DNA of 64,000 bases, taken from Hyphochytrium catenoides (Eukaryota > Protista > Hyphochytriomycota). The notes beneath the pieces are model-generated. The model saw only the letters and a program-made list of their open reading frames with translations, did no database searches and was not told where the DNA came from. How positions within the stretch are numbered: position 1 is the stretch's first letter; each line of letters starts with the position of its first letter. The translations under genes were made by a program, and so were the position numbers. The stretch is taken from contig FLMG01002184.1 of NCBI GenBank assembly GCA_900088475.1, positions 1 to 64,000 of the forward strand, read 5' to 3'. Positions 1 to 64,000 of the stretch are shown one piece after another.

Positions 1-1286
1 ATTCTGCTAGAAGCTTGCATTTTGGTGTGCAGGCAAGAAAAAGTGGCTTCTCAGCTCGATTTCCTGCGATTGGTATAAAGACGAGCGGCAGATCCCTCTG
101 GGATTATGACGATCCGCCGCAGAGAGCCACAAACCGGCAGAGATCCGCAACTTCCTCCGCGCTGCCGAAGCTGCTGTGCCCTATTATTCTTGTGGTCCGT
201 GTGCTGGCACCGTGCCGTGTCCTCCACCCGCAAGTCCTTGAAGTAAGCTGACCACTCTGTAAAGAGTGAAACAAAGAGACGGACAGAGAAGCGGAGCGAG
301 ACTGTGAGAAAGCAAGAGACAGAGTGGATGCAAGATGGCCGGAATGTGTGGGAGGATGAAAAGATGCGAGAGACAGAGCGGCTGAGACATGTGAGGAAGA
401 GGAACTAAACTGTGGGACTGGAAGGTGATGATCCATCACACGAACCGACAAAGGGGGGTAAAACTTGAGGTCTAACAAAGCCAGCTTTTATTGCTTCCTC
501 ACTTACTCTGACACCAATTTAATATTATGTAGTACCTGCATAGGGACCCAAAGGGAGATTACAGAGCGTAAAAAGAGCCCTTCTGAGATGAAGTGGGTCA
601 ATCTTGACAGAAATACTCACAAATTGTCACAGCTCATGTTTATTTTGCGTATAACTGACAGCGGACCGTTGGGGCTACAGAGGCGGCACAGATTGTTCAA
701 GGTTGTGAACTTTACAGAATCCACAACTTCTACGATCAAGTCGACCATGAACAATGTCTGAGACTCTACAGCACAGTGCCCAAGAGCCACACTGTCCTCA
801 TCAAGAACTGGACTGATGGGCCGATGTGGCAGATACTGAAGGGAAATCTATTGAGACAAGAAGATCGTCTGCCGTCTGTCTACCCGCAGCAAAAGGAACG
901 GGGCTTCTTCGCATCTTCCAAAAGCAGACCTGTTTAAAGATCTTGAGCGTCTCTCCTTCTTTCTTGCCGCGGTATGGCGTACACACACACGGTGATTAAT
1001 TAGAGAGGTTAACGAACTGCTTCATATGCATTGGGGACATGGTTTCTAGATTATCCTCGCTGGGGCTCTAATCATGTGTTGGCGAATACAAAGGGAAATT
1101 CTCACGTATACACTTGTACAACGAAGAGCTTGACTCTAGGCTTCTTGATCAGGCATAAAGCGCTTCTACGCGCGCGGAAGTCACATGTGGAACCACGACG
1201 GAATCTGATGGTATAACTCTAGTGGAAAGGTGGCTTTCAGTGTAGTTATCAGTAGACAGAAAAGAAGTGAAGCCATTGCGAACGCG

Positions 1287-2799
1287 CTAGTAAGCTGCAC
1301 TGCTTCTTGAGACGCTTCTCTTCCGGTCAAGCCGACTCTGCATCTGCTTGATAAATGTGCCATCCGAGTACGTGTAGATAAGCGGCACACCTGATAAGGC
1401 AAGTCACCAGGTTAGTAGCTATTCAATCGATAAAGAGATACAATATCGTAAATGCCTCTACCTGTTGGTGCGAGCAATAGGCAGTCGGCTGGTCTGCTCT
1501 TTTCAATCTTCATTTGCTCGTTCCACTCTTCGTCACTCATGCCATCCAAATATTTAATGATGGTTCGAATGGCAAAGCCGTGTGAAGAGATCAGGACATT
1601 ACGTCCAGCCGCAAGGTGCGGGACCACGTTTCGAATGAACCACGGCACGGTGCGTTCAGCAACATCTCGGGAGCTCTCGCCATTGGGAAACGGTGTGTTG
1701 AAGTCATTCCGCACTTTTGTGAGGTCCTCCTTTGGCATCAGCTTCGTATGCTCCGTGCTTGGAAGACCCTAACATTCATATCCAAGATGGTGAGGACGCT
1801 ACTTTCTCGGAACAGTTTGATGAAAGAAGCAGATTGGGCTAGCCCAATCTACCTGAAAGTCCCCAAAGTTTCTCTCGTTGAGCTCCTTGGCAATATACAC
1901 TGGGATAAGCTGTATAAGGATAAAGCAAAATGAAGAACGTCAGAGACAAACAGGTAGAACAAAGGACGAGAAACTCACCCATTTGAAGGGTTCTGATCCA
2001 TTGAACCCTGAGAACCGTGGTGGATCTAATGGATCACAGTCATACTGAATCAACTACACGGAGCCACAGTATATAGGGTTGGCTGGGAAGACAAGTCAAA
2101 TGAATGTTACTCCGTCCTACCGGCGTTTTCTTGGAGTTATGGTTCATTAACATCAACATTGCAGTTGTCTTGGCACGGTCCATTTCAGATACGAAAACCA
2201 GATCTAAAGGAAGGTTCTTGAGCTCTTCCCCCGCCTCAACGGCTTCATTGACACCTTTCACCCTTAATAGTGGATGTTACGGGTGACAAGAGGATGAGTG
2301 CAAAGGTAGCCAATAGTGACAAGGCCAATCGTACCCTAAAGGAACATCACAGGAGCCAGCATACCGCCAGAGCAGGTCTGGATGATGAGGATCGCGATTC
2401 CACATGGACTGACCGTGGCGGATGAGTACCACTCGACCACGTTTTGTACCGTCACCTCCCGGAGTAGAAGACCACGACAGGGCAGGCTTCACATCCTTTA
2501 GCACCGGTGGACAAGGCTTGGGCTTTTCCCATTGCCGAAGGTTTAATGCTTCGTTGAAGTAATAGTACTTGCCATTATGTCTTCGGCTCTTCCTTCGTTT
2601 CCAGCCTGGGGGTAAGTCAAAGGGCTGACAGACAACAATTAGCAGATGAAGAGACACTTGATGAGCTACCAAACAATATCGTGTTAAACATTACCTGCTC
2701 TTCCTCATCTCGGATGACATGATATATGTAATATAAGCCAGCGACGACGGACGAGGCTAGTAAAGTTCTTAGGAATACAGCATAGCTGTCGTTGGCCAT
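1287..2799 (-). CDS. Cofactor-dependent phosphoglycerate mutase (histidine phosphatase) with N-terminal TM anchor and WW domain; multi-exon
   Basis: Spliced reading MANDSYAVFLRTLLASSVVAGLYYIYHVIRDEEEQ|PFDLPPGWKRRKSRRHNGKYYYFNEALNLRQWEKP (TM, then WW). Catalytic motifs VVLIRHGQSMWN, ELNERNFGDFQ, PNGES, VLISSHG, PTG|VPLIY. Stop TAG at 1287-1289; GT-AG introns keep frame. Confidence 0.88.
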
Positions 2800-4959
2800 A
2801 ATCAAGCCGGTTGCTGCGTATCTATTGGTCTCTAGTCTTTGATGGCAAGGGCAACAAAATGTAGGTGTGCGCCTACGAGTTGAGCCGCGGCACCAAGCAA
2901 GAGGGAAGTAGCCTATTGACGAGGCAGAAGCTGGTGTGGGCACAGCTCCAGAGCAGGCGGCAGAGCAGGCGGTCTTTGTCGTGAGAGGGTAGTGGTGCGT
3001 TGCTAGCCACGCTAGAGTCTCTTCTATTTCCTTATGTCTCCTTCCTCCTGATCCCAGTATCCTGCTGGTACTATGCTTTCATGCTTCTGCTGCTTCGTCC
3101 TAGGCCTTTGTTGGCTCCTTCTTGTTGGCGCTTAACCAGACTTTGGGCTTGGGTAGGTGCAGCATCTGGGATCTCTTCTTTTGCTCTTTCTCATGTGCTA
3201 TAACTACTATGTAGTTCTATCAACAGTTCTCTTCTTTCTCTTTCTTCCTTGTTGTCTCTCCTCCCTTCATTCCCTCTTGTTCCGCTCTCTGATTTCTTGA
3301 TGTGTATGTACAAAAAGTACAGAAACCATATTGTGCGCCCTTTTATACATCAGGGGTTCGGATAATGTAGTCCGCAAGATGTGCGCACTGCTTGCAGGCT
3401 ACTGAAAAGTGGTATGATGATACTGTACTGAGTTTCTATGTTGATTGTTTGTAATAACGATCAATCACCCATCATTTGTGCAGTAGCGTCCATTGATGAC
3501 GGATGCAGCAGCACAGGTACACAGGAGGAAGGAGAAAGAGAAGAAGAAGAGGTAGAAGACAACCGAGTAGTAATCTATTTGTAGGATCCTCCTGACGTGA
3601 CACTCAGTTGATGATGAAATGTCCTTCATCGTTGATGAGAAAGCAGGAAGAAGAACACTTCTATTCGCTGCCGGTAAGTGGTGAGGAATGTTGATGAGGA
3701 GGGCCATAAGGAGTGTTTCTAGTGACTCATTTGATGCTTCTATATCTATGAACGAATCATCAAACAACGTCGTCGTCGAGTGTCTACTTCCCAAGCATTT
3801 TGCCTCCAGTTCAATACCAACATTCACTCGTCGAGTCTCCAGAAGAATGAAGCGAACGGGATGGTACCAACATGATGGCCGACGAGGACTAATGATAGTA
3901 GTCAAAGGAAACTTTCCTTATTGCACCTTCGACATCCAAAGTCAAATCTCTTCTGGTGTCTATGTGCTCCTAGACCACAAGCTTTCCTCCTTCTCTTCCT
4001 CCACTCCTGAACTAGGAAAGAGAACTGTCCGTGATAGCGTTGACGGCGAACGGGCAAAAGTACTATGTGTGCTTTGCCTTTATTATGTACCTCTCAAGAC
4101 CTCCTTCTGCAGGTCATCATCATCATCATCTCAGCATATCATCATCATCATCAAACAAGGAAGTTGTATGAGTACTTCACGAATATAAGTGGCAAAACTA
4201 TTTTCGATAGGGTCTAAGGGGAGCTTCTTCGGGTAGTCTTACCCAGCTTCGCACTATCTATGTGCTACACGTATCTGAGAAGGCGGGGTATGTTCTGGCT
4301 AGGAGTTATTTAGCCCTAGAAAGGTAGGGCATCACATGGAGTGAAGAGTTCAATGTGTGAGGCGGCTCTGTTGCTGTTGAGTGTTGAGGTCCCTTTCTTC
4401 CAGCATCTTCCCCATGCTCCAAGGTGTCAGGGAAAGCTTCGGGGCAGATTGAGCTTCTTCAGGCACAAAGGTCCTCGACCTTTTTGTAGGAAGTGCTTCC
4501 TCTTGCTCGTCGTGTTTGTCCTCCCTGTCGATCTTTCCCTAATCCATCATTCCGCTGGCGCTCCCCCGCCTTGGTCGCGCGCCACCTCGAACCTCATGCA
4601 CAAAGAGGTCGAGCTAGGAAGCCTGTAATTGAGTGCGACTCCTCCGCCGTTTATAGTTGACAATGGGTGGGTAGAGTCTCAGTCAACAGGTGCTGAGAAA
4701 AGGTGGCCGTTGTTGCCACAGTGGTGTACCAGTTGAGCGCAGTAAGGAAGACTTTCAGGAAACGCTGGACAGCTCTGTCCCGCCTAATGGAACTGGCACC
4801 GCTCAGAGCCACCCGAGCCCTTTCTTAGCTGCAAGGTCCACCCCTATATCGGATGCATATCAACTCTGCAGTTTGATCATGAATTGAGCGGAAAGACTAA
4901 GCTGAGGAACGGGTGAAGTGACGCTGGACCTAGCCAGCTGCCGTAGTCAAACAAGGAAC

Positions 4960-7261
4960 ATGAATGCTACCGCTCTCGGGACTAAGAAGTCGCCCTCCTC
5001 CTTTCGGAGTGCCGTGGCTCCAAAAATTCCTTCTTTTAGACTGAATGAGATCCGAACTGAGCTCCAGGCCATTGGGGCTGGCGTTGGAGGTTGGAATCGC
5101 GAAAGGTCCATCTCTGGAATGATTGAGGAGGAGTTCCTGCATCAGTTTGATACAGTTAGGGTAGGTTAATGACGGTGCCAATGACGAAGGCATAAGCTCT
5201 TACAATGAGGCAACAGACTTATGATGTAGGCATAAGCACGGAACAGCTCTTTCGATACTCAGAGCTTTCCGGGGGAAGGAAGACAAAGATCATTTGCGCT
5301 ATCGGACCGCCTTGCCGAAGCCAAGAAATGCTCGGTGAGACATCAAAGATTGCTCTTCCTCAAGTACCATATTCTGAGGATCTGTCTCCCTTGTCACAGG
5401 AAAGCTACTTGACGCCGGAATGAATGTCGCGAGGCTGAACTTCTCACATGGGACACACGAGTACCATCAGGAAAGCTTGGATAATCTCCGCGCTGCTCAA
5501 GCCACGAGGCGAGGCATCCATTGTGCCGTCTTATTGGACACAAAGGGTCCGGAACTACGGACAGGACTTTTAAAGAATCACGGACCGATCCATCTGGTGG
5601 TGAGTGCTATCTTAACGACCCACCAGTCGCTGAGGATTGTTTTAATGACATCTTTTTCATGCAGAGCGGACAAGAGCTAGAGATCACAACTGACTACTCC
5701 CTGGAAGGCGATAACAGCCGGATTACCTGCAACTACCCAGACCTGCCGACAGCCGTGAAGCCAGGCAGTGCAATCCTGTGTGCAGACGGCAGTTTGACGT
5801 TGACAGTGCTCCGATGCCTTGAAAACTCTGTTATCACGCGTGTAGAGAACTCCATCACACTGGAAGAGACCAAAAACTTCTATTTGCCAGGTAACAGAGT
5901 GGTGGATTGACAGAAAGAAGTCTACCTTACCCCCTCGCTTACGATCCTCTAGGAGCCAGGGTAAACTTGCCTCCAGTGACTGAGAAGGATATCGACGATA
6001 TTGTAAACTTCGCAATTCCAAATAGGGTAGATCTCATCTCCACCTCATTCGTTCGCAATGCGGAACACATAAGGTCCGTTTGATAGCTCTTGATGATGAC
6101 CTCAAGCCGGCATTCACGAACTTTTTTCCGGCTTACTTCTGATGGATGAAGAGCGATAAGAAATGTGCTTGGCCCAGAGGGCCGAGATATTCGGGTCAAT
6201 GCCAAGATTGAAAGCCTGGTGTGTACCTTGCGGCCTGCACTTAACAACCAAGTCCATCGACCCTAACTGCTAAGGTTTCACGCTGCAGGAGGCGTTAGAA
6301 AATTTTGATGAGATTTTGAAGGAAGCTGACGGCATTCATGTTAGTAGAGGAGACTTGGGCATGGAGCTACCTCCACAGAAGGTACCCCATATCGTCAGAC
6401 GTCGTTTGCCTCTTTCCTTACGCTCTACGCACTTCGCAGGTCTTTCTCGCCCAGAAGATGATCATTCGCAAAGCAAACATAGCAGGAAAACCTGTGGTCA
6501 CCTCTACCCAGATGCTCGAGTCTATGATAAACAATCCGGTACCCACCTTTGCAGAAGCCTCAGATGTGGCGAATGCAGTTATAGATGGTACAGATGCTGT
6601 AATGCTCTCAGGGGAAACTGCCAAAGGCAAGCACCCAGTTGAGAGCGTGTTAGTCATGTCACGAATCTTGAAGGAGGCCGAGGGTACGTCGCCAGGAGTC
6701 ATTTCCTCCCCACCCCAGCTAGCCCGACAAGCCTACTAACTCTCTATGCCTTAGCTATATTGAACTACGACGAGATGTTTATTGACATCAGAGACTCTAC
6801 GCCAAAACCTGTTGACAAAGGAGAGGCTGTGGCTTCTTCGGCAGTAGCAACTGCTATTGACACTAAGGCTCGCGTCATTGTCGTGCTATCGGAGACAGGC
6901 TATACAGCCCGATGCGTCGCCAAGTACCGTCCCAAGGTTCCTATCGTGGCGGTTACGACATCAGCTAGGGCTGCGAGACAAATGGCTGGCTTGTCAAGGT
7001 ACGCTTAGCGAATTCAGTTACTTTTAGTCGCTCACTGCTGACCTGTAGTTCTTGCTTTCGTCTGTTGGCAGAGGCGTTCATTGCCTAGTCGTGGAGTCTA
7101 TGATAGGTTCTGATACACTATTAAATCGCGGCATACTCTTTGCCCTCAACCAGAGTTGGATACTTCCAGGCGATATGGCAGTCGGTGTCCACGGCTATAA
7201 GGAGGGGCTAGCTGGCACGGCCAGCATCGTTAAAGTTATTAGAGTCAGCGCAAATTTCTAG
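4960..7261 (+). CDS. PK: Pyruvate kinase, ~10 exons, ~85-aa N-terminal extension
   Basis: [87 protein letters not shown]. Introns 56-78 nt. Start ATG is the first in-frame one and is inferred. Confidence 0.95.
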
Positions 7262-7358
7262 CTGTGGAGTCACCTGTAGAATAGAGAAAAAGAATTGACT
7301 ACGCACAGCTAATCCACAATGACTCTTCCTTTTGCTATTCATTGTACAGTTAGACTAT

Positions 7359-8652
7359 TCATTTCTTTCTCCGATCCATCCAAGCGTCAGGAGTTGGCAG
7401 CACAAAGCGGTATGGCACTAGCTTGATGGGAAGGTTGCCGTTAGCATCTTCATCGCCATCGAAGGTCACCGCAACATGTATAGCGTTCTGAGCGCTGCTT
7501 GTTAGAGAACAAATATAAATCAATCTCAGCGAGCCTTACCGCAGATGGCGGCTCCACTATAGCTGCTCTGTAGAAGCTTGTGGTGTCAGGGTACAGTGCG
7601 TAGACGGAAGCAGACGCAGCCCACTTAAGCCTGCTAGTAGGATCTTTTGGCAGAGGCATGACGTGATCAGAGGACACTGCATAATGCCTGTAATACACAA
7701 TGGAGCATGAGCTGTCAGTCCAGGGAGCAGAGACTTCAGCCTGCTATATGGAGGTATCTAGCATATTGGTAACGATGTGATAGTATCTTGCCTAGGCCCT
7801 GTGTTCGATGCACCCTCGTCTCCAGAGTCCTCATCGGCGACTTCAAACCTTCAGAAGTAGACCGAAGCCATTATAAAAGGTCAGTTTATTCGAAGCAGTT
7901 CCTTAGGAAGAGCGGTACACGTACTCGTCTCGATCCTTCTTGCAGCCAACGACGGTAGTTAAAATCCACAGCTGTCCTGTGAGGTCCACGTTGGCTGCCA
8001 CCTGTGGGGAAAATTAGGGGTTCCAATAACATCACTGCCATAATTCTTGAGTCATTCACCTGGTCGCCGGGCTGAATTTCTTGATGTGCCAGCAACCTTA
8101 CATTGCTGTGTGTACTCTTAGTGGGCAGAAGATTGCGCATATCAGGAAGCAAGGGCATTACCTGTTAGTGTTGCGTAGAATCTTATCCGGGTTCTCCCGC
8201 CGCCGCTTCTTCAACACCTTCCCAGTCGCTGTATGTAAAATTATAGCACTTGAGCTGACGGGCCTCTTGACTCAAGATTAGTAAAGATGAGCCTGACCTG
8301 TCGCGATGTCCACGGGAGGAATAGAACTAGATGCTTTCCGCTCCCCGCTCTGGTTGTAGATCTCAAGAAGTCTAACGGTATTGTTGAAGTTCTCAATCTG
8401 CTTCTCTAGCGTTTTCGCAGAGGTAGTTAGGAGCTCCTCCAAAGCTGCAGCCTGTTCAGCGTCCTCTAAAATAGAGCTAGGTGAGGTCCTTGCGTCACTA
8501 CTCTCGTTCACTGACTTACCAGTCTCCTTAACAGTAGCAGATAACTCGTTGATTTGGCGGAACGTGGTTGTTAAGTCGGAGCTCTTGAGAAGCCCATGAT
8601 AAAGTTCCACTAAAGATGAATGGACCGAGTTAAGTACAGCTGACTCAGCCAT
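7359..8652 (-). CDS. SGF29: SAGA-associated factor 29 (tandem Tudor, H3K4me reader)
   Basis: N-terminal coiled coil, then IQPGDQV|AA..WILTTVV, FEVADED, VYALYPDTTSFYRA and VTFDGDED...VPYRFV, matching the SGF29 double-Tudor pattern. Stop TGA at 7359-7361. Confidence 0.85.
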
Positions 8653-9519
8653 GCTAGAATACTGTCACCAGGGCCGCCCACTCCCACATACGCTGGAGCC
8701 GTTCATGTCGAACCTCACCAGAGAACACCACTCATGTTTGAATGTGTGCACCTCGGGAGCGGCCTCTCTTTGGACAGGTCGTGAGGTTAAGCGACCTCCG
8801 TTGAAGGCTTCCTTTATTTCTGACGTTGCCTGATATACGGCTCGGGACAAGAGTTCCAAGCAGGTGTCCGTTGAGATGTTTGACCTGAGCTCGGTTGTGA
8901 GTGCAAAGCAGAAGAAAGAGCTTGCTGTCATTTCCAGACTCCTCCCACCAACATGAAGATCAGAATCTCTTTCTACTCTCGCCAGTGTACCTGTACAGTT
9001 TCGCCTAGCACAATTACAAGTAAATAAGTTCTTAGTTTCCGTTAATTGTCGGGTATACTTAGTTCTAGTAGTAAGAGTCCTTGATTATTGGAAAGGGACT
9101 TGGGCAAGTATTCCTCAAGAGGTGCTAGAACTGTAGGAGGACTTGGTTATCGCCGGTCTGAAGAGTTATGGACATTGGACACTAGAGTTTGGTGCTTCAT
9201 TCCTTACTTGAGAAGTTTCTCGACAGGAGCTTCGTTGTCCACAGCGCCGATGACAATAATGACGCACCGTGTTTGAGACACTTCTACGGGGAGATAAGCC
9301 CATCAGTCATGGCCGCTTCTCGTCCGCAGGACATTGCATCTCGCAAGCCTCCTGTGATGCCAGGGGTCTGACTCCAGATCATCCTGTCCCTTCCACGTCT
9401 CCTGAGGTTGCGTACTATGAGGTCAAGCAGCAATCACCCGCTGAAATGGCCATGTTATCGGTCTATGCGAACAGTGACTGGGGTATAGCAGTATTGGAAG
9501 ACTTCACTTTTACTCAGAG

Positions 9520-12500
9520 ATGAAGTATACAGAGACACCGGTATCCCCATTGCAGGGAAAAGACACTTCTCCTACCGCCAAAGAAGTCGGAGCCATAAAG
9601 CAAGACATCCCTATCTCGCCCTCTGGTCCTTTGCCGGAGAACTCGGGGACAGGGCAACCCTATCAGCTCCGTTCAGCGAGAAAGATTTACTTTGGACAAT
9701 GGAGGGCTCTAACAGAGAAGCACTTTCGACTCATGATTCGCGCCTGGCGTACCACCCTCGTGCATTTATTGGCGCCTGCAGTCTTCATAGCCTTCTACAT
9801 AATCCTTATGAAGACGACCAACTCCTCCACTATAGAAAACATCATTCATCAGAAGCCATTTTTGAACCTTGGACCCCTACCAGGGGAGGAGTTTTACGCA
9901 GACTCAACCCCACTACCTAGAGTACGAAAGGGCTAGGCAACTATCCCATAAGCTGCTTCATGGCCTAATACCTCTGTGCTTGGCTTTCACTACTGTTGCT
10001 TTTTCGGCATCCTGACATCACCCACTACTAACTCGTCCTTCCTCGACCATCCTACGCTTTCCTCTATATTTCCGAGCTTCCTTACTTACTAACTCTCAAC
10101 TTCCATAGTGTGCCGTTTTTGATAGAAGAGGAGGTCGGTTTGGTGCGGGGGCGAAGATACCGGATGCTCCGTGCATTACTCTGGCCTACGCTCCTTATTC
10201 AAACCAGGAAGCAACTAATATCATGGCGCAGATGGCGGAAAGTGCCAATCTGCCATTTCAATCCTTCATTGAGAATCCTCGCGAGGGTGAGATTCTTTTT
10301 CGTATCCTTGGTCCAAGCTGACCGTGATTGCTGACCCCGTCTCTCTCGCTTTTTCTCGGTGTACCCCAACTCACCCTCCTTGCTCCCCAACTTCCCTCTC
10401 TCCCGCTTGCTCTCCGGTTCTCTCTTTGTTGCTCTTACTGATCCCTGGAACGAAAAGTGTTCAGAACCTCGGACCCTGGAGTTGTAGGGTTCAAGAATGT
10501 AGAAGATTTGCGCGCCTTCCTTCTGCTCAATGGTGGGCGTCTAGGCTATGCAGTGGTTTTTAACACTACGGGGCAAACCTCCAATCTCCTGTTACCCCGT
10601 GTTATCAACTACCAGATCTGGTGCGGAAGCTTTTCTCTTCGCACATTTATCCATCGTCCTCTTATAGTACCAGGGTGCCCGTCTTTGTTTGCCACCATAG
10701 CGTTGCTTCGCTGTCTCGGCTGCTTTTTACTCTCAAGGCAGCATAGCCCATTACTTCGCATCACCTTTCCAGATAACCTTTCTGAATTCTGAGAGTGTCC
10801 TTGAAATTCAGGTATAACAGCAGCATACCTCCATTCTGGCTGAATCGAATCAACCCAGATCCTCTATATTCTTCGTATGGCTACGCGGGTCAGGTCCTTC
10901 GGTTGCAGAGGTTGATAGACGAAGCCATCCTCCATATAAGAGGCAAGCAGACATCTCCAGCTAAGCTGAGTATCAAACTGCTAGCTCTCCCGGAGGTGGT
11001 CAAGTCCGATGTCGAGAAAGTAGGAGCGGCTGCGATGGAGTCTTTTGGAGGGCTCTTCTTCTCATGCGGGACAATGCTATGCTTTATTGTCACTCTTATA
11101 CAGGTACCAAAGCCATCTAGGTTAAATTTGGTTCTATTTATCGGCTGTACTGTAGGTCAAACTTAGCCTTCTCTAAAGAGCCGTCCTTCTGTCATAGATT
11201 GTTGAGGAGAAAGAGACGAAGTTACTCGGTGCCATGCGCACCATGGGACTGTATGAGAGTGCATACTGGCTCTCATTCATCCTCTATCAACTTTTACTGG
11301 TTTCTTTCTCCAGCCTCGTAGTTCTGGGTACTGGATATTGGTCCGACCTTCCTTTCTTTCGATACACGGATCTTTCGGTCATCTTCACCATCTTCTGCAC
11401 CTACGGGGCGGGGATGGTTGGATTAGCCTGCCTTCTCTCTGCTTTAGTAGATAGAGTGCGAGTGGCTCTGCTTCTTGGATTCTCCATTTTCATCTTCTGT
11501 ATCGTTTTCCAAACCTTTCTCTGGCTATTGCCGGACTTCGTGTACTACATCTATGACCCGCACATTATGCCGCTAGCACTCGGATATTTAGTTCAGGTAA
11601 GCGGGAAGTGTGATGACAATATTTCTCTTAGAAACCCCATTGTCTGTGCGTTAGTAGGACAGCTAAATTGGTATTGTGGTTGTTGAGCTCATAGCTTTCC
11701 CAAGACCTATATTGTCCCTTGTTGGCCCTTCCTTACGTTCATCTCCAGTCCAACCCTGCCCATACTCACGGTGCATCATCTCCCGTCCACAGACCTTCCC
11801 TCCGCTCGCGTTTACCCGCTTGTACATCGACATCAAACGTATGACTCAAACGTCCAAGCTCTCAGATGGAACAGTGGTGCCCAATTATTGTACATGGCGC
11901 TCATTCGCCGATGGTGATGAGTACTCTGCAGAGCCACAATCGAGCCTGTTCTGCTCGGGGACAGAGACGGAGTGCTCTTTCTTTGTCCCCACCCCACTGA
12001 TGACTGTCATCAGAAGTGCCATTCTGTTTGCCTGCTATATCATTGTCGCCGCCTACCTATCGCAAGTCTTTCCCGGAGAGAACGGTAGGAAAGCTTCTTT
12101 CTGGTTCTTCCTACAGAAGAGATACTGGCTGCCTCCGAAAGCAAGACCTTCGGGCATGTACTCGCCAGTAGAGCAGGAAGAGAGCCCTCCTCTTATCCCA
12201 GACTCTCCTCGTGCCGCGGAAAGAGAGGGTCTCGGTGTTGTGAGAGACCCTTTAGAAGGCAAACTAGATCAAGACGTCCTGCAGCATCGGCAGGGAGTGC
12301 TTGCTGGAAAGAGTAGGGCCATCTTGCAGGTATGGATTACGAGCAGCTGCACCTGGCAGGTTCGTTCTCTAACAGACGGTTTTATGTGGTCCGGCTCCGT
12401 TGCTTGACGTGTCGAAGGTTATTGAGTTATGTAAAACTTTTACTTCTTTTTTTGGCATTGGGAGGAAAAAAGCGGCAGTGTCTAATCTGACGTTGGCCAT

Positions 12501-15500
12501 AGAAGACAATCAGGTCAGAGCTCCTTTGCTAGCGTACTTTATAGACAGTTTCTGCGCACCTTCTTAGCCCCCAATTTTTGCGAGGAAGTGGTAAAAGGAG
12601 AGTTCCTTCGAGTAAGCTTACTGCGGCACTCTTAGGCCTCTTGGAAATATCACTGCATTAGTAACAGTAGCTGCTATTCATGCTACTCCGTTATCGTGGT
12701 CGTGTCTGATTCGCCTACCTATCCTTGGGTGCACAGATCTTTGCTTTGTTGGGCCACAATGGGGCAGGCAAGACCACCGCTCTACGGATGATGACCGGCG
12801 TCCTGCAGCCGTCGTCAGGGGATGTACTTGTGGCTGGGCTTAAAGCGTCACAGAATTTGGAAGCTATCCGCCAGCTTATTGGCGTCTGTCCCCAGCATGA
12901 TCTGCTCTGGGGACAGCTCACTGCGGTCGAACATCTCCGCTTTTTTGGACGCTTCAAGGGCCTATGTAAGTTGCGTAAGCACCATTAAAAGTGTACAGGG
13001 GGGAGGGAGAGGGGATAGAGGGCGCAGAGCGTCTCTGCGTTCTGATTGATGTTGGGAGACGCCCAAATCATGCTTGGAGTTTCGCCAGGCTTGGCGGGTA
13101 GAGGGCTCTGGGTGGTCTTCCTCTGGAAGCGTAATCGCCCCCCATCGCGATGGTTTGGTACTGATGATATGCAGGATGTCATGAGCACGCCCCTGCTGCA
13201 CTGATTCAACACCGAGAGGTGGATCAAACGAATTGTTGAGCATACCCGATGTGGGAATTCTTGTTACCTTTGTGTCACATAGTTACCATTACCGGTGATT
13301 AGGGAGTATAACAAAACTGTTGTCGCTGCCGTCACTTTCGTACGCCTGTTCCTTCACATAGCGGGCAAGCAATTAGATCAGCAGATCACTGAGAGACTTC
13401 AGAGTGTTAAGCTCCTTGATGTGCGTAACCGGGTCGCTAGCTCCTATAGCGGCGGCATGAAGAGAAGACTTAGCGTTGCAATTAGCACCATGGGAAACCC
13501 CAAAGTAAGTGACTATCAAAGGGGAAAGAAGCACGTTTTGAACACTTACAGTTTGAGCTGGGATGCGGTCGAAAGGAATACAGCAAAGGAGTTTCTTGCG
13601 CAGGTTGGAACTAACGAGCTCTTCCCATTGATTCTTCAGGTTCTGTTCCTAGATGAACCTACCACAGGTATGCTTGGAGCCATCCAACATGGAGTGTGAT
13701 TAAGGCTTTGTACACTTAGGACCAAGCGCATCGCGTTTGCGAAAGGGGATGAGGGGACACCAACGGAGAGTTGAACTCTTATCACCTCGACTATAGCTCA
13801 CTCCAAGCTCTAAATCTGTTTGGCAGGGATGGACCCCATGAACCGCAGGCACGTGTGGGATCTTATGGAGGAGCAAAAGGCTCATAGTTGCATAATTCTA
13901 ACAACGCACTCCATGTAAGGGCCTACGTCATCGCCTCGATCATGATAGATCCCCAACCTTGATATCTACGTAACTGCTGTGCAACTTTATCTCTTTCACC
14001 TGGCGACGTTCCTCATGTTCTCTTTTATTAGTCGTTTGAACCATCCCATGTAATGTTCTCAATTAACAGTCCTTCTTATGTCCCAACCTACCTCCGTCGC
14101 TGTTATGGTATGAAGTCCGAGCATGGTTTACTCAAGAGAGAAGCTCTGCTTTCCATTCCACCGCACACGCCTTTAGCTTTATTGAGTACCTGACCTGTGC
14201 TTGCTATGTTCTTCAGGGAGGAGGCGGACGCTCTAGGAGATACAATTGGTATCATGTCGCAGGGTCAATTGAAGGCCATCGGAAGCTCTCTTAGGCTGAA
14301 AAACCGTTTTGGGGGAGGTTATCAGGTTAAGCTTGTAACAACTAATCCAGATGTAGTGAAGCCCACGGTAAGCACCAAGAAGACGTCCTGCGAACTCTAG
14401 CGAAGCGCCGCGATACTTCTGAGTTTGCCGAATGCGGGGAGTCTCTAAAGTTAGATAATTTATTTCAATACTGGCGGGCTCTGTTCTCGTCGCGTATGGC
14501 TTATGCTTGCCGGATTGGCCAAGCTTCTGCTTTGACTTGTCCGCCCGATTTGTCCGCGCGATTTTGACACTCTCAAAGCACCGTTCATTTGACACATTGT
14601 GACGCATCTTTATCATGTGCAGGTCCACCGCTATGTTCCTTCCGCAAAGCTTCTGGACGATTCCGCGGGCTCTCTGTCATATTCCCTTCCCAAAGACCAG
14701 ATGAAGCTTATTCCACCCTTTTTCCAATGGATAGAGACTACAGTCGCACAGCAAAGCGTTGCAGGAACCGCCAAATTGATGAGTTCACCGCTCATCGTAG
14801 ACTGGGCTATATCGCACACAACGCTGGAGGAAGTCTTTCTCCGATTGGCGAAGGAAGAAAATGAGGAGAAGCCAAAACCAGTCCAGCAGTTAAAGCTCTT
14901 TGGCAACCTACGCAAGAAGAAGAGCGAAGAGAAGGAGCATGTGAACATTGACGAGGACGCCTGGGAGAGCGGTGCAGATAGCCTAAAGGGTAAGGAAAAG
15001 TGCTAAGACCCGGGTATCCGCTTCTCATCGAGCTTTCTAGTACTCATAGCATTATGGAGAATTGATGCGGTTACCAATAACTCCGGAAGGGATGGTGTAA
15101 GATGTGGAGGCCTTAAGATAGACTGATGGTTATGGAATTTTTTGGTTCAACCCTAGCATGGGGTGGCTGAAAGAAAGGCTGATGTTTATAAGTGTCAAAA
15201 TAGGGACACAGTGAATAACATCAACAGCCCCAGTGTCAACTGAGAGTTCTTGCTCTTCGTAGGAAAACATCGTTACCAGTTCCGGGCGGTAATGGGGAAA
15301 AATTGGCATTTACAGCGCCGGCAAAAGTCAACTATCTGCCATGTTCTCATTCCAATAGCATTGCTGGTCGCAATCTGGCTGCTCCAGACTCAGGTTCCTC
15401 GACTTATGTCCTCCCAAATCTAAGAGTGCAAGAAGTTTTCCAATTCGTCTGTCTTCATATGGGCCCTTTTTGTCTTGACCTCTGGTATTCTGGTCCCTGA

Positions 15501-18500
15501 CTAACAGACTTCTGAACATGGTGTGGCTGTGGGAGTGTAAGGGAATAGCAAGCTCTTGTCTGTTAAGACCTATCCATCCATTACGGCACCTACTGCTTCT
15601 TCTTTGTCTGATAGTGGACTATGTCTCCTTGTGTCACCCTTGCTAACAGGTGATAGAGAGATTAGAAAAGCGCTTTTCCTTAGAGGTCGCCCAGCTTCGC
15701 GCTACAACGGACCATCAGTGCACACAGTGCGCAGAATGCTTCCAGACAGGCTGTAGTAACCGTCTTGAGGGCGAAGGCGTCCCACAAGGTTCTGGAGCCA
15801 GCTCACAACTCTGCCTGGACAGGCAAATAGCCGGCTACGTAAAAGGTCTAGATGGGAGGTATGTTTCGTGATTCGATCTCAGAGCTATGGGACTTTGAAA
15901 GGCACCTAGAGACAATGCAAAGAAAGGAACGGTAAAGGCTCATCGGTGACAGGGAAAAGATAGGTTCTCGTCCGTGAAAGGGATAGCAGCTCCTGATATT
16001 ATCTCAGTCTAGTTATGGTGACAGAAGGGACAACCTATCATCTGTAGTGTGGCTTGGGGAAACATACTTGCCACATACCGGTCTTCGGGTTTGCTTACAT
16101 CATCTATATATACTAGATGTGTCTCTGGTATCCCAGACGATGTGATCTTTAGAAACGACCCAAGTCTCTGCTCATGCAACTCTAGCAGCACATTCTACTT
16201 GCACTCACTCGTCGAAGGTGAGACATGGACTCATCTGCCGGACAGCACTAAGAAGAAAGCCAAGGGGAATCGAGGAAAGTGGAGCTCGCTGGTCTTCTCA
16301 GATTCACTGACAGCTGTTTCTATTCGGTGCTGACTTTCAGAATGTCCGAGTTGCGCGTACAGAGACGACTATTTGGTTGAGAAAAACCCGTACTTTTTCT
16401 CGGACGGGTAGGACGATTGTTTAGCACTATAAGGTTGCGCTTCGGCTCACGATCTCTATTTACTGTTGTTCAGATACGAGGACAATCAGCAGTTCATACT
16501 TAGAGACTCGACCGAAGAAAGGATACCGGTAAGACAAAGAAAAGGCCGTAGCGGTCCTCCTAGTGGCTGTTAGCCCACAACATTTTGATGCCCGCTATTT
16601 TCATTGTCTCTTCCTAGACAGGAGAGTCTTTCTGGGTAGCTGGGTTGAAAGTGCCTCGTGGCATCTCTCTCCCGAGCTCCTGGTCTAATATCACGATCTA
16701 TGCTGATACGCGGATGAATGAAGGGAGAGCTAGTAACACAAGTCTAACAAACCGGACCGTATATCAAACCCTGCTAAAAGAGGTGGATGCTCCGGGGGTG
16801 GACTCGGCAGCTGCTTACTGGCCTCGACGACTGGTGCAGGTAGACTACAATACCAGTCAAACAGAACAGGAAGGAGAACCAACCAAGGTAATAAGAGTCA
16901 CTTGATCTCTATAACACGCAGAAAAGAAAGAGGAGATTTGAAAGGACGATTAGGCCTTCATAACTTCAAGAGGCTTCTCTCCTGAGGAGGATCTCGCTTT
17001 CGGAACTTCCAATCCGCCCTACTTTCCATCGTGACAGACTAACTCACTGGCAATTTATGTCGTCGTCCTTCTTGCTGCTCCACGCAGTCCATGACAGCAT
17101 ATCTGGTGTCTCCCCAGTTTGTCGAATACTCGTCATTGCGAGACGCTGAAAAAGCGTTCTGGAATCATCAAGTATTGGCGAAGGAGAACCGCACTAGAAG
17201 ATATGGCTACAGTGCTGAGGTAGGCACAGGGTCTCGGGACTCTTAGCAGTCGCCGGAGTAACTCTTCTTACCTCGGCTGGCCAGATAGGATTGGCCGAGC
17301 CTTCTCTTCCTAACTTCTTCTTTCTCTTTACCTCATCAATTCATATGTCTAGGAGAGAATGTTGGCTTGGAAAAATGCCAGTGCTTTGTTCCCGGGAGCT
17401 ATTATCTCCTTTGAGTCCATTGACTTGCGGACCTTGAGGTCCTCTATTTGGATAGAGACATATTTTAATGCTTCGGGAGACGACCGGTACGATATGTCTT
17501 CTTCAGATTTCGCCTACGCTTTCCGTTCTTCTCAATCTTTTCAGTATTTGCTGAAGCAGTAAATGTCTGCTAATTTCGTCGGTTTGCTCGGGTCGTCTGT
17601 CACTTCTCCTTCTGACTTTCATTGACATCTGGGCAAGCCTTACTGCTCTTCATATTTGCTAACGATTGCGCATTGCACCTGTTTCTCCCGCGGTCTATCT
17701 CCTCCCAGGCTCCCTTATCCCTACGCCGGTCTGGAGGTTCTTCGCTCTCCCGCGCCTGGGCGAATTCCTGGAAGCTCCTACCAGACCTCAGTCAGATTTG
17801 CTAGACAAACAACAAACTTCGGGGATGGAGGCCAGGAGCTGCACACAGGTCTTGCAGCAACTTATCTGTTACCAATTTTTAACCCTTCGTTCAAATCCAG
17901 TGTACTGACACATTTGTGCCCGCAATCTATTGTCTTTGACCGTCCTTTTTTCTTTTGACATTCTTCGACGTTCTTTCGCATCGGCTGCTTCTTCACAGGC
18001 GCAATTTTTGTAGCCTTAGAATATGTTCTCTCCTTTCCTCGCCCTCGCTCTACTATCGACTTCACCGTCATGCGGAAATTTTTTGTTGGCTCTGTATCGT
18101 CTCCCTATATCATCTAACCTCCATTTCGCAGGACTGAATATTCTCTTGAACGATGTTTCCAATCTACTTCTTCGTGCGGCTGTGTCCGAGTCGCAAGGTA
18201 TACGGACATCGGTAGTGCCCATGCCCTTTCGCCGCTCTTTGGTAGATGCGGACGCCCTAGATCCTGAGGCCGTGCTGAACGCTATCTTCAACCTGCTCAT
18301 CCCTCTGGCTACCTCGTTCTTGATGCCTATGATAGTCTTTCAGGTAATGCGGCTTCCCAACAAGTCCTCCTTTGGGGAGTTCAGATTTGTATTGCTTGCA
18401 TCCATCCACGTGACTGATCTTTTCTCCTCCAGCCCGATATTTAGTCTCTCTCACTGACTTCCATTTGTGGTCTTGGTCTGCCTCAATACCTTGTTCCGTG

Positions 18501-21500
18501 GCAGATGGTGCAAGAGAAACAGTTGAAGCTCAGGAGTTTAATGGTTATGATGGGTTTGCGCCTTAGCGTGTACTGGTCCGTCACGTTCTTCTATTTCATG
18601 TTGCTGCACATGTTCTTCACCTTTGCCTTCTACGGGGCCGGGGTGTTGCTACAGGTAAGAGCTCTGAGTCTTCCTTCCAAGCCCTAGTAGCAACCATCTC
18701 TATTAGGCCTTCACTTCCCTCCTATGAAGCCGTAGTTTTACTATTACTTCTCGCTGGGGCAAAGACCTTCTACGGTATTCACTGACAGATGATCCGCATA
18801 TGTCCTTAGATGCGCTACCATCAATTACATATACCACCTGACCTTCATTTCACATCAGGCAAAACTCATCCGCCGCCACCCACTCATAAAGTTTTCTCTT
18901 TGATTTCTCTTTCCTCAGGTTCGCTTTTTCACACGCACCGACTCACTTATCCTTCTATCCCTGCTGTATTTGTGGGGATTGTGCCAGACAGCGCTGTCCT
19001 TCCTCCTGTCGACTCTCTTCAACTCCGCTCGGCTAGCCTCTATCGCCACCTATCTGCTTACTGTGGGCTCAGTGCTGGCTTCGATAGCCATCAATGCGTC
19101 TTACACAGACATCTCGGTGTCTCTGCCATTTTACTATCTTTTGTGGCCCCCGTTTGTATACTACAGAGCGGTAGGAAAACTTAGGATGATACTCCCATGA
19201 TCTTTTTTCTCTTTTCTTTCGCTGGGATATCCTCTTCTAGTGATGTCTGCCGGTACTTCTTCCCTTTTTGCTGGCTCGCGTACGCTTATGATTTGGGAAT
19301 CTAAGGGTTATATTCTCGCATCGGTTTAATGGACCCGTCCACAACAGTTACTGTCCTTAGCTGGAACATAGTTCTTCTCACAAGCCACAACGATGGTTAC
19401 GACGCCGTCTATGGTGGTTCTGGTTTAGGACTCCTGCCTCTCACAATCCCTATCTGTCCTTGTCAGGTCTACCTGCTTTCAAGCCGGTCCTATCTGATGG
19501 ATGACCTCACTCCGGATGATCCCCTAACTTCGTCCTTCCGTTACTTATCGGGCGAAACAATAGTATGCTTGCTATTGACTTGGTATCTGGACAAAGTCTT
19601 GCCAAAAGAATTCGGAGTTGCGGAGTCCCCCTTTTTCTTCATAACGGACATCATAAGCTTAATTAGGTCTCAAAGAAAAGAGGTAAGAAGAATTTTGATT
19701 GAGTAGCATAGCTTTTCTGTTTCTTGATCTTTGTATTTCCCTTCTCCCGGCAGCAACGGCCATTCTTTTTGAAGTGTAATGTCCAGTAGTACACTAGTCT
19801 TGAAAGAGATTCCTCTCTGGACGTATTTATACATTAACCACTCAATCATATTTGCAGCAAGGTGCCAACATGTACGCCTCCTTGGAGGAGCTGAAGGAGC
19901 GAATGGCACGAGAGGACCCGGACGTGGCTGTAGAGCGAGAGATAATGTATAAAGACGAGGCACCGCTTAGTGCTCCCATCAAGCTTTATAACCTTCGCAA
20001 GGTATGCATGTCTCTGCATGAGAGAGGCGAGGAGAAGTGACGAGAGAGTTTAGTTGTGCCGGCAAGGCTGGAAAGTGTGATTACTTTGAGAGTGTTAATG
20101 AACCCAACGAAGGAGCTTACAAAAGGGTGTAATGGGAGAAGTCCGGTGGGAAGTGAATTCACCTGGACTAAACAGGTCCTCGAGATCTAGCCACAAGGAC
20201 TATTCGTGATGATATTCAGATGGTGGGGATAATGATCCTTGCTCTTACTCCTCTTGCTCTCGCAATTCTTAGGAGTATGGGAAGGATCAGGTTGTGGTTG
20301 ACGACGTCTCTTTTCATATTGGAGAGGGCGAATGTATGGGACTTCTAGGGCCCAACGGAGCAGGTGTCATTGACTTATCTTTGTTCGATTGCCATCTTTA
20401 TGTGCTATTTGTCGTTATTACCACCTCCCAATCGGCAACATTTGCGACCTGTCAACTTGGATATCTACCATGAGACAAATCAAGCTAAGCCTCACCTTTC
20501 TCCTCCAACTTTACATCCCTCAGGAAAGACCACAACGATCTCGATCCTTACCGGACTCTTTACGTAAGTTTCAGACGAAGATCATCCTCTTATCATAGTC
20601 AATAGTTCCCTTACTACGTATCTCCCTTCAGAAGTCCCACTCGTTTATGGCCAAGAACGATTTCCTACCATTTCTTGTAGCTACGACTAACAGTTGCCTA
20701 CTGAATCCTCTATCTGCAGTCCGTCGGGAGGAACTGCAACTATCCTTGGTTACGACATCCGAAAGGATATGGGTGAGATCTATAGGGCAATGGGTGTCTG
20801 TCCGCAGTTTGATGTAAGTCCATTACTCAAAGATGCGTTCGTTTGGATAGGGTAGCTTTTGGCAGTCAGGTCCATAAAATGTTCTGGCACACAGGAAATG
20901 ACCCTATTAAGAGAAGGTCATAAAACGAGGACAGTTAAAGGATATCGGTAGATACGACCTGGTCGACCAGCATTGCCTAGATGGTGTCAATTTGTTGTGC
21001 GAGCTAACTTGACTCCATCTATTAGATACTATGGCCCACACTGACCCTAAAGGAGCATCTGCTCTTTTATGCACGACTTAAAGGTAAATACGTGTTGGAG
21101 TGCTATACCCTTTTCTCGATGATGTACTGAGACGTAGGGAGCTTCTTGAAGCGGTAGGGCTTAGCCAGATGCAAAATTTGTGACGTTGCCAAGAGTATAT
21201 CAGAAACCACGAGGAAGAAGAATAGGCCATGATTTTAAACTTATTGCTGAGTCTGCTATGTGGCGCAGGTGTTTCTCCCGCGACCGAAGAGACGATGGTA
21301 CAGAATGCGTTGAGGAAGGTGGATCTGTTTGGCGTGCATGGTTCTGTGGGTAAGAGAGAGCAGCAGGGGCCGAAAATTTACGAAAAGTGCTTCTGATCAT
21401 ACATTTTCACCGTCCTTATCAGCAAGTCCCTAGTAGCCTAATTATTGCGCTCTCTTTTGGAGAAGAGGTGATAGTCCCCTTTACTTTCTTGAGAGAGATG

Positions 21501-23249
21501 ACTGACAGACTTTGAAGGGCGGGTTTCATTAGGGAGTTTTCTAATCTTAAGTGAAACAGCGAATATGCAGGTCCAACAATTGTCAGGCGGTATGATGCGC
21601 CGACTAAGTCTTGCTATCAGCCTTATTGGGGACCCCCGTGTGGTTTTTCTAGGTGAGTAACCTCATACTCTACGTCCCTGCTTCTACCTTCCGCTTCCTT
21701 TCTCCTTTTCCTTATGTCTCTTATCATTGTTTCTAGAGCGCCTTTCCATTCGCTGGTCCCGCTCCTAGATACATGGTTCTCCATGTCTCTTAGTATTGAT
21801 ATTTGTGCGCGGGCACTACTTCCAGCTTCATAGAGACGCTATGGGACACATCTCAACAGCCGAAGTCTCTTATTGTGCCCTTATCTTTTTCCATTCGTAT
21901 CTCATGTTCGGGATCTGCTTTATGTGGACACTCTTTCTGTCACTGATCCAGTTTCCTCAACGCCACCTCTATTTAGATGAGCCCACCACTGGCTTGGATC
22001 CAGAGACGCGGAGAAACGTATGGCAGTTGATAGATCGCGCCAAGCGGAATCGATGCATAGTATTGACCACCCATTCCATGTAGGGGCTATCCTTGACTCT
22101 CCTTTCTCATCTTGAGTCCTCTGTCCGGAGTAGTACATTTGACTTTCTTCTCAAGTGGTCCCTGAGAAATCCTCTCGTGACATCACCCCTACCTTAACTG
22201 TGGGGCCACGATTTTTCTCTAACTGAGTCTCACCATGGTCTAATCTCTGCCACCCATCAACAGGGAAGAAGCTGACGCTCTCTGCACACGGTAAGGTTTA
22301 CTGGCCGCGTTATAGATCTAAGAGAAAACCCTCTATGTATCGCGGCTGTATTTCTCTCGTCCGTTTGCTGCTCGTATGCTTTCCCCTTTAACTTGCCAGT
22401 TTCCCTAGCCAACTCTGCTTCTAATCTTCTGCACCCGCCCGTAGTATCGCGATCATGGCCGCGGGCCAGGTGCGGACAATTGGCACAAACCTGCACCTGA
22501 AAAACCGGTTCGGACAGGGGTACAAGGTGGACATATCGTATAGAACAGGGTAGGATGCAGGACTTCATTGCTCCACAATCCTATGGCCTTCCCAAGCCCC
22601 AGTCGGGATTCCTTCCCTCCTGGGTGCTAGGTCATTATTGGTTGCCCCACGCCTCTGTTCTCTGATAATTTGGCCTTTGTCGGCTCGCGCTCTTCGTGTA
22701 GTTAGCCTGAATCCTAGTGCTTAGGCAACTCTTGGTTAGTTGACTCTTAGTAACTGGCTGGCTTCAAATGTAGGATGGAGAAACAAGCAGAGGAGTTCCT
22801 GTTGCGCTGTATCCCAGATGCCGTTGTGGAAGAGCGACAAAGAGGGAAGAACGTCTACCAGGTAATTACTTCATTACAGCGGTCTAGTAGCCGGCCTCTA
22901 TATGAAGAAGACAGGATGGGTGAAGACTTGGCGCCTGTGCAGTAGTCGTTCTGCCGCATTTTATCCCTGCTGATGGCGAAGGGCTTCCCATACTTGGCTA
23001 CCAACCTCAGACTTGCCTCTATTCTTAGGTTACCTTTCTTGATTGCTGGTCGTTGTTCACTCTCTCCTACTCTCTGTCTTGCCCTGCTACCAGGTGCCCA
23101 AGGGCAAGATTTCCGTGGCCCGCCTGTTTGAACACATGTACCTAAGGCCGAAGAGCGCAGGAATTGATGACTGGGGACTGAGGCAGACCTCTCTGGAGGA
23201 AGTCTTCCTTAAGATAGCAAGATCTGCCAAAGCTTCGGCTAATAGCTAG
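9520..23249 (+). CDS. Full-length ABCA-subfamily transporter (TMD-NBD-R x2), many exons; 5' start approximate
   Basis: NBD1: [60 protein letters not shown]2: [68 protein letters not shown] and VQEKQ..MVMMGL motifs in the TMDs. Confidence 0.93.
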
Positions 23250-24453
23250 TAAGGCTGTGGTGAGGAAGTGGATTGAAGATACGACGGATCTTAGGATGGT
23301 TGTTGTGGAACACACCTGGGTCACCTGCGGCGAGCACACAAGAAGCGGGCATCAGCAGTGCGACGACCCCTTACACAGCCGTCGTATAGATAAGCGAGAA
23401 AGAAGAGAGGAGCTAAATGGTAGCGCCAGAAAGCTACGCCTTCGTCATGGTGCGGCCTCAAAGGCGCACGTTTTAAGGAGGCAATATCCTAGACGAGGCT
23501 CCTAGTCCAAGAGACAGGCTTCTCAATGTGGAGAAGCTTTGTGAGCACAAGACTGAATAGCACTAGGAAATGCTAAAAGACTCTCCTCTAATTATTGCCA
23601 TGTCTGTTCGTCAGTATCTGAGCCGGATATGCGTTCCCTTCCACGTCGACCAGGGTCGGCACCACTCTAACCTATGTAAGTTTTACTTGTGTGTGAGGCA
23701 GCAGCCCGTTGCTGCTCAGAATGCGGGCTCCCATCCGAGGCCATAGCACTGACCAAAGACGGCTATCCTTGAGGGTGGCATGCGTGTGGTGCTTGAGCAC
23801 TGATGGTGACCACGGGGCGGCCAGGAGCTAAGCATGAATGTAGGACAGATCGAGACTATCATTTTGGAAAAGGTGCCTCGAGAATCTGACTTGCGTCTGA
23901 AGCTCCTTAGCAAATGGCTCACTCCATACAGTGGCGAAGCTAGCTGTTTGTGAGATATGTATTTTGCTTGATGTGATGTACGAGAGCATGATGAAGACTG
24001 TCTACCTCGCCTTGTCTCTTTGGAGAGAGACCAACAATCTTCCCTGACCTTCCTCGTCTGGGCCTTCAGAAGCAGCCGCGGTCAGATCTGCGTCCCAATG
24101 ACCAGAAGGCCGTTTCTGCCTTCACCATCGCCCGAAAGCCGTTAACGCCTATTAATAACCTTGTGCTTGGAGTGAGTCTCTATCTTTCCTCTGGTGAAGC
24201 TTCTTGATCGGCCTGGGTCTGTCGCACGGGTGCTCAGTCTAGCCTGGCTCTGTGGCACTGTGTCACGCTCAGTCTCAGAGCTCATCCACCCCAATGACCT
24301 GTATGGAAGGTCTGGTAAGAGTCTCCTTGCTTCGGCATGAGCTGTAGAAGGCCTTGAACTAGAAATTGTGCAATGTCATTAGTTGCTGGTGCATCGCGAA
24401 GATCGTAAGCTCTGCCGCTGTGGAGGTGGCCTGGTCCTGGCAAAGGCTTGATA

Positions 24454-27400
24454 ATGGAAGATAGCGTCCCGCCGCCGCCCCCACCACCCCCACCTCCTCC
24501 GAGCTCGGAAAGTAAGTTATGCTTTGTCCCAGGGTTGCACCTAATTCCCTCTTTCCGACTAGACTTGCCGCGTAGGCAAGAGGAACGTGTCATAGTTAAA
24601 ACTTTCTGTTTGCTGCTACTTTGTTTAAGTTGATTGCTGACTTCTATCTGATAGATCCCACGCTAGCTCTGGAGTACTATGATGAGGAGCCGCCACCACC
24701 TCCTAGCGAGGAGGATGAGGAAGCGCCTCCTCCTCCTCCCCCGGTTGATGGACCTCTCCTAGAGCTGCCCCCGCCACCTCCGCCCCCTCCTCTTCCGGAG
24801 GCCGCCCCTTCTTCTTCTCCACCTAGTACCGCTCCTATGGAAAGGAAGGCGGACGAGCAGAAAGAGCAGGAGGAACGTACAGAAGGCCCCGACAAGCTGA
24901 AGTCTCTCGGTGAGCTGGCCCAGGAGCTGGCAAATTGGACGCTAGCCTCTGACAGGGATGTAAGTCTAGTCTCTCTGTTCTCTAAATAATCTCCATCTTT
25001 GTCCCTTGCCAAACGCTAAGACATTTGCAAGGATTGCTTTGAATGTCTAGTGCCCGAGTGCCGTTGCCTCTCTTCCCTATGTCTCTTTCCTCTGCTGTCG
25101 TCGGAAAGCCGCTTACTTGGCTGCCCTCTTGGGACCTCGTGATGCATCTCTCTAACCCTCTTCACTCACTGCTTGTAGCTTCTCTTTTATCTCAAGAAGT
25201 TCTCTTCAAATCTTATAGCCAAGACAAAGGTAAGACAATTCCTGCTTAAGCTGCAAGTACAGAGCTGCACGCATCGGAACAGCTGGAGCTTTTAGTATAG
25301 AACAAGCGGCTATAGAGAGAAACGCGTCTTCTTCTGCGAAAAGGGGGGAGCTTCCACTGACTTAGCGAACTCAGCTGTATGAGTTTCTCTTCACTACTTA
25401 TCGCGCTGATGTGCTTCTTCGCCGGTCTTAGAACATCGAAGACTCGATAGATGACCTCAGTGAAGGAGTAGTCCAGGCCGAAGTCAGGGTCCAAAACGTG
25501 ACAAACGAGTTTCTGATGCTCTCGAACACGCAGTTTATCGAGAATGTGAGGACAAGAAGATGGGCGAAAGTGCCTGGACGCTTTTCACTAACTGAATTAA
25601 ACCTTACCCTATTGTCGGACAGAGAGTATACGAAGAGGAGTTGAAGGGGCCTGAGGAGGAAAAGGAAGAGAAGAAGGAGCCAGAAACCTCAAAGAAAGAG
25701 TCAGGGCAAGACTACATTGTCCCAAAGTTCAAAGAAGCTCTGGACCTTGGTATTCAGGTACACTGAGAAACACCATTGACTGAACGCTAGCGGGTCATCT
25801 TCCGTGTACAAGGTCTCTTAAACCTCCTTTCTTCGCCTAGATGGCCCACTGCTTACAAGCTCTGTTGCCCATGCTGCACCTTTCCCACTCCTTACACATT
25901 GATATAGTCCTTCTGCCGCTATAACGCTCTTGGCTCTTCTTCTCGCCCTTGCTTTCCTGAGTGCAGGCCATGAAGCTGTTCGCACTGGTCGAGTACGGCT
26001 CAGACGGAGAGGAGCTTCAGCCAGAGTTTGAAGATGCATTGGTACAGGAAGCCTTCTTAGCTGCATCACTCCTCCCATTTCCTCGTGCCCAACATATCTT
26101 GTTGGAAGCAATAGAGAGGCATTGAGGCGCCATAAGCTGCGTCGTGAGGGGGGACCTTATACATATGCGTGGATGTTCCGCTATACCACTACGACAGTTC
26201 ACTTCTTTGGGTGTCATGTGTCCGGTCGGTTCAAACGAATGTCTCTCACGAACTAACGCCACAAACGCGCTTCGCTTCCAGGATATCTACAACGAGCGGC
26301 CTCTGCCATATGTAATTGGGACAAGGGAGTTCCTAGAAGACGACACCCTCGGCCTCGGCGCCCCGCCAGATGAAGTCAGCCTGAGTATGTTGAACCACAG
26401 TATAGAATATAAGAGGATAAAGACAGCCAATTTGTGTAGCCGCGATGGGAGTAAAGTAGTAAAGCAAAAAGAGAGGTAGAGACTAGCATTGAGCTGTCTA
26501 GAAGGCACCATGTGCCACCGCAATATGCTACTAATTCTCACTCACTCTAGGTGACGAAGACGAGGACGACCTCTCTTCATCTGAGTATGAAGAGTCAGAA
26601 GACGAGGAAAGCGATGAGGTGATAAAAGAGGCCAGACCCAGCCCTGCCACTGTCTATTGTATCTAATTGGACTCACAGGAAGAAGAGTCAGAAGAGGAAG
26701 AGACGTCGGCAAGTGAAGAAGAGACGTCAGGAAGTGAATACACCACTGAGGATGAGGAAGTAGACCAAGATGAGGATGATGAATCTTACGAGGACGAGGA
26801 CGAGGAAGATGAACGGGTAGAACGCAGGCAAACTCCTACAAGTGGGCCCGGGACTAAGAGGAACGTCTTTAGTGACGAAAGCGAAGAGGAGAGGTAGATT
26901 ATGCACGTCTTGGCTGGCTGCCGTGAGGGTAACCTCTCATTACCCTTTCTTATGCGCCCTCATATATTCCGCTCTCTACGCACGGCATGCAAACTTCCTT
27001 TGCCATGCTGCGCTTCATGCAGTGATGAGTATGAGAGTATGCCACCACAGAGGAGATCCTCCTTAAGTGCCCAACAGCGCAAAGGCAGTGCCGTCGAGGT
27101 AGGGTGCTGTTGGGTGGAGAAGCCCCGTTCGTCTTCATCTGTCGCAGTCCATGGATCTCTAAAGGCTCTTTTTCTGACGTACACACAGAGTGAGTCCAGT
27201 GAAGACGCTTCAGAGCTCTTTGGTACAGGTTCAGAGCCTACACAAACTCCAACTAGCGGGCCCCCAAGCATTGCTGCAGCCGCCGCTGCTGCTGCTGCGT
27301 CACGCACAAGGGCTTCTGGAAAGGCTCCTCTATGGGATGATGATGAAAGTGACGATGATGGGTTATTTGCACCCACTCAAAAGGACGCTGTACCGGCAAG

Positions 27401-29255
27401 TGAAACTTTGGGGTCGTGCTAAGATTTGATCTGTATCTAGTGGGAGTACGGAACGAGTCTTCCTCTGCCCGTTCCGGCTCTTGCCTTCTTGTCGCCTCCT
27501 TGCACGCTGTAGGTTCCTACTTCAGCCTCCTTGCGAACGTACAGACTAAAAAAAACTCTGCCACCGTGTCATCCCTATAAAAACCACCGCATTTACCCCT
27601 TTAGCCCAAGGCAACTCCATCTTCGGAGTTAAGAACACGGCCACAACGCAGCAATTTGTTCGAGGATGAGAGTGAGGAAGGTTCAGATGCTGGCGACCTC
27701 TTCGGTAGCTCAGCCCCAACATCCCGACAAAGGTGTGTGCAATTGGTGAAGCTCCTTCCGTGTCCTCTTTTACTGCCTGCTTGGTTGACTTGACTGTGTT
27801 CCAGTAGGTACCACCTTATACGCCCTCAGTGTCTTCCCCTCTCTCCGTGAGTCTGCTACCTGTTATTCCCATCTTCTCGTCCGGACCAAGAAGCTAACAA
27901 TGTCGGCTTCGGGCAGCTCTTTCCGTCGTCAGCCTTCCACAGATAAGGCTTTATTTGGGACCAGCGATAGTGAAAGTGAGAGAGGCCTTTCTCCCTCTCA
28001 AGCCTCTGAAACCCCAAGATCTAATCTCAACCAAGCTCAGAGGCCGCTCAACGTGCCTCGTCCACTCTCTGCGGCAGAGGAGGACAGCGACGAGGAGTCG
28101 ACTGACGATAACCTGTTTGGTTCTGGCCCTGTGACACCATCACCAGGCCCCGGATTGGCAAGGCAGCGGTCAGCCCTTTCGCAGCCAACCTCTACGCCGA
28201 AACCAGCGGAGACCTCCACACCCATTTCTCATCGAGCTTCATCGTCCTTGTTTGGTGAGGGGGAGACGGATGATGAGACATCTCTTTTCTCCTCCTCCTT
28301 TGTCGGCGGTACACCGTCGCAACCCAGCCGTGATGTCACTCGCTCGGTCACATCTTCATCGGCAGGGCTCTTTGGTGGTGAAAGTGATGAGGAACCATCC
28401 AAACCTCCGGTTCGTCTTCCTCCTGGGGCGCAGCCAGTTTTACCTATAGCCACAAGGCCCATAGCAACGCCTACAGGGGCTTCTGTGGCCTCCACCACCC
28501 CAGCTACGGCGCAGACCCGATCGGCCAGCACAGCGAGCTCGCTTTTCAGTGATGATGAGGACTTATTTGGTCGGCCCAGTGCAAAGACAATCAGTGGATC
28601 TATTGGGCCAGTGTCCACGTCAATAGCAGCCAATAATGCGGTTCAGAGTGCAGAAGAAAGTGAGGATGATGACGATGATCTTTTCGCAAGCCGAAGCTCC
28701 CAACCAGCGGCACCCAGCTTCTCGCACTCTCTCTTCTCCGATAACACAAGTCCGTCTATTAGCCAGAGTCCCTTTGCCACAGAATCGAGGCGGCCAATGC
28801 CTGGAGCTGTCTCTGTCCTACCTACTCAAGCGAAGCTCAATGCAGCTCCCGCGGCTATTAATCCCCCAGCAAGCAGGACTTCTCTCTTCTCCCGGGCTTC
28901 AAACGCAAGCTCTGCTGCAGATGACGATTGGAGTGACTCTGAGAGTGGACTCTTCGGCGAATCCAAGCCAATGACAGCAGTAGCACCGCCAAAACCTGCT
29001 GCGGCCCCTTCCTCGACCGTACAAGCAGCTGCATCAGCACAAATCCCTGCTCCTGCTAGATCCCCGTCACTCTTCGCCTCAGACTCTGAACAGGACCTAT
29101 TTGGGACAACGTCGAGGTCTCCAGCTCAGTCAGAGGCCAAACCCTCGACATCAGCGGCTCCTTCTGTTAGCGCGAAGCCTGCCGCTGTTCCCCCTCCTAC
29201 GCGGCGGCCTGCGTACGATTCGGACGAAGAGTCTGAGGGCGGTCTGTTTGGCTGA
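24454..29255 (+). CDS. WASHC2: WASH complex subunit FAM21/WASHC2 homologue
   Basis: Head motifs WTLASDRD|LLFYLKKFS, VQNVTNEFLMLSNTQFIEN|RVYEEE and RPLPYVIGTREFLEDDTLGL. Disordered tail with many L-F-acidic (LFa) motifs (SLFSDDED, GLFGGESDEE, SLFASDSE, NLFEDESEE). Confidence 0.9.
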
Positions 29256-29392
29256 AGGAAGGACAGAGAAACAAGGTTCTGACAACCCTAAAGGATACGC
29301 CCGAGTAAGAGAGCAGCATAATACGGTAGTACTTCTTTGGCAACTAAAGAATAACACGTTAAGATATATTTTTGACGAGCTGCTGCACTGTC

Positions 29393-29932
29393 CTAGCTAT
29401 GAAGGATAACTTCAGCTTTAGCTGTATCGATTCTTGAGCTATTCACAGGGACAGCGTAGGCCATCGTTACACCCACAGAGTTTGGCGGGTGGACTCTCGA
29501 CCCGATGTGCCGAAGTTCCAGTCCAAACATAGAGAACATACGCGTGTTGGCCCTTGAACAGTGCATGCACTGCTCCTGGGGAGGCAGAACGGACGAGAGG
29601 TAGGTGCTAAGGAACTTATTCAGCCAGCTGCGAAGCAATGCGCGCCGTTCTTCTACAGCTTTGTGGCTGGCATTTCGGACTCGGGGCTTGGGGAAGGGCT
29701 CCTTAAGGATGACGTCTCTCATGGGTGCGCACTGCCGGCAAGAAGTGGAAGAGAGGAGCAGAACTGAGCTCCAAAAGCTGGACTTCCAGTCTTCAATCTC
29801 CCAGAAGGTCCTCTTGATGTGCCAGCGATATCCGAACGTATCCTCGAGAGTGAGAGTGTAGATATGATCCGCATAATCCACCGCCGTGATCGTTACAGTC
29901 GGCTGCTCTGTCTGTTGATCCGAGCTCTGCAT
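29393..29932 (-). CDS. Small intronless PX (Phox homology)-like domain protein
   Basis: YTLTLEDTFGYRWHIKRTFWEI ... EPFPKPR ... VEERRALLRSWLNKFL follows the PX layout (beta strands, RRY-equivalent, FP-x-K loop, EERR helix). Confidence 0.6.
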   Translation of the reverse strand: MQSSDQQTEQPTVTITAVDYADHIYTLTLEDTFGYRWHIKRTFWEIEDWKSSFWSSVLLLSSTSCRQCAPMRDVILKEPFPKPRVRNASHKAVEERRALLRSWLNKFLSTYLSSVLPPQEQCMHCSRANTRMFSMFGLELRHIGSRVHPPNSVGVTMAYAVPVNSSRIDTAKAEVILHS

Positions 29933-32886
29933 TGTGTCGTGAAACAGCTTGGTACTTAGGGAGGCTGACTCTTCTTTATCTGTGGGCAGTATTATGGGAT
30001 GTGGGTCTTAGAGTTCTGACAGCTAATCTACAAGTGAACGATAGTGTGATAATAGAGGGAAAGAGCCCGCAAAAGGAAGTACACTAGCAGCTTTCGTAGT
30101 GCTTTCCAGATGACGCAGACTTCTCTTCTTGATGTTGCTCTCGCAAGGCAAGGAGGATGCAAATGAGAGTGGAAGTAGGCGCGAGGGGAGGAACCTGGAT
30201 CTGCTCTGTAGGATGGAGCATCAAGCTTGCTGCTTGACAAGGAAAGAAGGATAGAGCAAGGGATAGAGAAAATATTGGACGACGAGACAGAGCTGGGAAG
30301 AGGTGGAACATTTCGTCATACATCATAAGGCTAACTGAGTGAAGATGAGGGACAGAGAGAGAGAGGAGAAAGACCCATTCCTTAGCGCTGAGAAGAAGAG
30401 CAACAGGAGCTTCCTTGAGGCTGTTCTTATTCTCTCCTCTGTGCCACATTCATCCCTTCCTCACCATGATGAACTGTAGCAGACGCATCAACTGCCTAGA
30501 GAGAGAGAGCAAGGAGCCCACCAGCCGTGCTGTCCGCCCTCTCCTCGTTCTTCAGTATTTAAGTTCCATTATTGCTGCCTCCTCTCTTCCCTCCTTGCCA
30601 AGAACTATTCTGAGGGATAAACTCTAGAAGGGGGAACTAAAGGGGGCTGACCCGCTCATTCAAGCCGCTAACGGGAGAATAGTAGGACAGACCAGAATCT
30701 GGATCATACAGTCCCTTTATTGTAAAATGTCGACTGCTTATACGGAGTACGTAGTAATATAAGGGCGGGGTGATGATGTGATGATGATGCGGCGGTGTCT
30801 TTCTGTGCCTGGTTCGCTTGTCCATGCTGCCACTTGTTCAACATGTCTTTGACGACCTTCTTTTCATAGTTCCTTAGCCACGTCCTCGATCTGCTGGTTC
30901 TGCCCATTAAAGCCGGGCAAGCAAGAAAGAGCTGCGACTAAAAAAAGCCATATCCTCGATAGTGCAGATAATAAGGAGCTCCCTAAACGTCACCATCCTC
31001 GCCACTTACAGCACAGGTCGCCACTTAGCCCTCGCTCCTCTCCAGCTGGGACTTCTCGGGATCTAGAGCTTGAGCTATCAATGGTTCCCTCCTGGCTCCT
31101 CCTCGCCGCGCAATTCACCTTTTAGCACACACAGGACCGACGTTCGGCTGCTGGCTGCAGCCTGGGTACCCGTTATTATAGACCGAGTCACGGTGGCGGA
31201 TAGCTAGTTGTTGACGATATTGCAGGGCTCTTTGAAGGGGTGTGGCTCGAAGAAGGAGAAGGAGGCTCAGAAACAGACCAATAAAGTCAGCAGCGCAGAG
31301 TTACAGCAGGCAACAATAGCTCAATAGTAGGTGGTAGAAGTTGCGGGTGGTTCGCCTAAGACACCTTGCATCAGTGGCACATGGTATTATAGGACATGGT
31401 CCGGCTTCCAACAAGGGATCGGGGAACAGTCAATCATAGAAAAGCAGGCGTAGAGGATCCTACTGATAAGACTCCTGAAAAGAAGATGCCCCCGTTGTTG
31501 AAGAAAAGATGGATAGAATATCTCCATTTGCAGTTCAAAGGGGCACCATCAAGGGACCGATGAGGAGTCATTATTGCTGAAAGGACTTAGAAAGGCGCTA
31601 ATAAAAAAGAAACAACGGAGAGACGCAGGTGTTTCATCAAAGATCTTTAGACTAGTTGCGCCGCATATGACAAGTCTTTTTTCTCTGCTTCTTCTACTTT
31701 CCAGTCTGTGGAAGGAGGAGGTTGGGGTCGATAACAGAAAGTTTATGGTACCTTGATCATCATCACGCGGCAGCAAGTGAGCAGCAGTAGATGCCATCGA
31801 GCGAGCTATGTTATCAAGATTTCCTCCTCGTGCATCCACAACCTCATAACTGTACCACTCGCGTACTCTCCTGAGGCCCTATGCAAGACCTCTATCGCCC
31901 GGCAGCGCCAGCAGCAGAAAACCAATCCGTCTGACCAGCTAGTGCCACGATCTACGATATCATCAATCGAGTAGATTTCCTAGCAGCATTATCCTTCAAG
32001 ATTCTTGGTCTTCTTATTTCTCAACAAGTGGGTATGGTACGTAAAGTACGCACTCGTAAAGCAATAGCTTCATAGCTTCCTAATAGCCACAGTTTCACGC
32101 TAAACGACCCTGGATGAGCTGCAGGACTGGAATCTTGAACGGCAAGGTAATCCTGTGAGGTCGATCCGCACCCTTGGAGACTGCGTAGATCCCACCGCAC
32201 ACCAAGTGCTGTTGTTCCCATTAAGAGAAGCTAGCGGGTAGTATCTACTGCTTACAATAAGAGCACAGTCTGTGTAAGTAGAAAGGGAAGGAGCATGAGC
32301 GCCTTCCATCATCGGACGTCTCTTCGTGGACTTCGCCTCTCTCTTCAGTCAAACTCCTGATTGATGTGTAATCAAGCGTTCTAAGGGGTCGCTTCCTTGC
32401 TCTTGCCTGCAGGCAACCCGGCTCCCGAGCTTCCTAGCGGTTACTTCTCTCGCCCCATTGCCTAGTACTGCTCTGCAATTTCTTTTTCTGCTTCAGAATG
32501 CTTCAAGCTCCCCTCACGTTTTCTGACGTGAGTAGATGTGACCCCTCTGCTTTGTCAAACGAGAAACCTAGTCCAAGTAGGATGCCCATGCTACATTTGT
32601 CTGAGGTATACAGGAGAAGGGCTGCCGCATACCTAGAGCTAGAGACACTGCTACCTGTGTGCCTAGAAGAGGAAGTCACAACGAGTACAGCCCAACGCAG
32701 CAGCACTTGAGATAGAAGGATAGAGATGAGACTGGGCAGTAAGATGGGGATATGTCGTGACTGGGGACAGATTGGTCGCATTCACCCAGCTACATGGTCA
32801 AACCTGGCCCTGCGTATGGACTAGTAACACAGTTGGGTTCATTCTTCAAGTCATTTAACTATATCATTCTCTAAGTAGCCAGGGTT

Positions 32887-33836
32887 CTACGAATAGTATG
32901 GGTGGAACCTCCCACCTCGTCCTCGGTGGCCACGGCCCCTACCGCGGCCGCGGGCTCTGAAGGCTCCACCTCTTCCCCTGCCGCGCGGTAACTGGAATCT
33001 GGGAACGTTCTGTCTTTTAGGAACAACCTGCATAAGGATCAAGGTAAGGATGTGAGACTGCAATAGAGATCTCCAAAGATCTGGCTTACCTTCAGCTTTC
33101 GCCCACGGAATAACGTATCGTTGAGAAGAATAGCGTTTTCAGCGGACTCCTTGTCCGCAAACTCGATGTAGGCATGCCTGAGTACACGTAATCAGACACT
33201 TTACCTTCCAAAGCCTCTGAAGGCAGTGGTTATTAGCTTACCCCTTAGGTTTTCCTGTGAACTTGTCACAAAGGATGGTGATCCGATTTATGGTTCCGCA
33301 AGTCTGGAAGAGTGCCTGGAGTTCTTCTAAGGTCGCGTCATAGTCCACCTGACCGTCGTATGCCAGCTTAGGCGGGATGTCCTTCGTTGTCAAGCAAGCG
33401 GCAAATGAAGTTACAGCTTACCTGGCCCACAAACACGGAGCACTCGTCGATATTCCCGCCCGCAGGCACAGGGAGAGCGCTTCCCATCTGTTTTTCAACC
33501 TGATTCTGCATCTCACTGATTTTGGCAGCTTCTTCCTCCATTTCTTGGACCTTCCGCTTCATTTCCTCAATCTCTGCATCCACTGACGTTGTATGTTCTT
33601 CCTCCGCATGACCCTCACCATCGTCCAGCTCAGCCTCGAGTTTGGCTGCAACCTTAGGATCAAGCTCATCATCTTCCTCCTGCCAGAAAGATATGTTATT
33701 CGGTTGGGATACCACGACCATGTACTAGCAACTTTAAGGCAGGCAGGCACTACGAATGATAGCACACTAGAGACGAAGGCCATCCCTGGCTGCTGCAAAG
33801 TACCTGGTGCTCGGTCTCTAACTCCTTATCGCTCAT
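32887..33836 (-). CDS. PABPN1: Nuclear poly(A)-binding protein 2 (coiled coil, RRM, RG-rich tail)
   Basis: [25 protein letters not shown]|[43 protein letters not shown]|[13 protein letters not shown] repeats ending FHPYYS*. Confidence 0.93.
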
Positions 33837-34829
33837 ACTTCACAAAGGTGGGCGAAGAAGTCGCCTGGCCTAGCCTTCGCACTGATTAGCCTCCCAACTT
33901 CTTTATCGATCCACTTAAGGCCACCCGTGTAGGGCTGGCAGAAGCACTTGTATGCGTTTGGCCCCCACAGAGTTTTGAATGAAGTGAGAAGATGGATATC
34001 CACACCGAATACTGGGAAGACTGCTGACAGCGGGCTTCAAATCTCTCATAAGCTTCTCCCTTTCTATCCGTGGCGGGCAGGAGCAGGAAGCAAGCATCAG
34101 GGTGCCTGTCTGCAATGTTGCCTCTTTCTCATCATCATCTTCCTTTGTTTTCTTCCATCAGGGGCGGCGGGTTCTGTGCATTTACAAGGAGTGGAGTCAT
34201 GGGCGGTGGGCGGTCAGGAACAACAGCCATTACCTCCGTGAGGATTCTGAATATAGAGTCATGGTACAGAATAACCGACCTTGCAAGAAGGTAAGGATTA
34301 AGAATCAAGAAGAATACTCGCTGCTAACGGGTATCTGATGCGGTATTTTCGTGTGCTTATATTCGGGGCTCAGAGCTCCCCGGCTGAGGACTCCGAAGAT
34401 CTGTCCTTTCTGAAGATTATTGACAAGATCGAGAACTTCCAGGAGAGGTCGTATGGCCACTCGGGATTGTAAGCTGTTCTCACCATGGTGAAGGACCTGC
34501 AGGGATAGCGCATCCCGTATTAAGAGTACAAGCGCTGCTATCACGGCAGGTGCCGCGAGCAAAGGCTGTGCTTGTGCTGCAGAGATCACAGCATACAGAG
34601 GCGAGGTTTATGCCCTTCTGATCACTGTTGTCGCGGTCAGTAGGTTGAATGTATCTAGTCTTCATGGCTAGCTGGGAATCGTACTGGTAATGGTTTTAGT
34701 GTGCGATACGCGGATATCGTGGAACGTAGTCGTATGGTTGAAGACTTCAAGAAAGGAGAGGCCACATACAGCCAAGTCAAACGATCTAGAAGCTTGTCGT
34801 CCAACGATGATGACTCTCAGTTACGACCC

Positions 34830-36080
34830 ATGATAAGTAAAAAGGATGGCCTCTTAAATGTCCTATGTACTAGTGTAGAGTTAGGATTGGATATTACGTG
34901 CTACTGGGACGCCACAGATTTTGCAAGCGTCTTGCGCGTAGCGAAAGTCTATCGGCCAGTCATCCTGCGTGCAGTTGACCTCCGTCGACAGGACATTTCT
35001 TATGGAAAGGTGCCAGGAGGTGTAAGATGCCAGAACCAAGTCGACAGTGAACTATTCCCTCGACTGAAGTTCGTGAATGAAGCTCAGGTAGTTGCATAGC
35101 TGTCGTGTAAGGGTTTAGATTGCCAACATCATGCACTCACGAGTCGCAAAACAGTTCAGCCAAGAATACCCTCTTGTGACACTTGTTAATGTACATCTAG
35201 GTGAAAGTGAAGGGTAATCTTTGCCCTCTTTCGATGTTTGAGCGTGAACCAAGCCCGATATGCCGATGTGATTGCGACGGAGACTGTCTCCAGGAACTTG
35301 GTTGTCCTTGTATCCGTCTCAGTTCAAAACCCGATGCCAACAATATCCTGCCGTATGAAGGCCTGCGCCTTATCCTACCGCGAAGCCCCAAAGATCCTCC
35401 CATCATAGAGTGTGGTCCTCTCTGCTCCTGCCGGCCTGAATTTTGGTAAGAGCTATCTCTTCCACATACAACTTCCATTCCCTTGGGCCTTACCACAAGG
35501 CAAATAATGCAGTCACCATAGGGTGACGCAGCAGCCCTTCGACCAATTGCCCAAACTAATCGTCCAGCGGCATCGAAAGAAAGGTTGGGCAGTGAACGCA
35601 GGGGAGAAAATTATGAAGGGCACTTTTGTCTGCACCTATACAGGGGAAATAGTGTCTGCCGCTGAGTACAATCGCCGCCGCGACGTACAGCGGCAAAATA
35701 ATAAACCTAACTACCTCCTTATGCTCCGAGAGCACATTCCAGGTAATCATGCACCGTTATCGGGTTTGGTTGAGATAGTCGCTCAACAACAATGCCTTTT
35801 GCCTCTAGCTGCAGGCAAGACTGTGAGGACAATCTTAGACGCAACAGTGGTAGGTAATATTGGCCGCTTCATCAACCACTCTTGCGAGCCAAACCTAGTC
35901 CTGGAACCCGTCAGATCGGAATCCTTTGTTCCAAGACTATCTTTTTTCGCTGCACGGGACATTCAATCAGGTGAAGAGCTGACTTTTGACTACGATAGTT
36001 CTGCGGGCGCAGGGCGACGAGCACTGAGTAGTACTAGGTGTCATTGCGGATCGTCAATATGCCGAGGCTACATTCCCTGA
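34830..36080 (+). CDS. Histone lysine methyltransferase, SETMAR/SUVR3-like (pre-SET, SET, post-SET); 5' end uncertain
   Basis: DISYG..VRCQNQVD, CRCDCDGDC..CPC, IIECGPLCSC, KGWAV..FVCTYTGE, YLLMLREH, DATVVGNIGRFINHSCEPNL, GEELTFDY, CHCGSSICRGYIP. Confidence 0.88.
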
Positions 36081-36179
36081 GAAGGATAATAATCAAGTAA
36101 AGTAAAGGCCTATTAGCATCATCATCGCGTTTATTATGGTGGGTTACTTCCCAGTGGCGAATCCTTTCTAAGGATTGCC

Positions 36180-37340
36180 TTAGTCCTGCTTCATCATGGA
36201 CTCATAGAAGGCCTTTCCTGCAGCCTTGTGCTGCTTGCGCTCCTTCTTAAGAGCACGTCTCCTAGCAAGTACATCCTCCTTCTTGGCCTTTCTCTGAGCC
36301 TGAGCCTTTACCTCAGCACGGCGAGCAGCCAGCGCGTAAGGGTTGAGCTTGACCATAACACCGAAGTTCTTCAGAGGGTTCTTCTTCTGCACACGGCGGG
36401 TCTTGGAAACCTTGGCTGGGCGCACAACGGACTGAATTTCATCAGAGTTGATAAGACGAGCCAAGTCGGCGTTGTGCATAACGTGGCGAGGCAAGGTGTA
36501 GTCCGCCTTCAGAGCAGCCTTGGCGTTGTAAGTGCCGTAAAGCTCATCCAAGCGGCTGAAGGCGCTCTTGGTCCAGACAACGAAACGTCCAAGGTGGCCA
36601 CCAGGAGCAAGCTGAAGCAGGTTGAGGCGGTCGACGTGGCAGAGCTCTACACCAGGAAGGTTTCTGAAGGCCTTCTCAATGCCGCCTGCCTCACGGTACA
36701 CCACAAGAGGCCCACGGCGCTGGACGTATCTACGGTTACGCATCTTACCCTTACCAGGGCGAAGCTTCTTTGAGGCCCTAGCCTTGTCTACATCAGCAGC
36801 AGCACCGAACTTCTTGAGTACCTCGTAGGCCTGCTTGGTCTTCTGGATGGTCTGAACGCTGTCGTCGAGGACCAGAGGGATCTCAGTGACCTGCTCAATG
36901 CGGTGCCCACGGCCAAGAACAAGCGCAGGAAGAGCGGAAGCTGCCAGGGCAGATGCAACGGCAAATCTGCGCTGGTTCACGTTCACCTTCTTGTGCCACT
37001 TACGCCAGATCTTGGTGGGAGCGAACATACGGCCGCCACGGCACATGTTACCGAAGGCACCCTGTCCGGAGCGCTGGGTACCGCCTCCCTGGACACGAGG
37101 AATACGAGAGACAGCACGACCAGTACCCCATGACTCAGCGGAGGTCTGGTGGCCAGCGATTCTGGAGACAGCATATGGCTGGCGCTTGTTCTTGGCAATG
37201 TTGGTGTGAACGAAGCGCACTACATCTGGACGGATGGGAGCCGTGAAGACAGTTGGTAGAGGCACCTGAGAGACAACACGGCCCTCATTGGAGGCGTCGT
37301 AGACAGACACGACGGGTCTGGCAGCAGCGACAGCGGCCAT
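36180..37340 (-). CDS. RPL4: 60S ribosomal protein L4 (uL4), intronless
   Basis: [67 protein letters not shown]. The true start is MAAVAAARP at 37340; the ORF-track extension to 37496 lies upstream of it. Confidence 0.98.
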
Positions 37341-37362
37341 TTTTATAGAGAAGAAGAGAGAG
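37341..37362 (-). promoter_or_regulatory. Pyrimidine tract and AAAA immediately upstream of the RPL4 ATG (TOP-like leader or 5'-UTR element)
   Basis: Minus strand reads ...tctctctcttcttctctataaaaATG; function is inferred only. Confidence 0.3.
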
Positions 37363-38254
37363 ATGTTAAGAGGATTGCGATGATGCGAAATGAAGATGCA
37401 GCGGATGAAGCTTCTTCGTAGGTCTCGAGCTGCAGATTTCAGCGGCCGTGGTCCGCCGATGTTTATGTTGGCGCGCGGTGGAGTGGCTCTGAACAAGGGA
37501 GGACTCTGCGTATTACTACACTAGTCCCCAGCATCAAAATGTTAGTTTAACTGGTTCTGTAGGCGGTATTATTTTCATGGAGGTATCCCATACTACTGAC
37601 CAATGGTCAAGAAGACGGTGGGTGGGTTGAGGTTCGCGGTAGACTCATAACAGGGGTGGGTATGCTGCAAAGACCTCCCGGTCACCCATGGCCCTAGAAT
37701 CAGCCGTCTTCAGATCAGTAAGTGATAATCAACGTAAAGCATTCCATTGGTCTGATCCTGCTCCTATGAACAGACATTGCACAGGGTTGAGGGTCGAGCT
37801 CGTTGGTCAAGGACGAAGAGAGAGATTTCCAGATAGAGTGCAGAACTCTTGACCAACCAGCCAACCAGCTATGCTGGTGCCGGGTAGTGAGCATCAGGGG
37901 TAGGGAATGCGTAGCGGGATACTTGTAGGTTACGGTCACTGCCTGATGCATGTGCAAACCTTGGTGGGGATGAGTGCCTTCGTGCTCGTGTCGAGTCGAA
38001 GAGTGAAGCTAGGATGAGCTACATTGGGTCTGAGGTTATTTGCAGTGAGGAAGACGGCTTTCTAGATGAATAGGTTTCCAGGCAAGCAGGTGGTGCAAGC
38101 TGTTGCTCAGGGAGGGGAGTGTAGATGAGTACTTGAAGAAAACTGCTTAAGGCCAGTGCAAATTGGTCAGTTTGAGTTCGTGCTCATGCGATCATGTGTC
38201 TGACTACACAGGGTAATCTCGCAACAGAATACAAGTGTTATTTGATCGCACAGA

Positions 38255-38355
38255 CAGAGACTGGACCTAGTGATAGTGGCAGTTGTTATCTTCCAATGTC
38301 TGCCAGAGACTGGACCTAGTGATAGTGGCAGTTGTTATCTTCCAATGTCTGCCAG
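38255..38355. repeat. Perfect 49-bp tandem duplication
   Basis: cagagactggacctagtgatagtggcagttgttatcttccaatgtctgc at 38255-38303 and 38304-38352, followed by a further cag. Confidence 0.95.
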
Positions 38356-38680
38356 CGATCAACATCTGCTTTCAGAGAGAGTGCTGCCGCTATTGAAAGA
38401 AGTTTGCTCTCAAGAAGAGTGTAGAGCTCTGGAAATAGAAGAACCATGGAGTGCCAAACCCTTTAAGAGACACAATGTATCTATGGAGCCTGCTAAGGTG
38501 CTACCTGCTGCCCTTCCACAAAGTTCAAAGAGCTAGAGATCAGCCTTACAGAGCCCAACCCTATTCCCAAATAGATTAAATAATCCCTCCAAGGCAAACA
38601 GCTTGCAGGTACGAAGGCTTCCTCGATCATCTCCCAGGAGTCAGGAGGACGTTTTCTTTTGAAGCGGAGCCATACATATT

Positions 38681-41600
38681 TCAAAGAGAATGTTCTTCGG
38701 ATATTGTCTGCGAGGCACGGGGGGTTTGGAATGTGGCCTCCTGCAATAGCTTAATGGCCTGCTCATCAATCTCGAGAGTAGGCTGTGGACGGACACGTCA
38801 GACCTTCCTAAAAGATACCACCAAGAGCCTACTAGCTTACCTGATAGTCAAAGTCCTTGAAGACTTTGTCCCTTGAACTCCGTGAGTAGTAGCCTGATAC
38901 GCCGATGGCCCCTTTCTCATGATCTGAAATGGCATCCGCTCGGCCGTGTAGCTTGGCGAGATCGCTTGTGTCTTTCACCTTCCCAGCCAATGGGGCACGG
39001 AGCTGCTTCTGCAGCAGTGCTTCCCAGTCCATGTCAGCAAAGAATGGATGAGCCTGCACGAATTGAGTTACGATATGTACCATCTTGCGAAGTTCCAATT
39101 CGCTGACCTTAATCTCCTGGGCCCCATTGGCGCCTAGACGTTTGGTTGGGTCCCGTTGCAGGAGACCGACCAGAAGTGATTGGGCTTCTGAGCTCAAGTT
39201 CTGAGGAACCGTAAGCTCGCCATGAAGGATGTTCTGGAATAGTTTTTGCTTGTCATTGTTATAAAACGGGGGAAGTCCTGTCAACATCTCATAAAGGAGA
39301 GCGCCAACACTGTACCAATCCAAGGTGTGACCATGCCTGCATTGAAAACATTGACGTAAGTCAACGCCTTCCTTTTAGGCCCCAAAGAAGTCAGACAACC
39401 TACCCCGCTTTCTGCAGCATCTCCGGGGCTAAGTACATAGGCGAACCGCAGAAGGTATTGGCAGTGGCATCATCGGCGAGGCCCTCTTTTGATATTCCAA
39501 AGTCAGTCAAGAGTGCATTACCACCAGAGTCAATGACCACGTTTTCAGGCTTTAAGTCTCGGAACACTATGCCCTTAGAGTGTAAGAACTCGAGGGCCAA
39601 TATAATCTGTGCAATGTAGAACTTGGCATCCGCTTCTGAGAAGAACTTCATTTTGCTAAGATGTGACAGCAAGTCGCCCCCTGAGCAGTAATCCATCACG
39701 AAGAACAGCCTATCTTCTGTCTGAAATAAATAGGCTCTGAGATTCTCTGATGACAAAAGAAGACCCCAACACACTTACCTGAAAAGCGTAGTGCATTTGT
39801 ACTATGAAAGGGTGATCAACGGATGCTTGAAAAGTATTCTTTTCGGTCATAATGTAGCGGGCCTGATTCTTCTGAAGGATCGAGTGCTTGTTGTAAGCCT
39901 TCATTGCGTACCAGTTGTCGCTGTTGCTGCCTTTTCCGCGCACCAGGTAGACCTAACAGACACGGGGTTCAGAGGTAAGTGTTGGAATGAATAGATCTAG
40001 AAGGTCGGCTTGCCTTGGCGAACGCCCCACGACCTAGAACTTTGACAAACTCGAAGTCCCTAGGTCCGAGAGCTAGCTCCGGCTTGTATCTATTGAAAAA
40101 CCAGTTTCGTGCTTCTTCCCCTTCGGAGTGAGCGGAGTGCTGTTGACAGCCAATGAGAATCACAAAATTCCTAAGTTTCCACTGCTGACTAATCCTACCT
40201 GCACATTCTGCCCTACTTCTGGCCCACCAGGGCGAACTGCCAAAAGGACTCTGACTGGATGCCCTATTGGAGCAAAATGGACCGGAAGGCTACCTGTAGC
40301 ATTGATCACGTCATTACGCCCTTCTCGCGCAAGCAGAAGCTTCACCATTTCTATCTGCCCAGTTTCGGCGGCATAGTGCATTGCAGTGTTCCCTTGTTGG
40401 TCTTGAGCGTTGGGATTAGCCCCTCGTAGTGAGAGTACATCTACCACGCCTACATAGCCTTTCTTGGCTGCCAAATGTAAGGCTGTCATCTTGTCTCTAG
40501 TCTTTGCGTTTATGATGGCCCCTCTATCAAGCAGAAGTTCGGTCATCTCTGGATAGTTCTTCGACGCTGCAATGTGAAGAGCAGTCCACTGGTCCACGCC
40601 CTTCCCGTTGACATCGACAACGGCTGTAGAGAGAGACCGTTACGTCACGTAATGTCACCGCACGCACTCTCCCCTGTTACCTTCATCTAGCAATTTAGCT
40701 ACTGTTGCTTCGTCACCTTCTTCTACTGCGTCCCACAACTGGAATTGCTTCTGTCGGACTTGACGTAGGTCGAGCGTCGCTGATTTTCTCCGGAAATGGC
40801 GCTTGTCATTGAGCTTCAGCGATATCTGAGAATGCGTTAAAGCTTGCGGTATCGAGCCATCTGGGCCAGTGTCTACAACAACAGAATGATTAAGAATATA
40901 AGTAGCTTTGCTAGATCATGAGCTCTTCGAAAGGGACTCACTGCGTCGTCCTCTTCCATTAGCTATAACAAGCATTTTGTTAGAGCCAGCTTTCGGAGGT
41001 ATGATCGTGATAAAAATTGGCCTTACCTGCCTCCACACTAGCACTGGCCGCTCGCCTCAGTGACGATACGTGAGTCCTTAGCGCCTCTATCCACTCTTCC
41101 GCCTCCTGGGCAGTGTCTGCTTGTGCGTATAGCGTCTTCGTAGAGGTCTTGACCTGTCCGCCATAGGTTAATAATAGAGGTTAGGTAAGGAATCGTACGT
41201 TTAGAAAAAGCGAGTAGGCAAAGTTGGACCTCGAAGCAGTTGCATTTGCCATCAATCTGGCACTTTCGCACGACTGTGTCTGCAGAGAGACTCAGTTCAC
41301 CTTTGAGGTGAGCTAACTCCTCTTTCTGGGAAGCGAAGAGGCCACTTTGCTGCTTATAGTAGGACAATTCCCCGTTCGATAGCACAAAGAACCTTTGGAG
41401 ATGAACCTCAGTGAGAAGCCACCACATCGTAACGAAGGGAGTTGCAAACCTGCGCTTCCAGTTCGCAAAGGCTTCCATACTAGAAATTGATCGCTTGGTA
41501 AGAAAGCCAGTCTTACTCACAACTACTGGAGGGCGATAAGAGAGCGGCGACTGAGAGCTTGCGACAACCAGTTCGCTTTTTCTTCTCGGCCTAGTGGCAT

Positions 41601-41838
41601 CTTTGGCTCTTTCAAGCGGAGAGCTAGTCGTTGAGGAAGGGCTTAGTAGCCCCTTATCCTTGCTTTCTATTTCAGACGACTTCGTGGTAGCGGTGGGCTG
41701 CAGCGGGCCCGTGACGACCTGTCCTTCTCCATTGGTAGCTACTGGTTGAGATTCTGCTTGCTCACGAGTTGTCGATGGCGTCGATCCTGCGCTTGAGGTC
41801 GGTACTGACCCAGCCACGGACCCAGACTCGTCCATCAT
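38681..41838 (-). CDS. AGC-group Ser/Thr kinase with PH domain and ankyrin repeats (PH-ANK-kinase)
   Basis: PH: KTGFLTKRS..WKRR|FFVLSNGELSYYK..EAEEWIEAL. ANK: WTALHIAA, MTALHLAA, NTAMHYAA. Kinase: LGRGAFAK|VYLV, YAMK, HPFIV, FRDLKPEN, LTDFG, TFCGSPMYLAPE, DWYSVG, HPFF; tail FKDFDY. Confidence 0.9.
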
Positions 41839-43388
41839 TCTAATCCCTGGCAACTTTGGGCCTGCTACAGCACTAGATTGTTCACCTCCACAAGAGACAC
41901 AGCTCGCCCTTCAAGCCAGATCTCTTCCTGCCACCATAGTCCTGGGTATATTTGCACTGACAACCGGACCTCTATCAAACTACGGTCTCGCTGAGACTGC
42001 CTACGAGCATCGCCTTCTGGAGCTGGCCAACAGCTGGACAAAAACAGACGTCAGTTCTAATGGTGGTTGGCCTCTATTCAGCGCTCCCTCCTCGTTATCA
42101 TGCTCTAACCACCGAGAATGAGCTCTTCCAGCGTCTACCCTCCTCCTCCTGGCACTCCTAAGCAGCTTTATAGGCAATGACCAAGCACATCAACCACTAC
42201 TCAGACCCTTAAGCGGCAGTTATTGCATAATAAACTCTGCTGCTCCGCCCAATGTCTTAATGTCTGCAGCATAGGAGCATCATCTGATAGAGTTCGCGGT
42301 GTCGTATTCCTCTCTGTCCACCTTTCCCCTTGAGAAGTGCTGGATAGTGTATCTCACAGACCTGTCCCGCATTCTACCTTCTTGTCTGTCTATTCCTCTC
42401 TCTGATTCTGCTGGCTCCTGGCTCGTCTAACTCTGTCTCATCGTTGCGTTCTTCAAGACCTGGATAGTGTCTCAAGAGTGAGGGCACACTCCATATCTAT
42501 CAATAGCTCTGTCTCGAGTTTTTCTGTTGTTCCTTCAGTGCTGTGTTTCCATCGCGAGTGAAACCTTCAGGGAAAAATACATCACACTCATTTGAGTAGA
42601 GCTATAAACTTCAATTGAAGGAAACAATCGTGCCAAGGGAAACTATTTGATGAGAATGGGAAATGAGCCGCAGGTCTCATCATAATACGGGAAAAAGGAT
42701 CGTTTGGTGGGTGGGACATTCAGCTCAAAAGGTAATCAATCATCAATAACCGTATACAGCCTTCTATGGTTATCACAATGACCATCAATCTCGTGGCATT
42801 ATTATTCTACCGATAGCTTACGTGCCCACGGATTTCCATGCAAGTGTCAGCATTATTACCTCCTCGATAGTAGTACGTCCGAAGTGGTGCCTAATATAAT
42901 GTATGTCAAAAGATGAAGTGGCAATACCTCAGGTGTTTGGACCTTCCCAAAGGTTGTTGGGGAGGGAGATTTTCTGGACGATCGAAGCGCCATCATCATC
43001 CTGCGCCTGCTCTCCTGCCGCCTGCCGCCTGCAGCCTCATGAAGTTTGACTCATACTTCGTCAACATGCCTGGCATAGTCTCTGCTGACCCGCATCGGCA
43101 AGAAGTTCTACTATGTCCCAGGCAAAGCTTTAGCGGCTGCATGTAGCAAGAACAACTTCCCTGACCCACCTCCTCCTCGAATGCATTGAACCCCTGCCGA
43201 TCTTCCCGAATACCTTTCTCTGTATCAAGCGAATCTCTTTCTGTCCAATAATTCGCGCGAACGCACGAATAGTTACCCGTCATTCTTTGCTCGGCTACGG
43301 GTTTGCCGAGCAAGCGGAGACCCTAAGTTTGCAGGACAAGGAGCGGAGAGGAATCAAGAGCTTCCAAAGTTGATAACCTATCTTAAAT

Positions 43389-44230
43389 ATGGCGCTTAGT
43401 GGAGTTGCCATTCTCTGCCAAGCACTTATACTTCTCTTACCATCAGCGGAGGCAGCCTGGAGTGACGCGGACAAGGCTGCCCTTCGGAGCACCTGCCTCA
43501 ACACAAACTCTGCATTACGGGCCGCAGATGCGGACGCTCATTGCATCACTCCATACTGCGAATGTGCATCGGAAGCTGTTCCAATCCAGTTTGCATCTGC
43601 CGCTGACGTCAACGTCACTTCTCCAGAGTTCACAGCTGTCGCTAACGGTTGCCTTCAGAAAACTTGTGCAACCTATGACAGCTGCTTAAAGTACAAGAAC
43701 CCAGCGACAGAATGGTTTGCATGGTCTAACACTTCCAAGGCAAAGTTCTGCAGCTGTTGGTCTAATGCAACTATTGCCTGGCTGGTTCGGAATCCTCAGA
43801 CAGTCATGCCCTTCCAAATGGAGGTTGAGATTGACGAGCTCTGCTTGCAAGAGCCATCTGCAGACGAATGTGCCATTCTCCCTACAAGCACCTTTGACCC
43901 GGTTGACTGGTCTAGTTCTGAAAAGTATTCCGCTTGCTCATGTGTGGCAGCAAGCGCGGCGAAGTATTATGCGACGGACCTGACAGCAACATCAATTTCA
44001 GCCGACAGAGAAGCATCCATCATTCATGCTTGTGCTGATGCCCAAGGCCGATCAAAGGGCGCATCATCGGCTACTGGCGTAACGACTGCTCCCGCTTCAA
44101 CGGTGATCCCTGATAAGAAAAATGAGTTTCAGAAGACCAGCGCTGAATCTCCAAAGAAATCGGCAAGCAGCTCCTTTGTTCAGCCTTCTAGAAGTGCGTG
44201 GCTCTTAGGTTTGTTCCTAGGTCTGCACAT
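43389..44230 (+). CDS. Secreted cysteine-rich repeat protein, probably GPI-anchored; C-terminus runs into an assembly gap
   Basis: Signal peptide MALSGVAILCQALILLLPSAEA, three Cys-patterned helical repeats, S/T/K-rich stalk, hydrophobic tail WLLGLFLGL; 280 open codons with no intron. Confidence 0.7.
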
Positions 44231-44305
44231 NNNNNNNNNNNNNNNNNNNNNNNNNNNNNNNNNNNNNNNNNNNNNNNNNNNNNNNNNNNNNNNNNNNNNN
44301 NNNNN
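44231..44305. other. Scaffold gap (75 N)
   Basis: Run of n characters. Confidence 0.99.
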
Positions 44306-47300
44306 AGATAAACTCTTGACTAAGCAGTGGCTTAGTCTGATCGTGATCTGTTCTCAGCTTGTTGCCATTGTTAAGTAGAGCGTACAACCCATCCCTGAGC
44401 TTCTACTGTACCAAGTCCACGCGTAGACTTGGTGGGCTATTATTATAGTCCTTTGAGAAGTCAAGTCCCTACCCTCGAGACTCATTCGATGGAGGGCAAA
44501 GGTCCGCAACAAACCGCCTTTTGTGAGTCGCTAAAGGGTAGGTTTGCCCTCCAAGCCAGGAGTGAGGCTGGACAAGTAATCGAGACCTTCCTTACTTTTA
44601 TTGGCGATAGCGACTTCCACACTTAGGCGGTGGCATTGATAACGAAGCCAACTTTTCACGGTGTCATCTTTGCTGATAGCTCACGTACCACAGTGTCACT
44701 TTAATGGACTTAAGTTACGGAAACTTGTATATGCGCTAGTCAAGTTATGTCTACGAGTTAAACTGCTAGATATTTTGTCATGTTTGGGTTATGGTGGTCA
44801 TTGCAAACAGTAGTAAGTAACGGAGAAAAAATATACCGGGCTGCTGCTACTACTGCACCCAACCTCCTCCACGCTGCTGCAGACTAGAGCCAACACGTCT
44901 AGCAAAACAGCTAAGAGGCTAGCGTTCACAACTGTCTGAGGTGGACACGTTCACTCACTGTGACATTGTCTTTTCCCTCAATGGAAGCGACACCTCCTAG
45001 AAGAACGTGGTCCTTCCAGAGGAGATATGACTTTCTTCACAATCGCTCGTTCCCTCACTTCCCGATTCCTTGCCCATCATGCCCCGCCTGATGATATCGC
45101 ATTACCAATGGAATCCTCTTCTCGTCTATACGTTTACTTTAACTTTCTGTTTTTCTTCATCATGCCTTTATTTCCTCCTTCTCCATAATAAATGCCACCT
45201 TTCTGCCTTCTTCATCCTGGGTTCTGTCGTACTGACCACTGTAGAGCCTACCAGAATGCTTTGCTGCTGCCTCGGAAGGACTACCTAGGTCACTAGTTCT
45301 ACTCCCGTGGTGCCATACAATTTTCCTTTATTATCAACGGCTGCACGGTAGTGTAGGCTCTTATCAGTGTTAGACCAGTAGTGTTCCTGTAGTGGTGGTG
45401 TAAGTAGCCCATCAACACTAACATTCATGGGATGGTATATTCTATTGTGCTGAGAGAACGGTAGAAGAAGTTCTCCGAGTCCCCAAAACGCCTTCGAGCT
45501 CAGGTTCCTTCTATTTGAAGGGAAAAGCAGTGATATATGTTAGATGGCTTCATCACGTTCGTTCTCTGCAGCCTGCTCACAAGTACATTACTAGTAAGTG
45601 GAGAGGGCGGGCTCATAAACATGCGGAGCCACATGAGGTAAATAACGAACGTCCACTGGAAACACGAAGAATGCATACTATTATTATTAGCCAGCCCGAT
45701 GGTGAGAAAAAGTAGCGTCTTCTGCGACAGTACAATGGAGCTGTGGCAATATATAGCAAGTTGGCAACAGAACGGACTGACCTTCCGAGATGAAAGGTAG
45801 TTCTAAACTATCAGAACACAAGGAGTCAGGCTCGGGGTCGTCGCTAACAGAATCCAGTGTAGTACAAAGATTATGACAAGAAGCCAGGGGCTATATTGCT
45901 TCTAATGGGTTGTTGTCGGAATATGAAAGAAAGAAAGACGCTTCCAGTGGAGCTCATGTTTTATCAATCATCGATCACCCATGTGAGGCGTCACCTTCTG
46001 ACTGTTAGAAAGTGGTCTTGCAAACAACTCGATCGGAAGCTGCTCTAAAAATGACACTTCGTATGGATAGAAGTATAGAAGTACTACTGGGTTGGCGTCC
46101 TAGGTCTTTCCGTTGAATAGCCTCCTCCAATGTCTAGGGCATCCCCCGCCGACCCTTGACGCTTTTGTCGAGGAGCATGCCTGCCCACAGCTCTACCCGC
46201 CGTTAACTATGGTGATATTCTAGTTATAGGAGGGTACTCCTCATCTTTTCTCTTATTACTAACAACCGTCGTCGTATCTTGTCTAATACTGCTGGGACGC
46301 CAGAATGGCTACATGCTGCGACAATGTTTGGGTGGAAGACTACCTGCATGCATCAAGAGAGAGGGCCATTCCTCCTTTCACTCTCATGACATACAAACCA
46401 GAGGAAGGTTTTGGCATTATGTGGAAAGGAGAAATTCTGATTTGACGTCGTTTCTCCTCGCCGTTGAGGCAGGGCTTACTTCCAGAGCGTAGAGGTCGAT
46501 TGAGTTCTTCTCGCCTGTCCCGTTCTAGTGCTATCAGCTATCAGTCGCCTACCGCGTTTGTTGCTCTGTGAGACTGCAGCAAATCTGCTCCCCTTCTCCT
46601 GGTCACATTGAGCTTCAACAAGGTTGGCCACTTTCTGAAGGTGAAAAAAGAAAACCTGAATGTTAGGGCTTTCCGGACAAAGTCAAAATAATGAGATAGA
46701 ACTACTAGTAGTGTTTGCCCATGGTGAGGGAATAGTAGAGTAGAAGAATAGGAGTGTGGGAGCTTGGGAGTGCGGTAGCAGGAACTGAACTAGTGCTGGT
46801 GATGGAGACAAGGAGAACCTCTATTGATGTTGCCTCTTCTTCTTCGTACGGTACAACGGTCGTTACCACCCACTGCTGGCGACTAGCGGCTCTAGTTGTT
46901 GGTCTTTCTATAAAATTGAGCAAGAAGCAGCGCTACTGCAGCAGGACTTCATCCTTGCCTTGTAGGAACCAACAACTAGGAAGCAGAGGATCATTATTCC
47001 TAGAAGAAGGCGAACCAGATGATGAGGAGGCTTTGATGAGGTCTGATGGAGCAGCACGAAGCAACCAGCAGCCATGGGCGATAGGTCACGCGCAGGAGGA
47101 GAAGAAGGATGAAGGGGAAGAAGAACGGACGAAAAATGACCTTCCTCTCTGCTTCTGAGACAGACGCATCGACACCTTCAGGCCGTGCTCACTGGCAGTA
47201 ATAATGACAGGTTCTAAGTCACTCTTCACAGGGAAATCTGAGACTTCTAATGGCAGTGGTCACAATAATAGTGCTAGAGGTGGATGCAGCAGGAAGAGCA

Positions 47301-48452
47301 AGGTGAGACATTCGGATCTTCGAACCCCCACAAGCGCCTTCCATCGAAACATTAAGGAAAGGAAGGAGACAGAGGAATCTTTCTAAACATAGTACATTTA
47401 GTGTGCCTTTATTTATTTCAGAGGGAATGTAATGAAAACTATGACAGAGAGAGACGGTTCTTGGGTGTGTCTGTCTGGAGTTTCTGTGGCTCTGACAGGC
47501 GATCGAGAGACAGGGAAGGCAGAGAGTGCACGACCGCTGATCATAAAGGCGAACAAAGGCTGGCTTACCTCTTCACAGACAGAGCGCAAACGCTTCTTTC
47601 GTCCTAAACGTCATCACTTCATCTCATTCAGTCGCCAGTCTCCAGCACTGCAGTGGAAGGCAGGCAGGCAGCAGAGCTCTGAAACGAGACAAGGACAGCA
47701 AGGGGACATTCTGCTCTTTCCTCTTTTCCTTCTTCTGTTCTGTTCTTTGGGTTCTGCTGAGCATCCAGATCGCCAGTGGGGCCCACAAAAGAACAGGGTA
47801 GGAATTTCCCTTACGCTCATTTGCTAGCTCCTCTCTCTTTCTTTCGCTCAAGGGTTGTGCTGGCTAGAGAGCCTCCCGCTCGCTCTCCAAGCCTCTACTA
47901 ATGAGACAGCTCTAAATAGCCGCATCATTATCATGTATATAACCTCCTCACCAAAGAGTAGAACTACTGTAGAAGAGAGTAGATCTAGTCATGTTGCAAC
48001 AGTTCAGAGCGACCAGAGGAGAAATAATGACGCTCCGCATCTTCAAGTCATTTAAAGGCTGTGAGACTAGAGAGACAGACATGGAAGGAAAGAAAGGGAA
48101 CGTACTGTCAAGTTCTTAAGGGTTCCTACTGTTACGGCTGGCCTTGGAGACGGAACAGACAGTCGCTTTCGCCACAGTGTGCACTTTAGATTATCCCTTT
48201 GACGGTCACGTGCATTGTGCCGACAAAGCGGCGCTACCCTAAAGCTTCTCTTCTGTCACTCCTTCTCCTCCAAGCCAGAAGTCACCTCGCCGTCTAGATC
48301 AAACTGCCACATTGCCACCGACCCTCTCTTATACAAGGTGGCTACTACTCTGAGTCTTTAGTCGTCTCACTCATCTCTGGACAATCTTCAGATAGCACGT
48401 GCCGACGCCATTATTGACCCGTAATAGAGTCTGAAGTGCTTTCTATCCAAGG

Positions 48453-50039
48453 ATGGTGCAGGCGGTAGTGGACTGGTTCACGCCCAAGAGGCAGATGATC
48501 ATCTTTGTGATCATCAACATCTTCAACTACATTGATCGCGGTATTGTGCCAGGTGCCCCTGAATACTTCACAGAATTTATCGAAGAAGTGAAGCAGACGG
48601 AGACAACCGGTGTGCTCTTTGGCCTTTTGACCATGGTCTTCATTATTGGCTATATGCTCGCCACATTGGTCTTCGGATACCTCTTGCGTTTCGTGCCCCC
48701 GATGAGAGTGATTGGCTACGGTCTGATTGTCCACGTAGCCTCACTCCTCATGTCTGGCTCAGCGTACTACGCCAACTCCTATGAGGTGCTGCTTATTGCC
48801 AGGTGTCTCAGTGGGGCGGGAGAGGCCGCTTTCTGCATTATCACTCCCGCAATCATCGACGACCAAGCTCCACCAGAAAAGAAGGGGACATGGCTAGCAA
48901 TCCTCTTTGCGGCTATCCCTGTTGGTACTGCTCTCGGGTATGGGTATGGCAGCTTCGTATCAAAAGCTCTTGGCTGGCAGTGGGCTTTCTTCCTCGAGTC
49001 TCTTCCTTATTATCCTATGATTGTCTTCTGCTTCATGCTTGACGAACTCAAGCTGAATATGAGTGCAAAGGCCGCAGTTGGGGCCATTGGTGGTAAAAGT
49101 GGGGTGGATGATGAGCCACTTAGCGTTCGGAACTCTGGTTTGGGTTGCCGCGCGCATTTGGTTTCTTTAGATGCAGCACTTCCACGAGATTCCACCGAAG
49201 TAGTGGCCAAGGCCGTTGAGCTCGCTGATAAGTCTCAAGATGCACCTCAGCCATCCCTTTTGGTGGAGAGTAAGATCATCCTTACTACCCCGCTCTTTAT
49301 GATCTCCGCCTTTGGTCAATCAGCGACAACAGCCTTCGTTGCAGGACTCTCGGTCTGGGCTCCGCTCATTGTCAGACAGCTCCAGTTCACTGATTCTCAG
49401 GAAACTGCTTCACTCATGGTGGGAGGTATCGCCCTAATTGGCGGTCTTGTGGGAACCCCTCTTGGTGGATTCCTTGTGGACAAGTATGGAGGTAATGACA
49501 ACGCGACAAAGCTGAAATCTTCTGTGGCGCAGCTTGCCGTGATTGCGGTGGTGAGCACCGTCTTCTTCCTCATCCTGCCCTGGGTCAGCAGCATTATTCT
49601 TTTCTTCATCCTCTCGGTGATTGGCCTCACTGTTATCATGTGCAACATCTCTCCGTGCACTGTTGCCTACTTGTATACAGTTCCAGCAAGAAGTAGAGGC
49701 TTTGCCATGGGCATTGCCACCATGATCATTCACTTGTTCGGTGATGTACCAGCGCCCGTAATCATCGGTGGAATCAAAGACCTTCTTGCTCCTCCTTCCA
49801 CTATCATTGGCGAAGAAGGGAAGGATAAGATCTACAGTGAAGAGGGCATTAGGGGCCTCAGATGGACTCTATTTATCCTTTCTTGCTGGATGTTCGTTGC
49901 AGTTTTCTTCTGGGTGCTGGGGTACTTTGTATTCATGAAGCAACTTCGCCAGCATGAAGCACAGCAGAATCAGTCAGAGTTGGTCGTGGATAAGGAAGGA
50001 CACACCCCCGACGCTAAGTATACTGAGAACACGGTCTAA
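48453..50039 (+). CDS. Spinster-family MFS transporter, intronless, 528 aa
   Basis: INIFNYIDRG, ARCLSGAGEA, IIDDQAP, AIPVGTALGY, WQWAF, IHLFGDVPAPVIIG; ~12 hydrophobic segments; acidic-dileucine-like SELVV near the C-terminus. Confidence 0.9.
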   Translation: MVQAVVDWFTPKRQMIIFVIINIFNYIDRGIVPGAPEYFTEFIEEVKQTETTGVLFGLLTMVFIIGYMLATLVFGYLLRFVPPMRVIGYGLIVHVASLLMSGSAYYANSYEVLLIARCLSGAGEAAFCIITPAIIDDQAPPEKKGTWLAILFAAIPVGTALGYGYGSFVSKALGWQWAFFLESLPYYPMIVFCFMLDELKLNMSAKAAVGAIGGKSGVDDEPLSVRNSGLGCRAHLVSLDAALPRDSTEVVAKAVELADKSQDAPQPSLLVESKIILTTPLFMISAFGQSATTAFVAGLSVWAPLIVRQLQFTDSQETASLMVGGIALIGGLVGTPLGGFLVDKYGGNDNATKLKSSVAQLAVIAVVSTVFFLILPWVSSIILFFILSVIGLTVIMCNISPCTVAYLYTVPARSRGFAMGIATMIIHLFGDVPAPVIIGGIKDLLAPPSTIIGEEGKDKIYSEEGIRGLRWTLFILSCWMFVAVFFWVLGYFVFMKQLRQHEAQQNQSELVVDKEGHTPDAKYTENTV

Positions 50040-50649
50040 GCGAGCTCTAAGACTACCTTATGTCTTCTGGGCGCTGAACTTGCACCGGATCTCACTCTCT
50101 ACCCGCACCGCTTGGCATAGACCTGTGTAGAACTAGCTAATCATCAATCCTATCCTATAGAAATCTCACTATTACCGCCACTTCGATTGCAACTCTGGTC
50201 CTCTTCAGCGCCACAACTGCCTCGCCTTAAGGGAAGACGGGTGTAACTGCACAATGGTCTTGACAGCTTTCGTAGGACTTTACCAAGCATCTAGCTCTAA
50301 CTGCAAACCGCCCGCAATCCCATTGCCATCCTTTCCCTGTAAGTCCTAGCACAGCATTCAAGGATAACCTCCACGATTGACAGATCGTCCACAGCTCCGA
50401 TGAATGCGCGAACGGGTAGGCAAATGACTAGCATACGTGACTAGTATTAGCTTATCGGATGAGCTCTTCTCTGCAGGCCTTGGGTTTCTTTCGTCTTTCC
50501 TGCTCCTGACGCCGCAGAGAGACCTCCTCTGTGTCTCCCTCATCATGATGCACGTTAGCGGCCCCTTGGGGCTGAGGGGACATTGCTTGAGAAGCGCGTG
50601 AATAATGTCGTTACAGAATCTTCATGCTCCTTCACCTACGGAACGGTGA

Positions 50650-53600
50650 CATGATGGCGCCGTAGGAAGCCCCGCAACCAGCAACAGCCCCGTAGAAGAA
50701 GTTCCTACCGGAGGCAAGCAACAGACAGACAGCCTCATTACCACCTGTCAGTCAGGAGAAGAGTCAGAGATCGCTAAGGTCAGGTCAGTGTAGATAGAGC
50801 CTCCTGACTGAACATTCTCTAACAGGAGCAAGAGATTTAGTTAGAGTTGTCTACGAGTGCAGCCCAAGTTGCGCAGTGTTTCCATGTGGAGGACCAACAT
50901 TTTGGCGTAGATCTATTCCTTCGTCAGTGAAGCGCCTTTCTGGTCGGTCTTGCAGGCCCACAGACCGTTCTTCCGAGAAATGGACCTACTGAGCTATGAT
51001 CCTGCGGAGGTGTTCAGTCTCGCAGTAGCAGGATGCCTGGTCCTCTCGGAGTTTCATGGCTTTACAGGCACGATGGGGCCATTAACCCTCGTGCTCAGAC
51101 TCCTAAGTGACACTGTTTTTGCCCTTGAGTCCTGGGCTTCAAGAGCTCTATCTCTACCGTCCAACTGTCGCGATGAACTCTTCCAAATCCTTTGCATATT
51201 GGTATGTATCCTCTATAAATCTGCCAGTCCTCTGCCCCTGCAGTCCTTTGTTCCCTGGTGGTTCTGGTGTCTCTCTATGGTAGGACACATCGTAGGCTCG
51301 TCTTGTCGAGAGCTCTCTTGCTGTCACATGCTATGCCTCATATCTCCATGCTTAACCTATTTGTCTTTGGCATCCAGTACTGACCACGTCATCATGCTCG
51401 CTCAGTATAATCTCATAGGCGTTCCCTTCCGCGCCTCGACGGGTAGTGGCTTACGTCTTTCGTTCTTGCTATTGGACTGCGTGGTAGACATCATCTTTTT
51501 TCGCAGCATCTTTAATTCAAAGGTTCGTCTGTCGACTTAGTCTTTCAGGAAGAGACAATCCGAACTCAATCATCTGCACGCCAATCTCTATAATCACAGA
51601 TCCTGACCAAGCTTTGCCCGCCAGCTTTCTTCAACAATGTAACGACTATCATCTTCACCGACACCGCCAAGGAGAAAGAGAGCATTACTCTCAACTTGCT
51701 GGCCGTCCTTGCCGCTGCTATACCTGTTGATAGCCTCTTCGGCATCTACAGAGTCTTTGAGCTCTCCCTGACAGGTAGGAGCACCCTTCACCTTCACGCA
51801 ACAGAGAGGGACTAACTATAAAACAGGACAAATTTTTTCTATGACAAGCCTCGGTCTGTTATCCGAGTTCTACCTAACGAGGGGTTTCCACAAGTGAGGA
51901 CCGAACGTTATGTCTGTCAGTTGCAAGGTTCTCAATGGTTACGCCTCTACCTGTAGGATGTTAGCGATTGTTCTGCTGCCAGACACCTTCTCTTCGTTGC
52001 AATCTAAGGTGGCATCTCTGACGACGCTTCGGTTGAACGAGATGATGGTTTACCTCTTTCTCCTTTACCATTTTACCGGCTGCGCCTGGCTGGCTCTTGG
52101 CCAGGTAGAGAAGGCTCTTGTTACTATCCCCTCGTCACTTGTATCTGATCTGCCAAGTTGTTCAACTTACCGCGAGATAGATAGAGGGCTTTGGAGCCAA
52201 CTCTTTTGTACCGCCTGAACCATTAAGAGCAGCCACACCCTGGACCAAATACTTCTACGCTCTTCACTGGGCCATCTTCAAAGTGAGTCCCCCTAGCTTA
52301 GGATCAATGACTACGCGTGAAGCTTGACATTTGGCTCATCGCTCTTCCTTGGCCTCCCTTAGGTTGAAGAGTCTGAGCCAGCTACCCAGCTGGAGAGCAT
52401 TTTTAATTCTATCACATATGCGCTGATGGGTCTGGCCAACGTCACACTGGTTGGACAGGTACGTCCAACCTCGCGGCTCGTAGGGTCCAAAAGTACTGAT
52501 TTGACAAATTCCAGGTCGCTGCTTACATTGCAAACAGAGACAGCACGATGCAGGACTTTATGGAGAGAGTGGAGAGGGCAGAGGAATACATGGAGATTAT
52601 TCAGCTACCACCCGATTTGAGGGAGAGAGTTCAGCGTTACTATCGGTACCTATGGAGCAAAGACAAAGGCAAGCAAAGAGATGATGAGAGTGTATTGAAT
52701 GACCTCAACATGCACCTCAGACAGGAAATAAGGTGGGAACTTTGCTTCTCCATAGCTTGCTCTTGTTACCTCCAGCTGACCCAAGACCGTAATGAAAGGT
52801 ACTTTCTAAATGGAAGTATCCTAAGACAAGTCTCCATGTTCGCAAACTGTCCGGAAGGCTTTATTCGGGAGCTTGTGAATCTCTTAGAGCATCAGACCTT
52901 TGGTCCTGACGAGTTCATTGTCCGGAAAGGAGAGATCGGTGTGTTCATCGGTAGATGTCATTTTTACCCCTGCTTAGGTTTGACTGCTTTTGGCTTGGTC
53001 GGTTTCAGGTCGCGAGCTATTTCTGGTACGCAGCGGTCGAGTGCGAGTCGTAGATGAGAACGGCGATAGTCTCAATGAGATGGGTGCCGGGCAGTTCTTT
53101 GGGGAGCTCGGTTTGATATTTAGCATATCAAGACAAGCGTCCGTCCAAGCTGTGACATTCACTGATATTTCGGTCCTTTACTATGAGAAGGTCAGACACA
53201 ACGCGTATCGATTGGCGTCCATCGAGGTTTTTTCTTCCCTTTGTATGTCTTACTGAGTACTCTCTTCCATAGCTTAAGTGCTGCCTGGACGACTATCCCG
53301 CGGTATTCGACGACATTGTGGAAAGTACGAAGCAGCGGCTATTGGATCATCAGTACTTCGGACTTACTTCGGATGTAGCCAACCTTGAGGTAACCTAACC
53401 CTAAGGGGTAATGTGCTGCCCTGCATTCATTAGTAGCCATCCTTCTGCCTGCGTCGCCCTCGTTTCCTGCAGACTCGACTTCGGCGTCATGGTTCATGCA
53501 TAGAAGAGGCTGGATCCAATGACGATGCTAAGTCAGAAGCACCAGTGCAGTCAATGCCGCTTGAGCTGGCTTCTCCCCCTTCTCCTCCCAACAAAGTAGC

Positions 53601-55440
53601 TAAGCCAACACTCTTCACCTTTGTGCGCGACCGTCTCCTTCACCAGCCGCCGTCAATAAGCCTGAGTGAACCAGTGCTCCCAGCTCACACAGCAGCCACT
53701 CCAAAGAAAAATGAGAGTTTCAACGAGGGACCAGAAGATGAGTAGGTGATCCTAGGTTCAACACTTATCGGACTGTACCGTAGCAAGACGTTCACGCTAC
53801 TAACTCTTTTGCAGTTTTATGACGCGTGGGCGTTCGACCACCTTGGAGTCAATCACTTCGCTCCTCTCGGTCCCGAGCAAGGGTCCTAGCCGCAGTTCTC
53901 ACATCTCGGCACACTCGGGCTCCAGCACAAGCAAAAGAGGTAGAGAAAAGACGTCAGCTCCTAAAGGATGTTGCTAATAGCTGCAACTGTCTACTCTGTG
54001 ACAGGCAGCCTAAAGAGCTACAACGATTTAGAGCTAGCAGCTGCCCTGCAAGAGGCACCACCATTGAAGGAAACCGTTAGCAGAGCGATCAGGTGTGGCC
54101 GGTCAACAGTGTTCTCGCATCTATGTGGTCTCTATTTATACTCTTCCAAGGCTGCGGTCGTCTCAACTTGTCCTACTTCTTGCTTCTTCTCTGGTATCGT
54201 ATACTTGACGCCTTCCCAACATTCTATCCGCCTTGATAGGCTCCGCACTTCCTGTTCTGAGGGACTCAACGAGCCCTTTCCGGACGATGGTAGCCGCTTG
54301 TCAGTTGATGACATGCTCAAAATTCCTCAACGTTCGAGCTCTAGACGCGATTTGCGCCGTTCATGCTCGACACACAGAGCGACTCGAGGACAAAGTCTAG
54401 AGCGTCATTCTTCCCAACAAAGCGTGACCTCCATCCAGTCCATAGGCAGGTGTGGAGCTGTACAGGAGCAGTGAGAGAGACCTTTGCTCCCGAGATCTAG
54501 ATATTTATCCTCATAACGCTTGACATCTTTCTGAACTTGGCAATTCAAACCTCTCTTATGTTCCATCAAAGCTCAGTACTGCTGAATAGAGATCTTACTC
54601 TTGTGCTATCCGTAACCCAGATCTGGCGGATCTCCTGCCGGAAGTCCAATCAGCAGGCCATGCAGCCTGAACACGAAGCGGTCACTCACATTAGAGCAAC
54701 CTGCTCTCGACGCCACATCAACAGGTTCACAGTCAGATCTGTAAGTAGTCAACTTTGAAATGCACATTTGCTACTTCCGGTACTCAGCGTTCTCTCCCTT
54801 GCTAGAGCTGTGGCCTTAGGGCTATCGCCGCCTGTAGATCAGCAACAGCGGAGCTCTATGACTTCAGGAAGTACGCTGCCCCCGACAGGAAGTGCATGGA
54901 ATGTGGAGCCTAGAACAGCCCAACGGGAGGGACACAACCAGGCGGCAGCCGAATCGGCCTCGATGCCGGACTTGATTGTCCCAAAGGTTAAAAAAAGTCG
55001 CCCTTCGTCTCCACTGCTAGGTCTTTCTTCCTCTCCACTGCTAGGTCTTTCTTCCTCTTTTTGAGCATAGTACAGTCTGAACATTAACGCATTGACTCTG
55101 TGGACAGCTCGTTAACGTTTCACAATCGCCATCTAAGGCTGAAACGGCGGATGGAGCACTGAAGGCGTCTCTACTGAAGGTCGGGAAGGAACAAGCCCAG
55201 CGGTATCTAGAAAGCCAACGCCAAGTGATAGAGGCGCTCATGCAACAAGCATTTGAGCAGGGCTTTCTGGCCGGCGTGAAGAGCAGCACACAGTTTCAAA
55301 CTCCTAGTCCTTCTGAAGTTACCCAGCGAAGGTCTGAAAAGATTAATTTATCAGGGATTGAGACTACGTCAGATACGGCTGGCGGAGCTTCTAAAGAAAA
55401 CGGTCTTCAAGCAGCCACGCTTCCACTGCCAAGATCATAG
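50650..55440 (+). CDS. 6TM cation-channel-like protein with C-linker and cyclic-nucleotide-binding domain, long disordered tail; 5' end approximate
   Basis: YNLIGVPFRA..LLLDCVVDIIF (S1-S2), AAIPVD (S3), HFTGCAWLALG (S5), LPPDLRERVQRYYRYLW (C-linker), FANCPEGFIREL..FGPDEFIVRKGEIG..FFGELGLIFSISRQASVQA (CNBD). Confidence 0.85.
55008..55058. repeat. 24-bp tandem duplication inside a predicted intron of the channel gene
   Basis: tctccactgctaggtctttcttcc at 55008-55031 and 55032-55055. Confidence 0.9.
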
Positions 55441-55836
55441 AGGAACGCGCTGAAGATAAAGAGGACACAGATAATGCCAGCTATCGACGTTGCTCTACCG
55501 ATAGTATAGCTTCAGCTGACGAGGCGACAAGCACTTAGGCAGCCAGACTAGCAGTTTGGCTACACCAGCGGAAACACTTACGTTCCGCATATTAACCAAA
55601 CGAGTATCTCTACTAAGAAGCTAAGTAGACGAGGATCTTTGGCCCACCTATTACATACCAGCTATCCACCAGTTCGGCGTCTTTAGGGTCAGCCAGACGC
55701 CGTTGAGAGGAGAGAAGAGCAACTCATTCCGGTTAGGTTGCAGACATACTGACAGCAATAGTTGGAAGAGCAAACCTGAGTAAGGAACAACAATGAAAGG
55801 CTCCTTCTCAAGGGTTCTCACAACCTCTAGAGACAT
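55407..55836 (-). CDS. Possible small multi-pass membrane protein (3 exons; may extend further 5')
   Basis: Minus-strand donors GTATGT (55658) and GTAAGT (55581) join hydrophobic exons ...NWWIA|VEILVWLICG|TYTIGRATSIAGIICVLFIFSAFLYDLGSGSVAA*. No family recognised. Confidence 0.3.
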
Positions 55837-56744
55837 GATGGGTGGAAGAAATGTTAGGGTCGTGAAGGTTATGGTTATTGATAATAATGAGATTGGAGCT
55901 GGTCACGGTGCAAGACAGAAGCACAGTGGACATTTGGAAAGCGAGAGCCTTACAGCGGCCCCATCGTGAAACTCTAACCAGCGACGAACTGCATGCGTTA
56001 CTTTATGGAGAAGAGACACAATGACAGGAAGATTGGACCCTAGGGAACTACTATGGAAGATACGTGCACAATGTCTATGTCAAGAGGGAACTGGAAGGAA
56101 CAAGAGGAGAAGCTCTTTCTATAGAAGAAGAAGAAGAAGAAAGAAGAGGGGAGGCGGTCGCCGAGCGACATGCGCGTCGGCAACCAAACACAAAAATTAT
56201 GCCGTGGAGTTACCCCGAAGGGCAATCCTGGACTATTACAGCGCCAGAGTGCAGGGCCTGCTCCAGTCCATGTCAACTGCCTGCTTGATCACAGTCGAGC
56301 ACCGACCAGGTAAGTATGCTCTAGATCCTGGAAGGGCTGGCTGTTTATGTACCATCAACGGATCCCACAAGCTGGAGTCAATCGAAGGTAATCCGATTTT
56401 ACTGAATACGGTGTATTTTATTACATATGTGGTACGCCCTATTCCCGATATGGCAATCAAATGGTAACAGAGCTTGTGTCCTGCTACAGTAATACAAGAG
56501 GCCTTTTTAGTTATAGAAGGCCTTATTCAGTTCTACTAGCAAATGCGTTTCTCTGTCTCTTCAAGGGCTGATTGAGTCTGCAGCAGAAGATCTGTCTCGG
56601 CTTTCTTATGAAATGGCTTGCGGTTCGGGACGATGGTGGTGGTCAAGAGTTGGCGTTGACTTGCTATTCCGCTACGAGGATGCTGGGCTAGGAGTCGATG
56701 TTTGACTTGACAGGTCTATGATATCTGTCTAGCAGTAGGCCCCG

Positions 56745-57920
56745 ATGTTTGGCACATCAAATCTGCTAAAGAAGGCTTCAGAATTGGCTGCAAAAGCCAG
56801 AGAATCTGCCGCGGAGCTCGCTCAGAAGGCACAAGCCGAAGCCAGCCATGTAGCTGAGATAGCAAAGGAGAACTCACATAAGCTGGTTTTGCTGGCTGAA
56901 GAGAAGGCCAAAGCGGTAAGAGAAGGTTGCCATATGACTAATATTCAGTACTCTAAGTACCTGTTGAGGATATCTCAGCTCCAAGAAGAAGCCAAGGCAT
57001 CACATCGGCAGTTCCTGGAGGAAAAGGCAAAGTATACCCAGCCAGAAACACGATCTCTACGGTCAAGATTGCCGTGGGAGCCTGTAGAAGAGGTGCCCGT
57101 CTAGCACGTCTGGTGGTGCACCATGTGGACATCCTCACACCCTTATCCCTCTTCAGGACGACGCCGTTTTTGCCGACATTGCCAAGGAGAGAATCCTGCT
57201 TCTCTCATGTGACGAGAAGACCTTTCTGGAGGATCCTCCTGGCGTTGAAAGCTTTAACTTTGATATTGAGGAGTATATCGAGGTCTGTGTGAAGCTCATG
57301 GAGATCGATGAGAACCTCCGAAACCAGCAGAGAAGGTTATCCTTAAAGGTGCCAGAGACGAAGTTCTGGAAAAATTACTTTTTCCGATGCCAGGAGATAA
57401 GGGTACGTTGGGCTAAGCTGAGTAGCCCCTTACCGTCAGGACTAGTTCGAGACCTTTTATTTATACATTGCTTATGCCTTATCTTTCACAGCAACAGGTG
57501 GGCCTGTTGGCTCTTCCCTCTCCCGAAAGAGCGAAGTCCAAGAACACTGACGAGAAGTTAGTCTCTGATACGATGGGCACTTCTCAGAGTGCAACCCCAC
57601 TTCCAGTACCCCCACACCAAGCTAATGTCGTCGAGATGCCAGAGAGCCTTCCCACCAGCGCTCTACACCAAAGAGATTTGGCTACACCGGAGGGAGAGAG
57701 CGGAGTGGTACATACGAACGGAACTCCATCTCTGACCGAGACGGGGAACCCTTCAACGGACATAGCTCGGGTTAGTCTTGGCGACTCTTTGGACCTTGAA
57801 GAGTTGGAAGGAATAGATGGGGGACTGCTTGAAGGCAGTCTGGACGGCGAACTGAATGATGAGCTAGAGGCCCAGTTGGCTATGGAGCTCAAAGCTCTTG
57901 AGGACACAAAGCTATCTTAA
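56745..57920 (+). CDS. BSD-domain protein, SYAP1/DOS2-like
   Basis: LPWE, KERILLLSCDEKTFLEDPP, FNFD, LMEIDENL..KVPETKFWKNYFFR (BSD FW..YF motif); acidic tail ELEAQLAMEL. Confidence 0.85.
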
Positions 57921-57954
57921 TATAAGCCTTTACTTTATGAATGAATACTGCTTT

Positions 57955-59982
57955 TTACACTACGGCATTAGTCTCACTGTTAGGTCCCCGAAAAACAGGC
58001 TGAAGGTCGGGATCGCCAGTGGCTCGGAAGAGAGCTCCGCCTTCTTGCCAGCTTCGGAGCAGAGCCAACTGCCCTATAAGCTCCGGGGCCGGGTTAGCGT
58101 GGAAAGGAAAAATTCTACGGAATGGCACCGAAGCAGGAGGTATGGCCAGATATCTCCGTGCAACGTAACAAAGAGATGGGTAATCAATGGTCCGCTTCTG
58201 CCACCAGTCAATGCAGCTTGAGTCAGCGGTGTAGCCCTCGGTGGGCAAGCCTAGGTACTGGGCTAGCTCTGGCCCATAAGGCAGACTTGGCGTCGATGCC
58301 TGAGGTTGCTTGAAACTCCTTGGTTCCTCGTCCTCACTCTCATCCTCGTCCGAAGAAAAAAAGTCGGTTCCCTTAGTAGGTGGAGGGGGACCAGAAGGCG
58401 GTGGCTGAGGCATGCGACGCTGAAGAAGCTCTTTTTTTAGGGCCTCTTGCACCTCCTTTTTCTTATCTTGGCTCACAAACTGTAGGTTTTTGAAGCGAGC
58501 ATCAAGCAATGATGCTATCAGTGCTGGCATGTCCGGTTCCTTACAATTTTCAAGCCGGGCCAGCAGGGTCTCCGCTAGCTTCAGAGCCAAACCGGACTTT
58601 CTCTTTGTAACGCTCTTCACCTTTTTACCGAGCTTGACAAGGGTAGGCACCACCAGGGAAAAGCTACCATTGTTGGGGTCTTGAAGCATGTTTTGTGCTG
58701 ACGAAACCAAAGCAAAAAGTTCTGCCATGTCGGTCAACGCCTCCACCTCTGAAGGGCTCGGAAGAGATGCTAGCACCCGGCTGGCCTCTAGTCCGCTTTC
58801 CCCCTCGCTCTCCTTATGCAACTTTGAAGTTAGCACCGGAAGGGCGTCCTTTAGCTGGCAAAACTGACTAAGGATAGCTTGGATGGAGAGCCAATCGTAG
58901 GGATAGGCAGAAGCTAATCTGTTGACAAGGTCGGGCAGCAGTCTATTAATGATGCCATCGCCGCGGATCAGGGTGAGGACGCTTCGAAGTTTATCCACCA
59001 GTTGTGCAGCCTCTTCCATCTCGTTGACCGTTGCTTTCAGCGTGTCTTCCAGCCATCTGGCGGTGCATGCAATATGGGAAAGGTGAAATCTATCCAGCTT
59101 CAAGTCGTACTGTTTGTCAGTTATCAGCATATCAACCTTACCCTGAAGTCCCCAACGTTCAATAGCGATTCCCACCTCGAAGGATAAGTCATCAGGGTTT
59201 TGTGAAGATGCTATGCCAGCCACATGGAGGATGTAAGATCGTGACCGCAAGTGCTCATTTAGCCAATGACCACCAATAGCAACGTAGTGCTCGAGTTCGC
59301 CTAAGGACCACACGTCCAGCGACAACTGCACTTGGGGCTGGTACCTCAGCTCCTGGACAATGGCCCTCTTGCATCTTTCGTAAGCTTCATAAATGGTGGA
59401 GCTTACAACAGAGGAGGAGGGAAGAGAAAGTCGAGGATTAATGGACCCCATCCAGTTCTGGAAGACGAAGCTGTCAGTAAGAGAGACAGGCAGCGCCTCC
59501 AGCACGAGTAGTTCAGCGAGTTCATCAACATAGAGCTTGTTGGTCCGTTCATCAAACTTCTTAACCGTGCGCACGTCGACTCGCGGACGAATCTGATGCC
59601 TTGACTTAAGGTGGCGGATAAAGTTTGATGTACCGCTATGAACGGTCATCGTGTGATCACACAATGTGCATCGAGCCTTCTTCCCGTCACTGCCATCCAC
59701 CAGCTGAAAGTATTCCCAGGTGAAGCTCTTTGGCTGAGCACCAGAAGATAGGCTTCGCTTAGGGGTGCCTCCTGGTCCCTTTCCACTTTGTTGCTCGCCA
59801 TCACTAGTTGTACCATCGTAGACATCCTGCGGTGCACCACCGTAAGAAGTCCTTCTTGCAGGCTCATTCCGACGCTTTCTCTTCTTCGCCCTTTCACTTT
59901 CGCTTGCGCCGGTGGAGGAGACAGTGGGAGGCTGGACTTCCTGGCCCCAGATGCTTCGGCCCTGCACCACTCTTTGACTCAT
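57955..59982 (-). CDS. hAT transposase-derived BED zinc-finger protein (ZBED-like), probably domesticated
   Basis: BED finger WEYF..ARCTLC..GTSNFIRHLKSRH, SLDVW, ITD, ASLLDARFK, C-terminal dimerisation domain DWW..YPSLCYVARRYLAIP. Single intact ORF; first ATG at 59982. Confidence 0.85.
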   Translation of the reverse strand: MSQRVVQGRSIWGQEVQPPTVSSTGASESERAKKRKRRNEPARRTSYGGAPQDVYDGTTSDGEQQSGKGPGGTPKRSLSSGAQPKSFTWEYFQLVDGSDGKKARCTLCDHTMTVHSGTSNFIRHLKSRHQIRPRVDVRTVKKFDERTNKLYVDELAELLVLEALPVSLTDSFVFQNWMGSINPRLSLPSSSVVSSTIYEAYERCKRAIVQELRYQPQVQLSLDVWSLGELEHYVAIGGHWLNEHLRSRSYILHVAGIASSQNPDDLSFEVGIAIERWGLQGKVDMLITDKQYDLKLDRFHLSHIACTARWLEDTLKATVNEMEEAAQLVDKLRSVLTLIRGDGIINRLLPDLVNRLASAYPYDWLSIQAILSQFCQLKDALPVLTSKLHKESEGESGLEASRVLASLPSPSEVEALTDMAELFALVSSAQNMLQDPNNGSFSLVVPTLVKLGKKVKSVTKRKSGLALKLAETLLARLENCKEPDMPALIASLLDARFKNLQFVSQDKKKEVQEALKKELLQRRMPQPPPSGPPPPTKGTDFFSSDEDESEDEEPRSFKQPQASTPSLPYGPELAQYLGLPTEGYTADSSCIDWWQKRTIDYPSLCYVARRYLAIPPASVPFRRIFPFHANPAPELIGQLALLRSWQEGGALFRATGDPDLQPVFRGPNSETNAVV

Positions 59983-60646
59983 CTTGCCCTCTTGCAACGG
60001 GCACAATGTAGCCTCCCTGCAGTCTTTAGAACTGAAGCGCCCCAAGCTGCGAGAATGTGCTCTAGAACTAAACTAGTTGAAGCTTCCCTTAGCTCTTCTG
60101 ATGAGTTTTTGAAATTTGTGCTCTACTCGTAGGAGGTCAGTCTGTTCTGAGATCTCAAGTATTTGAAGTCTCGAGTGCTGAAGCTTCAGAGACTGTTGGT
60201 GCCCGCTATCGGAGGCGGGGATGCCTCAAAGGTTGAGGAAGCTCTCAACGGCTGGTCTCGGGTTCCCTGGGCCTGCCCACCCCCGAGGAAGCTATGGTAA
60301 TTATGCAGTCTTAGGACAGGACGGCACCCACCCACCCACCCAACACAGGTGACTCGGCTTGCAAAGGCTCGAAAGCAGAAAATCCAAGTTCCATTCATCA
60401 GACGATTCGGAATATGTTAGAATACTGCATGCGAATTCTGGATTCGGCAAAAAGAGTTGTGCCTGTTCAGTATAGTACGGACATCGCACGAACATCCCGA
60501 CGTCGCACAACGTACATGACGTAGTAACAGTGGTTTTCTATGAAGATTATATCAGGCTAAGTATTACCTTAGCGTTTTTCTCTGGGACGTTACAGAGCAT
60601 CATCGCCCAGCTCGATGAGCCATCATCGGAGGGCAAGAGCTTCGTC

Positions 60647-63333
60647 ATGAGAATGGCAGGGAGAGCAGGCAGCAGGCTGCCCAAGAGGTCAGCAGTCACT
60701 CCGGAGTATGGGCGATCTACATTGAGAAGTGGCCGCTTTACCCCTTTCAGACTCCATCCCAAGCTCCTCAAAGTCTATACTCTCAAGAAGACCCGGGGCC
60801 TGGGAACATGGACGTTGGAGCTTGACGGAGATTGTTGGCGGCCGTTTAAGATTGAGGTTTGAGCGCTACCGCGCTACCAGGAGGAGTATACCTCGGCAGA
60901 CGAATTGACTATAATGGATATCAAGACGCTGAAGTTTGAAGTGCTGGACGCGGAAGCATGCGTATCCTTACAACTACTACTCAATACTAACTTCTCACCA
61001 TCCCGTAACCTAACCGCAAGAAGCGCTCCTTAACTCGCCTTCCATAGCGCAAGGTCCTTGCAGAAGGAAGCTCAGACTCTCTAACTCTTGACGTTCACAA
61101 TCGAGGGATTCGAGAGATTAACAATCTCGCAGAGGTAAGGAGTCCCTCTCGCCATTGAGAATCATACAAGCTAACTCTTATGCCTCCCCATATTGAACAG
61201 CTCCCAAACCTTCGAAGCCTTGATGTATCCTTCAATGAGCTTGCTTCCTTGAGAGGCATCAACAAACTAAAGGAGCTTCGTGAGCTGAAAGCGTATCACA
61301 ATCGTCTAGCATCCACGGACGGCCTTCAAGAGTATGCTAGAGACATGTGGTTGATGGTCTCCGACATGACCCTGACCCCTTCCGCCATGCAGGAACAGGA
61401 TGCTGGAGATGCTCTATCTGAATGACAACCACATCCGAACGATGTCGGAAGCTTTGCTGTCGCTACGAGCGCTAAGATTTCTGCGGCTTGATAAGAATGT
61501 GATTGGACGTATCTCGGGGCTAGATGGCTGCCGAAGTCTCACATACTTGGACCTTAGCCAGAATCGGCTTTCAAGTCTTGAGGTTAGGCTCCACGTTTTC
61601 TTTGAACAGTACGTTCTTAAGTCTCAAGCCTCTCATACCACCGTCAGGGGTTGCAAAGTTGCTCTTCGCTGGAACAGCTAAACGTGAACGAGAATCAGAT
61701 TCAAGACCTTTCTCCCTTGAAGAACCTTAAGCAGCTGTCAGAGCTTCAGGTCTGTGGGAATCTCCTAAGGCATGTGAACGGGATTGAACATCTTCGGAGT
61801 CTTTCGGTAGGTAGAAGGCTTGTTTACTTTTCAACTGGCAATTGGCCTAGAAGTAAGGCTTCCGTACAAGGTGCTGCGCATTAGCAGGAATCAGCTACCC
61901 TCGCTGAAGTGCTTCCCAATCATGCCAGCGCTTACTGAGCTCTATGTGGACCGAAACCAGCTTATAACGCTTTTAGCGGCCGGGGAGCTGTTTCCAAAGG
62001 TAAGCTTTCCTCTACATTAGTCTGGGGATGTCAAGAAAGCAACAAATACTAAGTGTGCTGGGCTGCAGCTTGACATTTTAGATGCCTCGAACAACTTGAT
62101 CATGGACCTTCAGAGTGTTGCCAGCCTTAAGGCATTGGACGAGATTCACCAACTCTGGCTCACGGGGAACCCATGCAGCAAGACAGAGAGGTCTGTCAAT
62201 TAATTTGAAAGAGCGATAATGCCTTTCCATGGTTGGACGCGTGACTGAGCACTTCGCCTTGTGTCTATTATCTGTTGTTTGGTGTGTCTTCAAATGTGTA
62301 GTTACTTTAAGGACGTCAAGACAATTCTTAAGAAGCTGCAGTTCCTTGACGACCACGAATATGGCGCAGATGGTACAGCTGTGCCTACTGCGGCAAGCAG
62401 ACCAGGATCTGCTGCCATAAGACCAGGGTCTGCATCCAGCCGCGCAGTCGGTGAGTAAACGGTCTTCGCTTCCTTCTTGGCCACCAACTGAGCAGTTGCT
62501 TCTCTCGTCACCTCTGGTCTGCCACGAGTAGCTTCAAACAGGCCAGGGTCCTCTAAGGGACGTACTGGAACAACCCACTCTCAAGGGAGTTTGTCGGCAC
62601 GATCGGATGGGAGCGACAGCATGTCCATCCCCCTTTTTCGGTCCGGAACATCGAGAATTGGTGCGTATATCAACTGCTGCTTATGTTGCTTGCAAATTGG
62701 TGTTAATCTTGCCATCTAGGTCCTGAGATGAAGCTACTGTCGGCTGAAGAGCTAGACCAAAAGGTCAGTCGGATGAAGGAGAGTTTACGCTCAGCAAGAT
62801 CCAAGGTAATAAGAGACGAATAGCTTCACTTCGACTATCGAAAGGGTCTAAAAGCTACCTGTCAGCTTGACTGTCTCCTAAGTCCAAGAACCCACGGAAC
62901 CAAAGAGGAAGAAACTTCTCTTAACACGGTTAGATATTCGCGTTCTCACGAGTCGAGAAAGTCATTCTCTCGGGAATCGACGCTTGGAACGGCGAAACGG
63001 ACAGAAGACGGGAGTGATAGAAGGATAGTGACGAAAGCGGATGCAGGGACAAATCCAATGTCTCCTACAAAACGCTCTGAAGTACCCCGGTTGCCGGTGG
63101 AAGGCATAGCCAATAATGAAGATGAGCGGCAACAAAGTAAGCACACAGAGCTGAACCCAGAGGATGACACGGCAGAAAGTTGGCTGCTGATGCAATCACC
63201 ACGCTTTGAGGCCATCAAGAGAGCGGAGCTTAAAAAGCCTCCATCAAGAGGTACAAGGTCTCTCGCGTCGTATAATTCCTTCCAGATCCCAACAAGTGCT
63301 AGAAAGATCATAGAGGCCGACTTGCCACACTAA
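60647..63333 (+). CDS. SDS22-type leucine-rich-repeat protein with LRRcap, short coiled coil and disordered tail; 5' end approximate
   Basis: About 10 LxxLxLxxNxI repeats (LRSLDVSFNEL, LTYLDLSQNRL, LEQLNVNENQI), LWLTGNP...LKKLQFLDD cap, RPGS repeats. Confidence 0.82.
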
Positions 63334-63440
63334 CCCCAACAAATGTGGTACAAAAAGTCACTCCATGTATGAATAGGGACGAGTCAGATTGGCGGGCCGT
63401 GCGCTGGTTAACTTAGCTACACAGCTGAAAAGTTACCCTA

Positions 63441-64000
63441 TTACTCTACGGCTGCCTGCGCTTCCTTCTCAGTGGAGAGGAAAGAGGCGAAAATATCTGA
63501 TCGCAGTACGTCAGCCATGCTTGGTCGCTTGTGGGGATCAATTGCAAGCATGCTCTCTAGTAACTCCATGGCACCGGATACTTGCATCAACCTTCGCCTA
63601 GCTCTAGAAATGTATTCGTTGTTTCCTTTCCTCAATGAATAGGACTTTTGGTCAGCCCTAAATCGCTCCGCTGTCAACGAATGTAATATAAGAAAAGCTG
63701 CGCGGCCATTAGAGCAGAGAATGAGGGGCCATACCTGTTGCACTTGGGCCCTGTAGACAGCGCTCAATCGCGGACCACACAGGCGACATAAAGACTTTTG
63801 CTTCGCATGCCGATGGGGGAGGCAAACCAATGAGGACGAGGATCCGGTAGAGCGTATTATACATAAGAACTTTGTCTTCCGCTTCGGGGGCAGCATCTAG
63901 AAGGACTCTGAATTGCCTTGAACATTTGGACCCCTAAACTCAAGTAAGACAAGCTCGAGGCTATATGTAGCAAGACATGGCCTACCTCCCAAACCTTCTT
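63441..64000 (-). CDS. 3' end of a protein kinase gene (continues beyond the window)
   Basis: AMELLESMLAIDPHKRPSMADVLRSDIF (subdomain XI); upstream exon in another frame YNTLYRILVLIGLP; stop TAA at 63441-63443. Confidence 0.7.

Follow-up and report, generated by a model that had tools for sequence, protein, structure and literature searches.

Gene structure and surroundings

The window, a 64,000-nucleotide stretch of Hyphochytrium catenoides DNA (positions 1 to 64,000 of contig FLMG01002184.1), carries on its minus strand, at 2799..1287, a gene of seven exons whose coding sequence of 1080 nt keeps its frame intact through 359 amino acids. As predicted from the genomic sequence, it is an intact nuclear gene, and its predicted product confirms an architecture in which a hydrophobic N-terminal helix is followed by a WW domain and by an enzyme domain of the cofactor-dependent phosphoglycerate mutase (dPGM) type (Table 1). 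The introns measure 70, 72, 67, 69, 84, and 71 nt (range, 67-84 nt) and are all GT-AG, and no in-frame ATG was present in the 150 nt read upstream of 2799.

Table 1. Positions of the WW-dPGM-like gene, its coding features, and neighboring genes in the window
Feature	Position	Strand	Description
Exon 1	2799-2695	-	105 nt, MANDSYAVFLRTLLASSVVAGLYYIYHVIRDEEEQ; start codon 2799-2797 in context GATTATGG; hydrophobic helix
Hydrophobic helix	2781-2713	-	aa 7-29
Intron 1	2694-2625	-	70 nt, GT..AG, phase 0; joins exon 1 to exon 2
Stop codon TAA in exon-2 frame	2687-2685	-	within intron 1
Exon 2	2624-2335	-	WW domain, Pro/Ser-rich linker (low-confidence), start of catalytic domain
WW domain	2615-2520	-	aa 39-70
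Linker S-S-T-P site	2480-2460	-	aa 84-90
RHG motif	2420-2412	-	exon 2
WRYAGS motif	2369-2352	-	exon 2; family-specific motif
Exon 3	2262-2121	-	catalytic domain, DRAKTT (Arg62 equivalent); Pfam His_Phos_1 E=5.5e-5, NCBIfam NF002217 42 bits, alignment
Exon 4	2053-1979	-	75 nt, LIQYDCDPLDPPRFSGFNGSEPFKW; AG acceptor, GTGAGT donor; easy to overlook
Exon 5	1909-1853	-	LNERNF 1882-1865 with catalytic Glu; Phe at Tyr92 equivalent
Exon 6	1768-1462	-	GLPS, VRND, SHGF, 13-aa family insertion EQMKIEKSRPADC; Pfam E=1.3e-8
SHG motif	1585-1574	-	exon 6; second His kept
Exon 7	1390-1287	-	final strands, C-terminal tail DRKRSVSRSSAAY, stop TAG 1289-1287
C-terminal tail	1328-1290	-	aa 347-359
Spacer region	3030-4230	both	part of the 2.1-kb spacer
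Pyruvate kinase gene	4960-7261	+	multi-exon; Pfam matches to PK barrel and PK_C
Likely first pyruvate kinase exon	4960-5157	+	~66-aa Ser/Arg/Lys-rich extension
U1 spliceosomal snRNA gene	56157-56317	-	full-length Rfam match, 75.7 bits (gathering score 69.5)

Exon 4 was recovered by homology only: it aligns with a loop that every family member shares with the canonical short dPGMs (PLDNPAFEGVNDKNPYDF in Peronospora), and with it a gap of 211 nt becomes two introns, of 67 nt and 69 nt. A six-exon model with one 211-nt intron, coding for 334 aa, was dropped because homology demands the exon at 2053-1979, and an alternative exon at 2025-1979 was dropped because it breaks the frame. Database searches were run exon by exon, and the joined 359-aa sequence entered the local alignment and the tree only.

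The first intron proved as clean as the preliminary description of this locus had claimed, and the frame of the fusion depends on its removal. Since the frame of exon 2 is closed by a TAA within intron 1 and no ATG lies between that stop and the WW domain, translation of the WW domain requires the splice joining 2695 to 2624; if the intron were retained, the exon-1 frame would end at a TGA. The claim that the WW domain runs on into the enzyme in a single exon, with its catalytic motifs intact, likewise held, with RHG in exon 2 and LNER and SHG in later exons. One possibility is that the gene model is an artefact, exon 1 or the WW-coding 5' part of exon 2 being absent from the mature mRNA, which would then yield a plain dPGM-like product, and the absence of a WW domain from the 28 family members examined is consistent with such an error. 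However, the WW domain and RHG share one uninterrupted exon, no ATG occurs from the intron-1 stop to Met109, and a start at Met109 would remove RHG because this residue comes after the catalytic His105. Intron 1 is also a GT-AG, phase-0 intron of the local modal length, and we regard an artefact as highly improbable.

A pyruvate kinase gene is arranged head-to-head with the WW-dPGM-like gene, its ATG lying about 2.1 kb away. The extension encoded by its likely first exon has no Pfam match and may be a mitochondrial presequence. The spacer between the two genes contains, on both strands of the region listed in Table 1, several open reading frames of 40-166 aa, CT-rich tracts, and a CAT/ATC-rich stretch (about 4110-4160). 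The idea that the two genes form a conserved functional pair was not supported, as the adjacency is missing in Saprolegnia and Peronospora. Elsewhere in the window lies a gene for the U1 spliceosomal snRNA.

The stramenopile dPGM-like family and its substrate pocket

An exhaustive HMMER search with the largest catalytic exon returned 908 hits, including a tight group at E values from 1e-34 to 1e-19, in which the full-length proteins have 316-362 aa. In a word search with the best hit, oomycete members of this family were found in Peronospora, Phytophthora, Pythium, Globisporangium, Saprolegnia, Achlya, Thraustotheca, and Aphanomyces, and the family also occurs in the labyrinthulomycete Aplanochytrium and in protists represented by transcriptomes or metagenomes. 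In precomputed Pfam annotations these proteins carry only PF00300, and most have been named dPGM automatically. The next-best matches were dPGMs of ~226 aa from Chlamydiae, Verrucomicrobia, and Bacteroidota, along with a plant protein, at ~35-41% identity, and in metagenome contigs a scan with a family alignment brought up a single distant locus, L001, which is 41% identical over 49 aa.

In a maximum-likelihood tree, the stramenopile family was set apart from canonical short dPGMs with support of 100/100, and within it a helix-less, labyrinthulomycete-like subclade was separated from a subclade of oomycete proteins and the window protein (87/80), the latter being sister to all oomycete members (88/88). 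The family alignment has 68 columns with conservation of at least 90%, at 66 of which the window protein is identical, and its identity to the named oomycete members is 41-52% over the aligned length. Its place in the stramenopile clade is marked by the motifs WRYAGS, xRND, and HGF, by two insertions and the C-terminal tail, and by monophyly. With clade members such as Phytophthora nicotianae PPTG_05490, Phytophthora infestans PITG_02734, Saprolegnia diclina SDRG_13449, and Peronospora farinosa P0001, it shares both the catalytic core and the replaced ligands described below.

The enzyme domain belongs to branch 1 of the histidine phosphatase superfamily (Pfam His_Phos_1), with matches on exons 2, 3, and 6, and its catalytic motifs align with the canonical residues (RHG, 104-106; DRA, 160-162; LNER, 214-217; SHG, 285-287). 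The phospho-histidine set is complete, comprising equivalents of the Arg and His of RHG, the Asn of WN, Arg62, Glu89, and the second His. The whole family retains these residues, along with the Arg of LNER. When exon 6 was searched against the PDB, the best match was the S. pombe dPGM 1fzt (8e-12), and the folds nearest to the AlphaFold model of the Peronospora ortholog were those of dPGM and BPGM (TM about 0.76 by target). Short-form dPGMs (the NF002217/PRK01112 type of Chlamydiae, Bacteroidota, and plants, and S. pombe 1fzt) have in common with the window protein the fold, RHG, WN, Arg62, LNER, and the second His, as well as a short cap region that includes the exon-4 loop, at about 40% identity; compared to them, the window protein adds insertions of 7 and 13 aa, a C-terminal tail, the N-terminal helix, and the WW domain. 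Judged from its sequence, the histidine-phosphatase domain is descended from short-form cofactor-dependent phosphoglycerate mutases.

The substrate pocket presents a different picture from the short-form enzymes. In the alignment, FTGW of canonical dPGMs is replaced by YAGS in the family, with loss of the substrate-loop Thr and Trp, and ERxY is replaced by ERNF, with Phe at the Tyr92 equivalent. Similarly, GLNK has given way to GxPS (GLPS in the window protein), with Ser at the Lys/Arg100 equivalent; WRRS to xRND (VRND in the window protein), with Asn at the Arg117 equivalent; and HGNS to HGFx (SHGF in the window protein), with Phe at the Asn186/190 equivalent. In the crystal structure of human BPGM, the phosphate of 3-PGA is bound by Arg100, Arg116, Arg117, Asn190, and Tyr92 (PMC8972806). 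Four of these five ligands are replaced in the window protein and in the whole clade, the Arg116 equivalent being the one exception. The family has also gained a 7-aa insertion before WRYAGS and a 13-aa insertion before LLAPTG, conserved insertions that adjoin active-site loops, and a conserved C-terminal tail in which the window protein and oomycete orthologs have the motif ...DR..S.SRS.A(P/A)Y in common. Within the tail there is also a basophilic kinase motif of the RxRxxS type, RKRSVS in the window protein and RDRAES in oomycetes.

Profile scores separate the family from canonical enzymes. On the dPGM equivalog model NF002217, which has a cutoff of 320, the canonical short dPGMs P0191 and P0250 scored 341 and 338 bits and five family members 151-183 bits; the window exons, scored singly, sum to about 111 bits. 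The looser subfamily model TIGR01258 (cutoff, 81.7 bits) is passed by the orthologs at 95-119 bits, and exon-by-exon scoring of the window protein gave 13.5 + 17.9 + 48.3 bits, a count that leaves exons 4, 5, and 7 aside.

The N-terminal helix and the WW domain

The hydrophobic helix encoded by exon 1 lies at a position equal to that of the clearer TM helices of oomycete orthologs. In the AlphaFold model of the Peronospora ortholog (pLDDT 80.8), residues 2-30 form an N-terminal helix and the linker is of low confidence. In the window protein the helix is marginally hydrophobic, with a Kyte-Doolittle (KD) 19-window maximum of 1.62 and a Hessa sum of about +3 (+3.2), and the flank that follows it is acidic (RDEEEQ, charge -3). 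The helices of oomycete orthologs span KD values of 1.3-2.7 (2.0-2.7 in Peronosporalean and 1.3-1.6 in Saprolegnian orthologs), and their flanks after the helix carry charges of 0 to +5, mostly +2 to +5 in a basic cluster. Of the signal-anchor-like helix originally described, the helix itself is present, but its hydrophobicity is marginal and its C-terminal flank is acidic; it is a candidate membrane anchor.

These same properties could instead belong to a cleavable signal or targeting peptide, in which case there would be no stable anchor and the mature protein would be soluble in a compartment or secreted. The KD value of 1.62, the Hessa sum of about +3, and an acidic flank, in contrast to the mostly basic ones of oomycete orthologs, all point in this direction, as does a V-A-G/L sequence (the slash marking the cut) that, by eye, resembles a signal-peptidase site. 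However, the helices of Saprolegnian orthologs are equally modest (KD 1.3-1.6), the position of the helix is conserved throughout the clade of oomycetes and the window protein, and WW domains usually work in the cytosol or the nucleus. We consider cleavage improbable and continue to treat the helix as a candidate anchor.

The WW domain matched Pfam PF00397 over the full profile (31/31) with E=2.3e-8 and 34.3 bits against a GA of 26.9, and it has the hallmark tryptophans W43 and W67 and a central YYYFN, in keeping with its earlier description as canonical. The WW domain of human Pin1 was its best single-domain match in the PDB at 35.7 bits; single-WW chains of other proteins scored no more than 25.3 bits, and individual Itch WW domains scored 10-18.5 bits within the full-length chain. 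In Pin1, Arg17 is a key phosphate ligand and the proline is held between Tyr23 and Trp34 (PMC4601027). The window WW is identical to Pin1 at the positions aligned with Arg14, Ser16, Arg17, Tyr23, and Trp34, and it shares with the group IV WW domains of Pin1/Ess1 a long basic loop 1 that holds the Ser16 and Arg17 equivalents. It differs in an extra residue in this loop (spacing from W43 to W67 of 24 versus 23), in having Leu for Thr29 and Glu for His27, and in being joined to a phosphatase-type domain, whereas the Pin1 WW is joined to a parvulin isomerase. These comparisons suggest a Pin1-like domain that would bind pSer/pThr-Pro. A single-sequence AF2 prediction of exon 2, of low confidence (pLDDT 50), has three strands at the places expected of a WW domain and then a low-confidence linker, and gives the WW assignment weak support.

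Between the WW domain and the enzyme runs a Pro/Ser-rich linker of ~28 residues that is probably disordered. The S-S-T-P site within this linker could itself undergo proline-directed phosphorylation and then be bound by the neighboring WW domain.

In oomycete members, the place between helix and enzyme that the WW domain takes in the window protein is occupied by a conserved, juxtamembrane Cys/His-rich module (CxCxDGECCN...LPHAHVxHW). Its fuller form, CxCxDGECCN ... ERRYxLPHAHVxHW ... CDPxW, was seen at roughly residues 30-80 in P0001, P0152, P0160, P0161, P0162, and P0170-P0172; the LPH.H...W pattern is invariant, and the module, which matches no Pfam family, could be metal-binding or palmitoylated. 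We rejected the notion that the LPHAHVxHW...CDPxW module is a decayed WW domain, as no relation between the two was detectable (hhalign probability 0.2%).

None of 28 family members yielded a WW domain, even with the threshold relaxed to E<=1, and WW was not among the 25 families listed for the 150 nearest representatives, five more families with a single member each lying outside that list. A word search with exon 2 (WW plus RHG, 96 aa) gave no candidate among proteins of 53-168 aa, and the best score of exon 2 in the ESM Atlas, 0.78, was uninformative. In the literature, we found no main text on a fusion of WW and histidine phosphatase domains or on family genes of the PPTG_05490/PITG_02734 type. 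Because oomycetes share the helix and lack the WW domain, the layout of helix plus enzyme belongs to the clade, and the WW domain is, within the reach of the data, specific to this lineage. The architecture had been put forward as unrecognized, which applies to the WW domain but not to the combination of a helix with a dPGM-like enzyme. What is new here, at the level of the predicted protein, is a WW domain on an enzyme of an unstudied, dPGM-derived stramenopile family; the layout of helix and mutase-like domain already exists in oomycetes.

Phosphatase or mutase

Because four of the five ligands of the 3-PGA phosphate are replaced and the NF002217 cutoff is missed, the family would more likely be a phosphatase than a glycolytic mutase. 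In this superfamily, phospho-histidine chemistry that is retained with altered specificity usually means a phosphatase. The reading we favor, and in which we place moderate confidence as a whole, is a tethered phosphatase derived from a dPGM, with a changed substrate and recruitment by the WW domain. The phospho-enzyme would still be formed, but 2,3-BPG and 3-PGA would no longer be handled efficiently, and the enzyme would instead dephosphorylate some other substrate. The helix would hold or target the enzyme at a membrane with the catalytic part toward the cytosol, and in this lineage the WW domain would dock it, through phospho-Ser/Thr-Pro or proline-rich sequences, to partners that may be either its substrates or a scaffold. 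Of the two options posed in the preliminary description, a tethered PGAM-fold phosphatase recruited through its WW domain fits best, and an organelle-surface glycolytic enzyme is less likely, given the replaced ligands and the failed equivalog.

Animal PGAM5 is a PGAM-fold phosphatase of mitochondria, anchored by a TM segment and acting on Ser/Thr/His, that is no longer glycolytic; it has a WDxNWD motif and a mitochondrial TM segment bearing a PARL site, and it is not known to carry a WW domain. The window protein resembles it in design only, in that an N-terminal helix would tether an enzyme of the histidine-phosphatase fold. The WDxNWD multimerization motif is absent from the window protein sequence, and PDB sequence searches at E<=1 recovered no PGAM5 chains and were dominated by dPGM and BPGM. 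The earlier proposal of a PGAM5-like phosphatase survives as an analogy of tethered design but not as descent from PGAM5, since the window protein nests beside short-form dPGMs. On these comparisons, the likeness to PGAM5 is one of convergence, not kinship. Should its substrate prove to be a protein, the conversion of a PGAM-fold enzyme to a tethered protein phosphatase, known from PGAM5, would have happened twice and independently.

It could also be argued that the protein is a working 2,3-BPG-dependent phosphoglycerate mutase, a membrane or organelle-surface isoenzyme docked through its WW domain, for example, for channelling toward the pyruvate kinase encoded next door. A complete catalytic core, about 40% identity to short dPGMs, the passing of the TIGR01258 subfamily model by family members, and nearest solved folds that are all true dPGM or BPGM are consistent with such an enzyme, the retained Arg116 could allow some mutase activity, and the pyruvate kinase gene is head-to-head at about 2.1 kb. 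Against this, the loss of four of the five 3-PGA phosphate ligands is clade-wide, scores fall about 140-170 bits short of the equivalog threshold, the conserved insertions lie beside active-site loops, and the pyruvate kinase adjacency is not found in Saprolegnia and Peronospora.

Databases and the work of Abrahamian et al. 2017 also count the Phytophthora ortholog as a phosphoglycerate mutase: PPTG_05490 is listed as cytoplasmic in the PGM-OOMYCETES table of the supplement to that study, as is PITG_02735. The same supplement includes other canonical cytosolic and mitochondrial mutases of oomycetes, which argues against a glycolytic role for this one, and overall we judge a working mutase unlikely, if by no means negligible. 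PPTG_05490 and the P. infestans fragment PITG_02734 both fall in the 90% cluster of the stramenopile dPGM-like family, and PITG_02735 is probably an adjacent fragment of the gene of PITG_02734. The mitochondrial mutase of Phytophthora, PITG_13749, whose location is experimental (Abrahamian et al. 2017 supplement), was considered as an ortholog and left unsupported, as the family traces to PPTG_05490 and PITG_02734 in a comparison of locus tags, not of sequences.

A stramenopile clade that is counted as phosphoglycerate mutase by databases and by at least one oomycete glycolysis survey has a remodelled substrate pocket. The clade, whose oomycete members also have a membrane helix, is probably non-glycolytic, in which case both the tally of phosphoglycerate mutase genes and the flux models of these pathogens of plants and animals may be overestimates. 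The WW-bearing member in the sister lineage of the oomycetes may give access to the substrates or binding partners of this otherwise opaque family of enzymes.

A more specific form of the tethered phosphatase is a reader-eraser, a membrane-bound protein phosphatase derived from a dPGM independently of PGAM5, in which the WW domain would read pSer/pThr-Pro marks and present them to the active site. We offer this as a tentative proposal that is unlikely to hold in all its parts. In a variant of it, the S-T-P site of the linker would possibly serve as an autoinhibitory ligand of the WW domain.

Among the 150 nearest His_Phos_1 representatives, two also carry a pyruvate kinase barrel and another two a 2-hydroxyacid dehydrogenase domain (e.g., P0021), and these domain-bearing representatives are natural fusions of dPGM with neighboring pathway enzymes.

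Follow-up and report, generated by a model that had tools for sequence, protein, structure and literature searches.

A CNBD-channel gene of Hyphochytrium catenoides with a short acidic loop in place of the K+ filter

The window analyzed here is a stretch of 64,000 nucleotides of Hyphochytrium catenoides (contig FLMG01002184.1), and its plus strand carries, from position 50980, a gene for what a first-pass annotation had read as a CNBD channel with its K+ filter swapped for a short acidic loop. The question raised by this locus is whether such a loop is a real design or a product of the gene model and, if it is real, what kind of pore it would make.

Gene model and domain identity

The gene is multi-exon, short-intron and eukaryotic, and its predicted product is an HCN/CNG-type CNBD-channel subunit. 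The exon boundaries were drawn by hand, with the splice sites and a six-frame translation as guides, and all the exons obtained in this way are open, with canonical GT-AG sites. Exon 1 (50980-51201), an open frame starting with ATG and with a GTATGT donor at 51202, codes for the N-terminus and the start of S1. The remainder of S1 and S2 are in exon 2 (51406-51522), supported by an in-frame CAG acceptor (51403-51405), a GTTCGT donor and a hand alignment to HCN-type S1/S2. Frames and splice sites also define exon 3 (51600-51774), with the S2-S3 linker and S3, and exon 4 (51827-51893), with the start of a charge-poor S4; S1-S3 were placed by hand alignment, and S3 carries an IPVD motif. The end of S4, the S4-S5 linker and S5 (...YHFTGCAWLALGQ) are encoded by exon 5 (51957-52104), which is backed by alignment A1 and by a tblastn match to locus L003 of another lineage (7e-07). 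The turret (EGFGANSF) and the pore helix (TKYFYALHWAIFK) follow in exon 6 (52181-52282), defined by frames, the comparison with L003 and alignment A1. Next to it, exactly at the filter site, there is a phase 0 intron of 80 nt (52283-52362), and exon 7 (52363-52458, starting VEESEPATQLESIF) then supplies the acidic pair and turn (VEESEPAT) and S6 up to VTLVGQ, with the same 36-residue spacing as in the relatives described below. The C-linker occupies exon 8 (52515-52732; phmmer matches to HCN4, HCN2, HCN1 and CNGA1-3 in PDB, ca. 1e-13), and its end, together with the first CNBD strands, exon 9 (52799-52938, ending GEIG; frames, phmmer and a match to L003). Exon 10 (53009-53190) holds the CNBD beta-roll and the phosphate-binding cassette (FGELGLIFSISRQAS), and exon 11 (53273-53389; frame, splice sites and a weak L003 match) the CNBD C-helix region. 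The last exon drawn, exon 12 (53473-53745), is a low-complexity tail based on frames, for which the stop TAG at 53743-53745 is one possible end; alternatively, a GTAGGT donor at 53742 leads on to more exons rich in Ser/Thr, as far as about 54471.

An MFS/OATP-type transporter gene lies upstream of the channel gene. Tandem two-repeat channels have been described for oomycetes (PMC7576140), and an arrangement of this kind was considered for the window and rejected, since no second 6TM-CNBD unit is found downstream and the upstream gene is the transporter. With no second channel repeat downstream, the window gene is therefore a single-repeat subunit.

Searches with this gene used single exons or the unaltered read-through translation of window positions 52500-53054 as the query. 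The latter, run with phmmer against PDB, matched the C-linkers of HCN4/2/1, CNGA1-3 and SthK (E values of 1e-13 to 1e-10), and the CNBD exon is Pfam cNMP_binding (PF00027) at 6.5e-11 (42.5 bits, cut-off 27.5). This CNBD was the sole Pfam match; Ion_trans was not detected on the window exons run singly, which are short pieces, and exon 7 alone gave no match by phmmer against PDB. Exons 5 to 7 align to S5, P and S6 of the relatives, with an H-x-x-G-C motif in S5. A C-linker after S6, a CNBD with its cassette and a six-TM core with S5, pore helix and S6 are all present, and the window protein belongs to the CNBD-channel superfamily (HCN/CNG/KCNH type). The first-pass annotation had described the C-linker and CNBD as intact, which agrees with the PDB (ca. 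1e-13) and Pfam (6.5e-11) matches, with one departure in the cassette: the motif FGE...SRQAS is there, but its Arg is followed by Gln (SRQAS), where the relatives have Thr (RTA). Given this change, the ligand affinity of the window CNBD may differ. In S4, only R, H and K are left, all at its end, compared with 3-4 Arg/Lys in the relatives.

The splice junction at the filter site

The junction 52282/52363 reads ...HWAIFK|VEESEPAT..., the DNA ...TTCAAA being joined to GTTGAAGAG. Splicing of the pore across this intron (GTGAGT...CCCTTAG), as first annotated, was borne out, with exons 52181-52282 and 52363-52458 at its sides; the intron coordinates were exact, and the start of the feature, given as 52180, was off by one, as the exon begins at 52181. 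The window exons contain neither T-x-G-[YFL]-G nor T-I-G-E, and the K+-channel signature T-x-G-[YF]-G is missing after the pore helix, in keeping with the claim that the TxGYGD signature is absent. The place of the filter is taken by EESE, with which exon 7 opens after a single Val, again as annotated.

The junction was then enumerated by joining exon 6 and exon 7 DNA and printing the candidate peptides. No GYG was found in any frame of the intron 52283-52362, whose in-frame reading reaches a stop after 14 codons. Neither did any of the 9 in-frame, stop-free donor/acceptor pairs enumerated locally give a GYG-like loop (0/9), and only 52283/52362 among them combines a consensus donor with a pyrimidine tract. 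A missed micro-exon or another junction was thus rejected, as the intron is devoid of GYG and no alternative pair yields a filter; the earlier statement that a GYG cannot be recovered from the intron extends to all 9 junctions. Indirect support for the junction 52282/52363 also comes from homology, as in three other lineages a loop of equal length is encoded with no intron at that point.

A clade of short-loop channels

Relatives were collected with phmmer: the 185-residue query (window positions 52500-53054) was run exhaustively against 1.84 billion representatives and gave 883 matches. None of these is a close orthologue of the window gene, the best match being a fragment with 48% identity. 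When the C-linker match was projected back onto them, most proved to have TxGYG and some had other filters, while three fragments (P0109, P0028 and P0068) had a loop of the same length as the window. P0109 (...YWSFARCDDAEPATMLE...VTIVGQ) is an uninterrupted gene of 510 nt from an NCBI assembly, where its contig measures 841 bp; P0028 (...HFALHKIDDSNPTNSNE...IIMGQ) is an uninterrupted gene of 343 residues on a 67.7-kb ENA contig (locus L001), and P0068 has a loop of the P0028 type. To these we can add locus L003 (reached via P0023; Logan data, 66% GC), in which a single open frame (1362-1583) encodes ...YWALVRSDDALPSTRAE...VTLVGQ; its called protein is P0177. A marine group, whose sources are TARA, ENA, JGI and Logan marine data with 29-37% GC, gained P0151, P0152-P0155, P0176 and the full-length P0173 (706 residues) from word searches. 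All the added marine proteins that cover the pore (P0151, P0154, P0155, P0173 and P0176) have HKIDDSNPTN[AS]NE, and the loop of this group is invariant over at least 7 distinct sequences with 57-86% identity to P0151. The word searches, for which P0028 and the profiles A3 and A4 served as queries, brought in further members of the marine group alone; neither a protein of the window's organism nor an orthologue from oomycetes was retrieved. Metagenome contigs searched with alignment A6 and with the C-linker exon gave pattern matches and no confirmed relative, and a search of Atlas features returned only generic CNBD-channel clusters.

The first-pass annotation had proposed the collection of relatives as a check, and an acidic loop of equal length was indeed found in P0109, L003 and the P0173 group. 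In these three lineages, the loop is plain coding sequence with no intron. The pattern common to the clade is [KR]-x-[DE][DE]-[SA]-x-P-[AST]-[TN]-x-x-E, in which the acidic pair is EE in the window and DD elsewhere. S6 ends in Gly-Gln in the short-loop clade, whereas the majority of the remaining relatives have Gly-Asn or Gly-His. This G-Q end, the acidic-loop pattern and a spacing of 36 are common to the window, P0109, L003 and the P0173 group.

This spacing, defined as the number of residues from the aromatic position of the pore helix to the S6 glycine, was recorded in 59 CNBD-channel relatives. The commonest value is 41, found in 32 of the 59 (GYG channels), followed by 43 (7/59), 40 (7/59, mostly TIGE types), 39 (6/59, mostly T-M-T-G-Y-N-N types) and 42 (1/59). 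A spacing of 36 was seen in 6/59, all of them short-loop proteins, and also in the window, whereas the other 53 fall between 39 and 43. The annotated shortening of about five residues is thus accurate with respect to GYG channels (36 versus 41), and the loop is also 4 residues shorter than in TIGE types (40). In the MAFFT alignment A1, the short-loop rows have a five-column gap directly above T-V-G-Y-G of the GYG channels, and the anchor Pro and Glu to either side, whose columns are the two that hardly vary in the alignment, stay in register. On these alignments, the K+ filter has been cleanly excised in what is a real, conserved subfamily that includes the window gene. The window protein falls outside the K+-selective, HCN and animal CNG groups because the filters that define them were looked for and are not there.

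The origin of the loop was followed in a tree from which the pore was left out (IQ-TREE, LG+C20+F+G4, 135 C-linker/early-CNBD columns). Its 61 rows comprise the short-loop proteins, 52 other matches, L003 as two separate pieces and the window as its unaltered read-through translation. All 7 short-loop rows form a clade together with P0006 and P0075, two fragments that lack the pore region (9 rows; ultrafast bootstrap 100, SH-aLRT 96, rough values since the bootstrap had not fully converged). Within it, the window, L003, P0006 and P0109 make up an inner group (97/83, equally rough for the same reason). The animal-type sequences (P0073, P0098, P0081 and P0145) are found in a separate clade. The GC content of the lineages in the short-loop clade spans 29% to 67%. 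Gene structure also connects some of these sequences: the phase 0 intron after VGQ, before exon 8, is at the same position in the window and L003, and the position of the phase 1 intron after GE[IT]G is common to the window, L003 and L002. Between the marine loci L001 and L004, dN is 0.16 and dS is saturated, so that the marine genes are under purifying selection; in the L001-L004 alignment, no part is better preserved than the block that surrounds the loop, and L004-L007 are near-identical. From these comparisons, the short acidic loop is best described as the mark of a conserved, well-supported clade, neither a one-off nor a splicing artefact. The original structural reading was right, and it holds for the relatives clade-wide.

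Two members of the clade, P0151 and P0109, were modeled as monomers with AlphaFold2. The P0151 model (430 residues, alignment A2) has a mean pLDDT of 84.9, a pTM of 0.73 and pore blocks at 93-97, and shows a complete 6TM fold; the P0109 model (alignment A7) has a pLDDT of 88.8 and pore blocks at 94-98. In both, the pore helix continues through the acidic pair (AITKFVHCFHFAL plus KIDD in P0151, PARQ...FARCDD in P0109) and is followed by 5 non-helical residues (SNPTN and AEPAT, respectively) and by an S6 that runs unbroken into the C-linker. The nearest structures to the P0151 model by Foldseek were CNGA1/B1, CNGA3/B3, CNGA2, SthK and TAX-4 (E values of 1e-16 to 1e-12). As the models are monomers, the acidic residues are placed on the four-fold axis only putatively, by reference to the family fold. 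The S6 of the clade is unusually polar, with Lys or Glu in the middle of the helix in two lineages, and with Asn, Glu or Ala where CNGA1 has its Phe gate, a polarity that could mean a different or a non-conducting pore.

A putative pore and known channels

On balance, we lean toward the view that the short-loop clade forms a cyclic-nucleotide-gated pore without a K+ filter, cation- but not K+-selective and probably favoring Ca2+. The short-loop design would then probably be a different way of building a pore. Four subunits would assemble around a cyclic-nucleotide-gated pathway devoid of the carbonyl filter of K+ channels. The pore helix, with a conserved Lys/Arg just before its end, runs directly into the two acidic residues, and a five-residue turn, [SA]-x-P-[AST]-[TN], leads into S6, with the anchor Pro and Glu retained and the Gly-Gln end specific to the clade. 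On the extracellular side, the pore would narrow only where the C-termini of the pore helices bring 8-12 carboxylates together in a ring. With the negative ends of the four helix dipoles beneath it, this ring would attract divalent cations, and the pore should bind or conduct them, above all Ca2+; with no carbonyl cage, K+ could not be selected in that manner. The ring may be seen as an exaggerated version of the arrangement in animal CNG channels, which have one ring of Glu and whose filter Glu is essential for both Ca2+ permeation and block (PMC10761061). A scaffold with a replaced P-loop can still conduct, as is the case of the NirBac channels of the Kir family, which do so non-selectively (PMC4607889). 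As the S4 of the window protein is nearly without charges, gating should depend on ligand and not on voltage, and a plausible role would be to convert cNMP signals into Ca2+ signals in a flagellate stage. The conservation of the acidic pair favors a pore that interacts with ions, conduction itself being putative. A bolder version, which we offer tentatively and consider rather unlikely, is a channel free of filter strand that obtains its selectivity from a double or triple carboxylate ring capping the pore helices, is Ca2+-selective or strongly Ca2+-preferring, and serves flagellate stramenopile-like protists to turn cAMP/cGMP into Ca2+ entry.

CNGB and KvS subunits co-assemble with channel partners, and the short-loop proteins might likewise be silent or modulatory, either joining GYG-type CNBD paralogues and altering their selectivity or gating, or acting only as membrane-bound cyclic-nucleotide sensors. 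The complete absence of the canonical filter, the degenerate S4 of the window and the polar, in some members charged, S6 would all fit such subunits, and in CNGB, the filter Glu is absent and Ca2+ block is modified (PMC10761061). However, a dead loop should drift, and this one has kept a fixed length and [KR]-x-acid-acid...P...E across lineages with 29%-67% GC, while the pore helix, S6, C-linker and CNBD are all well preserved; in addition, loops that differ by five residues look sterically awkward within one tetramer. We regard silent subunits as unlikely, though to be taken seriously. Much less credit can be given to a clade conducting something other than metal cations (e.g., protons or anions) through a wide, short pore or by a non-canonical path: the lack of a carbonyl filter and the polar or charged residues of S6, with Lys in two lineages, would be compatible with it, but the strongly acidic mouth on negative helix-dipole ends would disfavor anions, and the CNBD family offers no precedent. 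The least credible alternative is an error of splicing in the model of the window copy, or its decay as a pseudogene, the short loop being the artefact of a wrong junction, which would agree with the exact coincidence of deletion and intron and with the lack of any predicted protein of the window's organism among the protein-collection matches, but is contradicted by the identical spacing in relatives with no intron there, the open exons and GT-AG sites, the three intron positions in common with L003 and L002, and the failure of every alternative junction to restore a filter; besides, a loop that is the hallmark of a supported clade, under purifying selection where this is measurable, argues against a pseudogene.

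To our knowledge, the filter is a strand after the pore helix in every characterized branch of the 6TM/2TM tetrameric cation channels. CNG channels shorten this strand by one or two residues only. In the short-loop clade, the strand is gone, while the pore helix, the anchor Pro and Glu, S6, the C-linker and the CNBD remain. If it conducts, the acidic cation pore that we favor would represent the minimum that a P-loop channel needs for ion selection, and would offer a small scaffold of natural origin through which Ca2+ could enter under cyclic-nucleotide control; if it does not, the clade would exemplify how a natural channel can become a ligand sensor and nothing else. A literature search found no description of a CNBD channel with the filter excised. 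In a 2020 survey of eukaryotic CNBD channels, deviations from TVGY/FG were rare and, as a feature of a clade, restricted to animal CNG channels, and the oomycete filters in its table are of the GYG type (PMC7576140). The short-loop clade corrects this picture of near-invariant filters outside animals, and several other non-GYG types were also present among our matches.

Among known systems, animal CNG channels (CNGA1-4, CNGB1/3 and TAX-4) share the layout of S5, pore helix, S6, C-linker and CNBD, and CNGs are the best structural match of the P0151 model. They also have a non-GYG pore in which an acidic residue governs Ca2+ permeation and block (PMC10761061). However, their T-I-G-E-T-P is four residues longer and provides one Glu per subunit, compared with no filter strand and 2-3 acidic residues per subunit in the short-loop clade; by its spacing (36 versus 40) and its separate clade in the tree, the window protein does not belong with them. 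HCN channels give the best sequence match of the C-linker (ca. 1e-13) and a gapless alignment of S6, but possess C-I-G-Y-G and a long Arg/Lys-rich S4, both missing in the window protein. The K+-type CNBD channels of protists and bacteria (TVGYG; SthK) are of the same superfamily, with the same domain order and the anchor Pro and Glu, whereas the short-loop clade lacks all five filter positions. The same search recovered other protist CNBD channels without GYG (T-M-T-G-Y-N-N-T-x-P and T-R-V-G-G-S-P), which likewise combine a CNG-like scaffold with a divergent filter; these are only 0-2 residues shorter than GYG channels (spacing 39-41), retain a Gly-containing strand and fall outside the clade. 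NirBac (PMC4607889) resembles the short-loop clade in having a K+-channel scaffold with a non-canonical P-loop, and is a working non-selective cation channel; it differs in its prokaryotic, 2TM Kir scaffold and in its unrelated loop sequences, which are not a clean excision of five residues.

Phosphate-binding cassette and a tandem-domain protein

The phosphate-binding cassette of the window channel (53011-53190, + strand) reads SRQAS. The residue that follows the phosphate-binding Arg is thus Gln, whereas the related locus L003, the locus L002 and the marine group of short-loop channels all have Thr at this position (RTA). This Gln may alter ligand affinity or preference, and would do so in Hyphochytrium catenoides only. 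A high score against the profile of the short-loop clade was also obtained for P0174, a 724-aa protein from a Logan contig that has no channel part and strings together four or five cyclic-nucleotide-binding domains in tandem.

Gene neighborhoods

Immediately upstream of the channel gene, on the + strand, lies an MFS/OATP-like transporter, a single open frame of 528 residues (48453-50039) that matches Pfam MFS_1 (2.6e-37) and OATP (1.5e-25). Elsewhere in the window, both on the − strand, we found the gene for ribosomal protein L4 (36183-37496), one long open frame with the Ribosomal_L4 and C-terminal domains, and an open frame of 696 residues (57955-60045) whose product combines a BED zinc finger with the hAT dimerisation region. 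At the marine locus L004, the short-loop channel gene adjoins one coding for a CFAP58-type cilia/flagella-associated coiled-coil protein (4070-6832, − strand), which marks the marine carrier as a flagellate; the short-loop channel could conceivably act in the flagellum.

Other filters among the relatives

Among the matches to window:52500-53054, many protist-like CNBD channels have non-GYG filters of near-normal length, of the types T-M-T-G-Y-N-N-T-x-P (e.g., P0062, P0063, P0094 and P0116), T-R-V-G-G-S-P (e.g., P0060 and P0070) and T-G-x-G-D/P (e.g., P0054, P0061 and P0067). In the C-linker/CNBD tree, all four T-M-T-G-Y-N-N-type sequences cluster in one group, and P0060 and P0070 form a well-supported pair. 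The filter variety in these CNBD-channel matches exceeds that given by the 2020 survey of eukaryotic CNBD channels (PMC7576140).
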